Shown piece by piece: positions 1 to 56,976 of a stretch of DNA of 56,976 nt (its first letter is position 1; each line of letters starts with the position of its first letter). The position numbers were made by a program, and so were the translations under genes. Where the stretch lies: NCBI GenBank assembly GCA_051599415.1, contig AP039710.1:186001-242976 (forward strand), written 5' to 3'. Below the pieces are notes generated by a model, which was not told where the DNA came from, searched no databases, and was given only the letters and a program-made list of their open reading frames with translations. This DNA is from Savitreella phatthalungensis (taxonomy: Eukaryota).

Positions 1-1
1 C

Positions 2-2212
2 GACGGGTGTCTGGCACTCATCGTTCGAGTCCTCGTCGATGATCTGTTTGGCGAAACGGGTGCGGAAAAGGACGCGGAAGGGTACGTGTCGTCAATGAAA
101 GAGGTCAAGGCTCACAGGAGTTACGACTCGTTCGAGATCATCGCGCGCATCGCCTCACTCACCGCCATCGGTACCATCATACACCCAGTCCGACAACTCC
201 TGATCGAATCGTCCTCTATCAAGTCACTCCGCAAGATAGACGAAGTACTGCGGCGGATGTCGTTGGGACTTCTGAAGAACGATCAAGCAGCCTCACGCGA
301 AGGTCTCACCCTGTGCTACAACATCTACGAGCAGGCAGCCACAGCACCAAAGAACGGTCACAAGCTCATCCGATTCTCTCTCGACATCCTCCGAAATCTG
401 CTGACAGGACATCCGGAATTGTGCGTGCCATCCAACGTCGCTGCATTCGTGCCGGTGATTGGCGACGCGGTCATGTCGCCGCACGAGGACGTCCAGATGT
501 CGAGTCTCCGAATACTCACCCATCTCGTCAAGCTGGACGAGGCGGAGTTGCAAGCCGGCATGTCTGTCTTTGTCGATCGAGCCATGCAGCTGATTCGGTC
601 ATCCCCATCAACAAAGACAGAGCTCGCGCAGACAGCTCTCAAGTTCATGGCAGCAGTACTTCGTGACCGTCAATCGACACGCGTTCAAGACAGAGCGATT
701 GCCTACCTCCTCACCCGCGTCCGAGCAGACCTCGAGGAACCAGATCGCCAAGCCACAAGTTTCGCCCTCGTTCGAGCAGTTCTCAATCGCAAAACCATGC
801 TCACAGAAGTGTACGAGACGATGGATGCGATAGCGGAGATGGTCGTGACAAGTCAGAGCAGTAGTGGGCGAGCGATTGCGAGATCAGCGCTGTTTGCCTT
901 CCTACTCGACTACCCGCAAGGTAAAGCGCGATTCCGGAAGCAGATCTCATTCGTTCTAGGGAACCTGACATACATTCACTCCTCAGGCAGGCAATCGGTC
1001 CTCCAGCTGCTCGACCAGATCGTCAGCACCTTCCCACAGGAACTTCTGAAGGAAGACCATCTGGCAATCGCCCTAGCACTGACGATGTGCATGGTCAACG
1101 ACGACGAGGCAATCTGTCGCGAAGGCGCAGCCAAAGTCCTCAAGCGCCTCATCGACCGCACAGACGATAACAGACAACTAATGTCAGCTGTCAAGCAGTG
1201 GTTCCTTAACGGCGAAAACCCAACGCTAATCCGTGCAGCTGCCCAGGTCTTCGGCATCGTCTTCGAAGCAGGCGCAGCAAAATCCGACGACATCAAGGTC
1301 TTCATCGACATGGTCCGACTCCAAATCAAGTCTCACACAGCAGACCAGCAAGCCGACTGGCAACCACTATACTACTGTCTGATCGGTTTTACAAAGCTCC
1401 TAGCTTCTGACCCCGATACATACCTGAGTGCAGCGTTCCTGGAGATGTGGGTCGGTATCACAGATCTGCTGATGTTCCAGCACGCCTGGGTTCGGCTGGC
1501 TGCGTGTAGGCTGTTGGGCAACGCTTTTGGTGGGAAATCGAAAGTGACGACGACGGCTTTGGTGATGGGAAAGAATCTGAGTCTGACATCCGTTCAGCTA
1601 GTGACGGTCTCGAGGAAGCTTGTCCAGCAACTGAGATCGCCACACGTCACGCAAGATCTGTCATCGCAAGTGTCCAAGAACCTCGTCTTCCTCCTGAGGC
1701 TCTTCGACGAAGCCGCCTGGCAGATGGACGAGACGTCCTGTGTCGAGTGGCTTACACGCAAGCTCGCATCCCTCCTCCAGACAGACAAGGATCTCGACAA
1801 GGCGGTTGCAGGAATGATTCGCAGCGACCTGATCCGGATCCTAGCAGCGACCACGCAAAAGCTCGCGTCACCAACAATCGAACACCTCGCAGGAGTCATC
1901 ACCAGACCGCTGTACAAGTACGCGGAAGCAGAAGAAGCTTCATCGACCGACAAGGAAGACCTGCGTGAGCTTGCAAAGGAAGCGCTAGACCTTCTGAGGG
2001 AAAGACTAGGACCGACAGCGTTCGCTCAAGTCTACAACGAGACCCGCAGAAACCAGCTAGACATCAGAGCATCAAGGCTAGAGAAGCGAAGGATCGATAA
2101 AGTCGCAAACCCAGATCAAGCTGCAGCAAAGAGGATCAAGATGAACATCAGGAAGAAAGAAAGGCGTCAAGAACTCTCTCAAGACTATCGCCGTCGTAGA
2201 GAGATAGCCTAA
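2..2212 (+). CDS. UTP20: U3 snoRNP/SSU processome component Utp20, C-terminal part (5' end lies outside the window)
   Basis: Frame is open from base 2: DDLFGETGAEKDAEGYVSSMKEVK..SYDSFE, then FLLDYPQGK, SGRQSV and HAWVRLAACRLLG. HEAT-like helical composition and a basic C-terminal tail, all typical of the Utp20 C-terminus. Confidence 0.9.
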   Translation, partial: DGCLALIVRVLVDDLFGETGAEKDAEGYVSSMKEVKAHRSYDSFEIIARIASLTAIGTIIHPVRQLLIESSSIKSLRKIDEVLRRMSLGLLKNDQAASREGLTLCYNIYEQAATAPKNGHKLIRFSLDILRNLLTGHPELCVPSNVAAFVPVIGDAVMSPHEDVQMSSLRILTHLVKLDEAELQAGMSVFVDRAMQLIRSSPSTKTELAQTALKFMAAVLRDRQSTRVQDRAIAYLLTRVRADLEEPDRQATSFALVRAVLNRKTMLTEVYETMDAIAEMVVTSQSSSGRAIARSALFAFLLDYPQGKARFRKQISFVLGNLTYIHSSGRQSVLQLLDQIVSTFPQELLKEDHLAIALALTMCMVNDDEAICREGAAKVLKRLIDRTDDNRQLMSAVKQWFLNGENPTLIRAAAQVFGIVFEAGAAKSDDIKVFIDMVRLQIKSHTADQQADWQPLYYCLIGFTKLLASDPDTYLSAAFLEMWVGITDLLMFQHAWVRLAACRLLGNAFGGKSKVTTTALVMGKNLSLTSVQLVTVSRKLVQQLRSPHVTQDLSSQVSKNLVFLLRLFDEAAWQMDETSCVEWLTRKLASLLQTDKDLDKAVAGMIRSDLIRILAATTQKLASPTIEHLAGVITRPLYKYAEAEEASSTDKEDLRELAKEALDLLRERLGPTAFAQVYNETRRNQLDIRASRLEKRRIDKVANPDQAAAKRIKMNIRKKERRQELSQDYRRRREIA

Positions 2213-2405
2213 AAAGAAAAGGCAGCATCAAAGAGCGACATGACAAGAGCGTCAAGTCGTAGCATCTATTAGCATCACGTAATGACAAACGATCATGAGT
2301 ATGATTTGGAGAGCTAAGACAGAGCATGAGTACGACTAAAGAAGAGTGTGAGTAAGTATAGCGTGAGTAGTGTATATCCTGTGCATATATCCTGACAGGT
2401 GAAGA

Positions 2406-2433
2406 TGAGTCAAGTTTAACAGCACGTGACTCA
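2406..2433. promoter_or_regulatory. Two perfect TGA(C/G)TCA (Gcn4/CpcA/AP-1-type) sites upstream of ARG4
   Basis: TGAGTCA at 2406-2412 and TGACTCA at 2427-2433, about 135-160 bp before the ARG4 ATG. ARG4 is a known general-amino-acid-control target in yeasts. Confidence 0.6.
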
Positions 2434-2565
2434 CTCACTTTGTACTACCTCTCACAAAAACCCCATCACACGTACAACACTACTTCAGCAGTCATCCTCG
2501 CCCTCAATCACACTCCTACCCTCAAAGAACTCCTCTGACGCTCTCTACTACGCTCCTCTAGAGTC

Positions 2566-3574
2566 ATGGCAAAGCTGTAAGTCATCTCCGCACTCCTAAA
2601 AATCACTCTTCGTGGTTCATGACTGACTTATTCCAGATGGGGTGGACGGTTCACTGGAGCCACAGATCCATTGATGACCAGGTACAACGAGTCCCTGAGC
2701 TATGATAAGCGTATGTACGCGTGTGACGTTCAGGGTTCTATCACCTACGCTCGAGCACTCCAAAAGGTAGGCATCCTGACAGCAGAAGAGCTGTCAGAGA
2801 TTGAGCGTGGACTCCTACTCGTCCGTGACGAATGGGCAGCAGGCTCTTTTGTAGAGCAGGAAGGCGACGAGGACATCCACACGGCAAACGAGCGTCGTCT
2901 AGGAGAGATCATCGGCACACACATCGCAGGCAAGCTCCACACAGGTCGATCGCGCAACGACCAGGTGGCCACGGACATGAGGCTGTACGTGCGGTCGGAG
3001 GTGGATGCCGTTGCTGGCCTTCTGAAGGACCTCGTGAGGGTACTCGCAGGCAGGGCAAAGAGCGAGATCGATGTCGTCATGCCAGGCTATACCCACCTCC
3101 AGCGCGCGCAGCCGATCAGGTGGTCACACTTCCTGTGCTCGTACGCCCTCCAATTCGCCACAGACCTCGACCGGCTGAAAGAGCTCCGGGTACGTGTGAA
3201 CCAGTGTCCACTGGGCGCAGGAGCACTCGCAGGCAACCCTTTCCAAGTCGATCGAGACTTCATCGCCAAAGACCTCGGTTTCGACGGCGTGATCGACAAC
3301 TCCCTCCTAGCCGTCGCAGACAGGGACTTCATCCTCGAGTTCCTCATGTGGTCAACCTCCCTGACCTCACACATCTCACGTCTAGCAGAAGACCTGATCA
3401 TCTACTCCACCCAGGAATTCAGCTTCGTCAAGCTGTCCGACGCATACTCCACAGGATCCTCTCTCATGCCACAGAAGAAGAATCCAGACTCGCTCGAGCT
3501 CCTTCGTGGCAAGTCAGGCAGGGTGTTTGGACAGATGGCAGGATTTTCCATGACCTTGAAAGGTGTACCATCGA

Positions 3575-3606
<32 letters not shown>

Positions 3607-3999
3607 CCGCTGTTTGACTGTATCAGGACTGTCCAGGATTCTCTCGGTATCCTCACAGGCGTCCTCTCGACCCTAAACATCTTCCCAGACAAAATGCTAG
3701 CCGCTCTCGACGAGTTCATGCTCGCAACAGACCTAGCAGACTACCTCGTACGCAAGGGAGTCCCATTCCGACAGACACACCACATCTCGGGAGAATGCGT
3801 CAAGCTCTCAGAGGAGACTTCTCGACCACTTTCGAAAATCCCTCTCGAAGAGTTCAAAAAGATCCACCCACAGTTCGAGCAAGACCTTCAGGATGTGTGG
3901 AACTACGAGGCATCAGTCGAGAAGCGCGCATCCCGTGGTGGCACATCACGAGCCCGAGTCCAACAACAGATCGATCTCCTCGAAGCCCGTGTCGCCTAG
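2566..3999 (+). CDS. ARG4: Argininosuccinate lyase; two exons (2566-2576, 2637-3999)
   Basis: A 60-nt intron at 2577-2636 (GTAAGT...CTGAC...CCAG) restores the conserved start [17 protein letters not shown]. Signature motifs present: [32 protein letters not shown]. Confidence 0.97.
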
Positions 4000-4115
4000 C
4001 AGAGCAAAGCAGAGCAAAGCAAAGCTAGCCAGAGCACAGCATCGCAGGACATATCATATCATACATAATACAATACACTATAGACCAGACCGCGTCGTGC
4101 CCATGAGCTGGCCTC

Positions 4116-5090
4116 TTACTTGGATTTTGACAGCGACTCTGCAGGTTCATCGCTTGCGAACGATCTCTCTGCCGTACTCTTGACCGTCGGAGACCCTGTG
4201 ACGGTAGCCTCGCCACCAGTCCAGACCATATTCCCACCGAAGCTTCGACCCATATACCCGCCGCCGGCCCCAGCATCACCTCCAGCGCCACTGCCTTCAT
4301 TACCACCGGTCATGGTCTTCTGCCCGCGGTCATGCGCGAATCGACACCAGTCGTTCAGACACGGTGTGTACCTGCACTGTGGCAGACCTGAGCTTGTGTC
4401 TCTGTATGGGAAGTTGAGGGCCGGTGACGGATGTGTCTTGCTGCACTCCTTATCCTTGCAATCCTTGCCATCCTCACACGCGGCCGCCTCAAGCACCATC
4501 GAACTCCCATCCACGCCAGCAGGCGACGGGTGTCCATACACACACATCCGATTCGTACATCCTTCACCAAACCGGCACAGCGGTCTCTGCTCCTCAGCCA
4601 TCTCATCCGCGCTCGCACCAACCACCTCCTCCCGAGGGTGCACAAACGCGCATGACCGACCACGAGGGCATCCGGGCCAATCCCTACACGTCCGTCCTCC
4701 CATCGTGCTCGTGTCACGGGAGCTCCGTGCGGATGTACGTTGTGGACCGCCTGCAGGCTTCTGCTGTGGTGGTGATGGAGCGGTGGAGGCTACAACATCT
4801 GCTGTGGCAGGCGCAACAGGGGGGTACGGTGTGCCTGGTGCAGTGACCCGGGATGACTTCTTGTCCTCCAAGGGTGCAGGTGCGGGGGCAGGTGGCAGTT
4901 CCCTTTCACCCACCACCCACCGCGTGAACGCAGCATCGTACCCAGCCACAAGCTCAACAACCTCAGACGTCACCTCCTCAACACTCCGACCATTCTCAAC
5001 CAGCATCATAATGTACTCAGCAGTCCCAACACCATCAGCAGCATCGTACCGCTCAACTAGAGCCCGCGCAACCTCTTTGACGTCCCGCAT
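4116..5090 (-). CDS. NAB2: Nab2-like nuclear poly(A)-binding protein (PWI-like N-terminus plus tandem CCCH zinc fingers)
   Basis: N-terminal AEYIMMLVENGRS..EV..EV..LV..YD..FTRW. Repeated C-x5-C-x4/5-C-x3-H fingers (CRDWPGCPRGRSCAFVH, CRFGEGCTNRMCVYGH, CEDGKDCKDKECSKTH, CRYTPCLNDWCRFAH). Start set at the first ATG (5090) and is uncertain. Confidence 0.75.
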   Translation of the reverse strand: MRDVKEVARALVERYDAADGVGTAEYIMMLVENGRSVEEVTSEVVELVAGYDAAFTRWVVGERELPPAPAPAPLEDKKSSRVTAPGTPYPPVAPATADVVASTAPSPPQQKPAGGPQRTSARSSRDTSTMGGRTCRDWPGCPRGRSCAFVHPREEVVGASADEMAEEQRPLCRFGEGCTNRMCVYGHPSPAGVDGSSMVLEAAACEDGKDCKDKECSKTHPSPALNFPYRDTSSGLPQCRYTPCLNDWCRFAHDRGQKTMTGGNEGSGAGGDAGAGGGYMGRSFGGNMVWTGGEATVTGSPTVKSTAERSFASDEPAESLSKSK

Positions 5091-5121
5091 CGTCACGCCT
5101 GCACTCAATCTCACTCGTTCC

Positions 5122-5153
5122 GTGACTCTGTGACTCTGTGACTCTGTGACCCT
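5122..5153. repeat. (GTGACTCT)x3-4 tandem repeat in the divergent NAB2/TYS1 promoter
   Basis: Three exact 8-bp units plus GTGACCCT; each exact unit contains TGACTC. Confidence 0.85.
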
Positions 5154-5388
5154 GCGACGGTCCTGGAGGCGTAAAGCGTGTGTTATGCAGTAGGTCGCCC
5201 TCGCAATCCTTTTCCTTTCCCCCTTCGAGCGTCAACAGGGTTGTCCACATCACAACTTAAAAAAAGATTACTCCTCATACACTCGCACAAGCACATACTC
5301 AAGGCACTCGGCTAACAAACAGCCACGAGACGATTCCTGAACTGTCTAAGGTATACTTCTGCCTGTAGCTCCTCTTCAGTCGGTACAG

Positions 5389-7089
5389 ATGACAGCTGAT
5401 CTTGCTCCTGTCGCTGCAACTACGACTGCTACCACTAGTGCAAGCTCACTCTCGGTCGAGGACAAGTACAAACTGATCACTCGAGGTCTCCAGGAAGTGC
5501 TTGGGGAACAGGAGATCCGTCAGATCGTCGCTGAGCGAGACCTCGTCATGTACTGGGGTACCGCACCGACGGGGAAGCCGCATATCGGGTACTTTGTGCC
5601 TTTGACAAAGATAGCAGACTTCCTCGCGGCAGGGTGCAAGGTCAAGGTGTTGATGGCAGACCTGCACGCGTATCTGGACAACCAGAAGGCGCCGTGGTCA
5701 TTGCTCAAGCACCGGACAAGGTACTACGAGCAGCTGATCAAGGCAACCCTTGTGTCGATCGGCGTCTCGATCAACCAGCTCGAGTTTGTCCAGGGCACAG
5801 ACTACCAGCTCAAGTCAAACTACACGCTGGACGTGTACCGCCTGTCTGCGGTGGTGTCGCAGCACGACTTCAAGCGTGCTGGCGCAGAGGTCGTCAAGCA
5901 GACAGACCACCCGCCCCTGTCGGGTCTCCTGTACCCTGGCCTGCAGGCCCTGGATGAGGAGTACCTGGGTGTTGACGCGCAGTTTGGCGGGGTGGACCAG
6001 CGGAAGATCTTCACCTTTGCGCAGGACTACCTGCCCGTGCTCGGGTACAAAAAGCGCGCTCACCTGATGAACCCGATGATCCCAGGACTGATGGGCACAA
6101 AGATGTCCTCCTCAGACCCAGACTCAAAAATCGACCTGCTCGACTCCGCCAAGGACGTCGAGCGCAAGGTGAAGCGTGCCTTCTGCGAAGAGGGACTTGT
6201 CCAGGACAACGGTCTCCTTGCCTTCCTGAAGTCCGTCGTATTCCCGCTCGCGTCGCTCAAGGGGGACGGCGCTGCAGGGATGACGTTCAACAGGAAGGAG
6301 GAGTTTGGTGGGGATGTGACGTACACCGATTACGCCGTGCTCGAGGCGGACTACAGCGATCGGAAGCTCCACCCGGGCGACCTCAAGAAGGGCGTCGCTC
6401 AGGCCATCAACAACCTCCTAGACCCGATCCGGAAAATCTGGGCAAACGACCCGGAACTCGACGCCCTCACAAAACTCGCATACCCTGACACCACCACCAC
6501 CGCCGCCGCCGCCGCAGGCAAACAACCAAAGCAACCCAAGCAACCTAAGCAGAAGTCAGCCGCAGGCGCTACGCCATCAACCGACAGACCAAAGGACATC
6601 TCACGCATCGAGCTACGCGTCGGCAAGGTCGAGAAGGTTGATTTCCACCCGGATGCGGACTCGCTGTACGTGGAGACGATTTCGTACGGTGAGGGTATGC
6701 CGTCGCGGACTGTGGTGTCTGGGCTTGCGCGGTATGTGGAGAGGGAGGCGTTTGAAGGGAGGTTGGTGGTGACGATCAACAACTTGAAGCCATCGAAGCT
6801 CAGAGGCGTCGTGTCAGAGGCGATGGTGTTGTGCGCGTCTAGGAGAACCGGGGACGAGGACGCCGTCGAGCTGGTCAGCGTGCCCGAAGGCGCAAAGCCA
6901 GGAGATCTAGTCACATGCGAAGGGTTCGGGACGGGTGTGTTCGACCAGAAGAACACAAAGGTCTGGGCAGATGTTCAGCCGGATCTATTTGCGGGACAGG
7001 ACGGGATCTGCACGTACAAGGGGGTGACCTTGCAGGTCGGTGGTCAACCACTACGTGCACCGACACTCAAGGATGCTGCACTGTCATAG
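5389..7089 (+). CDS. TYS1: Cytosolic tyrosyl-tRNA synthetase with C-terminal EMAP II-like/Trbp111 tRNA-binding OB domain
   Basis: [14 protein letters not shown] (HIGH), [11 protein letters not shown] and KMSSS. After a [10 protein letters not shown] linker comes [44 protein letters not shown] (about 6595-7089). Confidence 0.96.
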
Positions 7090-7119
7090 GATATGATGAT
7101 TATCTGTGGTACTGATTGT

Positions 7120-8811
7120 CTAGTTTGCAGAGGAGATTCCCTTGGTGCTCTTGCCCTTGCTCTCGAGGCGTCCGATGAGGGAGGCTCGACGCTTGTCAGC
7201 ACCGTCACCTCCACGTGGACCGTAGTACCTGTTGTGTCCGTAGAGGATCCAGTAGAACCAGGCAAAGACGAGGATGCCGACGAGGATGACGCTGGCGTAG
7301 TTCATCGTCTGTGCGGTCACAGGCAGGATGTTTGGGAAGAGGAAGATGATACTGACAACACCAGTCCAGACGACAGCGTACAGGTTCACTGCGAACGAGA
7401 ACCGCCCCAGATTCCAGGGACCAGGCACGTATGGGCGACCTTCGGCAGCCAGGCGCTTCCAATAGATGAGTCGGCAGGCGATGGGAACGCAGTAGCTGAG
7501 GTCGAGTGCGATGGCCGTGCAGCTGAAGACGGCAAAGATGGCAGGCTGGGAGGCGAGGCCGACGAGGTTGATGGCGATGCAGAAGAGGACGTTGAGCCAG
7601 ACGGCGATGATGGGAGTGCCTGTGTACTTCGAGATCTTGTACCAGAATCGAGAGCCAGGAAGCATCTCGTCGCGAGCGAGTGCCCAGATGGTACGGGCGT
7701 TCGCCTGGAGCGCGGTGATGCCAGTGAAGTTGAGGACGATGAAGGCGGCGATGGTGAAGACAAGACCACCCTTCTTGCCGAGAACGTTGAAGAAAACCTG
7801 GGCGATCGGCTGGCCGATCGTGTTTGAGAGGATGCCATCATCGCCATCGAGCGTGCCCATCGTGAAGGCGAGCACGATGTTGAGCACGAGGCCGAGGAAG
7901 CAGGTCATCGAGAGGGCGAGGGCGATCGAGCGAGGAGCGGCGACAGCAGCGTCCTTGATCTCTTCTGCGCACGCAGCAATCGCCGTGTAGTCCGTACACA
8001 CCCATCCGATCGACAGCAGGCCAAAGAGGAAGCCGAAGCCAGGGGAGGCCCAGCCGTTGTTCTGCGACTGGACCTCAATAAAGACGTAGTGCGCAGAGTG
8101 CTTGTTCTTCTGGCAGACGAGGAGGGCGATGCAGCAGGCGACGAGGGAAATGATGTGGAAGACGGCGTAGTACTTGGTGATCCTGTCGAGCCACTTGGTC
8201 GAGAGCGTGTTGATGAGACCGTGGATGGCGACGATACCGATCATGACGGCGACAGTCTGGTCGGCGTCTGGGGTGTACTCGAAATCGGTGCCGATGGCGA
8301 CAGCGGCCAGGAGGAGTTGCGCACAGCCGTAGTCTGTCGATGCGGTGCCTGCGACCTGACCGAGCAGATTCAACCAGCCGATGATCCAACTGGCGACGGC
8401 GACCTGGGATTCTGGCACGAGCTGGGAGGTCGCGTAGTAGAGTGCGCCGGAGGACGGGTATGCGGAGACAAGTTCTGCGACTGAGAGGGCAATCGACATA
8501 CATCCGAACGTGCCGATGAACCAGCACCAGACCATGGCCGGGGCACCGCCAGCATAGAGTGGGTAGATGGCGGTTGTGACCACGGTCGCAAACACGCCAG
8601 AGATACTGAGGGCGAAGGAGAAGGAAGCAAAGGCGCCAAATTCACGCTTCAGCACAGGCTTGTAACCGAGAGCCGCGATCTTTCGGTCTTCTTCCGAGAG
8701 GGAGGAGAAGTCTGTGAGCGGGATCTCTCCAAAGGACGATCGACCTGGGACCTCATCGATCGATGCAGGTCGTTCGGTCACAGAGGACTCTGTGTTCTTG
8801 GTGATTGCCAT
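7120..8811 (-). CDS. APC-superfamily amino acid/GABA/polyamine permease (Uga4/Tpo5/Hnm1-like)
   Basis: LGYKPVLKREF, AELVSAYPSSGALYYA, about 12 hydrophobic segments, PGPWNLG and MNYA. Start set at the first ATG (8811). Confidence 0.9.
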   Translation of the reverse strand: MAITKNTESSVTERPASIDEVPGRSSFGEIPLTDFSSLSEEDRKIAALGYKPVLKREFGAFASFSFALSISGVFATVVTTAIYPLYAGGAPAMVWCWFIGTFGCMSIALSVAELVSAYPSSGALYYATSQLVPESQVAVASWIIGWLNLLGQVAGTASTDYGCAQLLLAAVAIGTDFEYTPDADQTVAVMIGIVAIHGLINTLSTKWLDRITKYYAVFHIISLVACCIALLVCQKNKHSAHYVFIEVQSQNNGWASPGFGFLFGLLSIGWVCTDYTAIAACAEEIKDAAVAAPRSIALALSMTCFLGLVLNIVLAFTMGTLDGDDGILSNTIGQPIAQVFFNVLGKKGGLVFTIAAFIVLNFTGITALQANARTIWALARDEMLPGSRFWYKISKYTGTPIIAVWLNVLFCIAINLVGLASQPAIFAVFSCTAIALDLSYCVPIACRLIYWKRLAAEGRPYVPGPWNLGRFSFAVNLYAVVWTGVVSIIFLFPNILPVTAQTMNYASVILVGILVFAWFYWILYGHNRYYGPRGGDGADKRRASLIGRLESKGKSTKGISSAN

Positions 8812-9798
8812 GAGCGGTACGAGGATGGAGTGAGTATTTGGAGGGAGAAGATTGAGCCTCTGGAAGAAGCTGAAGCTGGAGATTGAGCGAAGAGGAAGGG
8901 GAAGATGAGATGGAGGAAGGAGTGAAAGAGGAGTAAGACAAAAGGTCAAGAGGTCTCTATCACACTGTCGCTGTCACTGTTCCTATCACTGATGTGGGAC
9001 AGTTGAATAAGAAGAATAGATCTCGACCTGGGACGATTGACCTGTAGGTTGAGGATGAGGATGGGTATGAGGACGAAAGAGAGTTGTTGAGAGTGAGCGA
9101 GAGAGAGAGAGAGACAGAGAAAGGGAAGAGAAGGTGATTGAGGATGTTAGAGGATACTGTTACGAGGGGTCTGACACAGGAAACAGTAGAGTAGACCTCG
9201 ACTCCGTGACTCTGAGACTGTCGACTCTTGACTCTCGACGCTGAGACTGTCGACCCTTTGAATCTTGACTCTGAGAGAGGAAGAGAGAGGCAGACGATCG
9301 CTCTCTTTCGTTTTTTTGACTTTCGACCTCTTCCAGCCATATCTTCGATCTGTTGAGGGTGACGGCGATAATGTCGTGATAAACTTGGAAGCGACATAGC
9401 TGAAGGCTCTTGGAAGACGTAAGATATGGCAGAAGACCCTCAGACCTGGAAATGAACTTGTCGTCACTCACTCCGGCTTGGTTTGTTGGTGATGGGCGCT
9501 CATATGAAGTACGTCTCACTCGGGGTGATTGTCTTGATTAAGCGTGTATTGAAAGTCTTGAAGTCTAGCAGGCCTGTGATGGTCTCCTCGGCGGTTCAGG
9601 TGATAGAGTGTAGAGGTATAAGACCCCGAGAGAGAGAGAGAGAGAAAGAGAGAAAGAGAGAGATCTCGCCTCCTTCGTCATAGTCACAAACGAGTCTCTA
9701 TAGTATGGGTCTGGAGACTGTCAGAGTGCCTGAACAAGAGTCTTTGTCATAGCCTATATGTGACAGTATATCGTTCTGACAGTGCAGTGTTGACCATC

Positions 9799-9859
9799 AA
9801 GTCATGGAGTCATGGAGTCATGGAGTCATGGAGTCATGGAGTCATGGAGTCATGGAGTC
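9799..9859. repeat. (GAGTCATG)n tandem repeat, 6 exact units plus partial flanks
   Basis: Exact units at 9807-9854; each contains ATGACTC on the minus strand. Confidence 0.9.
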
Positions 9860-9933
9860 TATAGGTGAATTGCAGATGACCGATGCATAGATTGGACAAG
9901 TAAAGGGTCCTCGTCATAGGACTCGCAGAAGTA

Positions 9934-9987
9934 GGAGAAGAAGGAGAAGAAGGAGAAGAAGGAGAAGAAGGAGAAGAAGAAGAAGAA
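9934..9987. repeat. (GGAGAAGAA)x5 + (GAA)x3 purine microsatellite
   Basis: Read directly from the sequence. Confidence 0.9.
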
Positions 9988-10036
9988 TAGAATAGAGTCA
10001 TGGTGTTAAGGATCTAGCTTTGGAGACAGATGCTAC

Positions 10037-11971
10037 TCATAGCCTCGAGTGAGGTCGCTGGTGTTCTGGCGCTAGCTCGTACTCTAGGTATCTGGGGTAC
10101 CACATCGACCTTCGCACGGCTTCTTCAACTTCTGCGTCCTTGAGTCTTCTGCCGTATTGGAGCCGCATGGCTTCTCTGACGACTGCCTTGGCAATATGCT
10201 CAGACACGTTCCTGAGCTCGTGTGATTGTGGGTAGATGGCGCCAGTGTTGAAGCGTGCAGGGGTGACGCACTCTGCCATCGCATCAGCCGCCACAAGGAA
10301 CATCGAGTCTGTAATGATGCGTGTGCGAGAGACAATCGCACCTAGACCTAGACCTGGGAAGATCCATGAGTTGTTGCCTTGGCCAATCTCGTAAGTGTTG
10401 CCGTTGTATTTGACAGGGTCAAATGGAGAGCCAGAACCGACAATCGCTCGCCCATCGGACCACTCGATCGCCTGCTGTGCCGTGCATTCCGCGTGGGACG
10501 TTGGATTGCTGAAGGGTAGGACCACAGGACGATCACAGTATTTGGCCATTGTCCGAATGGCTTGTTCGGTGAAGGCGCCTGCGACAGCAGTCGTGCCTAC
10601 GAGCACGGTCGGTTTCACCTTGTCAATCACCTCGACCAGATCAGCATCGCCCGAGAACCCGTACAGGTCCATCTCCCGCTTCTGCAGGGCGACCTGTCTC
10701 TTCTGGGGATCGCTGTCGACGCCCTCCCGGCCACCGTACACGAGACCCTTCGAGTCGAGGAAGACCATTGACTTGGCAATCGCGGCTTCGTCGAGACCTG
10801 CTCGTTCGAGTGCGAGTTTGAACAGCTCTCCGATACCAAATCCAGCGGTACCGGTGCCGAGGAAGACGACACGCTGGGATGCCAGATCCGTGTCGAGGTT
10901 CTTGATGGCAGCGAGGATACCACCGAGACCGACTGCGGCAGTGCCCTGGATGTCGTCGTTGAAGGAGGGAAGACGGTTGCGGTATCTGGTGAGGAGGTCA
11001 AAGGCGGTACTTCTGTGGAAGTCCTCGAACTGAACGATTGCGCGCGGGAAGACGTTCTGGACGGCAGTGATGAAAGCCTCGACCACCTCGTCGTACGCTT
11101 CGCCTTTCAGTCGGCGGTGACGCCAGCCTGCGTAGTAAGGATCCCTCAACAGCTCCTCGTTGTCCGTGCCCACATCGAGCATGATCGGAAGGGTGAAACC
11201 AGGGTGGATGCCAGCACCGGCACAGTACAGGGACAACTTGCCGATCGGAATACCCATACCACCTGCTCCAAGGTCGCCGAGACCTAGGATTCGCTGGCCG
11301 TCAGTGACGACGATCAGGCGCACATCCTGGTTGGGTGAGTGTCTGAGAATCTCAGACATGCGGTCCTTGTCGTCCGGTGTGAGGAAGATGCCGCGAGTCC
11401 TGCGGAAGATGTGGGAATACATCTGGCATGCTTTGCCGACCGTGGGCGTGTAGATGATGGGCATCGTCTCTGCCAGGTTCTCCACAATCAGCTTGTAGAA
11501 AAGCGTCTCGTTACGATCTTGGAGCGCGGACAGGCCGATGAACTTTTCTAGAGGGTCAGACTTGGCCCTGACACGCTCGAGTTCTAGCTGCATCTGCTGC
11601 TCGAGAGAGAGGTGTTCCCTAGGGAGGAGTCCATCGATTTCGAACGCCTTGCGCTCTTCTGGAGAGAATCCTGTGTCCTTGTTGTAGAGCGGGTGGTAGA
11701 GCAGTCTGAAGCCCTTGAGACCGATCGGTAGCTGAACCTTCTTGTTCTTCTTTGCAGCCAGCTGCCTGTCTTCTGTGATGTCTCCGTCGATCCTGTGGAG
11801 CGGCATGTCTAAGGAGTGAGAAGGGAGGGCGGTGGAGTAGGACCGTGTGAGGAACTGTGTGGAGGTAGAGAGTTGCCTGGAGATGAAGAGTTGCCTGGAG
11901 CTTAGCAGATGTCGGGAGATGAGGAGATGCCTGGAGATAAGGATGTCTGCGCCCGCAGGTCTGATGAGCAT
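10037..11971 (-). CDS. NAD(P)-dependent malic enzyme with putative mitochondrial presequence
   Basis: PIIYTPTVG, VTDGQRILGLGDLG, QFEDF, FNDDIQGT, SNPT and GNNSWIFPGLGLG. The N-terminus is Arg/Ser/Leu-rich and ends RSYSTA. A second in-frame ATG lies at 11806. Confidence 0.95.
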   Translation of the reverse strand: MLIRPAGADILISRHLLISRHLLSSRQLFISRQLSTSTQFLTRSYSTALPSHSLDMPLHRIDGDITEDRQLAAKKNKKVQLPIGLKGFRLLYHPLYNKDTGFSPEERKAFEIDGLLPREHLSLEQQMQLELERVRAKSDPLEKFIGLSALQDRNETLFYKLIVENLAETMPIIYTPTVGKACQMYSHIFRRTRGIFLTPDDKDRMSEILRHSPNQDVRLIVVTDGQRILGLGDLGAGGMGIPIGKLSLYCAGAGIHPGFTLPIMLDVGTDNEELLRDPYYAGWRHRRLKGEAYDEVVEAFITAVQNVFPRAIVQFEDFHRSTAFDLLTRYRNRLPSFNDDIQGTAAVGLGGILAAIKNLDTDLASQRVVFLGTGTAGFGIGELFKLALERAGLDEAAIAKSMVFLDSKGLVYGGREGVDSDPQKRQVALQKREMDLYGFSGDADLVEVIDKVKPTVLVGTTAVAGAFTEQAIRTMAKYCDRPVVLPFSNPTSHAECTAQQAIEWSDGRAIVGSGSPFDPVKYNGNTYEIGQGNNSWIFPGLGLGAIVSRTRIITDSMFLVAADAMAECVTPARFNTGAIYPQSHELRNVSEHIAKAVVREAMRLQYGRRLKDAEVEEAVRRSMWYPRYLEYELAPEHQRPHSRL

Positions 11972-13143
11972 GAGCTATAGATCTGACTCTTTAGCCTTCA
12001 AGCTTCTCACACAGGCTCGCGTGACCCAGCTTGGTCGAGCGGGAGGGAAGCGTGTAGAGGAGGGAGGGTAGAAGGGAAAGAAGGTGGGTGTGTGTGTTTG
12101 CGTGAGAGCAGGAGGTTGTGAGAGAGCAGGAGGAGAGTGGTGTGGATGGTATGTAAGAGCTTGTGAGGTGGAATGTAGCGTGACCTCTCTGTCTCTCACT
12201 GCTGAGGGTTCGTCTGTCTGCTGGTCCTCTGCGATCTTCACCTGACTCACACATGCATGGGGCCTACATCCATGCGCCGTCCACCCCGGATGTGTGGCTA
12301 CCTGGACGGGGAAGGGTATAGAAACAGTATGGAATTCTGTTGCCCGAGGTGCTCCCGTTAGCCGACCGTCTCCACAATAGACAGGAAGAAGAAAGTGCCC
12401 AAGCGGTGAGAGAGCGGGGGGGATGGAAGGGAAGAAGTACGGGTTCAAGAAGGAGACTTTTTTTACCTGCTCCTGCTAATCAACGGTTCCTAAATGACTC
12501 TGACCAGACTTTGAACTCACTCTCGAGTAACTTTGAAGGAACTCTGGAGTAACTCTTGACTCGGGTCTGAGCTGACTCTGAGATGGATCTGAGAAGAGTT
12601 TAGGATGAGTGTGGTAGATGTGCTACCCATTGTTTAGCTCATGTCTGATTGAATCCTTGCTTTCTATGGCTTCAAATAAGTGTGACCTGTTGCAGCTACA
12701 CTTGAACATGTAATCAATATACACGCTGTGGAAAGCAGTCCGTATGAAGATGAAATTGGGCGCCATCGTCGATTATTCTTCCGGTACAGACGACAGACTC
12801 CCGAGAGTCAGAGTCAGAGTCAGAGTCTGCAATTGGGTTTACAGCGCTAAAGCCTTGTGGTTACCCGGTCCTCGGCTCAGGATTTGCCGTCTTGGGAGCC
12901 AGTGTAGATTACCCTTCTTGTGTTTTTGGATCTCCAGAGTCGATGTAGATCGCTCCGCTCGTCATTGGTGCAATCCTCATTCTGGTCAGACACACCCGAG
13001 GCTAGTCGAGTCGAGTCCCATTCATACACCTGTGGTCATCCTACAACACAACACACAACACGGCTAGGCAGGTCAGTGGAGACATCCATTTCGAAGCACA
13101 TGCAACATCTATCATAGCAATTAGTATTACGGAAGTACTCTTA

Positions 13144-14061
13144 CTACGCCTTGCTGACGTGCTGGCGAATGAGGTCCTTGACCTGCTCGGTCGAGTACTC
13201 TGGAATACCTAGACGCTTGTTCCACGACCTGTCTGTGAAATCGTTGGGGACAGCTGGGTCGAAGATGGAGACCCTGATGAGGTCAAAGATGGCAGGCATG
13301 ATCTTCGAATGGTCTCCAGATTTGAGGGCTGCATAGGATTCCTGCTCGACCTCCAGAGTCTTCCTCTGCGTGATCGTCCAGCCTTCCGGACCTCCAAGCG
13401 CCTCCACGAACCCTCGCTGGGTGATGGGACCGTCCTGGATATAGATTGCCTGATTCTTTGTCTCCTCTTCGTGACGAAGGACCTGGACGACTGCCTGTCC
13501 GACGACTGGCAGTCTTGTGAGGGAGAACACGTGGTTTCCATCGTCCCAGTACTCTGACGTCTTTGTCTCTGGCGTTGCGAAGAAGCGCCAGTCGAGGAGA
13601 AGGTCTAGGAAGCCGCCGGTGATGATGGAGGTGTAAGAGAAGTCCCTGTGCTCTGCTACAAGCTTTTTCAGTAGGTTTTCGACCTCCTTCTTCGGCGCAA
13701 ATGGTGGAAGCGCGGCCACACGTGGGTTCTGATAGTCCGACCCGAAGTCTGAAGGGATGTATCGCCTGACACCAGCTTCTGCAGCTGCAGCCGCCAAATC
13801 GAGGTAGACCTTTGTGTTGGATGGCTCGACGCTGCCGGTCGAGACGACGGCATCTTGGCCGCGGAGGACGTCGATCAGACCAGATTTGTCCGCAAAATCG
13901 ACTTCCTTGACGGTCACATTGCTCGCCGTCTGAACAGATGCACCGTTGCCCTTGCGAGTGATGGCTGTGATTTGGAAGTCTCCTGCCTCGATCAGCTTGG
14001 CCAGAACGGCTTTGCCAACGTTGCCATTGGCTCCCTGGAGGACTACTTTTGTGATGGCCAT
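13144..14061 (-). CDS. NmrA/isoflavone-reductase-like (CipA-like) NAD(P)-binding oxidoreductase
   Basis: GANGNVG Rossmann motif, LRGQDAVVS, AAAEAGVRRYIPSDFG, YTSIITGGFLD. Confidence 0.88.
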   Translation of the reverse strand: MAITKVVLQGANGNVGKAVLAKLIEAGDFQITAITRKGNGASVQTASNVTVKEVDFADKSGLIDVLRGQDAVVSTGSVEPSNTKVYLDLAAAAAEAGVRRYIPSDFGSDYQNPRVAALPPFAPKKEVENLLKKLVAEHRDFSYTSIITGGFLDLLLDWRFFATPETKTSEYWDDGNHVFSLTRLPVVGQAVVQVLRHEEETKNQAIYIQDGPITQRGFVEALGGPEGWTITQRKTLEVEQESYAALKSGDHSKIMPAIFDLIRVSIFDPAVPNDFTDRSWNKRLGIPEYSTEQVKDLIRQHVSKA

Positions 14062-16316
14062 TTGATCAGATAATGGATTTTAACTGATGAGGTATAGATG
14101 GACGAAAGAATAATGTGGAAAGAGGAGGTGGGTGAGATGTGTCTTTATACTGTCCTGGTTTGATGATGATGCTGGACGTAAAGACAACAGGTGTAGTGTG
14201 ATGCAGTGCGCTGTGATGAGCAAAGTTGTGTCTCCTGTATGTTCACAAGAAGGTGTGTGATGGAGGATTTGTAATGGCGTGATGACCAATGATTGTGGTG
14301 TGTAATAAGTGCCCGTTTCACCTCACCCTCTCAATGGTAAGCGCAACGAAATGCATGCGTCAATGCAACGCGATACGACACGATACCCATAAACGACACA
14401 ATGCTGTGCAGACCGAGGATTGGGGATGCTGGGCCGGGCAATCCGAATGCTTTGATGGCTGGCTGACAGATATGATCATGAGCCTGTGCATAATCCAGCT
14501 TGGCAAATTAGGTACGCTAGAAAAGATTGAGGTGGGCATGAGAGTTTACCTCCTGGGTCATGTTTGGGTCGACCGCGAGTTCCTGTGCTTAGTGATCCAT
14601 AGAGAAGAGCCTGATTACACGGAGATGGAGGGCGATGAAGATGGATACGGTGATGGATGCGGAAGATGGCAAATCAAGATGGACGATACAAGATGTGATC
14701 GAGGATGCATTTACTCAGGATGAGGACGACGAACATGAATGTTGAGGAGGTTAAGGATGTGATTGGTGAAGAGACTGTGAGGATCGTATTCATCTACAGC
14801 TAGATCGGAACGACGTCCAGGACAGACCTGGACATGTCCTGCTGTTTGTGTACCAGTGAGGAAGTTATCACACTCATTGAGTACCAGCTTCCGAGTTGAT
14901 GCCTCCTTATTGAGACCGACGAGTACATCGTGTCGTATCTACAGTAGCTGAACCCAAGTCATGTGCATTTGTGAGTTTCAACTCTTCTCAGCAGGTATAT
15001 ATATATCAATATCCACCGAATCTGGATTCAGTGAAGTGAACTGACTGACTTCCATTCCATGTAGTATTCCGGGCCTGTCGATGGATCGTTGTTAAGGATT
15101 GCTATGCGATGCACGTAGAATTGCTCACTAATCAGCATAGGACACAATTCAATCAAGACGAGCACGAGCTTTCACAGTTAAAAGAGTCCAAACATACATG
15201 CATGAGCACCGAATTACCTTATCACTGCACGCATATGCTGCATAATCAAGTCACTCAAGTCTTGGTGAGGATAAGGGAAAATCTGTTCAGGGTCAATCTA
15301 ACTAGTCTCAAACTCTAATTCGACCAATTTCCGAACCACATGATTTGTATATCCTGTACCCGGTATAGATCATCTGTGCAAGATCCGCTTGGAAATCAAA
15401 TTCCCAATTCCGCATTCTGCACCAGTTTTCACTCACGTGAACCAGCATCCTCACAGCAAAAACATATCGTCTACAACCACTCCATCTGTCATTCGATCCC
15501 CTTTCACTCTTCAGCTCGATTAATCCACAAAGGTACGTGTATACGGACAAAGATACGCGCAGTCGACTTCAACCTTACTGGGTGTCATCTGCCACTCTCA
15601 ATCAAAGCCATCGTCATAGCATGGCTGTTTCTGTTTTTGTTCTTCGATTTAGTATCCATCTAATGATCGTCCCGCATGCCCATGGACATGCCATTTGGAA
15701 CTCCATTTCCCTTTTGTCCGACCACCATTCAATAGATCCGCCTTGCATGCGTTCATTCCGGAGTAGTGCAGCAAAACGATCATCTTCATCGGTTATACCG
15801 GAAACTTGTCCGTTCACCCACTCACCCATCTTTTTGCCTCCATTCAGTCTCCAACAGCCCTCTCTCCTCACGCCGAATTTCCCATGGACAGTCCTCCTGC
15901 CTCCTACCTCTCAGCTCATCTGTCTGCGTATCTCTAGACTTGCTGCTTCTACTCATCTGTCCCAGAACTTGCGGGCTCACTTCTGGCAGAGAGTGGCGTA
16001 CCCACCTGCCTGCTCCATTCTCCATATTCTCATAAAGTTGCACGTGCTCGAATTTGGATCTAGTGCATTGATGAATTGTGCATTCAAATTCTCAACAAGC
16101 TGGTCTTAGAACTCCGTTTAGCTGAATTCCTGAATGCAGGCTTCCCCACTAGGTCTCATCATTCATCTGTACACGACGTCAACATCCGATCCAATGCAGC
16201 AGTCATTTAACCATCACTGCACCCACCGCTCCAACATCATCCGCACCATCATCTTCACCGCTGTCAGCAAGGCAGCCTCTTTATAGTCTCTTCATGGCAG
16301 CACTAACGACCTTATT

Positions 16317-17861
16317 ATGAGCTCGTCTGACGTCGTTGTCGTCACCGGCGGCGCAAATGGCATGGGCAGGCATTTCGCCTCTGCCTTGCTCGCTAGAGGC
16401 CTGAGGGTCAGCATCGCCGACGTCGACGAGCGCCGTGCCCAATCACTTCTACTCACCTTGCACAAGCAGGCACCTCATCATGTCGCCAATTTGCTCTACA
16501 CACGGTGTGACATCCGCAGCCTCACACAGCTCAGGGAGGTCTTTGCTCGCACAATCTCAGTGTTTGGCAGAATCGATACAGTCCTCTGCGTTGCTGGTGT
16601 CAACGTCCCAGACCCATTTCTCCTCGCCCGTATCGGCGGAAAGAAGGCCAGTGACGAGCTCCCCCTCACAAACATCGATGTCAACCTCAAGGGAACGTTA
16701 CAGACGGTGTATTGCGCGCTTGAGGTCATGAGCAGAGGCACTATCGTCCTCATCTCCTCGATCAGCGGACACTATCCGAGCAGCTGCCAGGCGACTTACT
16801 CCGCTTCGAAAGCGGCCATCGTCGCCTTTGGCAGGGCAATACACCCGCTTCTACCTTCAGAAATGCGTCTCATGTCCCTCGTCCCGTCATCCTATCTACC
16901 GCCTGGCACACCACTCTCATCAACCCAACCGACAGATCCGTTTCGCCAGACTACAGCAGAGACGCTTGGTTTCGTTGATATGAATCTCATCTGGTCCGCG
17001 CTACTGGGCATGCTCGATAGGGGCAAGTCTGGGGACGTGATCGAGGTCACCCCAATGGGCATCCGACCAGACTACCTACACGTGCCTACCAAGATCGAGC
17101 AACTCGAACGCGGTCTGCGCGCCAGAATTTTGAACGAGAAGGTCGAAGCTGGCAGTCAAATTGGCGGAGAAGAGCTTCTGCTCGACGACTTGGAAGGTCA
17201 GGATGTCATCCTCCTGAACACACAGCAGTCTGACGCCGTCAAGCGGATATGGGAGAGCGCAAAGCGTCGGATCGTCTGTGATGGTGCCGCAGACAGACTC
17301 CTCCGCCTATACAACTGCAAACCAACAGATATGCCCGAGAGCGTGCTACCGAGCACGATAGTCGGCGATTTGGACTCAATCACGAACGAAGCCCGTGACG
17401 GATTCGGAGCTCGCGAAGTGGAGATCATCAAGGATACGGACGAAAACAGCACTGACTTCACAAAGGCCGTCAAGTTGCTAGGTGACAGCGAGCGTATCAT
17501 CGCCTTGGGTGGTATCTCTGGCAGGATCGACCAGTTCTTCTCCTCCCTTCATACCCTCTTCTCACACAGGCGTATCATCATGGTTGACGAGCAAAATATC
17601 ATCTGTCTGCTGCAGGCGGGCGCTCACAGGATCCGCTGTGGACCATTTGGTCCTCATTGTGGCCTTGTACCACTCGAAGGAGGTGTTCGAACGAGGACAC
17701 GCGGACTCAAATGGTGTCTGGACGGCGAGCAGATGGCTCTCTCAGGTCTAATCTCGACCAACAACCTCGTCACTAGCAACGAGGCTATCGTCGACGTTGA
17801 TTGCAGTGGACCTTTACTCTTCTCCATCGAGCACAACGTGAACAAGATACCGGAGCCATGA
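16317..17861 (+). CDS. Fusion: short-chain dehydrogenase/reductase + thiamine pyrophosphokinase (Thi80-like)
   Basis: N-half has VVVTGGANGMG, DVNLKG and YSASK. C-half has VCDGAADRL, IVGDLDSI, DENSTDFTKAV, GGISGRIDQ, CGLVPL, TRGLKW and LISTNN. There is no stop between the halves. Confidence 0.88.
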   Translation: MSSSDVVVVTGGANGMGRHFASALLARGLRVSIADVDERRAQSLLLTLHKQAPHHVANLLYTRCDIRSLTQLREVFARTISVFGRIDTVLCVAGVNVPDPFLLARIGGKKASDELPLTNIDVNLKGTLQTVYCALEVMSRGTIVLISSISGHYPSSCQATYSASKAAIVAFGRAIHPLLPSEMRLMSLVPSSYLPPGTPLSSTQPTDPFRQTTAETLGFVDMNLIWSALLGMLDRGKSGDVIEVTPMGIRPDYLHVPTKIEQLERGLRARILNEKVEAGSQIGGEELLLDDLEGQDVILLNTQQSDAVKRIWESAKRRIVCDGAADRLLRLYNCKPTDMPESVLPSTIVGDLDSITNEARDGFGAREVEIIKDTDENSTDFTKAVKLLGDSERIIALGGISGRIDQFFSSLHTLFSHRRIIMVDEQNIICLLQAGAHRIRCGPFGPHCGLVPLEGGVRTRTRGLKWCLDGEQMALSGLISTNNLVTSNEAIVDVDCSGPLLFSIEHNVNKIPEP

Positions 17862-18244
17862 GCATTCAAGGGTTAGACTCTAGAGCAAGACATTGATCGA
17901 TCCGGATATCGATCGGTACGGGGACATCGATCGATCCGGAGACATCGAACGATCTGGAGGTTGTCTATGGTGGCTGCTGGGCGAGCAGTTCTAAATTTAG
18001 TCACATGTGTATCTATTTTGACTCAAGCTGACACCTACAAAAAAAGGGATCAAATTAATTGTTATGATGCATGACGTTCGAAGAGCACGAGCACGAGCAC
18101 GAGCACATCCAGATCATATGCACGTATACACCCACGCACAGACACAAGATAGACAACTACATGGACAAAGCAGGTGTATACAGGTCAGTGCAGACGTCCT
18201 GAGTGCTTTTGAAGATGCTACAGAATACTTGAGGGAATCGCGCA

Positions 18245-21106
18245 ATGCTTGGTCAGGTCCGCAGGATCGAGGATGACCTACGGCGCGAGAGCATTGACGA
18301 GGATGGCTCACTCGAAGACGATGGAGAGCACGACAGGCTTCTTCCACCGTCCAGAAAGCACGACGCCAGTCTGATACTCGCAGACGGAAGACGTGTACGC
18401 CGTTTCATCAGTCTCTCCAGGCTAAGCTTCATGTCACAGCGCGAGGATCCCACCGAAGATCATCCATTCGATTTGACAAAATACCTCGACAGGCGTTGCG
18501 CCAAGAGCGTCATCGCCTACGTCCTCGCCTCCCTCCTGGTCCTACTTCCTCCAGTCGGCGCACTCTTCCCAGGCGACGGCAAGCACTTTGCAGCCACATG
18601 CTGCGTCTACTTCTTCCCAGCCAGATCAGTCGGCCACATGGTCGAGACGGTCGTTTTGGCGCTTTCTGCGATGGTGTTTGCAGTCGTTGTGTCGATCGGG
18701 TCTGCTTGGACTGCTGTGGCGTGTAACGCTGCGAAAAGGCCGGTGCTCGGCCACACGATCGTCCTCGTCTTCTGGTTGGCCGGCGGTGTGGCAATCCTGG
18801 CGCGATGGAAAGAGCTGAGGCGAAATCCGACCGTCGGCGTAGCGACGTCCATGTCCAGCATCATCTTCTTCACCAACATCACACGGGAAGGCAGTGCAAG
18901 ACAGACAGACCTGCTCCAGCTCGACAAAGTTTTAGCATATGTCGCAGTCGTCCTCATCGGCCTCATCATCTCCTTCGTCGTCTCCCTCACCATCTGGCCC
19001 CAGTATGCGACAGAGTCTCTCCGCTCCCAGCTCTCCTCCGCACCCGAACAGCTAGGGAGGACGCTTGTCCTCGTCACAAGGTCATTCCTCGGCAGTATCG
19101 AGAAAAACGTAGCAGCAGACTCCGCGCTCGAGCGTGATGTGTCTGCGGCATTCACGCGTCTGCATGAGTTGTTGCCAGCACTCCGGCGATCACTACACGA
19201 GGCGAGCTTCGAACTGCGCTGTGCAGGGCGTCCTGAGGAGCTTACTCTTTTCACTCAACTCATCGACACCGTCTGTACTCTCGTGGACGGCCTCGAAGCT
19301 CTGCGCGCGAGCTGTGACGCTCAGCGTCATCTGCTCATTCATGACGGAGACGAAGACTTCCACGCGACAGCGCACTCCATCGCTCGAGAGTACATGCTGA
19401 GACTCGGCCCCGTCATGAAATCCGTCGTCTACACTGCCCGACACGCTACACGAGACATGGCCGACAATGGAGCGACCATCGGCGCCCTCCAATTTTCAAA
19501 CGTTCACCGCGCCCTTGATCTCTTCAAAGACGCTTCTGCTCACGCACTATCAGACGTCTACCGGCAGCCAATCTTTTCACAACTCGCGCTACAGCAGGAA
19601 CTGGCGGCGTGCGAGGAAGTGGCAGCATCGGTCGACTACTTCTCCACCAGTCTCGTTCACTTCATCACCTCGCTCGGACAGTGCATGATGCTGTTCGATG
19701 AGCTTCGAGAGTCGTCTAAGGGTGTTGTCTCACGCCGAGCACTGATGCGTGGACTCTTGTCTGTCATGACGTCCTCGCCGCCATATCGACCGCGGCTGCC
19801 GAGGATCAGACCCTCGGAGAATCTGAGTCACCGCGTCTGGCGGGCACTCTCATACCTCAAGCGGCCGGAAATCAAGTTCGCCATCAAGGCAGGCACGGGC
19901 GCAGCGCTATTCGCTCTACCGTCGATGATTCCCTGGACACGCCCGTTCTACGTCGAGTGGCGGCTCGAGTGGGGGCTTTTGAGCTTTTTCATCGTCCTGA
20001 ACACGAGCGTTGGTGCTACGTATTCTGCTGCCTGGTGGCGTGTTGTGGGATCTTTCCTGGGCACCTTGCTTGCTTTGGGGGCGTGGACCCTGGCCCGCGG
20101 GCATTCACCGGTACTCATCGTCATTGGCGCTCTCGTCGCCACGGTCTGCCTTCCACTGATCCTCAACCCGACCATCTTCAACGCGCCGTTCGGTCGCTTC
20201 ATCCTCCTCTCCTACAACCTCACAGCACTGTACGCCTATACACTCTCGATCTCAGGCGACGACGTTGACGAAGGCGGCAAGGACCCGCGCATCGCCGTCA
20301 TCGCCATCCACCGCACCGTCAGCGTCACCTTGGGATGTCTCTGGGGAGCGCTTTTCAACGCCTACGTAGCACCGACAAAGGCAAGGACTTCTCTGCGTCG
20401 CGGCATCTCCGCCGTCCTGCTCGACTTTGCCGCCAAATGGAGGCCAGACAGGGCAGACGACAGCGGCGAGCGGCTCGGCTATGGGCGAGGCGATGGTCAT
20501 CGATATGGGAGCGGCAACGGAGACGTGCCTTCGATTGCAGAGCTTAGAGTCTTCCTGGCACAGTGTCCTGGCGAGCCTCGACTCCGTGGCACGTTCCCAT
20601 CAGAGATCTTCCGGGAATTGCTCGACCACCTGGATCGGCTTTGCGGAGCCGCGCGCGTCCTCGAGACTCGCGGCCTGCCACTGCTGGGTGCACGTGTGGC
20701 CGGAGTGATCAAACAGCCGCAAGAGGATCTAGCAGACGCGTTATTCCTCTACGGATACATGCTCGGGACGGCAGTCTGGATGAGGCTAGGACTGCCCGAG
20801 AGTCTTCCGGCGGCCGCTGCACACGCACGAGAACGGCTATTGGCCAGGCTAGCGGACTACCGCCTAGACCGCATCGCTCGAGGGTGTGATCCCGCAGCCA
20901 GTAGCAGCAAGACCAGCACGAGGACATCCCCAGACCGTCATCTGCATCCCTCAGACAACCTGAACGACCAAGACCAAACGCATGACCATATATCCGGCAC
21001 GCCATTCGACGAGGCAGATTACAGGCCAGCATTCGTCCATACACTCATCACTGGCGCCATTGTACGTGAACTCGACGCCGTAGCATGCCTCATTAGGCAG
21101 CTCTAG
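18245..21106 (+). CDS. Aromatic acid exporter/FUSC/ALMT-like membrane protein (Bre4-like)
   Basis: Two hydrophobic blocks; F.PARSVGHMVE, KFAIKAG.G..LFALP, WGLLSF, RVVGSFLG, LLSYNLTALYAY and EPRLRGTFP. Confidence 0.78.
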   Translation: MLGQVRRIEDDLRRESIDEDGSLEDDGEHDRLLPPSRKHDASLILADGRRVRRFISLSRLSFMSQREDPTEDHPFDLTKYLDRRCAKSVIAYVLASLLVLLPPVGALFPGDGKHFAATCCVYFFPARSVGHMVETVVLALSAMVFAVVVSIGSAWTAVACNAAKRPVLGHTIVLVFWLAGGVAILARWKELRRNPTVGVATSMSSIIFFTNITREGSARQTDLLQLDKVLAYVAVVLIGLIISFVVSLTIWPQYATESLRSQLSSAPEQLGRTLVLVTRSFLGSIEKNVAADSALERDVSAAFTRLHELLPALRRSLHEASFELRCAGRPEELTLFTQLIDTVCTLVDGLEALRASCDAQRHLLIHDGDEDFHATAHSIAREYMLRLGPVMKSVVYTARHATRDMADNGATIGALQFSNVHRALDLFKDASAHALSDVYRQPIFSQLALQQELAACEEVAASVDYFSTSLVHFITSLGQCMMLFDELRESSKGVVSRRALMRGLLSVMTSSPPYRPRLPRIRPSENLSHRVWRALSYLKRPEIKFAIKAGTGAALFALPSMIPWTRPFYVEWRLEWGLLSFFIVLNTSVGATYSAAWWRVVGSFLGTLLALGAWTLARGHSPVLIVIGALVATVCLPLILNPTIFNAPFGRFILLSYNLTALYAYTLSISGDDVDEGGKDPRIAVIAIHRTVSVTLGCLWGALFNAYVAPTKARTSLRRGISAVLLDFAAKWRPDRADDSGERLGYGRGDGHRYGSGNGDVPSIAELRVFLAQCPGEPRLRGTFPSEIFRELLDHLDRLCGAARVLETRGLPLLGARVAGVIKQPQEDLADALFLYGYMLGTAVWMRLGLPESLPAAAAHARERLLARLADYRLDRIARGCDPAASSSKTSTRTSPDRHLHPSDNLNDQDQTHDHISGTPFDEADYRPAFVHTLITGAIVRELDAVACLIRQL

Positions 21107-22741
21107 CTAGTCCTCCTCCAGATTAGAACAATTGGATAGCAAGGCCATACGAACATACAAAGAGATCGAAAGAGTTCGAGGCGCAGTCGAGCAGATCCTC
21201 ATGGCACTCTGCCCTGTGCTATCCTCAGAGTAGCTCTAGCGTACTCGGGTCGGCCAAAGTTGTCAAATATTGCATTTGTGAGTACGTTCATGCGTGATTC
21301 GTGGCGCTCATCGCCGACGGCGTCAACGTCTAGATCTGGACGATACCCAGTCCCCCGGTTGATACTCGAGCAGGTGTGCCAGTAAACGCAACTCCCACAT
21401 ATCACTTCACTTTCCTCCCAAGTCAATCACGTCAATGTTGCGTAACTTGCATATATCGCGCAAAAAGTACGCCTCAGCTAGAAGCCACCTCGATGCGCTT
21501 TAACAGGTTAAATCAGCCAACCAGGTTCTAAATCCACCACACGGCCTGTAGCACCTAATTATTTTTAGCACCTGTCTACGGGAGCTGACCCCGGACTCTC
21601 AACTCCCGAGTCGACGGCCAATGATATCCCACGCATGCTCCACAAGGGCTAATTTCTCATCCTGGAAATCTTTCGCCGTTCACGATGTGAGTGATTGGCC
21701 AGGATGGAGCGAGTATCCGCGACTGCATCCGAGGGAGGATCTACGCAAGTGCAGTCTGACACCTGTCGAAAAAGAGTTCCAGATTAATTGGCTGAAGACG
21801 TCAAAAGTAATCTACGCAAGACATTATCAATTTATCACGTCCGTTAGACTGCAGACCCGAACGATCCAGATCATCTCGCAAAGTGTCGTCGTGACGGAAG
21901 CTGTAATTTCCAAGGGGGACAAGAATCAAAAGCTTGACGCTGCTCGCGAGTGAATCACCTGGATGGATGGTACAGATGAATGCATGATTGTTCTTCAGTG
22001 TCGTGGAGATCGCCTTACCTTGGTCGTCATCCCTCGAAGGTAACTTTGTGTATGACATCGGTGTATGCCATGCACGATGCCGATCAGGTGGTTCCTTTGG
22101 GGTAGCTGTTCGTCCGGGGGAGCAAGTCTTAATGCTGAGTTTTGAGAATTTTGGGTGCATTGCGTCAGGCCCACATGTGATGGTTGGGATGACTACCGAA
22201 GATCAAGCACCACATGAGACAAGCGAAGTCAAGTCTGGTACCGTCTCCAGATCGAATTTGGCCAAGAAGAGAGAGCAGGCAGACCAAAAGGAGATTATCA
22301 CCCGGCCGCCATCTCGGAATCGCTCTCGACGAAACCCGAGGGTACCAAACAATCAGTCATCAAGCCATGCCCATGGTCCTGGTGGGATGATGTGACTGGA
22401 CGATGAACCTAATTTCCAACGGCCACAATGCAAGCGCCACCAACGGACATCGGGCATGCAAGTAGAGGCATGTCATGGAATGATGCCGCCTGTGGCCGCC
22501 CGACCGGCATGAAATGCGCGCAATAGCAGCCCCGTAGCACACACTGCCAAGCGGTCTCATAGTACAGGCTGCCAAGCGTGACCATAGACGCGTATTGTGT
22601 GTATGTGAGAGAGCGAGAGAGCGAGGCGAAGCAATGTGAAGCGAACGGCTTTCATGCCGCTCGACAGTATAAAGAGTGCTGCTTGCCTATCCTAAAAAAG
22701 CTAGATCTCTTTCGCCACTCTTACAACCTCCACAGCTCAGG

Positions 22742-23809
22742 ATGCAGCTCACCGGTATCCTTGCACTCGCTTCTACGCTCTCGTGCGTCGCCGCACAGGC
22801 CGCGTACGATCACCCGCTCGCCAGACGTCAGGCTCCTGTGAGCAACTCGACCGTGTCAGCTGTGACATCGTCCACGACGTCATTCGGCCTTGGAGCCATT
22901 CCGGCCTCTTCATCCACTCGCAGGTCTAGCAGCATCGCCAGTACCAGACGCACCACCACCACCACCACCACCCAAAGAGGCACCACCGTCACAGTCACCC
23001 GCCCGGTCGTCCAGACCGTCATCCAGGTCTACGTGGTCTCATACGTGACCCGTACGACGACGGTTGGCGGTGGCGCAGGCGTCGCTGGCACTCCTCAGGT
23101 GGTCGTCTCGCCTGTGCTCGCCACAACCACACGTACATCGTCCGTGACCGTGCCTGCGACATTCGTCTGCCCAGCGCCTACAGCCACGGTCACCGTGACT
23201 GCACCAGCATCCACCCCACGCACCACCACCGCAACCACCCCCACCACAGCACGGACCACCTCCTCCACCACCACAGCACGAACCTCCACACCAGCAACAC
23301 CAGCAGGCACAACCTACAAGAACTGCCTGCCACCAGCACGCGCCGCCGCAGCCACCTCGTTCCCGAACCTGATCGTGCCCGTGCAGCGTGCGAATCCGTC
23401 GCGGTCGTACGGTACGCAGTACTTTGTTGACGTCCGGCCTGGCCAGGATGTGATTGTGCAGTTTGACATTGCGTCCGGGTCGACGAAGCAGGTGGCGCTG
23501 GCGCTGCCGCCGGCCAGCCAGCTTGTGACATCGAGCTACACGGTGACCGGTGACGGCAAGTTTGCGATCGCCAGACTGCCGAAGGGCATCACCGCCGGCA
23601 CCACGTTCGCCAACGCTGGGGCCAACCTCGACACGCTCACCTACACAAACTTCACAGCAGCCACAAACAACCAAAACCTCCAGGTCATCCTGCCAAACCA
23701 GCAGATCGCAAGCGGTAGCACCGCCTTTGTCATCAGGTCGGTTTCCGGCGCGACGTTGCGCGTGTTTGAGGACTTCAACTGCGCTGTTGCTGGCGTCGTC
23801 CTCGTCTAG
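22742..23809 (+). CDS. Secreted Ser/Thr-rich cell-wall protein with But2-like C-terminal domain
   Basis: Signal peptide MQLTGILALASTLSCVAAQA, a dibasic RR site and a Thr-rich stalk. The motif FPNLIVPV..ANP...YGTQY follows. TATAAA at 22668-22673. Confidence 0.75.
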   Translation: MQLTGILALASTLSCVAAQAAYDHPLARRQAPVSNSTVSAVTSSTTSFGLGAIPASSSTRRSSSIASTRRTTTTTTTQRGTTVTVTRPVVQTVIQVYVVSYVTRTTTVGGGAGVAGTPQVVVSPVLATTTRTSSVTVPATFVCPAPTATVTVTAPASTPRTTTATTPTTARTTSSTTTARTSTPATPAGTTYKNCLPPARAAAATSFPNLIVPVQRANPSRSYGTQYFVDVRPGQDVIVQFDIASGSTKQVALALPPASQLVTSSYTVTGDGKFAIARLPKGITAGTTFANAGANLDTLTYTNFTAATNNQNLQVILPNQQIASGSTAFVIRSVSGATLRVFEDFNCAVAGVVLV

Positions 23810-24076
23810 AGAGACGGAGGAGACGGTCGCTCAAAGCTCGAGCTCACGCTCGAATGCGATCTCCTTAGAATGAGTTTTAGAAGACAGAACGAAAAGAAGA
23901 GAAGAGAGAGACAGAGAGCAGAAAGAAAAAAGTACATCCATTTGCAGATTATGCCGAGCGCTAACTGGTAAGGAAAATGATAATGTCGTGAGAAGAGGTC
24001 GTCGAAGGAAAGATTGTCAGACCGTCGTCGAGTGTGAGTGCTGATTTTGGGTAGAGTGAATTGGATGAAGTCTGAC

Positions 24077-24712
24077 TCACTGCTTGAGCCAGTTCTTCAC
24101 CTCAACGTCGTCAAAGCCGCCGTTGTTGTTGCCGTCGACGCCGAAAGGATGTAGCTTGAGCTCGTCTGCGGCGTGCTGTTTTGCGAAGCGTCGGCGAGCG
24201 GCGCCCTGGACGTGTTCTGCCTTTTCCATCATCAGATCGCCAAGGATGGGCTGTGCTGGCGGTAGTGGGCCGGGGATGGCGGCAGGTGCTGGTGGGAGCG
24301 GTGCAGGCGGAGGTGGAAGCATGTCCAACTCGGGTGCAGGAGCTGGCGGGAAGAGGCCCGGTGGTGGCAGGTCGAGGCCTGCAGCAGGGAGGAGCGGCAT
24401 CTGGTTCGGTCGCGGGAAGGGGTCGAGTGGGAGTGCGGGCATGGCTGGTGGGAGATCAAGAGCGTCGCCGTTCTTTTCTGGCGGCGGAACCTTCCAGTTG
24501 TGATCTTTCTGCCAGTACTTGTCGGCGTGCGCACCCATCATCTTGTCGAGCTCGCCAGCAGTCAAGGGCTTTGCAGCGAACGGGTCACCTGCACCGCTCA
24601 ATGCATCTGCCTTCTTCTTCTCCATCGCCTTCACTCTGTAGTTTGGGATCGCGGCAGCAGAGCATCCGACCACCAGGCATAGCCATGCGGTAGCGACGTT
24701 GGCGACACGCAT
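24077..24712 (-). CDS. Secreted proline-rich protein of unknown function
   Basis: Signal peptide MRVANVATAWLCLVVGCSAAA and a Pro-rich middle with repeated LDLPP-like motifs. Confidence 0.6.
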   Translation of the reverse strand: MRVANVATAWLCLVVGCSAAAIPNYRVKAMEKKKADALSGAGDPFAAKPLTAGELDKMMGAHADKYWQKDHNWKVPPPEKNGDALDLPPAMPALPLDPFPRPNQMPLLPAAGLDLPPPGLFPPAPAPELDMLPPPPAPLPPAPAAIPGPLPPAQPILGDLMMEKAEHVQGAARRRFAKQHAADELKLHPFGVDGNNNGGFDDVEVKNWLKQ

Positions 24713-25555
24713 GGCGAAGTTGATATACAAGGGTTGACCGCTGGTCTGTTAGGAGGAGTCGCGCTTATGTCGCGCAGTGGATGAGTAGCTTCGGATTGCA
24801 AGCGTAGAGAGAAGTCCTATCGCTTGATCTCGACAATGAGCTGTCAGACAAGAGAGTCCGGGGTAGTCGTGCGCTTATATCGAGATGGACTGTCAAAGGA
24901 CGGACGGGTGGGTCTGCGCGTATTGACGGTTGCAAAAAGAATAGCAAGTGTCAGAGTGTTGAGCTGCGCTTATGCGTTACGTTCTACTATCGCTCGCGTA
25001 CGTCGTGCAGACGCCTTGCAGAACAAGAGCCAACCTTTCGCAGCCGACTTTGTGAGAATAGGATAGTAGAGCGTGGTGAGTTCTGGTGCACGGATGCTCA
25101 GTGATGTACAGACCGTTACCCGCCGTGGCGCCTGTGCAGGGACAATCCAGGGCAGATGGCGTCGATTGAAGGGGATCCGACTTGGCGTGATTCTGTATAT
25201 CTTTGGACCTGTGATGGGAAAGCCAGGGCTAGGGCTAGCGCTAGCGCGAGTATGTGACTGAAGTGATTTGATGATTTGAGAAGTGGGAAAATGGAATGAC
25301 TCCCTGCTGAAGGGCAAAGTCTATCACACTAGGGAATTCCACACGAAGGCGTTTATTCTGGATTTGAGAAGGTTTGGAGTGAGTGGGGATAGCTTGTTAG
25401 CTTCTTCCAAGTCTTAATACGGTTTCTCGCAAGAGTAACCCACGCGTCGATCCCCGCCTTTCCCACTCATTCAACCTAGCCGACATGACGGGGAACAGGT
25501 CTGTGTGTGTTGGAATCTGAGGAAGGTGAGCAATCCACAGCAATTCACAGCAACA

Positions 25556-25640
25556 CTGTGCTCTGCTGTGCTGTGGTGTAGTGCGCTGTGATATGCTGTG
25601 CTGTGATATGCTGTGCTGTGCTGTGCTGTGCTGCCCTGTG
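25556..25640. repeat. Degenerate (CTGTG)n microsatellite
   Basis: Read directly from the sequence. Confidence 0.8.
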
Positions 25641-26616
25641 CTCTGCAGTGCGTTGTGCTGATGGACTCTGCTGCGCTTCGTGCTCTGTGAACGGTCAAAG
25701 CAAATACTCCGCACGCAAAAGAACAATCGCCAAGATGCCATAGCCACGTCGCTCATCCTAAATCTGAATTCCAGTTTCAATCTCAGCCAGGACACAGCCT
25801 TGAACCTTTAGCCGTCGGAGGATCTGAGCTGGAGCCAGTATGGATGCCCCCCGCCCTCCGCCTTCCGATGGGCTACTGACCCGTCAGTCTGGGTGGGACG
25901 ATGCCGATGATGATGATACTGACCTTTTCGCTCTGATGACTGTCAGCAGCCTGCATGCGAATTTAGAGCTCTAGCAGAGCTGTGACGCAGAGGCTTCCAA
26001 TCATCATCAACCTTTTTGCAAAACTCGAGATCTTCATTTGACTTGCACCAGATATGAATTCAAAAATAGAACAATCTATCTGGAGTCAAAAGAGGGATAA
26101 AAAGTGGGGAAAGATCCCACAATGACACAACCGCTCGATCACTCATTTCATTCATCATCTTTTCAACCATTCATCCATTCTTCCACTCATCCATCCGACC
26201 CACTTCTCATCTCAGAACTGGGCCTAGTCATCTTCTCTATTCGCTATCCGCTAAGAATATCTGTCGTTCTGTCCTTCGTCCATGTCCTTGTGCCTCTGTG
26301 GATGTAGATGATATATGTCTCAGGACGGGCCGCATGCCTCGTGGCATGGCGACATGGGCAACTGATGAAAAGGAGGGGCTCCGACGTGTGTGTATGTGTG
26401 CGTATGTGCTGTGCAAAATCGAGCCAAAGGCGCGCGCGAGAGCAAGGGACAAAAAGTACATGACTGCTACGCGAAATTCATCACGCTATAGTACGGTACG
26501 GGTCATTTTCGCGCATGCCATAGGATACGTTACAAGATGGCATGACCTCTGTCGTGCATGCATGCATGAAGGACATGTGTGTTGCGCTTCACTTTCTTGC
26601 CCGCGTCAACCTTCCA

Positions 26617-27657
26617 CTAGTCGATCTCAATAGGCTCACCTCTGCCAGATCCACCGCGAGATTCTTGCTTAGCCTTGCGATTGCTTTCCTTGATCGACTG
26701 ACCTCTGCCAGGAAATTTGACCCGAGAATCCTGATCATTCGCTGGAGCATCTGGATCTTTTGGCAGCCGAACCTCATAGCCAAAGAAGAGCGTGCCCTTT
26801 GGCAGACGAAGCGGTGCCGGGACGCGCTTGACCACTGACGCTCGCTCTGCTGATCCTTCCTGCTTGGCTGCATCGAGCGCGATCGCCTTGCCTGACATCT
26901 TGTGTCCAGCGCCTGCAAACTTCCCCACCGCTTGTCCTGCCGTCTGGAGATTGTCAAAGTCGATCTTGCGCGCCATCGCGCCTGCACCAGCGCCAGCACT
27001 AACCACTCGACCTGGATTGCCCATGTTCTCTCCGCCGTGGCGCGACCGCGTCGGCTCCACATAGCCCTTCGGCGCAGCAAAGTCTACCGAGAGATCGGTC
27101 TCGATCACCCCGATCGCCATCGACTCCGACTCTGGCTTGACCTGGAGCACTGCGACATCATATACATTGTCGTTGTAGCTAAACTGGAAGATATCCCCCT
27201 TCGTCAAGGTCGAGAAATTCCGAAAGGTGTTCTCGAGCACAGCCTTCGGGTCGGAGATGTCGAGAAAGGCCGGCGATTGTGGTTCAAGCTGGACAAATGT
27301 GCCCTGGGGCAAATCAGTCGACAGAACCTGGAGCAGATCGCCTTCCTCGCACGCCAGAGTCTTCATCATCCAGTGCGGCAGGTAGATGCGACCCTCTTCT
27401 GCAATGAACTCGAGCACGCCCGCGTGTGTGACGGTGGAGCGCCTGTTGTTGCGCAGTTCAAACTGCATCGGGTACGAGATGTTTTTACGCGAGAGCTTGT
27501 CGAGCGCGCTCGGCGGCATGATCACCTTGCCGCCGTAATTGACGTTGTCGCGCTGCGGCCCATGCAGCATCGCTGACGAGTAGCATCGAAAGTACTCGTC
27601 GTACCGCTGGTTTGCAGTCCGCGCAAACGCAGCCTCTTGGAACGCTAAGAAGTCCAT
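26617..27657 (-). CDS. UFD1: Ubiquitin fusion degradation protein Ufd1 (Cdc48 cofactor)
   Basis: YFRCY, NYGGKVIMPPSAL, THAGVLEFIAEEGR.YLPHWMM, FLDISDPKAVLEN and ETDLSVDFAAP.GY. SHP-box-like FAGAGHKM and FPGRGQSI. Confidence 0.97.
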   Translation of the reverse strand: MDFLAFQEAAFARTANQRYDEYFRCYSSAMLHGPQRDNVNYGGKVIMPPSALDKLSRKNISYPMQFELRNNRRSTVTHAGVLEFIAEEGRIYLPHWMMKTLACEEGDLLQVLSTDLPQGTFVQLEPQSPAFLDISDPKAVLENTFRNFSTLTKGDIFQFSYNDNVYDVAVLQVKPESESMAIGVIETDLSVDFAAPKGYVEPTRSRHGGENMGNPGRVVSAGAGAGAMARKIDFDNLQTAGQAVGKFAGAGHKMSGKAIALDAAKQEGSAERASVVKRVPAPLRLPKGTLFFGYEVRLPKDPDAPANDQDSRVKFPGRGQSIKESNRKAKQESRGGSGRGEPIEID

Positions 27658-28018
27658 TTTTAGCGATCAGTCGGCATATGTGCTTGTGTTGTTGGCAGTA
27701 TGAAGCAGTGTTGACAGATACGAGCGAGTCGGGCCCTGGTGAATGCCGTTACGTGTTTATGTATGTATGTGTGAGCATGGGTATGGCTAATGGGTGACGT
27801 TATGCATCTGTGTAGCCCTGTCGAGCTCGGCGCACAGATTGGATTTTGACACGAACACGCACGTGAACAAACATCTGTCCGTACGAGAATTAAATTTCAC
27901 ATGCATTAATTACGCTGCTCGTCCCAGGCAGTTGGTATTCAATGTTCAGCTACAGATCTGTGTGAATCCTAGACATGAGGTATATACACGATAAATGCTC
28001 TGTTACCCTTGTCGAGAT

Positions 28019-28972
28019 CTACGTACGGCGCTTCTCTGCCTCGAGACGCTGGTAGAGCATATACAGAGCTGCCTGATTCTGTTCAGCGGTGCCTTCGACT
28101 TGTATAAGTCTCTCAAGTGGCCTAGTCGGATCAGGCTCTGCAATCTTGATGTGGCTCCCCGAGAGATTGCGAATCTCGTTGATCTTGCTTCCTGCCTTAC
28201 CGATGATCGCACCCACCATGTCGTTTGGGATAAAAATCTGCTGCTGGATCTTCTCTGCCGCTTTCGTAGGCGCAGCGGCACTTCCACCTGCGGTATCCGC
28301 TGCCGCTGCTGTCTCCTGTACGGTCGCCGCCGCCGATGCAGGAGCAATACCGTAGGGATTTGATGGCGTGACCATTGTGTCGTTTGGCTTGATCTTTCGT
28401 AGAGTGTCTGGATGAAGGTATCTGCCGCCCATGCTTGTCGGGCTGTACGGTACGCAAACGGCGTGCTCAGCACGCTCACGGTTGCCGAGAAATGCCCGAG
28501 CGACCATTTCCAAAGCAGCGACGATCTGCTCGGTCGTGCCGCGCAGCGACAGACCCTTCTCAGTCGACAGCGGCAGATTTGTCCGTGTGAGATTGAATTT
28601 CACGCCCGTACGATCGATAATGTCATTCCGTATGACATTGGCCGGACCTGTGATGACCCCGACATGATAATGTGGCACTGCTATCCGCAGCATTCCCTCA
28701 ATAGGGAACTCTTTTGCTGCAGATGCGATACCAGCGGGGGTGCCGTACAAGGTCACGATACGCTCGATTGCGCCTGGCTGGCGTGGTGATACTTGAACCT
28801 GGGCGTCAACCTTGTCCCTGAGCTTAGTGAGAGCTTCGTCATCGGTACCTGTGATGGCAGCTGCCTGAGCGTCGTCCACAATGCAGCTCAATCCAGTGCA
28901 TTGCGTAGGATCATCCAACTTTCTCCGAGCATTCTTTCCATCATCTAGCTCCTCATTCGCCCTCTTCGACAT
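28019..28972 (-). CDS. PBP2: Three-KH-domain RNA-binding protein, Pbp2/hnRNP K-like
   Basis: C-terminal KH: QQIFIPNDMVGAIIGKAGSKINEIR.LSGS.IKI..ALYMLY.RLE.EK. Two degenerate KH domains lie upstream. Start set at the first ATG. Confidence 0.72.
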   Translation of the reverse strand: MSKRANEELDDGKNARRKLDDPTQCTGLSCIVDDAQAAAITGTDDEALTKLRDKVDAQVQVSPRQPGAIERIVTLYGTPAGIASAAKEFPIEGMLRIAVPHYHVGVITGPANVIRNDIIDRTGVKFNLTRTNLPLSTEKGLSLRGTTEQIVAALEMVARAFLGNRERAEHAVCVPYSPTSMGGRYLHPDTLRKIKPNDTMVTPSNPYGIAPASAAATVQETAAAADTAGGSAAAPTKAAEKIQQQIFIPNDMVGAIIGKAGSKINEIRNLSGSHIKIAEPDPTRPLERLIQVEGTAEQNQAALYMLYQRLEAEKRRT

Positions 28973-29475
28973 GGCTGTTGTCGAGTGTGACAAGAATCAA
29001 GGTAGATGCACGTGTTCAAGTACGTCGACCGCGATACAAATTTCTCTGAACCTTTCGATGCAGATCACGTGTATGAGGAATCTTCCGCGTAAATAACCTC
29101 TCCGCAGACTGCTCCCAGATTCACTCTTCAAAATAGTGTTCCAGAACCCGGAGTCTAAGTTGAAAAGTTGAGTGAACGGGAATTGCAAGACGGAAATTCA
29201 TCGTTTCATCCATCCACTCATTCTATCCATTCATTCCATCCATTCATTCCATTGCCCCGGATTTCCATAATCTCTGCCCCACAATCACTGCTGTCGTACA
29301 ACTCTCCCACACATTCCACACCACGCTCTTCCCTGCAGCATCGATCCATCCATCCATCCATCTGCATTACGGATCTCTCGCTCAGAACACATCTGAACTG
29401 CTCTTTGAACAGATCCTCTGAGACTAGAACAGACTCAGACGCAGACCGATCTCTCTGACCTTGCCATTTTGGACT

Positions 29476-31416
29476 ATGACATATGAGCAGAGAAACCTCC
29501 ATGCGAGGTCACTCCAACAGCCGGACAAGTTCTGGGGAGAGATTGCAGAGTCCATCACCTGGTCACGTAAGCCAGACAAAGTGCTTGATATCAGCGGCAA
29601 ATCCTGGCGATGGTTTCCAGGTGGCCAGATGAACATGTGTTACGAGTGCATAGACACACACGTCGATGCAGGACTCGGCCCACAGCCCGCCATCATCTGG
29701 GATTCTCCTTTGACAAATGCAAAGGATGTCATCACCTATGCAGACCTCCAAATTCGCGTTCAGACCTTTGCAGGAGTACTCCGCAAGCACGGCGTAGGCA
29801 AAGGCGACGTCGTCATGATTTACATGCCGATGGTCCCGCAGGCGCTGGTGGCCATGTACGCGTGTGCTCGCCTCGGTGCTATTCATTCTGTCGTCTTTGG
29901 CGGATTTGCTTCGAAGGAACTGGCAAAGCGCATTGATGCAGCCACACCCAAGCTCTTCCTCACAGCCTCAGCTGGTCTTGAGGAAAAGCGCGTGACTGCA
30001 TACATGCCCCTCGTCAACCAGGCAATCTCACTTTCGACCCACAAGCCATCAAAGGTCATCCTGCTCCAGCGCCCGGGCTACGAGGCCAAGGACCTTCCGA
30101 GCAATTGCCTGGACTGGGATCTCGAGCTGCGTTCTAGCCAGCCAGTAACGGAATGCGTGCCGACAGATTCTCAAGACCCAATCTACACGCTCTACACATC
30201 CGGGACGACGGGAACGCCAAAGGGCGTGACCCGGTTCTCAGCCCCATACGCAGTCCATCTCAAGCACTCGATCAAATCGCTCATGAACCTTCAGCGTGGC
30301 GACGTCATGTTCTGCGCAAGCGACATCGGTTGGGTCGTCGGCCACACCTATATCGTATATGCTCCTCTCCTCGGCGGCTGCACGTCTGTCCTGTTCGAGG
30401 GCAAGGTACCGATGCGAGCTGGCCAGGAAGTTTGGCGGATATGCGAGCGGTGGAAGGTGAATGTGCTCTTCTGTGCTCCTACGGCTCTGCGCGCTCTCAG
30501 ATCAGCAGACCCCAACCACGAGCAGATCGCCAAGCGCAACTTACGTCCTCTCCGCAATCTCATGCTCGCAGGAGAGCGCAGCGAGCCGTCAATCGTGGAG
30601 CTCTATGACGGCGCTCTGAAAAAGCATTGTGGGGAAACGTTCGAAGTCGTGGATAATTACTGGTCTTCAGAGAGTGGCTCTCCGATCACTGGCGTCCTCC
30701 AGAACCTGAAGGACAAGCCGCGCAACAAGCCGGGATCCGCCGGACCACCAACCCCGGGCTACGATGTCAGAATTGTCGACGATAGTGGCAAGGAGCTGCC
30801 ACCAGATGCTGAAGGCAACGTCGTCCTCAAAACGCCCTTGCCACCGTCTATGCTCTCGGAGCTCTGGCGAGACACGGCCAACAGGTTCGAGGCAAGTTAC
30901 ATGCGACGATTCAATGGTCGGTGGTTCGACACGGGTGACGCTGGCAAGATCGATCAGGACGGATACGTCCACATTCTGTCACGGTCTGACGACATCATCA
31001 ATGTTGCGGCACACCGTCTGTCAACTGGTGCGTTCGAGGCAGTCATCTCGACCATCCCAGGCGTCACGGAGTGCTGTGTTGTCGGCATGCCTGATGATCT
31101 CAAGGGACACGTCCCGATCGCATTCATCGTCTCCTCCAAGCCTCCGAGCTTCGCAGACGTCAACAAGGTCGTCAGGGAAGAGATTGGCAATATCGCCAGT
31201 CTAGCAGGCGTGATCAATCTGACCGCGCCCCTGCCAAAGACGAGATCAGGCAAGACGCTGCGACGGACTTGTCGAGCGTACGTGGAGAACGCATGCAAGG
31301 GTGACTTTGACGCCAAGGTCGATGTGCCCGCGACGATCGAAGATGCCAGCGTCCTGCCGGCCGTCAAGCAGGCCGTCGACGAGTTTGTGAGACTGCGTTC
31401 GAAATCAAAGTTGTAA
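29476..31416 (+). CDS. Short-chain acyl-CoA (propionyl/acetyl-CoA) synthetase, ACSS3/PrpE-like, with C-terminal PTS1
   Basis: ARLGAIHSVVFGGF, YTSGTTGTPKG, ASDIGWVVGH, DTGDAG, AHRLSTG and PKTRSGK; ends in -SKL. Confidence 0.92.
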   Translation: MTYEQRNLHARSLQQPDKFWGEIAESITWSRKPDKVLDISGKSWRWFPGGQMNMCYECIDTHVDAGLGPQPAIIWDSPLTNAKDVITYADLQIRVQTFAGVLRKHGVGKGDVVMIYMPMVPQALVAMYACARLGAIHSVVFGGFASKELAKRIDAATPKLFLTASAGLEEKRVTAYMPLVNQAISLSTHKPSKVILLQRPGYEAKDLPSNCLDWDLELRSSQPVTECVPTDSQDPIYTLYTSGTTGTPKGVTRFSAPYAVHLKHSIKSLMNLQRGDVMFCASDIGWVVGHTYIVYAPLLGGCTSVLFEGKVPMRAGQEVWRICERWKVNVLFCAPTALRALRSADPNHEQIAKRNLRPLRNLMLAGERSEPSIVELYDGALKKHCGETFEVVDNYWSSESGSPITGVLQNLKDKPRNKPGSAGPPTPGYDVRIVDDSGKELPPDAEGNVVLKTPLPPSMLSELWRDTANRFEASYMRRFNGRWFDTGDAGKIDQDGYVHILSRSDDIINVAAHRLSTGAFEAVISTIPGVTECCVVGMPDDLKGHVPIAFIVSSKPPSFADVNKVVREEIGNIASLAGVINLTAPLPKTRSGKTLRRTCRAYVENACKGDFDAKVDVPATIEDASVLPAVKQAVDEFVRLRSKSKL

Positions 31417-31480
31417 CCTCAGAGTAATTCTATTTTTGGCAACCTACCAGACCTGCTCAAGTGCAAATGTAGACCACCCC

Positions 31481-34252
31481 ATGTCGATCGAGCGTGCTCA
31501 GCGATGTATATCCTGGGCCTCGAGTCGTGGAGCAACGATCGAGAATGTGCGTGCAGGTGTCATTGACGGTCGAGGTACCTGTCTCGTCCGGGTGGAGACA
31601 GAGAAGGACGCCCGGATAGTTATTCCTGCCGACTTGCTGCTCTCCAAAGACAACATTCGTGCTTTCGCTGAAAGTCAGCCCGGCTTCAAAGAGCTTCTGA
31701 ATGAGTGGTCTTTCAAGGTCCCACTGACACACAAACGCACACTCCTCCTCTTCTTCGCATGGGATCGCCGGCACGGCAGTCCATGGTCCGAGTACACCGC
31801 TGCGCTCCCTGACAAGATCGATTCTCCCGTGTGGTGGGACGATGACGGGAGACTGCTGTTGGTCGGGACGACGGTCGAGGGTGTCGCAGAGGACAAGCGC
31901 GCCTTCACGGCTGCATGGCTCCGCGTACAGCAAGCGAGGCCTGAGGCTAGCGCCCTGACAAAGAGTATCAGTCTCGACGAGCTCCTCCACTACACACTCC
32001 TCATCGACTCGCGAGCACTGATGTCAAAGGAGGATGACGCAGTCATGGTGCCTGTCGTCGACTTTGCGAACCATTCGTCCGGGCGACCACCTGCTCCGGG
32101 TAGCCAGAACAGCGCGTGGGAGCACGACAGAGAGTCGGGAGAGTTTGTCCTCGCAACACTTCCGAATGTCGGAGGACAGGAGCTTCTGTTCTCGTACGGG
32201 AAGCGGTCCGCAGGTGAACTTCTCCTCAACTATGGTTTCATCGAGGGCAACGTCGGCCTTGACATGGTGCCTTCACGCTGCATCACACTCGATCTCAGCG
32301 GCGACGGCAACAACAACATTAGCAATTACTCCCGTGAGCCTTCACTCAGATTACACGACGATAGGCCGCCACTCGAGGACGTCGAGTCTGACTACATCTG
32401 GTACGCAATCGCCGAGCACATCCCTGAGCTCGATGTCGACCAAGCCCTATTCGCCGGCAAACCTTACGAGGATCTCAGAAGAGTGTTTGCGGAGTCCTCG
32501 AGGTGGCCTGTGTACCGCTTCCTGGCTGCCGTCCGAGCTCAGATCGCCGTCACCCAGCAAATCAAGCGACTTGACGAGACGGAGAATGACGAGCGGCTTT
32601 GCGACGCAGCGGGCCGCGTTCCCTCAGACGTCCTTACGACGGCTAATCGGGTGAGAGACGCAGAGCGCGCAGTGCTCGAGCTCAATTTGAGCGCTCTGGA
32701 CACGATGCGTGAGGAGCTCATGGACGTGCCTGAGGTGGTCGACTGGATGACTCGAAGAGCTTCGAGCGACATGAGATGCGACGAAGAGAGGTACAAAGGT
32801 CTGGTTCATCGTGTGGCAGACATTATGACCAGACACTACGTGGAATTACCAGGCGCCCGTATACAGCCGACCTCGAGCGCCATCCATGAGGGTGTCGCGT
32901 CTGTCGGGGAGGGCAAGAGCGCTGTCGGGGTTGAGGAGCTCGTCAGTCACCTCGAACGAGACATCCTGCCGGCTCTCGCGAACTATCCTGGCCCGCGCTT
33001 CTTCGGTTTTGTCACCGGAGGCAGCACGCCCGCGGCACAACTGGCCGACATGATTGTCACGGCTGCCGATCAGCACGTCCAGATGCACTCGCCGGAGCTA
33101 TCGATTGCGACGATTGTTGAGGATGCGGCCTTGTGCAGGGTTCTGGAGCTTCTGAAGCTGCAGTCGAGCGAGTGGCCAGGCAGGATTTGCACGACTGGCG
33201 CGACGGCCAGCAACATCCTAGGACTCGCATGCGCCCGCAACGCCGTCCTCGGCAGGGACGTCGGCGAGTACGGCTTCGACGGGAGATCCGTCCGAGTGAT
33301 CGCAGCAGGCGCACATGCGTCCCTGCGCAAGGCCGCAAGCATCGTTGGTATCGGACGACGTCACTGCATCGAGTGCACCAACGACGACTACAACATCGCC
33401 TTCGACCTCGACCGTCTCGACAGCATGCTTGCAGACAACAAAACCAAGTCGATCGGGTCGATTGTCGTCGCCTCATTTGGAGAAGTCAATACCGGGCTAT
33501 TTACGCCAGAGATGGAGAAAGTCAAGCGGCTGTGCGAGCGGCATGGTGCATGGCTGCATATTGATGCCGCATTTGCGGTCTTCGCAGGGCTGTGTGCGCC
33601 GATGGAGATGCTCCTCAGGGGTCTCGAGTACGCGGACTCTATCACGTGCGACGCCCACAAATGGCTGAACGTACCTTACGACTGCGGATTGTTCTTTACA
33701 AAGGATTTGAACGTGCTCAAGGACGTGTGTTCTGGCGGAGACTCGCCGTACCTGTCTTCCAGCATAGCCGACCGGGAAGATGGCCTGCCGTCACTCCCAA
33801 GTCCGATGGCTATCGGGCTGGAGAACTCGAGGCGATTCCGTGCGTTGCCACTGTACGCGAATTTGGTGGCGTACGGGAAGGATGGGCTGGCAGAGATGGT
33901 CAAACGCAACCTCATGTTTGCACGACAGATTGACCTGTTTCTCAGGACGGATTTTACGGCTTCTGCATTCTACGAGGTCCTCACGCCACCAGCAGATCGC
34001 CCACTTGGGCACCGGACCCAGAGACGCGAGCACGAAATGACGAACATCGTCCTCTTCACACCGAAGCAATCAACCAAGGTCGACGTCGATCAGTTTGTAG
34101 GCAAGATCAACGCACAAGGGCTGTGCTATGTCACGCCGACTACGTTCAACGGTCGACGGTGTATTCGAATCGCCGTGTCCAACTGGCGTACTGGCATTGA
34201 TGGCGACGGGGATCTTCAGCTGACGAAGCGTGCATTGATGGAAGCCATATGA
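31481..34252 (+). CDS. Fusion: SET-domain lysine methyltransferase (Rubisco-LSMT/Rkm-like) + group II PLP-dependent amino-acid decarboxylase
   Basis: N-half has GRG..L, SPWSEY..LP, IDSRA, PVVDFANHS and ELLFSYG..LLLNYGF. C-half has GPRFFGFVTGG, TTGATASNILGL, WLHIDAAF, DSITCDAHKWLNVPYDCG and RIAVSNWRT. One open frame, with an internal ATG at 32771. Confidence 0.85.
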   Translation: MSIERAQRCISWASSRGATIENVRAGVIDGRGTCLVRVETEKDARIVIPADLLLSKDNIRAFAESQPGFKELLNEWSFKVPLTHKRTLLLFFAWDRRHGSPWSEYTAALPDKIDSPVWWDDDGRLLLVGTTVEGVAEDKRAFTAAWLRVQQARPEASALTKSISLDELLHYTLLIDSRALMSKEDDAVMVPVVDFANHSSGRPPAPGSQNSAWEHDRESGEFVLATLPNVGGQELLFSYGKRSAGELLLNYGFIEGNVGLDMVPSRCITLDLSGDGNNNISNYSREPSLRLHDDRPPLEDVESDYIWYAIAEHIPELDVDQALFAGKPYEDLRRVFAESSRWPVYRFLAAVRAQIAVTQQIKRLDETENDERLCDAAGRVPSDVLTTANRVRDAERAVLELNLSALDTMREELMDVPEVVDWMTRRASSDMRCDEERYKGLVHRVADIMTRHYVELPGARIQPTSSAIHEGVASVGEGKSAVGVEELVSHLERDILPALANYPGPRFFGFVTGGSTPAAQLADMIVTAADQHVQMHSPELSIATIVEDAALCRVLELLKLQSSEWPGRICTTGATASNILGLACARNAVLGRDVGEYGFDGRSVRVIAAGAHASLRKAASIVGIGRRHCIECTNDDYNIAFDLDRLDSMLADNKTKSIGSIVVASFGEVNTGLFTPEMEKVKRLCERHGAWLHIDAAFAVFAGLCAPMEMLLRGLEYADSITCDAHKWLNVPYDCGLFFTKDLNVLKDVCSGGDSPYLSSSIADREDGLPSLPSPMAIGLENSRRFRALPLYANLVAYGKDGLAEMVKRNLMFARQIDLFLRTDFTASAFYEVLTPPADRPLGHRTQRREHEMTNIVLFTPKQSTKVDVDQFVGKINAQGLCYVTPTTFNGRRCIRIAVSNWRTGIDGDGDLQLTKRALMEAI

Positions 34253-34363
34253 ATTCTGATCTTAGCGGTGGATGTGCACGTGTATGTATCCGTAGACAGA
34301 TCAACCTCTACAAATTCTGACACGCGAGACACACCGTGCAACGTGAGTACCATGACTTGACGG

Positions 34364-35320
34364 ATGGGTGGGGACGAGGAGATCGTCTTCAAGGCTAGGG
34401 CTAGAGCTGGAGGTCGAGCGTCACGGAGGCGTGCAGAGGACGGCGTACGTGATGCGACAGAGGCTGAAGGTGATGGCGGAGGTGTCGTGAGGGCTGCCAA
34501 GGTTCGTCATTCGGCATTCAGTCGAACGAGCAAGCAGGCTCGAGACAAAATCGACCTGACCGCAGTAGGTGATATTGCGCCGCAGCCGGAGGCAGAACCA
34601 GGATCAGCGCTAGAGCATGCACCCGTGTCTGACGCAACATTATCACCTCGGCCTATCACATCACACGACCCACTCCTACACGTCCACGTTCAACCACAGA
34701 GCGAGACGACTAGCCTGGATACAGACTTTATACCTTTATCGATCGGGCGAGATCACCAGCGATCGAGAGGTGGAATAGGGTATGGGTCGGAGGAAGATGT
34801 CGAGGAGAAGGATGAGCGGGACGGGGAGGAGGATGATATACACGTGGATGAGGTAACGATGATGGTGGATGACGGGAGATTGGCTGTGGGTGAAGCCTCA
34901 CAGATGGTCGAGGAGCGGCGGCAGAGGGCAGAGGCTTCTGCGCTGGTTGATGAAGTGGAGGAGGAAGGTACGGACTCTGACGGGGAGGACTGGGAGACGA
35001 CGCAGCTCGAGAGGATCCTGGCTCGATCGGCGCCTCAGCAGTCACGCGAGACACTCGAGAGGAAGAGGCAGCTACGTAGGATCGAGCGCGACATTGCTAG
35101 AGAGATTCCAGATGTGGTCGAGGTCAGGAAACAGATCGAGGAAAGGCTAGGCGTGCTGAGAGACGAGATTGACGAGCACAAGAGATACAGGGAGAACCTG
35201 GAGGCGGATATCGAGGCTTACAAGGAGCGCGAAAAACAACTTGGTGTGGATCTCGGCAGATTAGCCGGAAAAGCTGCAGCGCACGTGAATGAGATCCACA
35301 GAAGAGATCACATAGTATAA
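34364..35320 (+). CDS. Acidic coiled-coil protein, possibly spliceosome-disassembly factor Ntr2-like
   Basis: IVFKAR N-terminus, DFIPLS, DGRLAVG, acidic tracts, DWETTQL and a C-terminal coiled coil. The family call is tentative. Confidence 0.55.
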   Translation: MGGDEEIVFKARARAGGRASRRRAEDGVRDATEAEGDGGGVVRAAKVRHSAFSRTSKQARDKIDLTAVGDIAPQPEAEPGSALEHAPVSDATLSPRPITSHDPLLHVHVQPQSETTSLDTDFIPLSIGRDHQRSRGGIGYGSEEDVEEKDERDGEEDDIHVDEVTMMVDDGRLAVGEASQMVEERRQRAEASALVDEVEEEGTDSDGEDWETTQLERILARSAPQQSRETLERKRQLRRIERDIAREIPDVVEVRKQIEERLGVLRDEIDEHKRYRENLEADIEAYKEREKQLGVDLGRLAGKAAAHVNEIHRRDHIV

Positions 35321-35789
35321 TATATAAGATGATCTGCAAATGTGTCTACTGTAGCTCTCTCTATTCGATCAGGAAATTTATGGACGATTCAGGTTTGCCG
35401 AGAGAGGTTCGTCAAGATTCAGTGGTCTGGCTATTGTTTGATTCTCTCTAAGTTTGATTATTCTGGCAATTAGTGGCGAGCACGGTAAAATCCTCGTGAA
35501 TGTTGTGGATGCGTGCGTATGTCTCGCTCGTGATTGATTCTGTGACCAGACAGACTTTGTGCATGATCGACTTGTGCGTGACCCGTGACTGGAAACTGGT
35601 GACTGCATGGTGCTGATGACTCGTGACTCGGGACTTGCCTCTCGTGCAAACAGAGATCATCAAGTGCAGAGTCGAGGCTTCGAAGTCTCTTGATCCACAC
35701 CACACCTGTCAGAATGAGGAAAAGAATGAGAGCAGAAAAAGAATAAGAAGAAGAGAAAACTAAGAGAACTTCTGATAAATGCATAATCA

Positions 35790-36569
35790 ACCTTGATGGT
35801 TATGGATCCGTGGAAGTGGGTCCAATCCAATTTGGCTTAATCAATCACATCGAGCAAAATCACCCGGAGCGAGCGATCACTGTCGAATATGTATGAGTAT
35901 CTATCAAACCTGCGCGGTCAAAATTGATCGACTGAATTCAGAAGAATCCATTCTACATATCTGATTTCTGTCAAAAAGCAGAAATCATCATCATCACCAT
36001 CATCTTCATCACCCTCAGATCAATTCACGAAGAAAAATCAAAAAACCACCAAGGTCTTCCTTCCTTCACTTCAATCAATCAAGCCCTGGACAGAGTAGAA
36101 CCTAAACTGTCGCTCACTCTTCAGGCGGCAGTCGGGAGTCAAAGTCCAGTCAACTGGCTCAAATTGAGTTAGTTCAACTGAGTCTGAAGTTCAGTTCAGT
36201 CCAGTACAGTGCAGTCCAGTGGTAGATACGCCATCCGCCACACGCTCAACCGCTCGGACAGAAAACCCCTTCTCGGAACCTGTTCTCTCTCAAATGACAA
36301 TCTACACAAGCTGCTCGTGGCAGAGGATCTTCCCAAATCATGCGCTACCATCTGCCCTTCAACTGCTTCCTTTACTGCTTGCTTTACTGCTTGCTTCACT
36401 GCTTGCTTCACTGCTTGCTGCTTTGACCCAGAACACACTCTACCCATGTGTCTTAAGTCGGAAGCACTTTACCGCCAATGTACACCAGGTACACACACTC
36501 ACCCACACACATCACACATACACACAAAGTGCTCGACCATCAGCACGCTTTACAAACAACCTTGGAGGT
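35790..36569. promoter_or_regulatory. Three zinc-response-element-like motifs upstream of the zinc transporter
   Basis: ACCTTGATGGT (35790-35800), ACCACCAAGGT (36045-36055; reverse complement ACCTTGGTGGT) and ACCTTGGAGGT (36559-36569). Each is 1-2 mismatches from the Zap1 ZRE ACCTTNAAGGT and contains the CAAGGT core on one strand. Confidence 0.55.
36362..36420. repeat. 12-bp tandem repeat (ACTGCTTGCTTY) x ~5
   Basis: Read directly; it produces the FTAC repeats in the spurious ORF 36209-37087. Confidence 0.8.
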
Positions 36570-37031
36570 CATACCATCTTTTTCTTCCTCGATATCTTCC
36601 ATCGAGGACCCGTATCTTCGGCTCAACCTTCTGGCCACAGACATGCGGTTCTTCAACTAATCAACTATTCAGCTTCCCAAGTCTCACTTCCTTACAGACC
36701 AGATCTATCACTGCGCAAGGGTCTCTTCCGGCCTTGCCACGCTACCCTAGTTTTTACTTATTCACGACCCTGACTGATCCTGGCGCTGACCTTGACCTCT
36801 ATCCTGACTCTGATCACGACCGAGACCACGTCCCTAGCAACGACGACCATCAAAGTCACGCAAAAAGGTCACACCCCCTGTATCACAACCACCGCCCACA
36901 ACCACAGCGGTTCCTTTTTCCTCTGGGTCAATTGTCGAGTGATCTTCCCAATACCTATATAACACTCTCTATCCCTACAATCTTCTTTCCTCCTCAAGCG
37001 ACATCTCTTCACCCTCGACCCTCTTCTCACA

Positions 37032-38273
37032 ATGGCAGACATGGCAGACATGGCAACTGCTATCGCAGATGTCACTCTCGGCGATGATAACTACACACTC
37101 GCTCAGAAGATCTGCTACCTCACAGGTGTAGACCAAGGCGGAAACGAATACGACGGCTCTTTCGGTGTGCGTCTCTCTGCACTCTTCGTCATCCTCGTCA
37201 CATCCTCAGCAACAACCTTCTTCCCGGTGCTCGCACGGCGAGTCCGCTGGCTGCGCATCAATCTGTGGGTATACCTCTTTGCACGATACTTTGGCGCAGG
37301 CGTGATCGTCGCAACAGCCTTCATCCATCTCCTAGACCCAGCCTACTCCGCCATCGGGCCAAACACCTGCGTCGGCGTCACAGCCGGATGGGATGAATAC
37401 TCATGGGTGCCTGGAATCGTCCTCACAACAGTCGTCGTCCTCTTCCTCATCGACTTCTCCGCACGTCTGTTCGTCGAGAAGAAGTACGGACTCACGGAGA
37501 ACCACGACTCCCACAACCCGGAAGCTCTCATCACGCGCCAGGCAGATGGCACCCACACCCACCTCGGTCACATTCACGGCGGCGACCACGAGCTAGGCAA
37601 CCTCACATCCTCCTCAGATGGTGCAGCCTTCACCGCCGGAGAAACTGCAGCCTTGTCGAATGGCAAGCGCGGATACGGTGCAGATTCACCCATCGTCAAG
37701 GCAAAGGACTCCCTGTCGGACGACGAGGACTCCATGGCCCCGCTCGAGGAGAAGATGTCTGAGGAGGCACTCGAGCAGTCGTACCTCCGCCAGATCACCG
37801 CCTTCTACATCCTCGAGTTTGGCGTCGTCTTCCACTCCGTCATCATCGGTCTCAACCTCGCAGTCGCAGGTTACGACGACTTCAAGACCCTCTACGTCGT
37901 CCTCGTCTTCCACCAAGGCTTCGAAGGTCTTGGAGTCGGTGCTCGTCTCTCTGCGATCCCCTTCCCACGAAGAGTCTCATACGTGCCGTGGCTTCTCTGC
38001 GCCGCCTACGGTCTCTGCACCCCGATCGCCATCGCCATCGGACTAGGACTCCGCACGACCTACGCACCGGACTCCTTCACAGCCCAGGTCGTCTCTGGCC
38101 TCTTCGACTCTGTGTCCGCCGGCATCCTCATCTACACGGGACTCGTCGAGCTTCTCGCCGCAGATTTCATCTTCAATCCGCACAGGACAAAGGACACGAA
38201 GCGCATTGTCTTCATGCTCGGCTGCGTCATCCTCGGTGCACTCCTCATGGCACTCCTCGGCAAGTGGGCATAA
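37032..38273 (+). CDS. ZRT1: ZIP-family high-affinity zinc transporter
   Basis: FARYFGAGVIVATAFIHLLDPA, a His-rich loop (HTHLGHIHGGDH), LEFGVVFHSVIIG, FHQGFEGLG and the MALLGKWA terminus. Confidence 0.93.
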   Translation: MADMADMATAIADVTLGDDNYTLAQKICYLTGVDQGGNEYDGSFGVRLSALFVILVTSSATTFFPVLARRVRWLRINLWVYLFARYFGAGVIVATAFIHLLDPAYSAIGPNTCVGVTAGWDEYSWVPGIVLTTVVVLFLIDFSARLFVEKKYGLTENHDSHNPEALITRQADGTHTHLGHIHGGDHELGNLTSSSDGAAFTAGETAALSNGKRGYGADSPIVKAKDSLSDDEDSMAPLEEKMSEEALEQSYLRQITAFYILEFGVVFHSVIIGLNLAVAGYDDFKTLYVVLVFHQGFEGLGVGARLSAIPFPRRVSYVPWLLCAAYGLCTPIAIAIGLGLRTTYAPDSFTAQVVSGLFDSVSAGILIYTGLVELLAADFIFNPHRTKDTKRIVFMLGCVILGALLMALLGKWA

Positions 38274-38322
38274 TTTTAAAGTTGGGAAGAGCCCGAGCTT
38301 TCTCACGTCCCATCATACTATA

Positions 38323-39834
38323 CTACACGAACACCTTTCCTAGTGCATAGAGACCTCGGCAAGCCGAATAGATTCCAATTGACGCAACTGAGACAACCAC
38401 CACGAGTGCCGTCACGTAGTGTTTCTCGATCCCGACAATTCCACCATCGCGTGACCTTCCCGATTTCCCGCCCGATTTGTAGGGGGAATGCTCAGTCAGC
38501 AGGCCTGGAACCCATTCGAGTGCGATGGTTGCACGACCGCCGAGTGCTCCACCTTCCTTGTCACCATCGACGATCACCTTGCGCAGGAGTCTCCTGACGC
38601 GGACCATCCTACGCGAGTCCACACCAGGCACAAACTTCCCGAGCAGATCCATCAAGAAGAAAAAGCTGATCTTGGCCACCACAGCCGCTCGAGCCACCAA
38701 CGGCGTCCCCACCGCGCCGCGATCCTCCTCTCCAGAATAACTCGGAAACAGCGCCAATTCCTCGTCCGTCATGTGCAGCGCCTCCCTGCAGTAATCTCGA
38801 CCGTGCAGGTACACCATGTGTGCTCTAATGTAGGCTGGTGTCAGGTAACTCGGAGGCTCGTGCGCGAGTGCTGCGATCGAGTTGTCCAAAAGGATCCTCG
38901 CGGGCGGGACCTTTCCAGCCTCAGTCTTCGCAGGCCAGACCTCCGCCAGCACGATGCTAAGCAGGAGCGCCTTTGCCTTATCCGCGCTGACAAAGTACGT
39001 ATCGTCCGCGCCGAGCAGGTATGCGATATACCGCCAAACATGAATATAGTCGTCCCTCTCCCGCCTTGTCAGTGTGACGCCCATCATCGGGAAGGCGTGA
39101 TCGATCAGTGTGCTGCTGAAGGAGCAGAGGGTCACGAGCTGGTGGAGCTGGTTGATGGGAACACCATTCTCCTCGACGTCGTAGTACGATGGATCCTTCT
39201 CACACCGCGCTAGCATCCGCGCGCGTACCTGTGCGTGTAGCACCCTCACGCGCACACTCGACTTCCATCCTTCCCCGCCCTCAGACACCCTGGCTACGCC
39301 ACCGCGGTCCGTGTACGTCACGCCAGGAGGCAGCAGAGACTCGAGTGACTCTAAGACGTCCAGCTCCCACTGCGTCGTCTGCAGTAGCCTCCGACGCGCA
39401 GATCTGACCCCAAACGAGCCGGTCCGGACGAGTACTTCGCTGATCCGGCGCGCACCGTATCCACCGAACAGCGAGTCAAATAATAATCCAGTAAACGCAG
39501 GGCCAGCGTACCTATAGAAGACGTCCTGTCCGCGTGCACACGCAGCCACATCCAACCAATCGGGCACTGTCCTCATCTGGTCCCACAGCTTTCGGCTGCT
39601 AGGACCCGTCGCCTGTGAGATCGCCTCGAATGCGTCATCCCCGGGATTCAACCCGAGCTCCAGGACGACCTCGTCAGCCAGGGTATCCGTCTGCGTCCGC
39701 ATCGGCGCCAGCTCGCTCGGCAGCCGGTGGTCCCGCGTCCAAACGTACGTGTGCGTCCATTGTCTGACCTTGTCACCGACCTCTGGAACCAGCCGGCATG
39801 CCTCCTCTTCCGACCTGACGTAATGTGTGACCAT
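38323..39834 (-). CDS. ER-bound oxygenase MpaB/Lcp-like (DUF2236) protein
   Basis: VPDWLD...RGQDVFYRY, RRLLQTTQW, GWKSSVRVRVLHAQVR, GVPINQ and WRYIAYLLG, with a C-terminal membrane anchor. Start set at the first ATG (39834). Confidence 0.85.
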   Translation of the reverse strand: MVTHYVRSEEEACRLVPEVGDKVRQWTHTYVWTRDHRLPSELAPMRTQTDTLADEVVLELGLNPGDDAFEAISQATGPSSRKLWDQMRTVPDWLDVAACARGQDVFYRYAGPAFTGLLFDSLFGGYGARRISEVLVRTGSFGVRSARRRLLQTTQWELDVLESLESLLPPGVTYTDRGGVARVSEGGEGWKSSVRVRVLHAQVRARMLARCEKDPSYYDVEENGVPINQLHQLVTLCSFSSTLIDHAFPMMGVTLTRRERDDYIHVWRYIAYLLGADDTYFVSADKAKALLLSIVLAEVWPAKTEAGKVPPARILLDNSIAALAHEPPSYLTPAYIRAHMVYLHGRDYCREALHMTDEELALFPSYSGEEDRGAVGTPLVARAAVVAKISFFFLMDLLGKFVPGVDSRRMVRVRRLLRKVIVDGDKEGGALGGRATIALEWVPGLLTEHSPYKSGGKSGRSRDGGIVGIEKHYVTALVVVVSVASIGIYSACRGLYALGKVFV

Positions 39835-40303
39835 GTGTGACTTTCTGTGTATTCCCGAGCACTCGTGATATCGTAATTTGGATCCCTCAAGGAAATTCGT
39901 GCATCCGTCTCGACTGTGGCCGATCGAGAAAGTAAAGCCTCGTACGCCCGTGCCTGTACAGTGTGAAGAAGACCGATGGCACACACACAATAACCTCTCC
40001 AAGGCTCTATCGAAGCCGCGTCAGCGCGTCGAGGAAGACACTTTCTTCGGCCCATGCATGCACGCCGGTCAATATGGAAATGTGAGATCTACGAGTAGAC
40101 TCACTAGCTTGCCAAGAGAGAGGCCAGAGGACTGTGCCGGCGGTACTCCCTATTAGGTCGCGGTCGCTTCCTGTAACCCTCGTCAAAGAATGGCGGGCGT
40201 CGTGGAGCGATGGCATCACCCAGGGAGGTCACATTCGCATTCACACCATTCGTCAAACTCATTCATCATAGCATTCATCATCTATCGTGTCTTTTTTGTC
40301 GGA

Positions 40304-43177
40304 TTATCGTGATGCTCGACCTACCGTCCGAACGCGTGCACGCTCCAAATCCTCGACCTCCTGCCTGCTGAAGAAGTGAGGAGCCGCGGTGAGGAGCCAC
40401 TCCGGCCGAGTATCGAGGCAGCTGCGCATGTACTCCTTCGTCGTCAGCACGAGCTCGTGGTAGAGCACGTATTTTGGCTTGAGCGTGTGGAGGACTGAGG
40501 ATGGGTGGATGAAGACCTGCTGCGATGTCTTCAGATTCTTGTAGCTCCCGTCCTTGGCCAATTTGGCAGCGTTATAGAAGAAACCGCGGGTGAGCGCTCT
40601 TCGAATGGCTTCCGGGTCGGCTTCGCGGTCGGTATCGCCCGCCGTCGTGTCGTCTGACGCTATCAGTCGCTCGAGCTGTCTCCTGACGTCGCGCGCCCGG
40701 CACAGTGACTTGAACTGTACAAAGTTGTCCCTGCACCAGCCGCGCGAGTATCCGGCATCCTGCCAGCCGCGGTACACGGCCAGCAGGGTGAGGTGATCGC
40801 CTTCCGGTCGAGTAAATCCCTTGCGCGCCTGGTCGGCGTGGTACGCTCTGTCCTTCGGCCTGTAGAACAGCTGGCCTGCCTCCTGGAGCATGGCGACAAT
40901 CGTGAGCACGCCATCCGCGCAACCATACTCCTGTGCAGCCAGCACGCTCCGCGACAGCATTGGATCCATCGGGAACTCAGCCATTTGTCGGCCGACCTTT
41001 GTCAGCTCGCCGCGGACGTTGAGGGCGCCGAGAGCGTACAGCTGCTCGAGCGACCGCATCAGTGTCTCCGCGGGCGGCTTGTCGAGAAAGTCAAAGTCGA
41101 GGAGCTCGTTGATGCCGATTGACTTGAGGAGCAGGAGGACGTTGCCGAGGTTGGTGCGCTGGATCTCCGGCGTGGTCGATCGCTCGAGCTCGTTCAAGTA
41201 CGCCCACTTGGTGAACAGACGAAAGCATTTCCCGGGAGCGCTTCGGCCTGCACGACCGGCACGCTGGTCGACGGCTGCGCGCGAGCACGGGCTTACCACC
41301 AAGCTGCTCATTCCAGTTTTTGGGTTGTATCGATTTTCCTTGTTGAAGCCCGGGTCGATGACGTAGACGACACCGTCGATCGTGATGGACGTCTCTGCGA
41401 TGTTTGTCGCCAGCACGACCTTACGTGCGCCAGCGGGCGTGCGCTCGAAGATCTTACTTTGGAGCTCAGAGGGCAGTCCCGCGTAGATGGGCGCGATGAT
41501 GATGTCGGGCACCTTGCTGCCGAGCTTACGACACGTCTCCGCCATGTTTTCCGCAGCTGCCTCGATCTCGTCCTGTCCTGTGAGGAAGACGAGGATGTCT
41601 CCGGCCGGCTGAGTGGTGTGAATCTGGAAAATGGTCGTGATGGCCGCATGCAGGTAATTCGCTTCGGGAGCGGCTGTGTAGTGAATGTCGACGGGGAACT
41701 TCCGTCCAGGGACTCGAAAAATGGGCGCGTCGTCGAAGTAGTCGGAGAACTTCTGCGCGTCTAAGGTCGCGGACGAGATGATGAGCTTGAAGTCCGGACG
41801 GAATTTTGTGATATCCTTGACCAGGGCGAAGAGGATGTCGGTCGCAAGCGTCCTCTCGTGAGCCTCGTCAATGATCAGCACAGAGTACTGCGAGAGTGAC
41901 GGCTCCGTCATGAACTCTCGCAGAAGCATGCCGTCCGTCATGTACTTGATCCGCGTCCGCTCGCTCGTCACATCCTCAAACCTCACGCTGTAGCCAACAT
42001 CGTCGCCGAGCTTGCAGCCCATTTCCTCTGCGACGCGTGCGGCAACGCTCATCGCCGCCACCCGACGCGGCTGTGTGCAGGCGACCTTGCCGGCCTGCGT
42101 GAACCCGGCCTCGTCTAAATACTGTGGAAGCTGTGTGGTCTTGCCGCTGCCGGTCTCGCCGACCACGATCAGCACCTGATACCTCTGCATTGCATCGAGC
42201 AGCTCCGTCCTGTACCTGAACATCGGAAGCGACTCTCGGACCTCCCGAATGCTCTCGGCTGCAATGAGAGGGCCCTCAGGCTCATCAGACCCTGCGAGAG
42301 CATCCTCCACCACGAAATCAATGTGCGCCGAGTCGTCAAACACGTAGTCGTACTCGTGGTCGTCAGGCTTCTCCTTGACGCGGGGAGCTGCCTTGGTTCG
42401 CTCTCGCTCCCATGAATCCTCGTCGCCCTTGTCGTGATCGTTGTACCGAGAGAACAGTGCACCCTCCCGTCGCGCGCTGTCAGTCGTCGTGTCCTGCGGG
42501 AGCGTGTACGCTCGCACATCCCTGTCCTCATCCTCGTAAGCTCTCAGGGTGTCGCGCATGACCCGGAGTGCGTACAGTTCCGAGCGCGTTGGTCTCGCCG
42601 TTTCAGAGAGCAGCTCCTCCTCAATCTTGATCTTCTCCTTCAAGAGAGCAATCTGCTGTGGCAGTCGCTTCTTGAGGTACTCCTGCCGGGCGCGAACACG
42701 CAGCTCAGCGATCGAGGGTCCACGTCTGTCTGACCCATGTCGCTCTGGATCCTTTCGCTCCGTAGCGTGTCGTGCTGAATCATGACGCTCAGTACTAGCC
42801 TGGTCGACAGCATGGCGCTCCGAATCATGCCTCTTTGTGCCAGGTCGCGCAGACGTCGATTCGGCGGGATGTGGGGAACTTGCAATACGTTTACGAGTCG
42901 CTCGGCCATCTTCGCTATCCGCGGCGCGAACCTCAGAAGCGTGCTGAGAGGGCGTCGATTCATGACCTGGACGGCTGGCGATGCGCGCTAACAGCTCGCG
43001 AGAGAATCGCTGAGCGGCGGGACCCTGTGGGAGTCCAACATCTTCGAGGCGCGTCGCAAGGCCATCCGCATGATCTGCTCGTTGCGCACTCGCGATGATG
43101 AAATCCTCAACATGACGCTCACTCCCACCGACCAATAACTGCAGCTGATCAGACACCCAATCCCTCAGCACCGACAT
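40304..43177 (-). CDS. PRP2: Spliceosomal DEAH-box RNA helicase Prp2/Cdc28/DHX16
   Basis: GETGSGKTTQLPQYL, TQPRRVAAMSVA, IIDEAHERT, SAT, LATNIAETSITI and QRAGRAGR. PWI-like N-terminus WVSDQL..LVG and the R..ARQEYLKKR motif of DHX16 orthologues. Confidence 0.92.
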   Translation of the reverse strand: MSVLRDWVSDQLQLLVGGSERHVEDFIIASAQRADHADGLATRLEDVGLPQGPAAQRFSRELLARIASRPGHESTPSQHASEVRAADSEDGRATRKRIASSPHPAESTSARPGTKRHDSERHAVDQASTERHDSARHATERKDPERHGSDRRGPSIAELRVRARQEYLKKRLPQQIALLKEKIKIEEELLSETARPTRSELYALRVMRDTLRAYEDEDRDVRAYTLPQDTTTDSARREGALFSRYNDHDKGDEDSWERERTKAAPRVKEKPDDHEYDYVFDDSAHIDFVVEDALAGSDEPEGPLIAAESIREVRESLPMFRYRTELLDAMQRYQVLIVVGETGSGKTTQLPQYLDEAGFTQAGKVACTQPRRVAAMSVAARVAEEMGCKLGDDVGYSVRFEDVTSERTRIKYMTDGMLLREFMTEPSLSQYSVLIIDEAHERTLATDILFALVKDITKFRPDFKLIISSATLDAQKFSDYFDDAPIFRVPGRKFPVDIHYTAAPEANYLHAAITTIFQIHTTQPAGDILVFLTGQDEIEAAAENMAETCRKLGSKVPDIIIAPIYAGLPSELQSKIFERTPAGARKVVLATNIAETSITIDGVVYVIDPGFNKENRYNPKTGMSSLVVSPCSRAAVDQRAGRAGRSAPGKCFRLFTKWAYLNELERSTTPEIQRTNLGNVLLLLKSIGINELLDFDFLDKPPAETLMRSLEQLYALGALNVRGELTKVGRQMAEFPMDPMLSRSVLAAQEYGCADGVLTIVAMLQEAGQLFYRPKDRAYHADQARKGFTRPEGDHLTLLAVYRGWQDAGYSRGWCRDNFVQFKSLCRARDVRRQLERLIASDDTTAGDTDREADPEAIRRALTRGFFYNAAKLAKDGSYKNLKTSQQVFIHPSSVLHTLKPKYVLYHELVLTTKEYMRSCLDTRPEWLLTAAPHFFSRQEVEDLERARVRTVGRASR

Positions 43178-43201
43178 GCCATCGGCTTCGAACAGCTGTC
43201 G

Positions 43202-44002
43202 ATGACGAGCAAATTACAGACAAAGCACGGGCCAATCTATGCCAATAATCGCGTCTACTCGCCAGAAGGTGAGCTCATGTTCAGATGCAGTGATAGAAAG
43301 CTGGACTGGTACAGCGTTCGAGGGCTCGCGCTTGATTACGACGATGGCGAGTCTGTAGGGCGCGCGATCAGGTTGACCTTTGCGCCGCGGGGAAAAGGTA
43401 GGACAAGAGATGGAGACGCCTGGTATCTGGAGCAACAGACAAACAGGTGCGTTGTCTGTGGTGCGCCCGAACGGCTGACCCTTCACCACGTCGTCCCTGC
43501 GCAATATCGCAGGCACATGCCGGACAGATACAAGTCACACGGCTCTCACGACGTTCTACCGGTTTGCATCGTCTGTCACGCAGCGTATGAGGGACACGCG
43601 GAGAAGGTGAAAAATAAGCTCGTCGAGCGATACGCAGCTCCACGTGACGGTGTAGGCTGGATCAGACACGACGTTAGCGCCATTCGAAGCGCCGCTAGCG
43701 CTCTGCTCAACTGGGCAGATCGAATACCGGAAGGACGTCTGCAGGAGTATCGCGCTCGACTGGAGAGACACTATGGAGGGGAAGTCACGGAGAACAGATT
43801 ACAAGAAGCTAGCGCCCTTCAAGTCGCCGTCAAGGGTCCACGATACAAGGATCACGGACTGCTTGTGGTCGAACAGCTGAACGACGCAGACGATCTGGAC
43901 GAGTTTGTACGTATGTGGAGACGTCACTTCATAGAGTGCATGTCCCCTGCATTCCTCAGCACCACTTGGTCGACTGAAGATCCCGTGTTTGTAGAGTCAT
44001 AA
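43202..44002 (+). CDS. Stand-alone HNH-like Zn-binding protein resembling the C-terminal region of EXD2
   Basis: IY.N..VYSPEGELMFRC..RKL.WY..RGLA, IRLTF.P, NRCVVCG, HHVVP..YRRHMP..KSH.SHDVLPVC..CH, HG..VV and F..MWRRHF...M.P.FL...WS. No DEDD exonuclease domain. Confidence 0.75.
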   Translation: MTSKLQTKHGPIYANNRVYSPEGELMFRCSDRKLDWYSVRGLALDYDDGESVGRAIRLTFAPRGKGRTRDGDAWYLEQQTNRCVVCGAPERLTLHHVVPAQYRRHMPDRYKSHGSHDVLPVCIVCHAAYEGHAEKVKNKLVERYAAPRDGVGWIRHDVSAIRSAASALLNWADRIPEGRLQEYRARLERHYGGEVTENRLQEASALQVAVKGPRYKDHGLLVVEQLNDADDLDEFVRMWRRHFIECMSPAFLSTTWSTEDPVFVES

Positions 44003-44340
44003 TGATATAGCGTGAGAAATGATTAATTCTGACTCATGCGTGAATCTCTAGCTGAAGCGATCAGGCGCAATTTCCATGTCATATCCTACGTTTCACTGCA
44101 TTCGTGTGCATCGAAATCCATTCAGAGTACATTCGATTTGTAATGGGTGGAAATTTCCCTCACAGCACCTTCTAGTTGATCTGCCCAGCTAGCAGAAGCA
44201 GGAGCAGGAGCGAGAGCAGCATCAACCGCACCAGTAGCTACTTGCCCATACACGGGAAACAACCCCAGCACACGTATACTCGGGGTTGAAGACGACGACG
44301 ACATCAAGCACAACTCACAGCAGCACGACATCTCTCCAAA

Positions 44341-44997
44341 ATGGCTCGCCGTCCTGCTCGTTGCTATAGATACTGCAAGAACAAGCCGTTCCCGAAGTCG
44401 CGCTTCAACCGGTCGGTACCAGACCCGAAGATCAGGATCTACGACCTGGGACGCAAGAAGGCAGGTGTGGATGAGTTCCCGCTCTGCATCCACCTCGTCT
44501 CGAACGAGAAAGAGCAGTTGTCGTCGGAGGCGCTTGAGGCTGGTCGTATCGCTGCCAACAAGTACATTGTGAAGAACTCCGGCAAGGACTCGTTCCACAT
44601 GCGCGTTCGCGCACACCCATTCCACTGCGTCCGTATCAACAAGATGCTGTCGTGCGCAGGTGCCGACCGTCTGCAGACGGGTATGCGTGGTGCCTGGGGT
44701 AAGCCCGCAGGACTTGTGGCCCGTGTCGAGATTGGCCAGGTCATCTTCTCCATCCGGTCAAAGGACTCGAACAAGGCGACCGTCATCGAGGCTCTCCGTC
44801 GTTCATCATACAAATTCCCAGGACAGCAGAAGATCATCGTCTCGAAGAAGTGGGGATTCACCTCGCTCGACCGACAGGCATACATCGACCGCCGCCAGGC
44901 AGGCAACATCCGCCCAGACGGCTGCTACTGCCAGTTCGCTTCCAGACACGGAAAGCTCGAGGACAACATGCGCAACTACCCTGCCGCATTTGCCTAG
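44341..44997 (+). CDS. RPL10: 60S ribosomal protein L10 (uL16), intronless
   Basis: [21 protein letters not shown] and [25 protein letters not shown]. Confidence 0.99.
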
Positions 44998-45225
44998 ACC
45001 TATTCTCTCAGGTAAAATGATGATACGTTAAGAAACAAAGAGTCAAGACAGACAGAAAGGTGTGTTTACATGTACAAGCCAGCGAGTGCGTTAAGAGGAG
45101 ATGCATTCATGCGTTAGAACAGGTGTAGACGTGCACCCTTGACGGTGCGGAAAGTGATGGAAAAAAAAGGAGAAGTTTGACTGCGCTTGTGTGCGCTTGT
45201 GTGCGCTTGTGCCGGATCAAATGCT

Positions 45226-48024
45226 TCAATCCCAGCTTCGTGAAAAGTCTGGCGGATAGACTGGGTTTGGATTCGTCCGCGCGTGCGGTCGTCGAAGCCT
45301 TGCCCTCAGTTTTTCGGCGACATGATGGTGGTGCGTGCCTTGGGTGTCTTGCGCGAAGTCGTGCTGAGAAGCGTCGGCCGGATCTTCGTCGAGTCCACCG
45401 TCCACCTCGGCCACGACGACCTTGCCGGTGTCTGGGTCAAGGATCGCGTTGGCGGTGGAGGCCCAAAGACCGCGACGCCTCAGATCCTCGACTTCGGATT
45501 TCGCGACCCCGAGCTTGTCCTCGGGAAGCCAGATACACGGACGGGTGCGGCGAAGCGCAACGTGTTGGAACGCGTCATCGGTATCAATCTCCTCATCCAG
45601 ATCCTCCTGGTTCTCATCCACAACTGGAGCTTCCACATCACGTGACTTCGCTGCATCCGCCTGGACAATCCTAAGACGAGCGATTTGCGCAGAAGTGCGT
45701 TTCCCGCTCAGTGCTCGCTTGACCGACGCAGGCGACAGCGGCGGGGAATCCTGAGGAGTCTCTGATTGGCCTTGTCCGCGGCCAACGTCCAAGCGCTCGC
45801 GCGCGGGCAACGAATCGGTCCCGTCGAGCTTTGGCGGCGAATCGATCTGGTCGAGCACAGGCACAGAGTCTTTCTGTTCGAGCTCGGGCACCGCAGCTTC
45901 CTGATCGAGTTGTGCGGCATCGAGTGGCAGGAAGTGGACCGCCGGACGGTAAGCTCTGAAAAGCGACAAGTGGAAGACGATCGTCAAGCCGAATAAGATG
46001 ATGGCGAAAATGCCCTGTACCTTGCACGGGACTCCATTGCCGTCCTGGTTGCGGACGAGGAAGAAGAGCCCTGTGAGAATGAGCTCGAGGAAGTAAGCGC
46101 CGACGAAAGTCTGATTCAGGGCAGCCGGGAAGGACAGACCGCCAGTGTCGGTGTCGAAGTCGAGGACGAACATGACGTTGTAGATATAGTCGAGGACGAA
46201 GAGAGCAAAGGCGACGACGACGAAGATGAGGATCAAAGGAGCGATCACTGAGTAGATCATGCCGATGCACGCGAGCACGGTGAATGATGGGAACGTCGTG
46301 CCCCAATTCTGCGACTGGAGCCTGTTGAGGCGTCGCCACTTCTGTCGAGGCGTCGAGTCGACGATCGGGGCGAGCAGGAACCTCTTGACGAGGGTCAACA
46401 TCTGCGCGAGGTCGCCGCTCGACACCGACAGACCTTGCAGGACGAAGTAGCTGAAGTAAAAGGTGGCTGCCTTTGGCATATTGGTAGCGAGCAGCTGTGG
46501 AATGCGGGTCGGTGACTGCACGGCAGAGTTGATGAACGCCGTCACAGACGACGCGATCGTGATGACGAGGAAGAGCTGGACGAAGAGGAAAAAGAAGTAC
46601 ATCTCCTGGACGACGAGGGAGACGACGGTCTTGGTCGGATGGCCCTGCAGCCTCGCGCCCAGCTTCATGAGTACGGGCACGAGCGCGAGAACGGCCGCCA
46701 TCAGGACCGTCGGCACGAGGCCAGTTATCACGCCTTGATACTTGGGCGGTACATTCGTAAGGAAGGACAGGAACGGAGCAACGCGAATGAGACTGGTGAT
46801 GTTGCTGAGGCCGCCGATGAAGGTGACCGGGATGGCGAAGAAGATCGTGAAGGCGATCACGCCAGCCCAGACGGCAGCCGTCAGCAGGGACCGCTCCCAC
46901 CACCTTCGCGCCATATTGCCCCAGATGACGTCGCGCGGATCGAGTTCCAGGTAGCGCGGCTGGCACTTTGTAAGCTCCGTCGACGGCAGAGACTGAACGG
47001 CCATGTGAGCCGCGATCTGACGGTTAAATTGGACGAAGGCGCTGTTCGAGGCAGGAAGCTTGTTGGGGTTCTCTCGGGTGAGTGCTATTCCGCTATCCAG
47101 TCGAGTGAGCTCTTCCTTGCACCAGTCGATCGTGTCGACCTTGTGGCCAATGAAGAAGAGCCAGTTCGGCAGGCAGGTCCGTCCATTGCCGATGACACGG
47201 TGGTGCGGTCGATTCGGCTTTCCTTTCTGAGACGTCTTCATTAGGCCGAGTACGCCTGCCTCGAGCTTCTTCGCGATCTTGACTCGATCCTCGACGTCGT
47301 TCAGCAATGTCGAGCAGTCTCGGTTGAGCCAGACACGCCTGACACCGCCAGGCAAACCCTCGAAGAGATCCCGGACACCTACGTCGTCGCGCCTATCCTG
47401 CGGGAGGGAGTTGACGAGAATCGTGGTAGCCTGCGGAGATGCCCTGTGCCTCGCGGAGCGCAGCCAGTCGTGCCGTGTCTCGACGAAGTGACGCATCTCT
47501 ACCGCGACGTTGTAGCAGAACCATGAGATGAGCAAGTACGCGAGGATGATGTGCGCCCAGTACCTGGCCGTGTGCGTCCGAGGTACGTTGCCAAACGCGA
47601 ATCTGTCAAGACCCTTGACGGAAAGCAGGCCAGCCGGTGGATTGTCGCCGAGTCCGCCTGCATAGTTGATCGGCAACAGGATCGGCCAGATTAAAAGGAG
47701 TGCCGGCGTGAAGACGATCAGAATGAAGCGAAGGTACCGGATGAAGAAGTAAGAGTCCATGCCGCTTCGCTCGATGATGATCTTCCTGTGCCTGAAGATA
47801 TTGAGGATGACGAGTGGCCAGCCGAGCGACGGGAGCGGCTCCATTCGTCGTTCCTTGCGCACCGTCGGGATGTATGCTCGCGGCTCGTACACATTCTTGA
47901 GCCTCAACCTGAGCAGGAAGAAGACGGCGAGAAAAGCGAACGAGACGATTCCGTTCGACAGCAGCGTCACCACGAACGCACTCAGTGACGTGCCACTGTA
48001 CTGCTCAACCTGCGCTTGTGACAT
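45226..48024 (-). CDS. OSCA/TMEM63 (Csc1/Rsn1/Phm7-like) calcium-permeable mechanosensitive channel
   Basis: VYEPR, GMDSYFFIRYL, ILLPIN, RYWAH, SAFVQFN, P.DVIWGN, YFFFLFVQLFLV, MPKAATFY, YSVIAPLIL, DTGGLSFP and IWLPEDKLG. Confidence 0.93.
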   Translation of the reverse strand: MSQAQVEQYSGTSLSAFVVTLLSNGIVSFAFLAVFFLLRLRLKNVYEPRAYIPTVRKERRMEPLPSLGWPLVILNIFRHRKIIIERSGMDSYFFIRYLRFILIVFTPALLLIWPILLPINYAGGLGDNPPAGLLSVKGLDRFAFGNVPRTHTARYWAHIILAYLLISWFCYNVAVEMRHFVETRHDWLRSARHRASPQATTILVNSLPQDRRDDVGVRDLFEGLPGGVRRVWLNRDCSTLLNDVEDRVKIAKKLEAGVLGLMKTSQKGKPNRPHHRVIGNGRTCLPNWLFFIGHKVDTIDWCKEELTRLDSGIALTRENPNKLPASNSAFVQFNRQIAAHMAVQSLPSTELTKCQPRYLELDPRDVIWGNMARRWWERSLLTAAVWAGVIAFTIFFAIPVTFIGGLSNITSLIRVAPFLSFLTNVPPKYQGVITGLVPTVLMAAVLALVPVLMKLGARLQGHPTKTVVSLVVQEMYFFFLFVQLFLVITIASSVTAFINSAVQSPTRIPQLLATNMPKAATFYFSYFVLQGLSVSSGDLAQMLTLVKRFLLAPIVDSTPRQKWRRLNRLQSQNWGTTFPSFTVLACIGMIYSVIAPLILIFVVVAFALFVLDYIYNVMFVLDFDTDTGGLSFPAALNQTFVGAYFLELILTGLFFLVRNQDGNGVPCKVQGIFAIILFGLTIVFHLSLFRAYRPAVHFLPLDAAQLDQEAAVPELEQKDSVPVLDQIDSPPKLDGTDSLPARERLDVGRGQGQSETPQDSPPLSPASVKRALSGKRTSAQIARLRIVQADAAKSRDVEAPVVDENQEDLDEEIDTDDAFQHVALRRTRPCIWLPEDKLGVAKSEVEDLRRRGLWASTANAILDPDTGKVVVAEVDGGLDEDPADASQHDFAQDTQGTHHHHVAEKLRARLRRPHARTNPNPVYPPDFSRSWD

Positions 48025-48434
48025 TGTCGCGACAGTCGTCGACGGACTTTTGTGTCTCTCTTGTAGAAATGAGAGTACAAATTAAACTAGGGGACATTCT
48101 TCGTCATCAGCCAGTACAGGAAGAAATGCACACCAAAACAAACACTCTTTGGAAACCTTAATGGAGTAGCCTGCCACTTGTGTCGAATGGATGCACGATG
48201 AAATCTTGCAGCAGATGCAGATCTCATAGCACGATCCAAACGGGTGCTAAATTTAGAAGCTCGCTGACCGTCCCACGGATGTCGATCCAAACCACCCTTG
48301 AAAGTGAAACGCCGTTCCGATGATCGGAGATCATGTGAACGGGTCAGGCTCCCGCGGATGATCCGACTACATGGATCCGATTGCACGAGAGCCCTTAAGA
48401 TCATGCGCTGGCCCCTCTCGAGACGGAATGAGTC

Positions 48435-48815
48435 ATGCAGAGCCTCGTACTGACGCTGCTGGTCCAAATCGTTGTAGCCGGCGCAGCGTACTCCGACGGC
48501 GCACAGACGTCGTACAACGATGGCTATTGTCAGTGCTGGCTCCGGACAGACCAGTATGTGACGTACGACGGGCAGGCGATTCTGGAGCAAAGGTGGGATG
48601 ATGTACCGAGTTCGACATACGATGTGAGGACCGACGCAGACTACCTTTTCATCAATGAGCTCACCAGTCCTCATCTGGGTCGTATACTGATCGCGGTCCC
48701 TTTCGACGGCCAGCGCGGCGCACTCGTCCACTTCCACTGGAATGATGTGTATTTCTACGACACTCGTCATCAGAGCCGCACTTGGAGGCGATGTCGCGGA
48801 AGAGAGCTAGATTAG
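48435..48815 (+). CDS. Small secreted protein (126 aa), candidate effector
   Basis: Signal peptide MQSLVLTLLVQIVVAGAAYS, a CQC motif and an aromatic-rich mature region; first gene distal to the housekeeping block. Confidence 0.55.
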   Translation: MQSLVLTLLVQIVVAGAAYSDGAQTSYNDGYCQCWLRTDQYVTYDGQAILEQRWDDVPSSTYDVRTDADYLFINELTSPHLGRILIAVPFDGQRGALVHFHWNDVYFYDTRHQSRTWRRCRGRELD

Positions 48816-49174
48816 TAGGCGAGCAGCCACAAATACCCGTCAGTAATACTCGATCAACCAGATTCTCTTCTTCTTCTTTGTGGCTGCAGACGTGTGATGC
48901 CTAATTTGTGATCATCGTGCCGGCGGTGTTGATCGTGGTCATCGCGGTTGGTCTTGAAGCGACGATCTGTCGTCGTCGCAAGCGCGAAAGACGAGAGAGC
49001 TGCAATGCTCGCGACGTGAAATTCTTCCAAGGGCGCTTGAAATCCCCGAACTATCTCGTGCTCGCACAGGAGTGAAAGCCGTAGTCTCACAGAATAAAAC
49101 AAAGATCGCCGTAAAGCACGGAAATCACACTCTGTTGTCATGGCTATCATCACCATCAGCATTATCGTAGCTGC

Positions 49175-51100
49175 CTACAACGACAGTCGAGTACCATGAG
49201 TCGTAGCTCCAGCTCGTGCTGTAGAGGTCGGCGACCTGGAGCTCCGCGGGGTCCCGTCATTGTTCTGGGTCTGCATCATCCTCGGTACATCAGAAACGCC
49301 TTTGGACAATTGGAGCCGATTCTGAGTCGACTTCTTCGGCGGCCTGGAGCTCCGCTGAAAATCGTCATTGTTCTGAGTCTGCATCATCCTCGGTACATCA
49401 GAAACGCCTTTGGACAATCGGAGCCGATTCTGAATCGACTTCTTGACAAGATCAAGCGAAGTGACCGGCTTGGGACGTGAGCGACGGGAGCGTCGGGGCA
49501 ATTTCCGAAGCGTGCCTTCATCAGCGGACCATGGGCGCTGTGTCGAGGTGCTTGTGTTGTCGCGACTGCTGTCACTGCCAGAGTCAAGATCGGATGATTT
49601 TATGTTTGGATCCTTCACTTCGTCGTCTGGGGTGTCAGGCGGCGATGTTGTATAGGACTCATGTCCATCCTCGTCGAAATTGTCGGAAAAGAACCTGTCT
49701 GTGAACGATCGGGGAAGGTTGCATGGGTCGAATGCTTCGAGGCGATCGTCACCGACCTGGAAAGCTGCCCGATACTCTGGATCGTCATGAGACGGCGTCA
49801 GTGGACAAGTCAAGATTCGCGCGTCTCCGCGCAGAGTAACCACGAGGTCCACGAGAAACGCATAGCGTTCGTCATCGTCCGATAAGTCGTAGGTGCGTCC
49901 GACCAAAATCTGCAGAGCTTCGCGACCGGCACCGCCTGATACCGAGCTCTGGTTCTCCTGGTCGCGCCAGGCAATGCACAAGGTCGCTTCCAGATCCGTC
50001 TGGACCATCGCAGGAAGGGCACCGCGGACGGATCGACCGTCAATGATGACATGCGCCCGTCTAGCATCGCGCCATGGATCTTGCGTCAGGATCGCAAGGT
50101 AGGTGGCAAGCTGAGGTAATACCTTGTATACCTCTTGTTGCGTGACCTTGTGCTCCGCCAGAAAACGGATGTCGTCCATCAAGGGAATTCGTGGGATGAG
50201 GCACAAGTCGGCTGTGCCGCCATCGGCCCTTCTGCCAGACCGCTCACCGCGCTCGCTCGGCCACAGCAGCGGAACGAATGATGCTGCAGTCAGGGACGGT
50301 TCCCCGGTCGCGGTCTTTGAGAATTCGTCAGCACGAGTGAGCGCTCTAAGCAGCATTTCGAAGAAATCCTTCATCCTGCTTGTCATGTCGCGCTCGAACT
50401 CCTCCTCGGTTCTCAAGGCGAGAATTTCGAGAAAATCGCTCCACGTACTAGATCGTAGGACGTCCTGACAGCGCTGAGAAATGACTGGCGTCGGCTGATC
50501 CGAGTCAGCGTGTTCGAAGACGAAGCTGGAGAAGTGACAATCAAGCGCGCCCAGGCTCTGCAGACTGGCTCTGCTGGGACTGACACGTCGCACAGCGCCA
50601 GCTGACATCGGCATATGCCTCGCGAACCATGCTCGTGTGACCTCAAGCTCAAGAACTCCGTGACCATCCAGCTCTCCATCACCAAAGGCGATGCATTGGC
50701 GCACTCGCATGTTCGTATACTTGGGGCACCCGCAGTCAGAGTTGGTGGATATCTCACTGTCAGAGTCGGTGGACATCTCACTCGACACAGAGAGCGTGTC
50801 ATCTGAAGCCCGTCTCGAAGTCTCGCTGTGCGACGATGACGGCGGCGACGAAGATGTCAGCTCAGCGACCGCATCTTCGGGCTGAACTTGGCTCATCCCG
50901 ATCAATGCCAAAGTCCTCAGGTGTATCCCTTTGCCGGTCTCGTCGTAGTCTCTGAGGCGTGATGAAGACACGAGTGGACTCTTTGTCGCTGTCACTGATG
51001 ACGGTGTAACTGTGACCTGCCTGACAGTCGTCAGCGGTCCACGACCGATGGCCGAGGGGTCGATTTTCACGTCCTGGCAAGCGTCCATGATCTCCATCAT
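49175..51100 (-). CDS. Hypothetical protein with a PD-(D/E)xK restriction-endonuclease-like motif set and disordered termini
   Basis: 641-codon ORF containing GTADLCL..FLAEHK..VLPQLATYL (D, ExK, QxxxY), with Ser/Asp-rich flanks. Confidence 0.6.
   Translation of the reverse strand: MMEIMDACQDVKIDPSAIGRGPLTTVRQVTVTPSSVTATKSPLVSSSRLRDYDETGKGIHLRTLALIGMSQVQPEDAVAELTSSSPPSSSHSETSRRASDDTLSVSSEMSTDSDSEISTNSDCGCPKYTNMRVRQCIAFGDGELDGHGVLELEVTRAWFARHMPMSAGAVRRVSPSRASLQSLGALDCHFSSFVFEHADSDQPTPVISQRCQDVLRSSTWSDFLEILALRTEEEFERDMTSRMKDFFEMLLRALTRADEFSKTATGEPSLTAASFVPLLWPSERGERSGRRADGGTADLCLIPRIPLMDDIRFLAEHKVTQQEVYKVLPQLATYLAILTQDPWRDARRAHVIIDGRSVRGALPAMVQTDLEATLCIAWRDQENQSSVSGGAGREALQILVGRTYDLSDDDERYAFLVDLVVTLRGDARILTCPLTPSHDDPEYRAAFQVGDDRLEAFDPCNLPRSFTDRFFSDNFDEDGHESYTTSPPDTPDDEVKDPNIKSSDLDSGSDSSRDNTSTSTQRPWSADEGTLRKLPRRSRRSRPKPVTSLDLVKKSIQNRLRLSKGVSDVPRMMQTQNNDDFQRSSRPPKKSTQNRLQLSKGVSDVPRMMQTQNNDGTPRSSRSPTSTARAGATTHGTRLSL
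49229..49444. repeat. 108-bp in-frame tandem duplication (2 copies, 36 aa) in the ORF C-terminus
   Basis: KKS(I/T)QNRL(R/Q)LSKGVSDVPRMMQTQNND..RSSR.P occurs twice; copy ends at 49336 and 49444. Confidence 0.9.
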
Positions 51101-52089
51101 CTTTGGAGCTCTGCGATCGACAGGAGTGGAAGGGTCGCGTGCCCGTCAGGAGACGTATGAGAGAAACAGCTGGAGGACTAGCATGCGCGAGTCTCTCAGG
51201 CTGCCCACATGCCAATCTCGCACAAAGCGGTCAGTAGACCTATTGCCCGCTCAGTAGAGCGCGGAGACCTTAGGAGAATCGGGAACGCCAGGTTCAAGCA
51301 GGATCGTGATCCAGGCGGCTACAGATACCCGATCAGTGAATGAACCCACCGGGCGCTCGCGTCTGCTTTGAGTATTCTAATTCGATTTCCTTGTTTGTTG
51401 TGGATAATCGCTATGCCGTCATTTAAGTCACGTATATGCCTTGCACGATTTCGGGGTGATGCTAAAATTAGTCTCTGTGAGAGCTCGAGTGAAGGAATTT
51501 TTGGAATGTAATATTTGATCCTGCATTCGAGGGACTCACGGTATATATGTATTCCAGGCTAGATACAAACTTGATCGTGTGCATCATTCAGGATTGCAAA
51601 TCTCACGTTGTGGCAGGTGCATGATTCAATCCATAGGGCAGGTAGAGCCGATCACGATAAGGACGACGCCCGAGGATGCACGACGTGGATGTGCATTCCA
51701 GGGATAGCGCTGCGTTCTGCGGATAAGACACAGGGATATCGAGGGTGCAGAGACATGATCTTGGAGATGCAGCACGTCGTCCCTTTGAGATAATTGTCGA
51801 CAATGCAGTACCAGTCATCATGGACATGGGGAGGAGCCACAGGCGAGGTCCTCCATGTCAAGGTCACGTGAGCTCTACGCATAAGGATGATCCGGCTCCA
51901 CAATGAACCGGCCTCCTAGCAATGTGCTGTCGAGACTACACCAAACGCGACTTGCTCCAGTGTCCAACAGCACACAAAGAATTTGAACACGGATGCGGGC
52001 CAAGCTGTGAACTTTTTTGTCAATCAACCTGTCAGCGCACATCAAATCTGGACATCACTGGAGACCTATTTGCATCATGATTAACAAGG

Positions 52090-53340
52090 CTATATATATT
52101 CCGTTCAAAAATCCCAAACTGTTTTCAGCGGCGCCAGATTTTAGCCATGATGTTAAGGATGAAACACTGCATGGCATTCCTAACTGTAAGTCAACAGTTA
52201 GGGACAAATCAAACTGTAAAACCAAACTGTAAAACCAAACTGTAAAACCAAACTGTAAAACCAAACTGTAAAACCAAACTGTAAAACCAAACTGCGAAAG
52301 CAAACTGCAAAACCGAACTGCAAAACCAAACTGCAAGAACCAAACTGCAAGAAACAAATTGCAAGAACAAAACTGCAAAACCAAACTGGAAAACTAAATT
52401 GCAGCACACAGCAAATTCTGACCTGATTGCATCCCAGACTGCAGGGCCAGACTGCAGCGCTCAACAAATCTGTAGTATGCACGCCAGCAGCAGTAGCAGC
52501 AGCAGTGGTGGTCATGGCAGTAGCAGCAGTAGTAGCAGCAGCAGTGGCAGCAGTAGTAACAGCAGTAGTAACGGCAGCAGCAGCGAATGCAGCAGTAGCT
52601 GTTGTAGTGGCAGTATTGGAATGAGTGAAGATGATGGTGGAAGTAGTCTATATATATTCCGTTCAAAAATCCCAAACTGTTTTCAGCAGCGCCAGATTAT
52701 AGCCATGAAGTTAGGGATGAAACACTGCATGGCATCCCTAACTGTAAGTCAACAGTTAGGGACAAACCAAACTGTAAAACCAAACTGTAAAACCAAACTG
52801 TAAAACCAAACTGTAAAAACCAAACTGTAAAACCAAACTGCAAAACCAAACTGCAGCTGTGAACCTAACTGCAAACCAAACTGCAAAAACCAAACTGCAA
52901 AAACCAAACTGCAAAAACCAAACTGCAAAACCAAACTGCAAAACCAAACTGCAAGAGTCCAGTTAGGGACAAACCAAACTGTAAAACCAAACTGTAAAAA
53001 CCAAACTGCAAAAACCAAACTGCAAGAACCAAACTGCAGAACCAAACTGCAGCGCTCAACAAATTTGAACCAAACCGCAAAACCAAACTGCAAGAACCAA
53101 ACTGCAAGAACCAAACTGCAAGAACCAAACTGCAAGAACCAAACTGCAGAACCAAACTGCAGAACCAAACTGCAGCGCTCAACAGATTTGAACCAAACTG
53201 CAAAACCAAACTGCAGCCGTGAACCTAACTGCAAACCAAACTGCAAAACCAAACTGCAAAACCAAACTGCAACAACCAAACTGCAAAAACCAAACTGCAG
53301 CGCTCAACAAATTTGAACCTAACTGCATCCCAAACTGCAG
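52090..53340. repeat. Subtelomeric repeat complex: two ~120-bp modules 558 bp apart, each followed by a 13-14 bp minisatellite (AAAACCAAACTGY), with a (GCA/GTA)n block between
   Basis: Modules start at 52090 and 52648 (CTATATATATTCCGTTCAAAAATCCC...CAGTTAGGGACAAA). Arrays run about 52205-52400 and 52763-53340. Trinucleotide block about 52485-52615. Confidence 0.93.
52735..52762. other. Perfect 11-6-11 inverted repeat TCCCTAACTGT-AAGTCA-ACAGTTAGGGA (second copy with one mismatch at 52177-52204)
   Basis: The arms are exact reverse complements and contain CCCTAA/TTAGGG. Function is inferred only. Confidence 0.8.
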
Positions 53341-53949
53341 CACGAGAAAAACTTTGCCCACAACAAGTGTACCCTCTGTTAGGACCTATGGAGGCAGGAT
53401 ATGAAGGCATCAAGGATAGATACCTCAAATGGTTAAGCAACTGGCCATGGAATCTTGATGCTGGAATACCAGGACACAGATATGTCCACATACTTGCTGA
53501 CGTGTCCAGATGTTGTTGTGAGTATTTGACTTGCCATGCCCGTTAGCATATTCATGACCTTGAACGTGGATATTAGGCGTTCAGCATTGAACATACCCGA
53601 CAGTCGTGACTGTGGATATAATTGCCAGATATGCCTGTAGCATTCAATTGTAAACTGTTGCACCCGACTGTAATCATGTGTCTTGAAATTGTCGTGGACC
53701 ATGATGTACCATTGGCACATGACTTGAATCTGTTAGAGGCAAGTGCATGCCTGCAGACAGATACATGCCCGGATGTGAAAGCATGGTCAGTCAGGCATCA
53801 TGCCAAGGGCGCGTGCACACGTATGCTGTCGGCATTGCATTTCATGCTGCAGCAAGCACCTGGCTTGCCTGAATATAAAGGATCTTATTGTCGTCAAGGG
53901 TCCCCTCCAAAGAACATCAAGTCATCTTGTCTTCTCAAGCTCCATCACA

Positions 53950-56691
53950 ATGCTCTTCAAAAGCGACTCTTTCAACTTTGTTCTCTGTGCTGATCATGGC
54001 GGCATTGAGCCTGGCCTCACATGCCTCATGCGACATCTTCATCGTGCGCACCCTGAAGTTGATAAGGCTGAGGCAGAGAGTATCCAGCAATGTCTCACTG
54101 ATGCCTTCATCATTTCTGCCAACAACCTTGACACTGTCCGTCAGCTTGTGCAGGAAGTCAACTATCAGATTGATGTGCCCCTTGCGCATCTCCCAATTCT
54201 CCCGGGTTTTGCCTGCAGCTCCTGCAATGAGCCATTCCTCAACAAGCGTGCACTCCAGGTGCACATCAAGCAATCTCATCCAGACAGCAGCGTCATTGTT
54301 GAGCTTGCCTGCAAGGTCCAACAGCTCTTCAACAGGTCTCCTCAGCGTGGCGCTGCCCTTCTTGTCAGGGTCCCTGACGACAGCGCTGTCATCACCAAAG
54401 TGACAACCGATTCTGGGGTCATCCCGGAACTGATCCAGCAGCTCCAGCTCACCTCGGCGCCTGCTCTCACTGGAGACGCAATCATCCATCCGCCAACCTG
54501 GGTCATTGACCATGACTTACTGGACTTTGTCGAGGACAACCATGAGCGCATGCCAGTCAGTAGCCAACTCCAGACGGCCTGCCAAGAGCTCATCCAGGAG
54601 ACACACGAGCAGTGCCGCAGTGGATGGCTCAACCTCTTGACCCGCTCAATCCTCACCAAGTACACTGGGCAGGACAATGCTGATGGCAGTCCTCCCTTGC
54701 GACTCATCAAGAACCCCGCGACCCTTATCCGTTATGCCAACACGCTTGCAGCTGCCCTTGCCTACGCACCTGGAGCCAATGTTCCTGGCCTCTCAAAGGA
54801 TTCCGTCTACACCTCAGCCTTGGCTCTCTTCAAGCAGGGTATCACTCATCGGCCATTGGAGTCTCCACTCATCCAGTATCTTGCACTCTCGTCTCGCGCT
54901 CCCAGCGGTGGCCGATTCTACCCTGCCTCCTCAACCTCATCCAGGGCTGCTGGTCTCATCTACTGTGCGCAGCTTCTCCTGACCAGGGAGGCCGCCATCA
55001 CCAATTCCTTCCCCATCGACAAGCATCTGTCCAAGCTGTGCGGCCAGTACCTTTGCAATGGCTCGAGCACTGCAATGGGGTTTGTCCTGATGCTCAACCG
55101 CTCATTGCGCAATGCTGCAGCCAATGAACACTCCGAATTTCTCTGCAGTTATGTCAAAGGCGCCTTCATCATACAAGGCTTGGCTGTTACACTCTCACAG
55201 CTGTCGGATGTCTACACCAGCACCCTTGCCGATGCCCAGAAGTTGTACTCGCAGCTTACATTTGACACTCGCAGTCACACAGACATCAGCAAGCTCTGCT
55301 CCGCCGTCCACACCAATGAAGCGGGATCTTTCCTCACAGACAACAACCTCACCTACACTTTGGTTGCCAACATGCTCACAAGCGCCTGTGAAGCCAAGAC
55401 CTTTCGCCCCAATGAGTGGACCAGACACCAGCCGGCGATCATCTCTGCTCCCGACAGGGCTCTTGAGGAGGTTGCTCAGGATGACATAGAGGAGGATCTT
55501 GCTGGAGATGATCAGAGCGAGGAGGGACATGGCCTGGATGCAATCCAAGACGACAGCTCTGAGGACGACGCATCTGAATACCTTGAATCTGACACAGAGC
55601 TGTCCCAGGCAAGACCCAATCCGTCGCAGTCGGTACGATTCATCTCCAGCCAGCAACACTGGTACAAGCGCACTGCATTGAGTCTCATCAAGGACCTTGC
55701 CATCCTGTGCCACTTCTTTGCTGGCTCTCCAATGCGAGGCACAGAGATCCTCCAAACCACCATCAACACAGACAACCGAGGTCGACGTGGTCTGAACATT
55801 GAACAAGGTCTTGTCCTCTTGGCGGGCCTGCACTGCAAGACAACCAACACAACCAGGCAGGACATCATCAACAATCACCGGTTCCTGCCGCCTGCTGTTG
55901 GCCAGCTTGTTGTGGATACCTGCGTGTATGTCCTGCCGCTTGTCAGGGCCCTCTGTGGTGTCAGGGCTCCCCAGATTGCGTATCTCTTTGCTGATGTGCA
56001 CAATCGGCCACTGGACTCTCAGCAGCTCCGCAGGGCATTTCAGGAGCGCTGCCGCAAGGCTGACTGTCCGCCCTTGAACCTGAATCAGCTCCGACACATT
56101 GCCGAGGTCATCACACGCTCCTTCATTGTCACCCCAAATGACAGCGGTCCCAGTACAATCCAGTTGGCGCTCCATCTCCAGAGCGGACACACCTCAAGAA
56201 CTGCTGCCCAGCACTATGCGCAGCAAAAGTCTGTTGGCCCGCTGCAATACCTCCAGCCCAGTGTCCATGCAGCCGCGCTCCAGGCAAGTTCCGCCTGGCA
56301 GGCTGTCTTTGGCATTGTGTTGGAATCAGAGTCGGAAGAGACAGAGGACCTAACGGATGAGCAGGCAGAGACGGTGTCATTCTCACAGGAGCAGATTCTT
56401 GCAGCAGGTCAATTGCTCTTTCCCTCGACTAATTTCTGTTGGCAATCCGGTCAGCAAGAGCTTGCCACCTTCCTGGCAAATGATACAAAGCACAATGCAA
56501 TTGTCGTCCAGCGCACTGGTGCAGGCAAGACCATCCCACTGATGATCCTTGCACGTCTCATTGCGCCCTCAAAGTGTGTTGTTGTTGTTGTGGCCCCTCT
56601 CTCAACCCTGCGTATGGATCTGAAGCGACGCTTTGCACAGCAGGGGCATATGCGTGCAGACAAATGTAGCGTAGCAAGGCAGCAGGCGTGA
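53950..56691 (+). CDS. Telomere-linked helicase (TLH)-type protein, 3'-truncated: C2H2-like fingers, tyrosine-recombinase-like domain, first motifs of a RecQ-like SF2 helicase
   Basis: VLCADH..RHLHRAH and FACSSC..VHIKQSH..VQQLF fingers; GSPMRGTEI, LHCK, RFLP, QLRHI and LQSGHTSRTAAQHYA; then WQSGQQE, QRTGAGKT (Walker A) and VVAPLSTL (motif Ia). Stop follows with no DExH motif. The probable start is ATG 53950; the frame is open from 53800. Confidence 0.82.
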   Translation: MLFKSDSFNFVLCADHGGIEPGLTCLMRHLHRAHPEVDKAEAESIQQCLTDAFIISANNLDTVRQLVQEVNYQIDVPLAHLPILPGFACSSCNEPFLNKRALQVHIKQSHPDSSVIVELACKVQQLFNRSPQRGAALLVRVPDDSAVITKVTTDSGVIPELIQQLQLTSAPALTGDAIIHPPTWVIDHDLLDFVEDNHERMPVSSQLQTACQELIQETHEQCRSGWLNLLTRSILTKYTGQDNADGSPPLRLIKNPATLIRYANTLAAALAYAPGANVPGLSKDSVYTSALALFKQGITHRPLESPLIQYLALSSRAPSGGRFYPASSTSSRAAGLIYCAQLLLTREAAITNSFPIDKHLSKLCGQYLCNGSSTAMGFVLMLNRSLRNAAANEHSEFLCSYVKGAFIIQGLAVTLSQLSDVYTSTLADAQKLYSQLTFDTRSHTDISKLCSAVHTNEAGSFLTDNNLTYTLVANMLTSACEAKTFRPNEWTRHQPAIISAPDRALEEVAQDDIEEDLAGDDQSEEGHGLDAIQDDSSEDDASEYLESDTELSQARPNPSQSVRFISSQQHWYKRTALSLIKDLAILCHFFAGSPMRGTEILQTTINTDNRGRRGLNIEQGLVLLAGLHCKTTNTTRQDIINNHRFLPPAVGQLVVDTCVYVLPLVRALCGVRAPQIAYLFADVHNRPLDSQQLRRAFQERCRKADCPPLNLNQLRHIAEVITRSFIVTPNDSGPSTIQLALHLQSGHTSRTAAQHYAQQKSVGPLQYLQPSVHAAALQASSAWQAVFGIVLESESEETEDLTDEQAETVSFSQEQILAAGQLLFPSTNFCWQSGQQELATFLANDTKHNAIVVQRTGAGKTIPLMILARLIAPSKCVVVVVAPLSTLRMDLKRRFAQQGHMRADKCSVARQQA

Positions 56692-56792
56692 GCAAAGAAA
56701 CAAGGTCAGCAGGCAAGCAAGCAAGCGAGCAAAGCGGAGTGAGGGTTGGGGCATTGGTTAGTTTGACGGCGGTTAGTTTTTGTGTGTCAGGG

Positions 56793-56900
56793 TTAGGGTT
56801 AGGGTTAGGGTTAGGGTTAGGGTTAGGGTTAGGGTTAGGGTTAGGGTTAGGGTTAGGGTTAGGGTTAGGGTTAGGGTTAGGGTTAGGGTTAGGGTTAGGG
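56793..56900 (+). repeat. Telomere tract (TTAGGG)x18
   Basis: 108 bp of perfect repeats, preceded by TCAGGG and degenerate variants. The G-rich strand runs toward the window end. Confidence 0.98.
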
Positions 56901-56901
56901 T

Positions 56902-56968
56902 AGGTGCTGTTCTCGCAAAGGCAGAAAGTAGTCTTAACCTTAGCAATACGTAACTGAACGAAGTACAT
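56902..56968. other. Untrimmed Oxford Nanopore native barcode (barcode 06) and ligation adapter; technical artefact
   Basis: AGGTGCTG + TTCTCGCAAAGGCAGAAAGTAGTC + TTAACCTT + AGCAATACGTAACTGAACGAAGTACAT. This is the native-barcode flanks plus the reverse complement of adapter AATGTACTTCGTTCAGTTACGTATTGCT. Confidence 0.95.
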
Positions 56969-56976
56969 AAACTACA

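Follow-up and report, generated by a model that had tools for sequence, protein, structure and literature searches.

The two 11-6-11 palindromes close to the end of the Savitreella phatthalungensis contig AP039710.1 are not independent of each other; they are copies of one site in successive monomers of a subtelomeric repeat block. They look more like candidate docking sites for telomere proteins than like targets of a recombinase. The window, i.e., the whole stretch of 56,976 nucleotides which was analysed, contains housekeeping ORFs up to about 48 kb, followed toward the end by the block, a telomere-linked helicase (TLH) ORF and the telomere. All coordinates are those of the window and all features are on the + strand.

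The repeat block and its palindromes

The repeat block spans about 52089-53338, holds both palindromes and is made of short tandem repeats fused together, telomere-like motifs included. Its monomers are ordered head, palindrome, 13-mer satellite and tail. Monomer 1 (52087..52451) consists of an 87-nt head starting with CTATATATATTCC, the palindrome, the satellite and a tail; in monomer 2 (52645..53347) head and palindrome are followed by an expanded satellite with an internal restart, and by a tail. Satellite array 1 (52206..52403) has 15 copies of AAACCAAACTG[T/C]A at 89% matches, array 2 (52764..53299) has 39 copies at 79% matches (both by Tandem Repeats Finder). The tails (52390-52451 and 53286-53347) match at 77%. 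The monomers are joined by a CAG/CAGTAG-rich linker (52452..52644) with tandem-repeat rows at 52485-52599. In other contigs sequence like that from 52447 onward comes after monomer tails, with four joints leading back to 52447.

The initial annotation had described a perfect palindrome, a second copy with one mismatch and a lone right arm at about 52960, and all three are borne out. Palindrome copy 2 (52735..52762) reads TCCCTAACTGT-AAGTCA-ACAGTTAGGGA and is perfect. Copy 1 (52177..52204) reads TTCCTAACTGT-AAGTCA-ACAGTTAGGGA, the single arm mismatch being TTCC on the left where copy 2 has TCCC. The spacer AAGTCA and the orientation are identical in both and the distance is 558 nt. The lone right arm, CAGTTAGGGAC, lies at 52960..52970 and is followed by a satellite start as after the palindromes; in the unit alignment this partial unit aligns with monomer 2.

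The palindromes are embedded in a direct repeat of 179 nt (52087-52265 and 52645-52823, 95% identical, spacing 558), in which they have the same offset in both units. The alignment of the two monomers runs from the head into the satellite. Copy 2 descended from copy 1, and the shared spacer and orientation exist because of descent by duplication.

With inverted arms of 11 nt around a 6-nt spacer that is asymmetric, the geometry is of the dif/lox/FRT type. This invites the proposal that the palindromes are core sites used by the tyrosine-recombinase-like TLH domain, which would cut where arm and spacer meet and in this way swap chromosome ends, excise a 558-bp circle or capture a circular TLH element. 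We consider this improbable. A first point against it is already evident, i.e., the common spacer and orientation stem from duplication and not from selection.

How exceptional are the palindromes? At up to 3 mismatches the 28-mer is found twice in the window and not once in 100 shuffles. Perfect inverted repeats with 11-nt arms and a spacer of 0-10 nt occur once in the window, compared with a mean of 0.255 (maximum 3) in 200 first-order Markov simulations of the window. When one mismatch is allowed there are 5, three of which are one site shifted, against a mean of 6.6. A lone perfect inverted repeat with 11-nt arms alone is not rare. The non-random part is the motif content and the place of the palindromes. 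All 8 matches of CCTAACTG in the window fall in 52179-53325, where 0.9 would be expected, and apart from its terminal array the window has 6 CCCTAA/TTAGGG hexamers, 5 of which are located in 52198-52968. Each palindrome arm carries one TTAGGG hexamer, the two forming an inverted pair 14 bp apart. The arm hexamer is followed by AC and no second telomere repeat.

The arms are related to the satellite. There are about 50 occurrences of the satellite core CCAAACTG, all of them in one orientation, and the satellite unit resembles the C-strand telomere motif. Five matches of CCTAACTG have the satellite orientation, namely the 2 left arms, 2 variants in array 2 (52864 and 53224) and 1 in the tail of monomer 2, just beyond the array (53318). 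Three are inverted and these are the three right arms. A variant of the satellite unit makes up the left arm, and the unit is found inverted nowhere but in the right arm.

Arms which are satellite-unit variants, together with the chance expectation given above, are what one would anticipate if the palindrome had no sequence-specific function and were a by-product of satellite evolution, one unit inverted beside a direct one and then passively kept and made uniform with its monomer through gene conversion and unequal exchange between subtelomeres. Its role would then be at most that of a hairpin or cruciform which stalls forks and raises local recombination. The hairpin which copy 2 can form as single-stranded DNA is stable (-11 kcal/mol, z -5.2), and copy 1 folds at -8.1 kcal/mol (z -3.9). 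Between the two units there are 4 substitutions in the 87-nt head and 1 in the 28-nt palindrome, thus head and palindrome diverge at similar rates. Decayed arms in some copies elsewhere fit this explanation as well. On the other side, the inverted unit is seen only as the TTAGGG-bearing variant, three times, which is a hint that the hexamer matters, and the reference letters are retained in most of the summed depth of the left arm. Taken together, a mere by-product is possible, if rather unlikely.

Two further candidates were rejected. A relic of a fold-back (inverted duplication) is ruled out as complementarity ends at the 11-nt arms. A protelomerase-type site is ruled out as the central 6 nt are not self-complementary; the protelomerase TelA reaches a Z of only about 5. 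A search of metagenome contigs for the palindrome with free spacer gave 0 matches.

Copies of the block and of the palindrome in public-run contigs

Four sequencing runs, none of them of RNA, match the stretch, and the figures are chiefly from the best-matching one, run X1. In this run the unique flank is a single contig at a depth of 79.8 and the helicase ORF a single contig at a depth of 79. Bins within 52120-53419 have summed depths of 607-4681, many times those of the flanks, summed contig depth not being equal to copy number. Another copy of the block resides on a 35-kb single-depth contig. By summed contig depth the block is many-copy and the helicase gene single-depth. The helicase stretch is one unbranched contig of 3393 nt at depth 79, and X1 contains no second contig at ≥80% likeness to it; more diverged paralogues fall below that cut-off. 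In run X2 the TLH stretch is nearly without cover, a gap from which no absence follows, and run X4 has a low-complexity match only.

Distal to the block, a telomere-adjacent sequence (56638..56788) which is common to many contigs joins the truncated ORF to the telomere. Its summed depth is 1980.7 versus 79 for the ORF. Position 56670 is covered by 20 contigs, and a loose end before 56638 is present in 8 contigs. The terminal (TTAGGG)n (56789..56901) comprises 18.8 units at 100% matches.

How do these contigs bear on the recombinase-site proposal? A palindrome which rides on a many-copy block is expected for a shared exchange site. In X1, however, the palindrome is many-copy and the TLH stretch is single-depth and unbranched. 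Since this holds at ≥80% likeness, the site is unlinked to TLH copies at that level. The linkage of site and gene which the proposal implies was accordingly not found.

For the left arm most of the summed depth retains the reference letters, yet in at least three variants at single depth an arm is broken or the spacer is shorter. One variant block copy lacks 4 nt of the left arm (74.6 of a summed depth of 6259.4 in X1). In another the spacer is one base shorter and the right-arm hexamer has two changes. In a third the right arm is altered at its outer end. In some block copies TTAGGG is gone from an arm; such losses fit weak or no constraint as well as a decay of spare copies. The palindrome has decayed in some block copies, and the variants, at least three, in which an arm is broken or the spacer length differs lean against a recombinase site.

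Homology breakpoints had been anticipated in AAGTCA. Instead, the boundaries of the repeats and of the duplication fall at 52087 and 52645, outside the spacer and some 88 nt upstream of each palindrome. A deletion of 558 bp had likewise been anticipated; among the 15 joints listed of 24 none skips 558 nt, contigs being blind to rare events. The joints at 52204 and 52762 coincide with the border of arm and satellite, where arrays of unequal length misalign anyway. As to the joints at 52745 and 52747, diverged copies account for at least the latter. Copy number, arms and spacer, boundaries and joints thus all lean against the palindromes as cognate sites of the ORF. As contig data cannot reveal rare events, the recombinase-site idea is weakened, not refuted.

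The same depth figures affect the notion that head and palindrome form a cis-regulatory module. In it a TATA-like head would drive a non-coding subtelomeric transcript, or the module would control the TLH gene as a distal operator; the palindrome would bind a dimeric transcription factor or act as an RNA hairpin. CTATATATA opens the head, some 87 nt ahead of either palindrome, the palindromes precede the TLH start by 1.2 and 1.75 kb, and a Fusarium study describes TLH genes elsewhere as silent until telomere crisis (10.1101/2024.02.27.582403). But the module is many-copy and the TLH gene single-depth. In addition, a search of 51000-54000 with Rfam yields no family at gathering score; three matches are far below it, all in the CAG-rich linker. 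We regard such a module as very unlikely.

The TLH protein and its recombinase-like domain

The TLH ORF (53950..56688) has 913 codons and ends just past helicase motif I. Pfam detects an OrsD-type C2H2 region (residues 24-111, E 1.3e-5) and, at 843-901, the beginning of DEAD. At E<=1e-3 the ORF has 380 relatives. DEAD plus Helicase_C are present in 14 of 17 scanned relatives, OrsD in 11 of 17. Judged by its sequence, the telomere-adjacent ORF is a TLH protein with N-terminal C2H2, TLH domain and RecQ-like helicase, the composition of C2H2 motifs, TLH domain and RecQ-like helicase that the Fusarium study gives for the family (10.1101/2024.02.27.582403). A homologous-protein search with the ORF (longer and near lengths) returned no matches. 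Metagenome contigs searched with the single TLH protein gave 106 pattern matches and 0 relatives. In a protein atlas the closest clusters hold hypothetical proteins from fungi; an integrase cluster of bacteria comes as late as rank 22 (score 0.88) and is a lead only.

The TLH domain (55672..56229, about residues 575-760) models as a tyrosine-recombinase/topoisomerase-IB-like catalytic fold. The model of residues 560-800 has a pLDDT of 78.5. The solved structure closest to it is that of an archaeal Xer (Z 12.3, rmsd 3.4 over 154 aligned residues). Of 48,161 representatives of solved chains 12 reach Z>=8, i.e., 11 tyrosine recombinases, which take the top 11 places, and one topoisomerase IB; unrelated folds stay at Z <=5.2. 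The candidate catalytic residues R596, K630, R715, H747 and Y756 are nearly invariant among relatives: R 145/146, K 148/148, R 146/147, H 140/145 and Y 143/143, counting only non-gap rows of 157 aligned rows from 150 relatives. The earlier suggestion of a recombinase-like ORF downstream of the palindromes is thus sustained by the modelled fold and these residues.

At the sequence level, Pfam Phage_integrase scores 20.2 bits on the TLH domain, below the cut-off of 27.1; it is found in 1 of 20 aligned members at E<=0.1 and in 0 of 17 full-length relatives at E<=0.01. A TLH-domain profile has 0 matches among PDB sequences. A recombinase core-binding domain was sought in residues 250-559, for which the model is unusable (pLDDT 40.7).

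This domain counts toward the recombinase-site proposal: an ORF 1.2 kb downstream of the sites which models as a tyrosine-recombinase fold and which has near-invariant R, K, R, H and Y. Yet the first His of the HxxR box is absent; the residue three before the second Arg is A, S, Q, R or N. What remains, R-K-R-H plus Y, is the usual pattern of type IB topoisomerases, enzymes that do not require a specific site. A precedent for the proposal exists in nimavirus proteins with C2H2 plus tyrosine recombinase, which integrate into telomere repeats (PMC10871703). Other TLH regions are flanked by telomere repeats (10.1101/2024.02.27.582403).

One may go further and propose that TLH proteins are fusions of a putatively active tyrosine recombinase/type-IB-topoisomerase-like domain with a RecQ-like helicase, which would cleave the double-TTAGGG palindrome on every block copy for strand exchange. 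We place little belief in this. If true, the function of TLH/Y'-type helicases would become directly testable with a simple substrate, and so would their past or present mobility. If the palindromes were recombinase sites, chromosome ends including the TLH gene would be swapped, captured or excised site-specifically, beyond homologous recombination alone. A full-text literature search retrieved no link between TLH or fungal subtelomeric helicases and tyrosine recombinases or integrase-like domains. The TLH domain has so far been unexplained, and here a conserved catalytic set is located in a modelled fold.

Proposed telomere-protein docking and comparison with known systems

The functional reading which we favour is that of paired sites for Myb-type telomere proteins, putative as these are; it had been named as an alternative in the initial annotation. 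In full, it states that the palindromes are an element of a subtelomeric repeat of the X-element/HAR type (HAR, helicase-associated repeat) and present paired TTAGGG candidate half-sites to Myb-type proteins. We give it an even chance. The location of the block between unique genes and the TLH gene and telomere counts toward it. The many-copy block parts chromosome-unique DNA from the truncated TLH gene and the telomere, and its role may be like that of the yeast X element or the helicase-associated repeats of Magnaporthe. The palindrome consists of a satellite-type unit, CCTAACTGTAA, abutting its sole inverted copy, which puts two TTAGGG hexamers into inverted positions. Such paired half-sites may dock a dimeric Myb/SANT protein of the Tay1/Trf1, Trf2 or Tbf1/Teb1 type, and docking could serve as boundary, in silencing or in end protection. 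Chromosome ends would then be exchanged through homologous recombination of the ordinary kind, running across the block.

The Myb telomere proteins known so far bind preferentially to one and a half to two repeats. The single hexamer per arm speaks against docking, and so does the similar pace of change of head and palindrome between units. It counts toward docking that in Ustilago maydis (M. maydis), a basidiomycete model of the Ustilaginomycotina, shelterin includes Trf1/Tay1 and Trf2 (PMC13234504).

On their own, the palindromes are a further case of telomere-like motifs in helicase-associated subtelomeric repeats, as known from Magnaporthe, Fusarium and yeast. The value of the locus is in the combination: a site of recombinase geometry on a many-copy block beside a TLH gene with a domain modelled as recombinase/topoisomerase IB.

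Core sites of tyrosine recombinases are built 11-6-11 (dif) or 13-8-13 (loxP and FRT). The palindromes share with them the inverted 11-nt arms, the asymmetric 6-nt spacer and a nearby gene for a tyrosine-recombinase fold. Unlike in dif, loxP and FRT, some other copies here lose symmetry or spacer length, and the arms are satellite units.

In Saccharomyces cerevisiae subtelomeric repeats contain TTAGGG (Tbf1) sites beside Y' helicase elements. The Y' helicase is not known to carry a TLH domain. The block has no sequence relation to the yeast X element, and Tbf1-like binding is putative here. The likeness is one of organisation, i.e., a shared block with telomere motifs which is proximal to a helicase element and, in our case presumably, present at more ends than it; the X element is discussed in the Magnaporthe paper (PMC1635262).

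Endogenous nimaviruses resemble the locus in that a C2H2-containing tyrosine recombinase is tied to telomere-repeat DNA (PMC10871703). They differ in being viral and residing in arthropods, in inserting within (TAACC)n arrays and, in the accessible text, in the lack of a helicase fusion (PMC10871703).

A counterpart which favours the docking reading is found in Magnaporthe oryzae, where tandem HARs flank TLH genes (PMC1635262). HAR-C, at the proximal boundary, is a 14-mer opening with the reverse-complement telomere motif, HAR-F and HAR-G include TTAGGG, and HAR-D contains a 23-bp imperfect palindrome; the authors liken HARs to the yeast X element and propose binding of telomere proteins (PMC1635262). 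In both systems blocks of short tandem repeats are placed between unique DNA and TLH; in both, a 13-14-mer bears the reverse-complement telomere motif, further units include TTAGGG, and a short palindrome is part of one unit (PMC1635262). The sequences are unrelated, and only here are the arms of a perfect 11-6-11 palindrome made of telomere motifs, as far as the accessible text of that report goes. Further, most M. oryzae ends carry HARs plus TLH (PMC1635262), whereas here the block appears to be many-copy and the TLH gene is single-depth.

In Fusarium oxysporum TLH regions are located at 79-92% of ends, and the parts of the study available describe no palindromic arrangement (10.1101/2024.02.27.582403). 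Telomere repeats, often a single unit, are on both sides of these regions. As in our window, telomere units which are often single and telomere-oriented precede an end-located TLH region on its proximal side, and the protein is likewise composed of C2H2, TLH domain and RecQ-like helicase (10.1101/2024.02.27.582403).

Organization of the chromosome end

The window terminates in a chromosome end. Long, intron-free fungal housekeeping ORFs extend up to about 48 kb. The last ORF ahead of the repeat block (49175-51100, minus strand) encodes 641 aa rich in Ser and Asp, contains a 24-nt tandem repeat at 50735-50782 and matches no Pfam family at E≤1. An A-rich stretch of low GC content follows (0.433 at 52001-54000). 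Beyond the block, an ORF of 913 codons on the plus strand (53950-56688) is by its sequence a telomere-linked helicase (TLH). About 100 nt past this ORF a terminal TTAGGG array with 18.8 perfect units occupies 56789-56901. The final 75 nt (56902-56976) are non-telomeric and look like a nanopore native-barcode adapter, in reverse complement, that may have stayed on the end of the contig; in that case the telomere would be where a read physically ends.

It is not the telomere repeats themselves that truncate the TLH ORF but some 150 nt of telomere-adjacent sequence (56638-56788), joined to it at about 56638. This sequence is common to many other contigs, 20 of them at position 56670, and eight contigs part before 56638 into one common other sequence.

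The palindromes within a higher-order repeat

The initial annotation had described two 11-6-11 palindromes as candidate recombinase targets; their letters and positions are exactly as described. The perfect palindrome, TCCCTAACTGT-AAGTCA-ACAGTTAGGGA, lies at 52735-52762, a copy with one left-arm mismatch at 52177-52204, and a lone right arm, CAGTTAGGGAC, at 52960-52970. As a bare inverted repeat the palindrome hardly exceeds chance. The window contains 1 perfect inverted repeat (arms of 11 nt, spacer of 0-10 nt) vs a mean of 0.255 in first-order Markov simulations (n=200, maximum 3 per window); when one mismatch is allowed, 5 are seen, three of which are one site shifted, vs a mean of 6.6. The second palindrome is not an independent event. 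Both occupy the same position within the units of a direct repeat of 179 nt (52087-52265 and 52645-52823, 95% identical, 558 nt apart), and the units can be aligned from CTATATATATTCC across the palindrome into the satellite. Thus, the common spacer and orientation are explained by descent. Substitutions between the units number 4 over the 87 nt of the head and 1 over the 28 nt of the palindrome, i.e., the palindrome is kept no better than its flank. The motif content of the block is clearly non-random: all 8 matches to CCTAACTG in the window fall within 52179-53325 (0.9 expected), as do five of the six telomere hexamers outside the terminal array within 52198-52968.

The anatomy of the block is directly evident. 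It is a higher-order tandem repeat of two monomers, with the order head, palindrome, satellite, tail and linker. Immediately after each palindrome a 13-mer satellite, AAACCAAACTG[T/C]A, begins, with 15 copies at 52206-52403 and 39 copies at 52764-53299. About 50 copies of the satellite core CCAAACTG are present, all of them in the same orientation. CCTAACTG is a one-letter variant of this core. It is present five times in satellite orientation (the two left arms, 52864 and 53224 in the second array, and 53318 in the tail of the second monomer) and three times inverted (the right arm of each palindrome and the lone one). Therefore, the left arm belongs to the satellite-type units, of which the right arm is the only inverted form. 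A structural or neutral origin, in which an inverted satellite unit was carried along by concerted evolution, is a serious rival explanation, even if on balance a doubtful one; a possible hairpin (-11 kcal/mol, z -5.2) speaks in its favor.

The monomer tails (52390-52451 and 53286-53347) are 77% identical. A CAG/CAGTAG-rich linker (52452-52644) separates the monomers and attracts unrelated low-complexity contigs from two of the sequencing runs (X3 and X4). A 134-codon ORF over the linker (52399-52803) looks like a low-complexity artefact. The sole weak Rfam matches fall in the linker, all far under the gathering score. A regulatory module, in which a TATA-like head would act together with a palindrome serving as operator or folding as an RNA hairpin, is very improbable; no Rfam family match backs it, and none of the four public runs that contain the stretch is an RNA run.

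Contigs of four public runs were aligned to 49000-56790 at 80% likeness. X1 and X2 represent one sample, possibly the source of the window, and therefore are not independent support. The block recurs elsewhere in the genome, as do the 150 nt next to the telomere, while this TLH gene is without a close second copy. In X1 a single contig (50008-52119, depth 79.8) makes up the unique flank, and the TLH stretch is a single unbranched contig of 3393 nt (53308-56700, depth 79, no differences); no second X1 contig at 80% likeness covers 53420-56019. Summed depth amounts to 607-4681 in the bins between 52120 and 53419 and to 1981 in the final 250 nt before the telomere, summed contig depth not being equal to copy number. 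A 35-kb single-depth X1 contig ends in a diverged block copy, i.e., at least one further locus exists. In X2 the unique flank contig has a depth of 281.5 and the TLH stretch (53308-56622) only three short contigs (depth 10.6, 2.2 and 3.5), unlike X1, in which both are about 79 deep. This drop could be a filter artefact or heterogeneity downstream of the repeat block at this end.

The palindrome is not kept in all other copies. In one variant four left-arm letters are missing (74.6 of 6259.4 depth, X1), in another the spacer is one base shorter and the right-arm hexamer has two changes, and in a third the outer end of the right arm is changed. Among 15 of 24 contig joints, at least five have their start at or inside a palindrome (52204, 52745, 52747, 52759 and 52762). 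Two of these five are at the border between right arm and satellite, a place where arrays that differ in length misalign anyway, and two are diverged copies with an altered palindrome. A 558-nt skip is absent among the same 15 joints. The X2 loose ends near the second monomer, among those listed, are at 52654, 52704 and 52721, upstream of the palindrome and outside its spacer.

The TLH protein and its recombinase-like domain

The TLH ORF encodes a C2H2 region of OrsD type (residues 24-111, E 1.3e-5) and only the first 60 residues of a DEAD-box helicase domain (843-901), after which it ends. A search of 1.84 billion representatives yielded 380 relatives at E≤1e-3, the closest 51% identical; the conserved part comprises residues 570-900. 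DEAD and Helicase_C are present in 14 of 17 scanned relatives, OrsD in 11. The ORF and its relatives match the three-part TLH architecture described as C2H2, a TLH domain of about 250 residues and a RecQ-like helicase (10.1101/2024.02.27.582403). Sections 3, 12 and 14 of that paper, and its passages on the TLH domain, unknown function or recombination, assign this domain no function.

The label "recombinase-like" of the initial annotation is borne out at the level of the fold by structure matches and conserved residues. An AlphaFold model of residues 560-800 (55627-56349; 20 aligned sequences) has a pLDDT of 78.5. The Foldseek matches listed are exclusively tyrosine recombinases, all weak (best E 2.8e-3). 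In VIA-align comparisons an archaeal Xer scored Z 12.3 (rmsd 3.4, 154 aligned), XerH 11.5 and Cre 11.2. When 48,161 representative chains were scanned independently, tyrosine recombinases took the top 11 positions, followed by topoisomerases IB, Flp, Ndc10 and QRICH1, with unrelated folds at Z 5.2 or less. The catalytic residues are conserved in an alignment of 150 relatives (157 rows, gaps not counted): first Arg 145/146, hairpin Lys 148/148, second Arg 146/147, His 140/145 and Tyr 143/143. Type IB topoisomerases, enzymes without need of a specific site, have this R-K-R-H plus Tyr set as well. A model of residues 250-559, built to seek a core-binding domain, was too poor to use (pLDDT 40.7).

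Several results speak against simple membership among the tyrosine recombinases. Pfam Phage_integrase remains under its cut-off (20.2 bits vs 27.1), reaches E≤0.1 in just 1 of 20 aligned members and E≤0.01 in none of 17 full-length relatives. The TLH-domain profile has no match among PDB sequences, and the HxxR box lacks a conserved first His in the 157 rows. From the model, the TLH domain is predicted to have a tyrosine-recombinase/topoisomerase-IB fold, its catalytic set being conserved, and this result may be new. A full-text literature search, with most subscription journals including the 2009 paper defining the TLH domain outside its scope, returned no link of TLH, tlh1 or fungal subtelomeric helicases to tyrosine recombinases or integrase-like domains; among the papers listed, those on Chlamydomonas and Trypanosoma cruzi that touch tyrosine recombinase, RecQ and subtelomeres do not deal with TLH as far as their passages or abstract go. 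A recombinase-like fold fused to a RecQ-like helicase recalls helicase-topoisomerase pairings.

The initial interpretation holds in part: the recombinase-like gene is real as to fold and residues, but the link from gene to site is unsupported. That the palindromes are recombination sites of the neighbouring TLH protein is unlikely. The geometry is correct, the adjoining protein has the fold and the residues, and nimaviruses are described to have telomere-specific tyrosine recombinases with C2H2 domains (PMC10871703), yet each test run here failed or came out neutral. The main value lies in a testable pairing of a site of recombinase geometry with a helicase of recombinase fold.

Parallels at other fungal chromosome ends

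By position, make-up and apparent distribution the block is most likely an X-element-type subtelomeric repeat. TTAGGG units are present on the plus strand at 52198, 52711, 52756 and 52963. A degenerate right-arm-like motif, CTGTTAGGAC, is located at 53376-53385 in telomere orientation, just inside the single-copy TLH region. Together they form a series of solitary telomere-like units on the proximal side of TLH. TLH regions of Fusarium oxysporum are drawn likewise, flanked on either side by telomere repeats that are often single units (10.1101/2024.02.27.582403).

If the palindromes have a function, the most likely one would be to offer a pair of half-sites to a dimeric TTAGGG-binding protein of Myb type. 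The shelterin components reported for M. maydis, Ustilaginomycotina, include Trf1/Tay1 and Trf2 (PMC13234504). We infer that the block would bind telomere proteins and have a boundary role.

The closest published description, as far as the accessible text goes, is that of a Magnaporthe oryzae chromosome end (PMC1635262). There, "helicase-associated repeats" flank the TLH genes, the proximal boundary is a 14-mer starting with a reverse-complement telomere motif, other repeat units contain TTAGGG and one unit has a 23-bp imperfect palindrome. Given the X-element-type repeat and the Magnaporthe and Fusarium parallels, the palindromes are therefore read as part of the repeat monomer. They belong to an already known kind of subtelomeric repeat; the authors of the Magnaporthe study compare their block with the yeast X element and propose an interaction with telomere proteins (PMC1635262).
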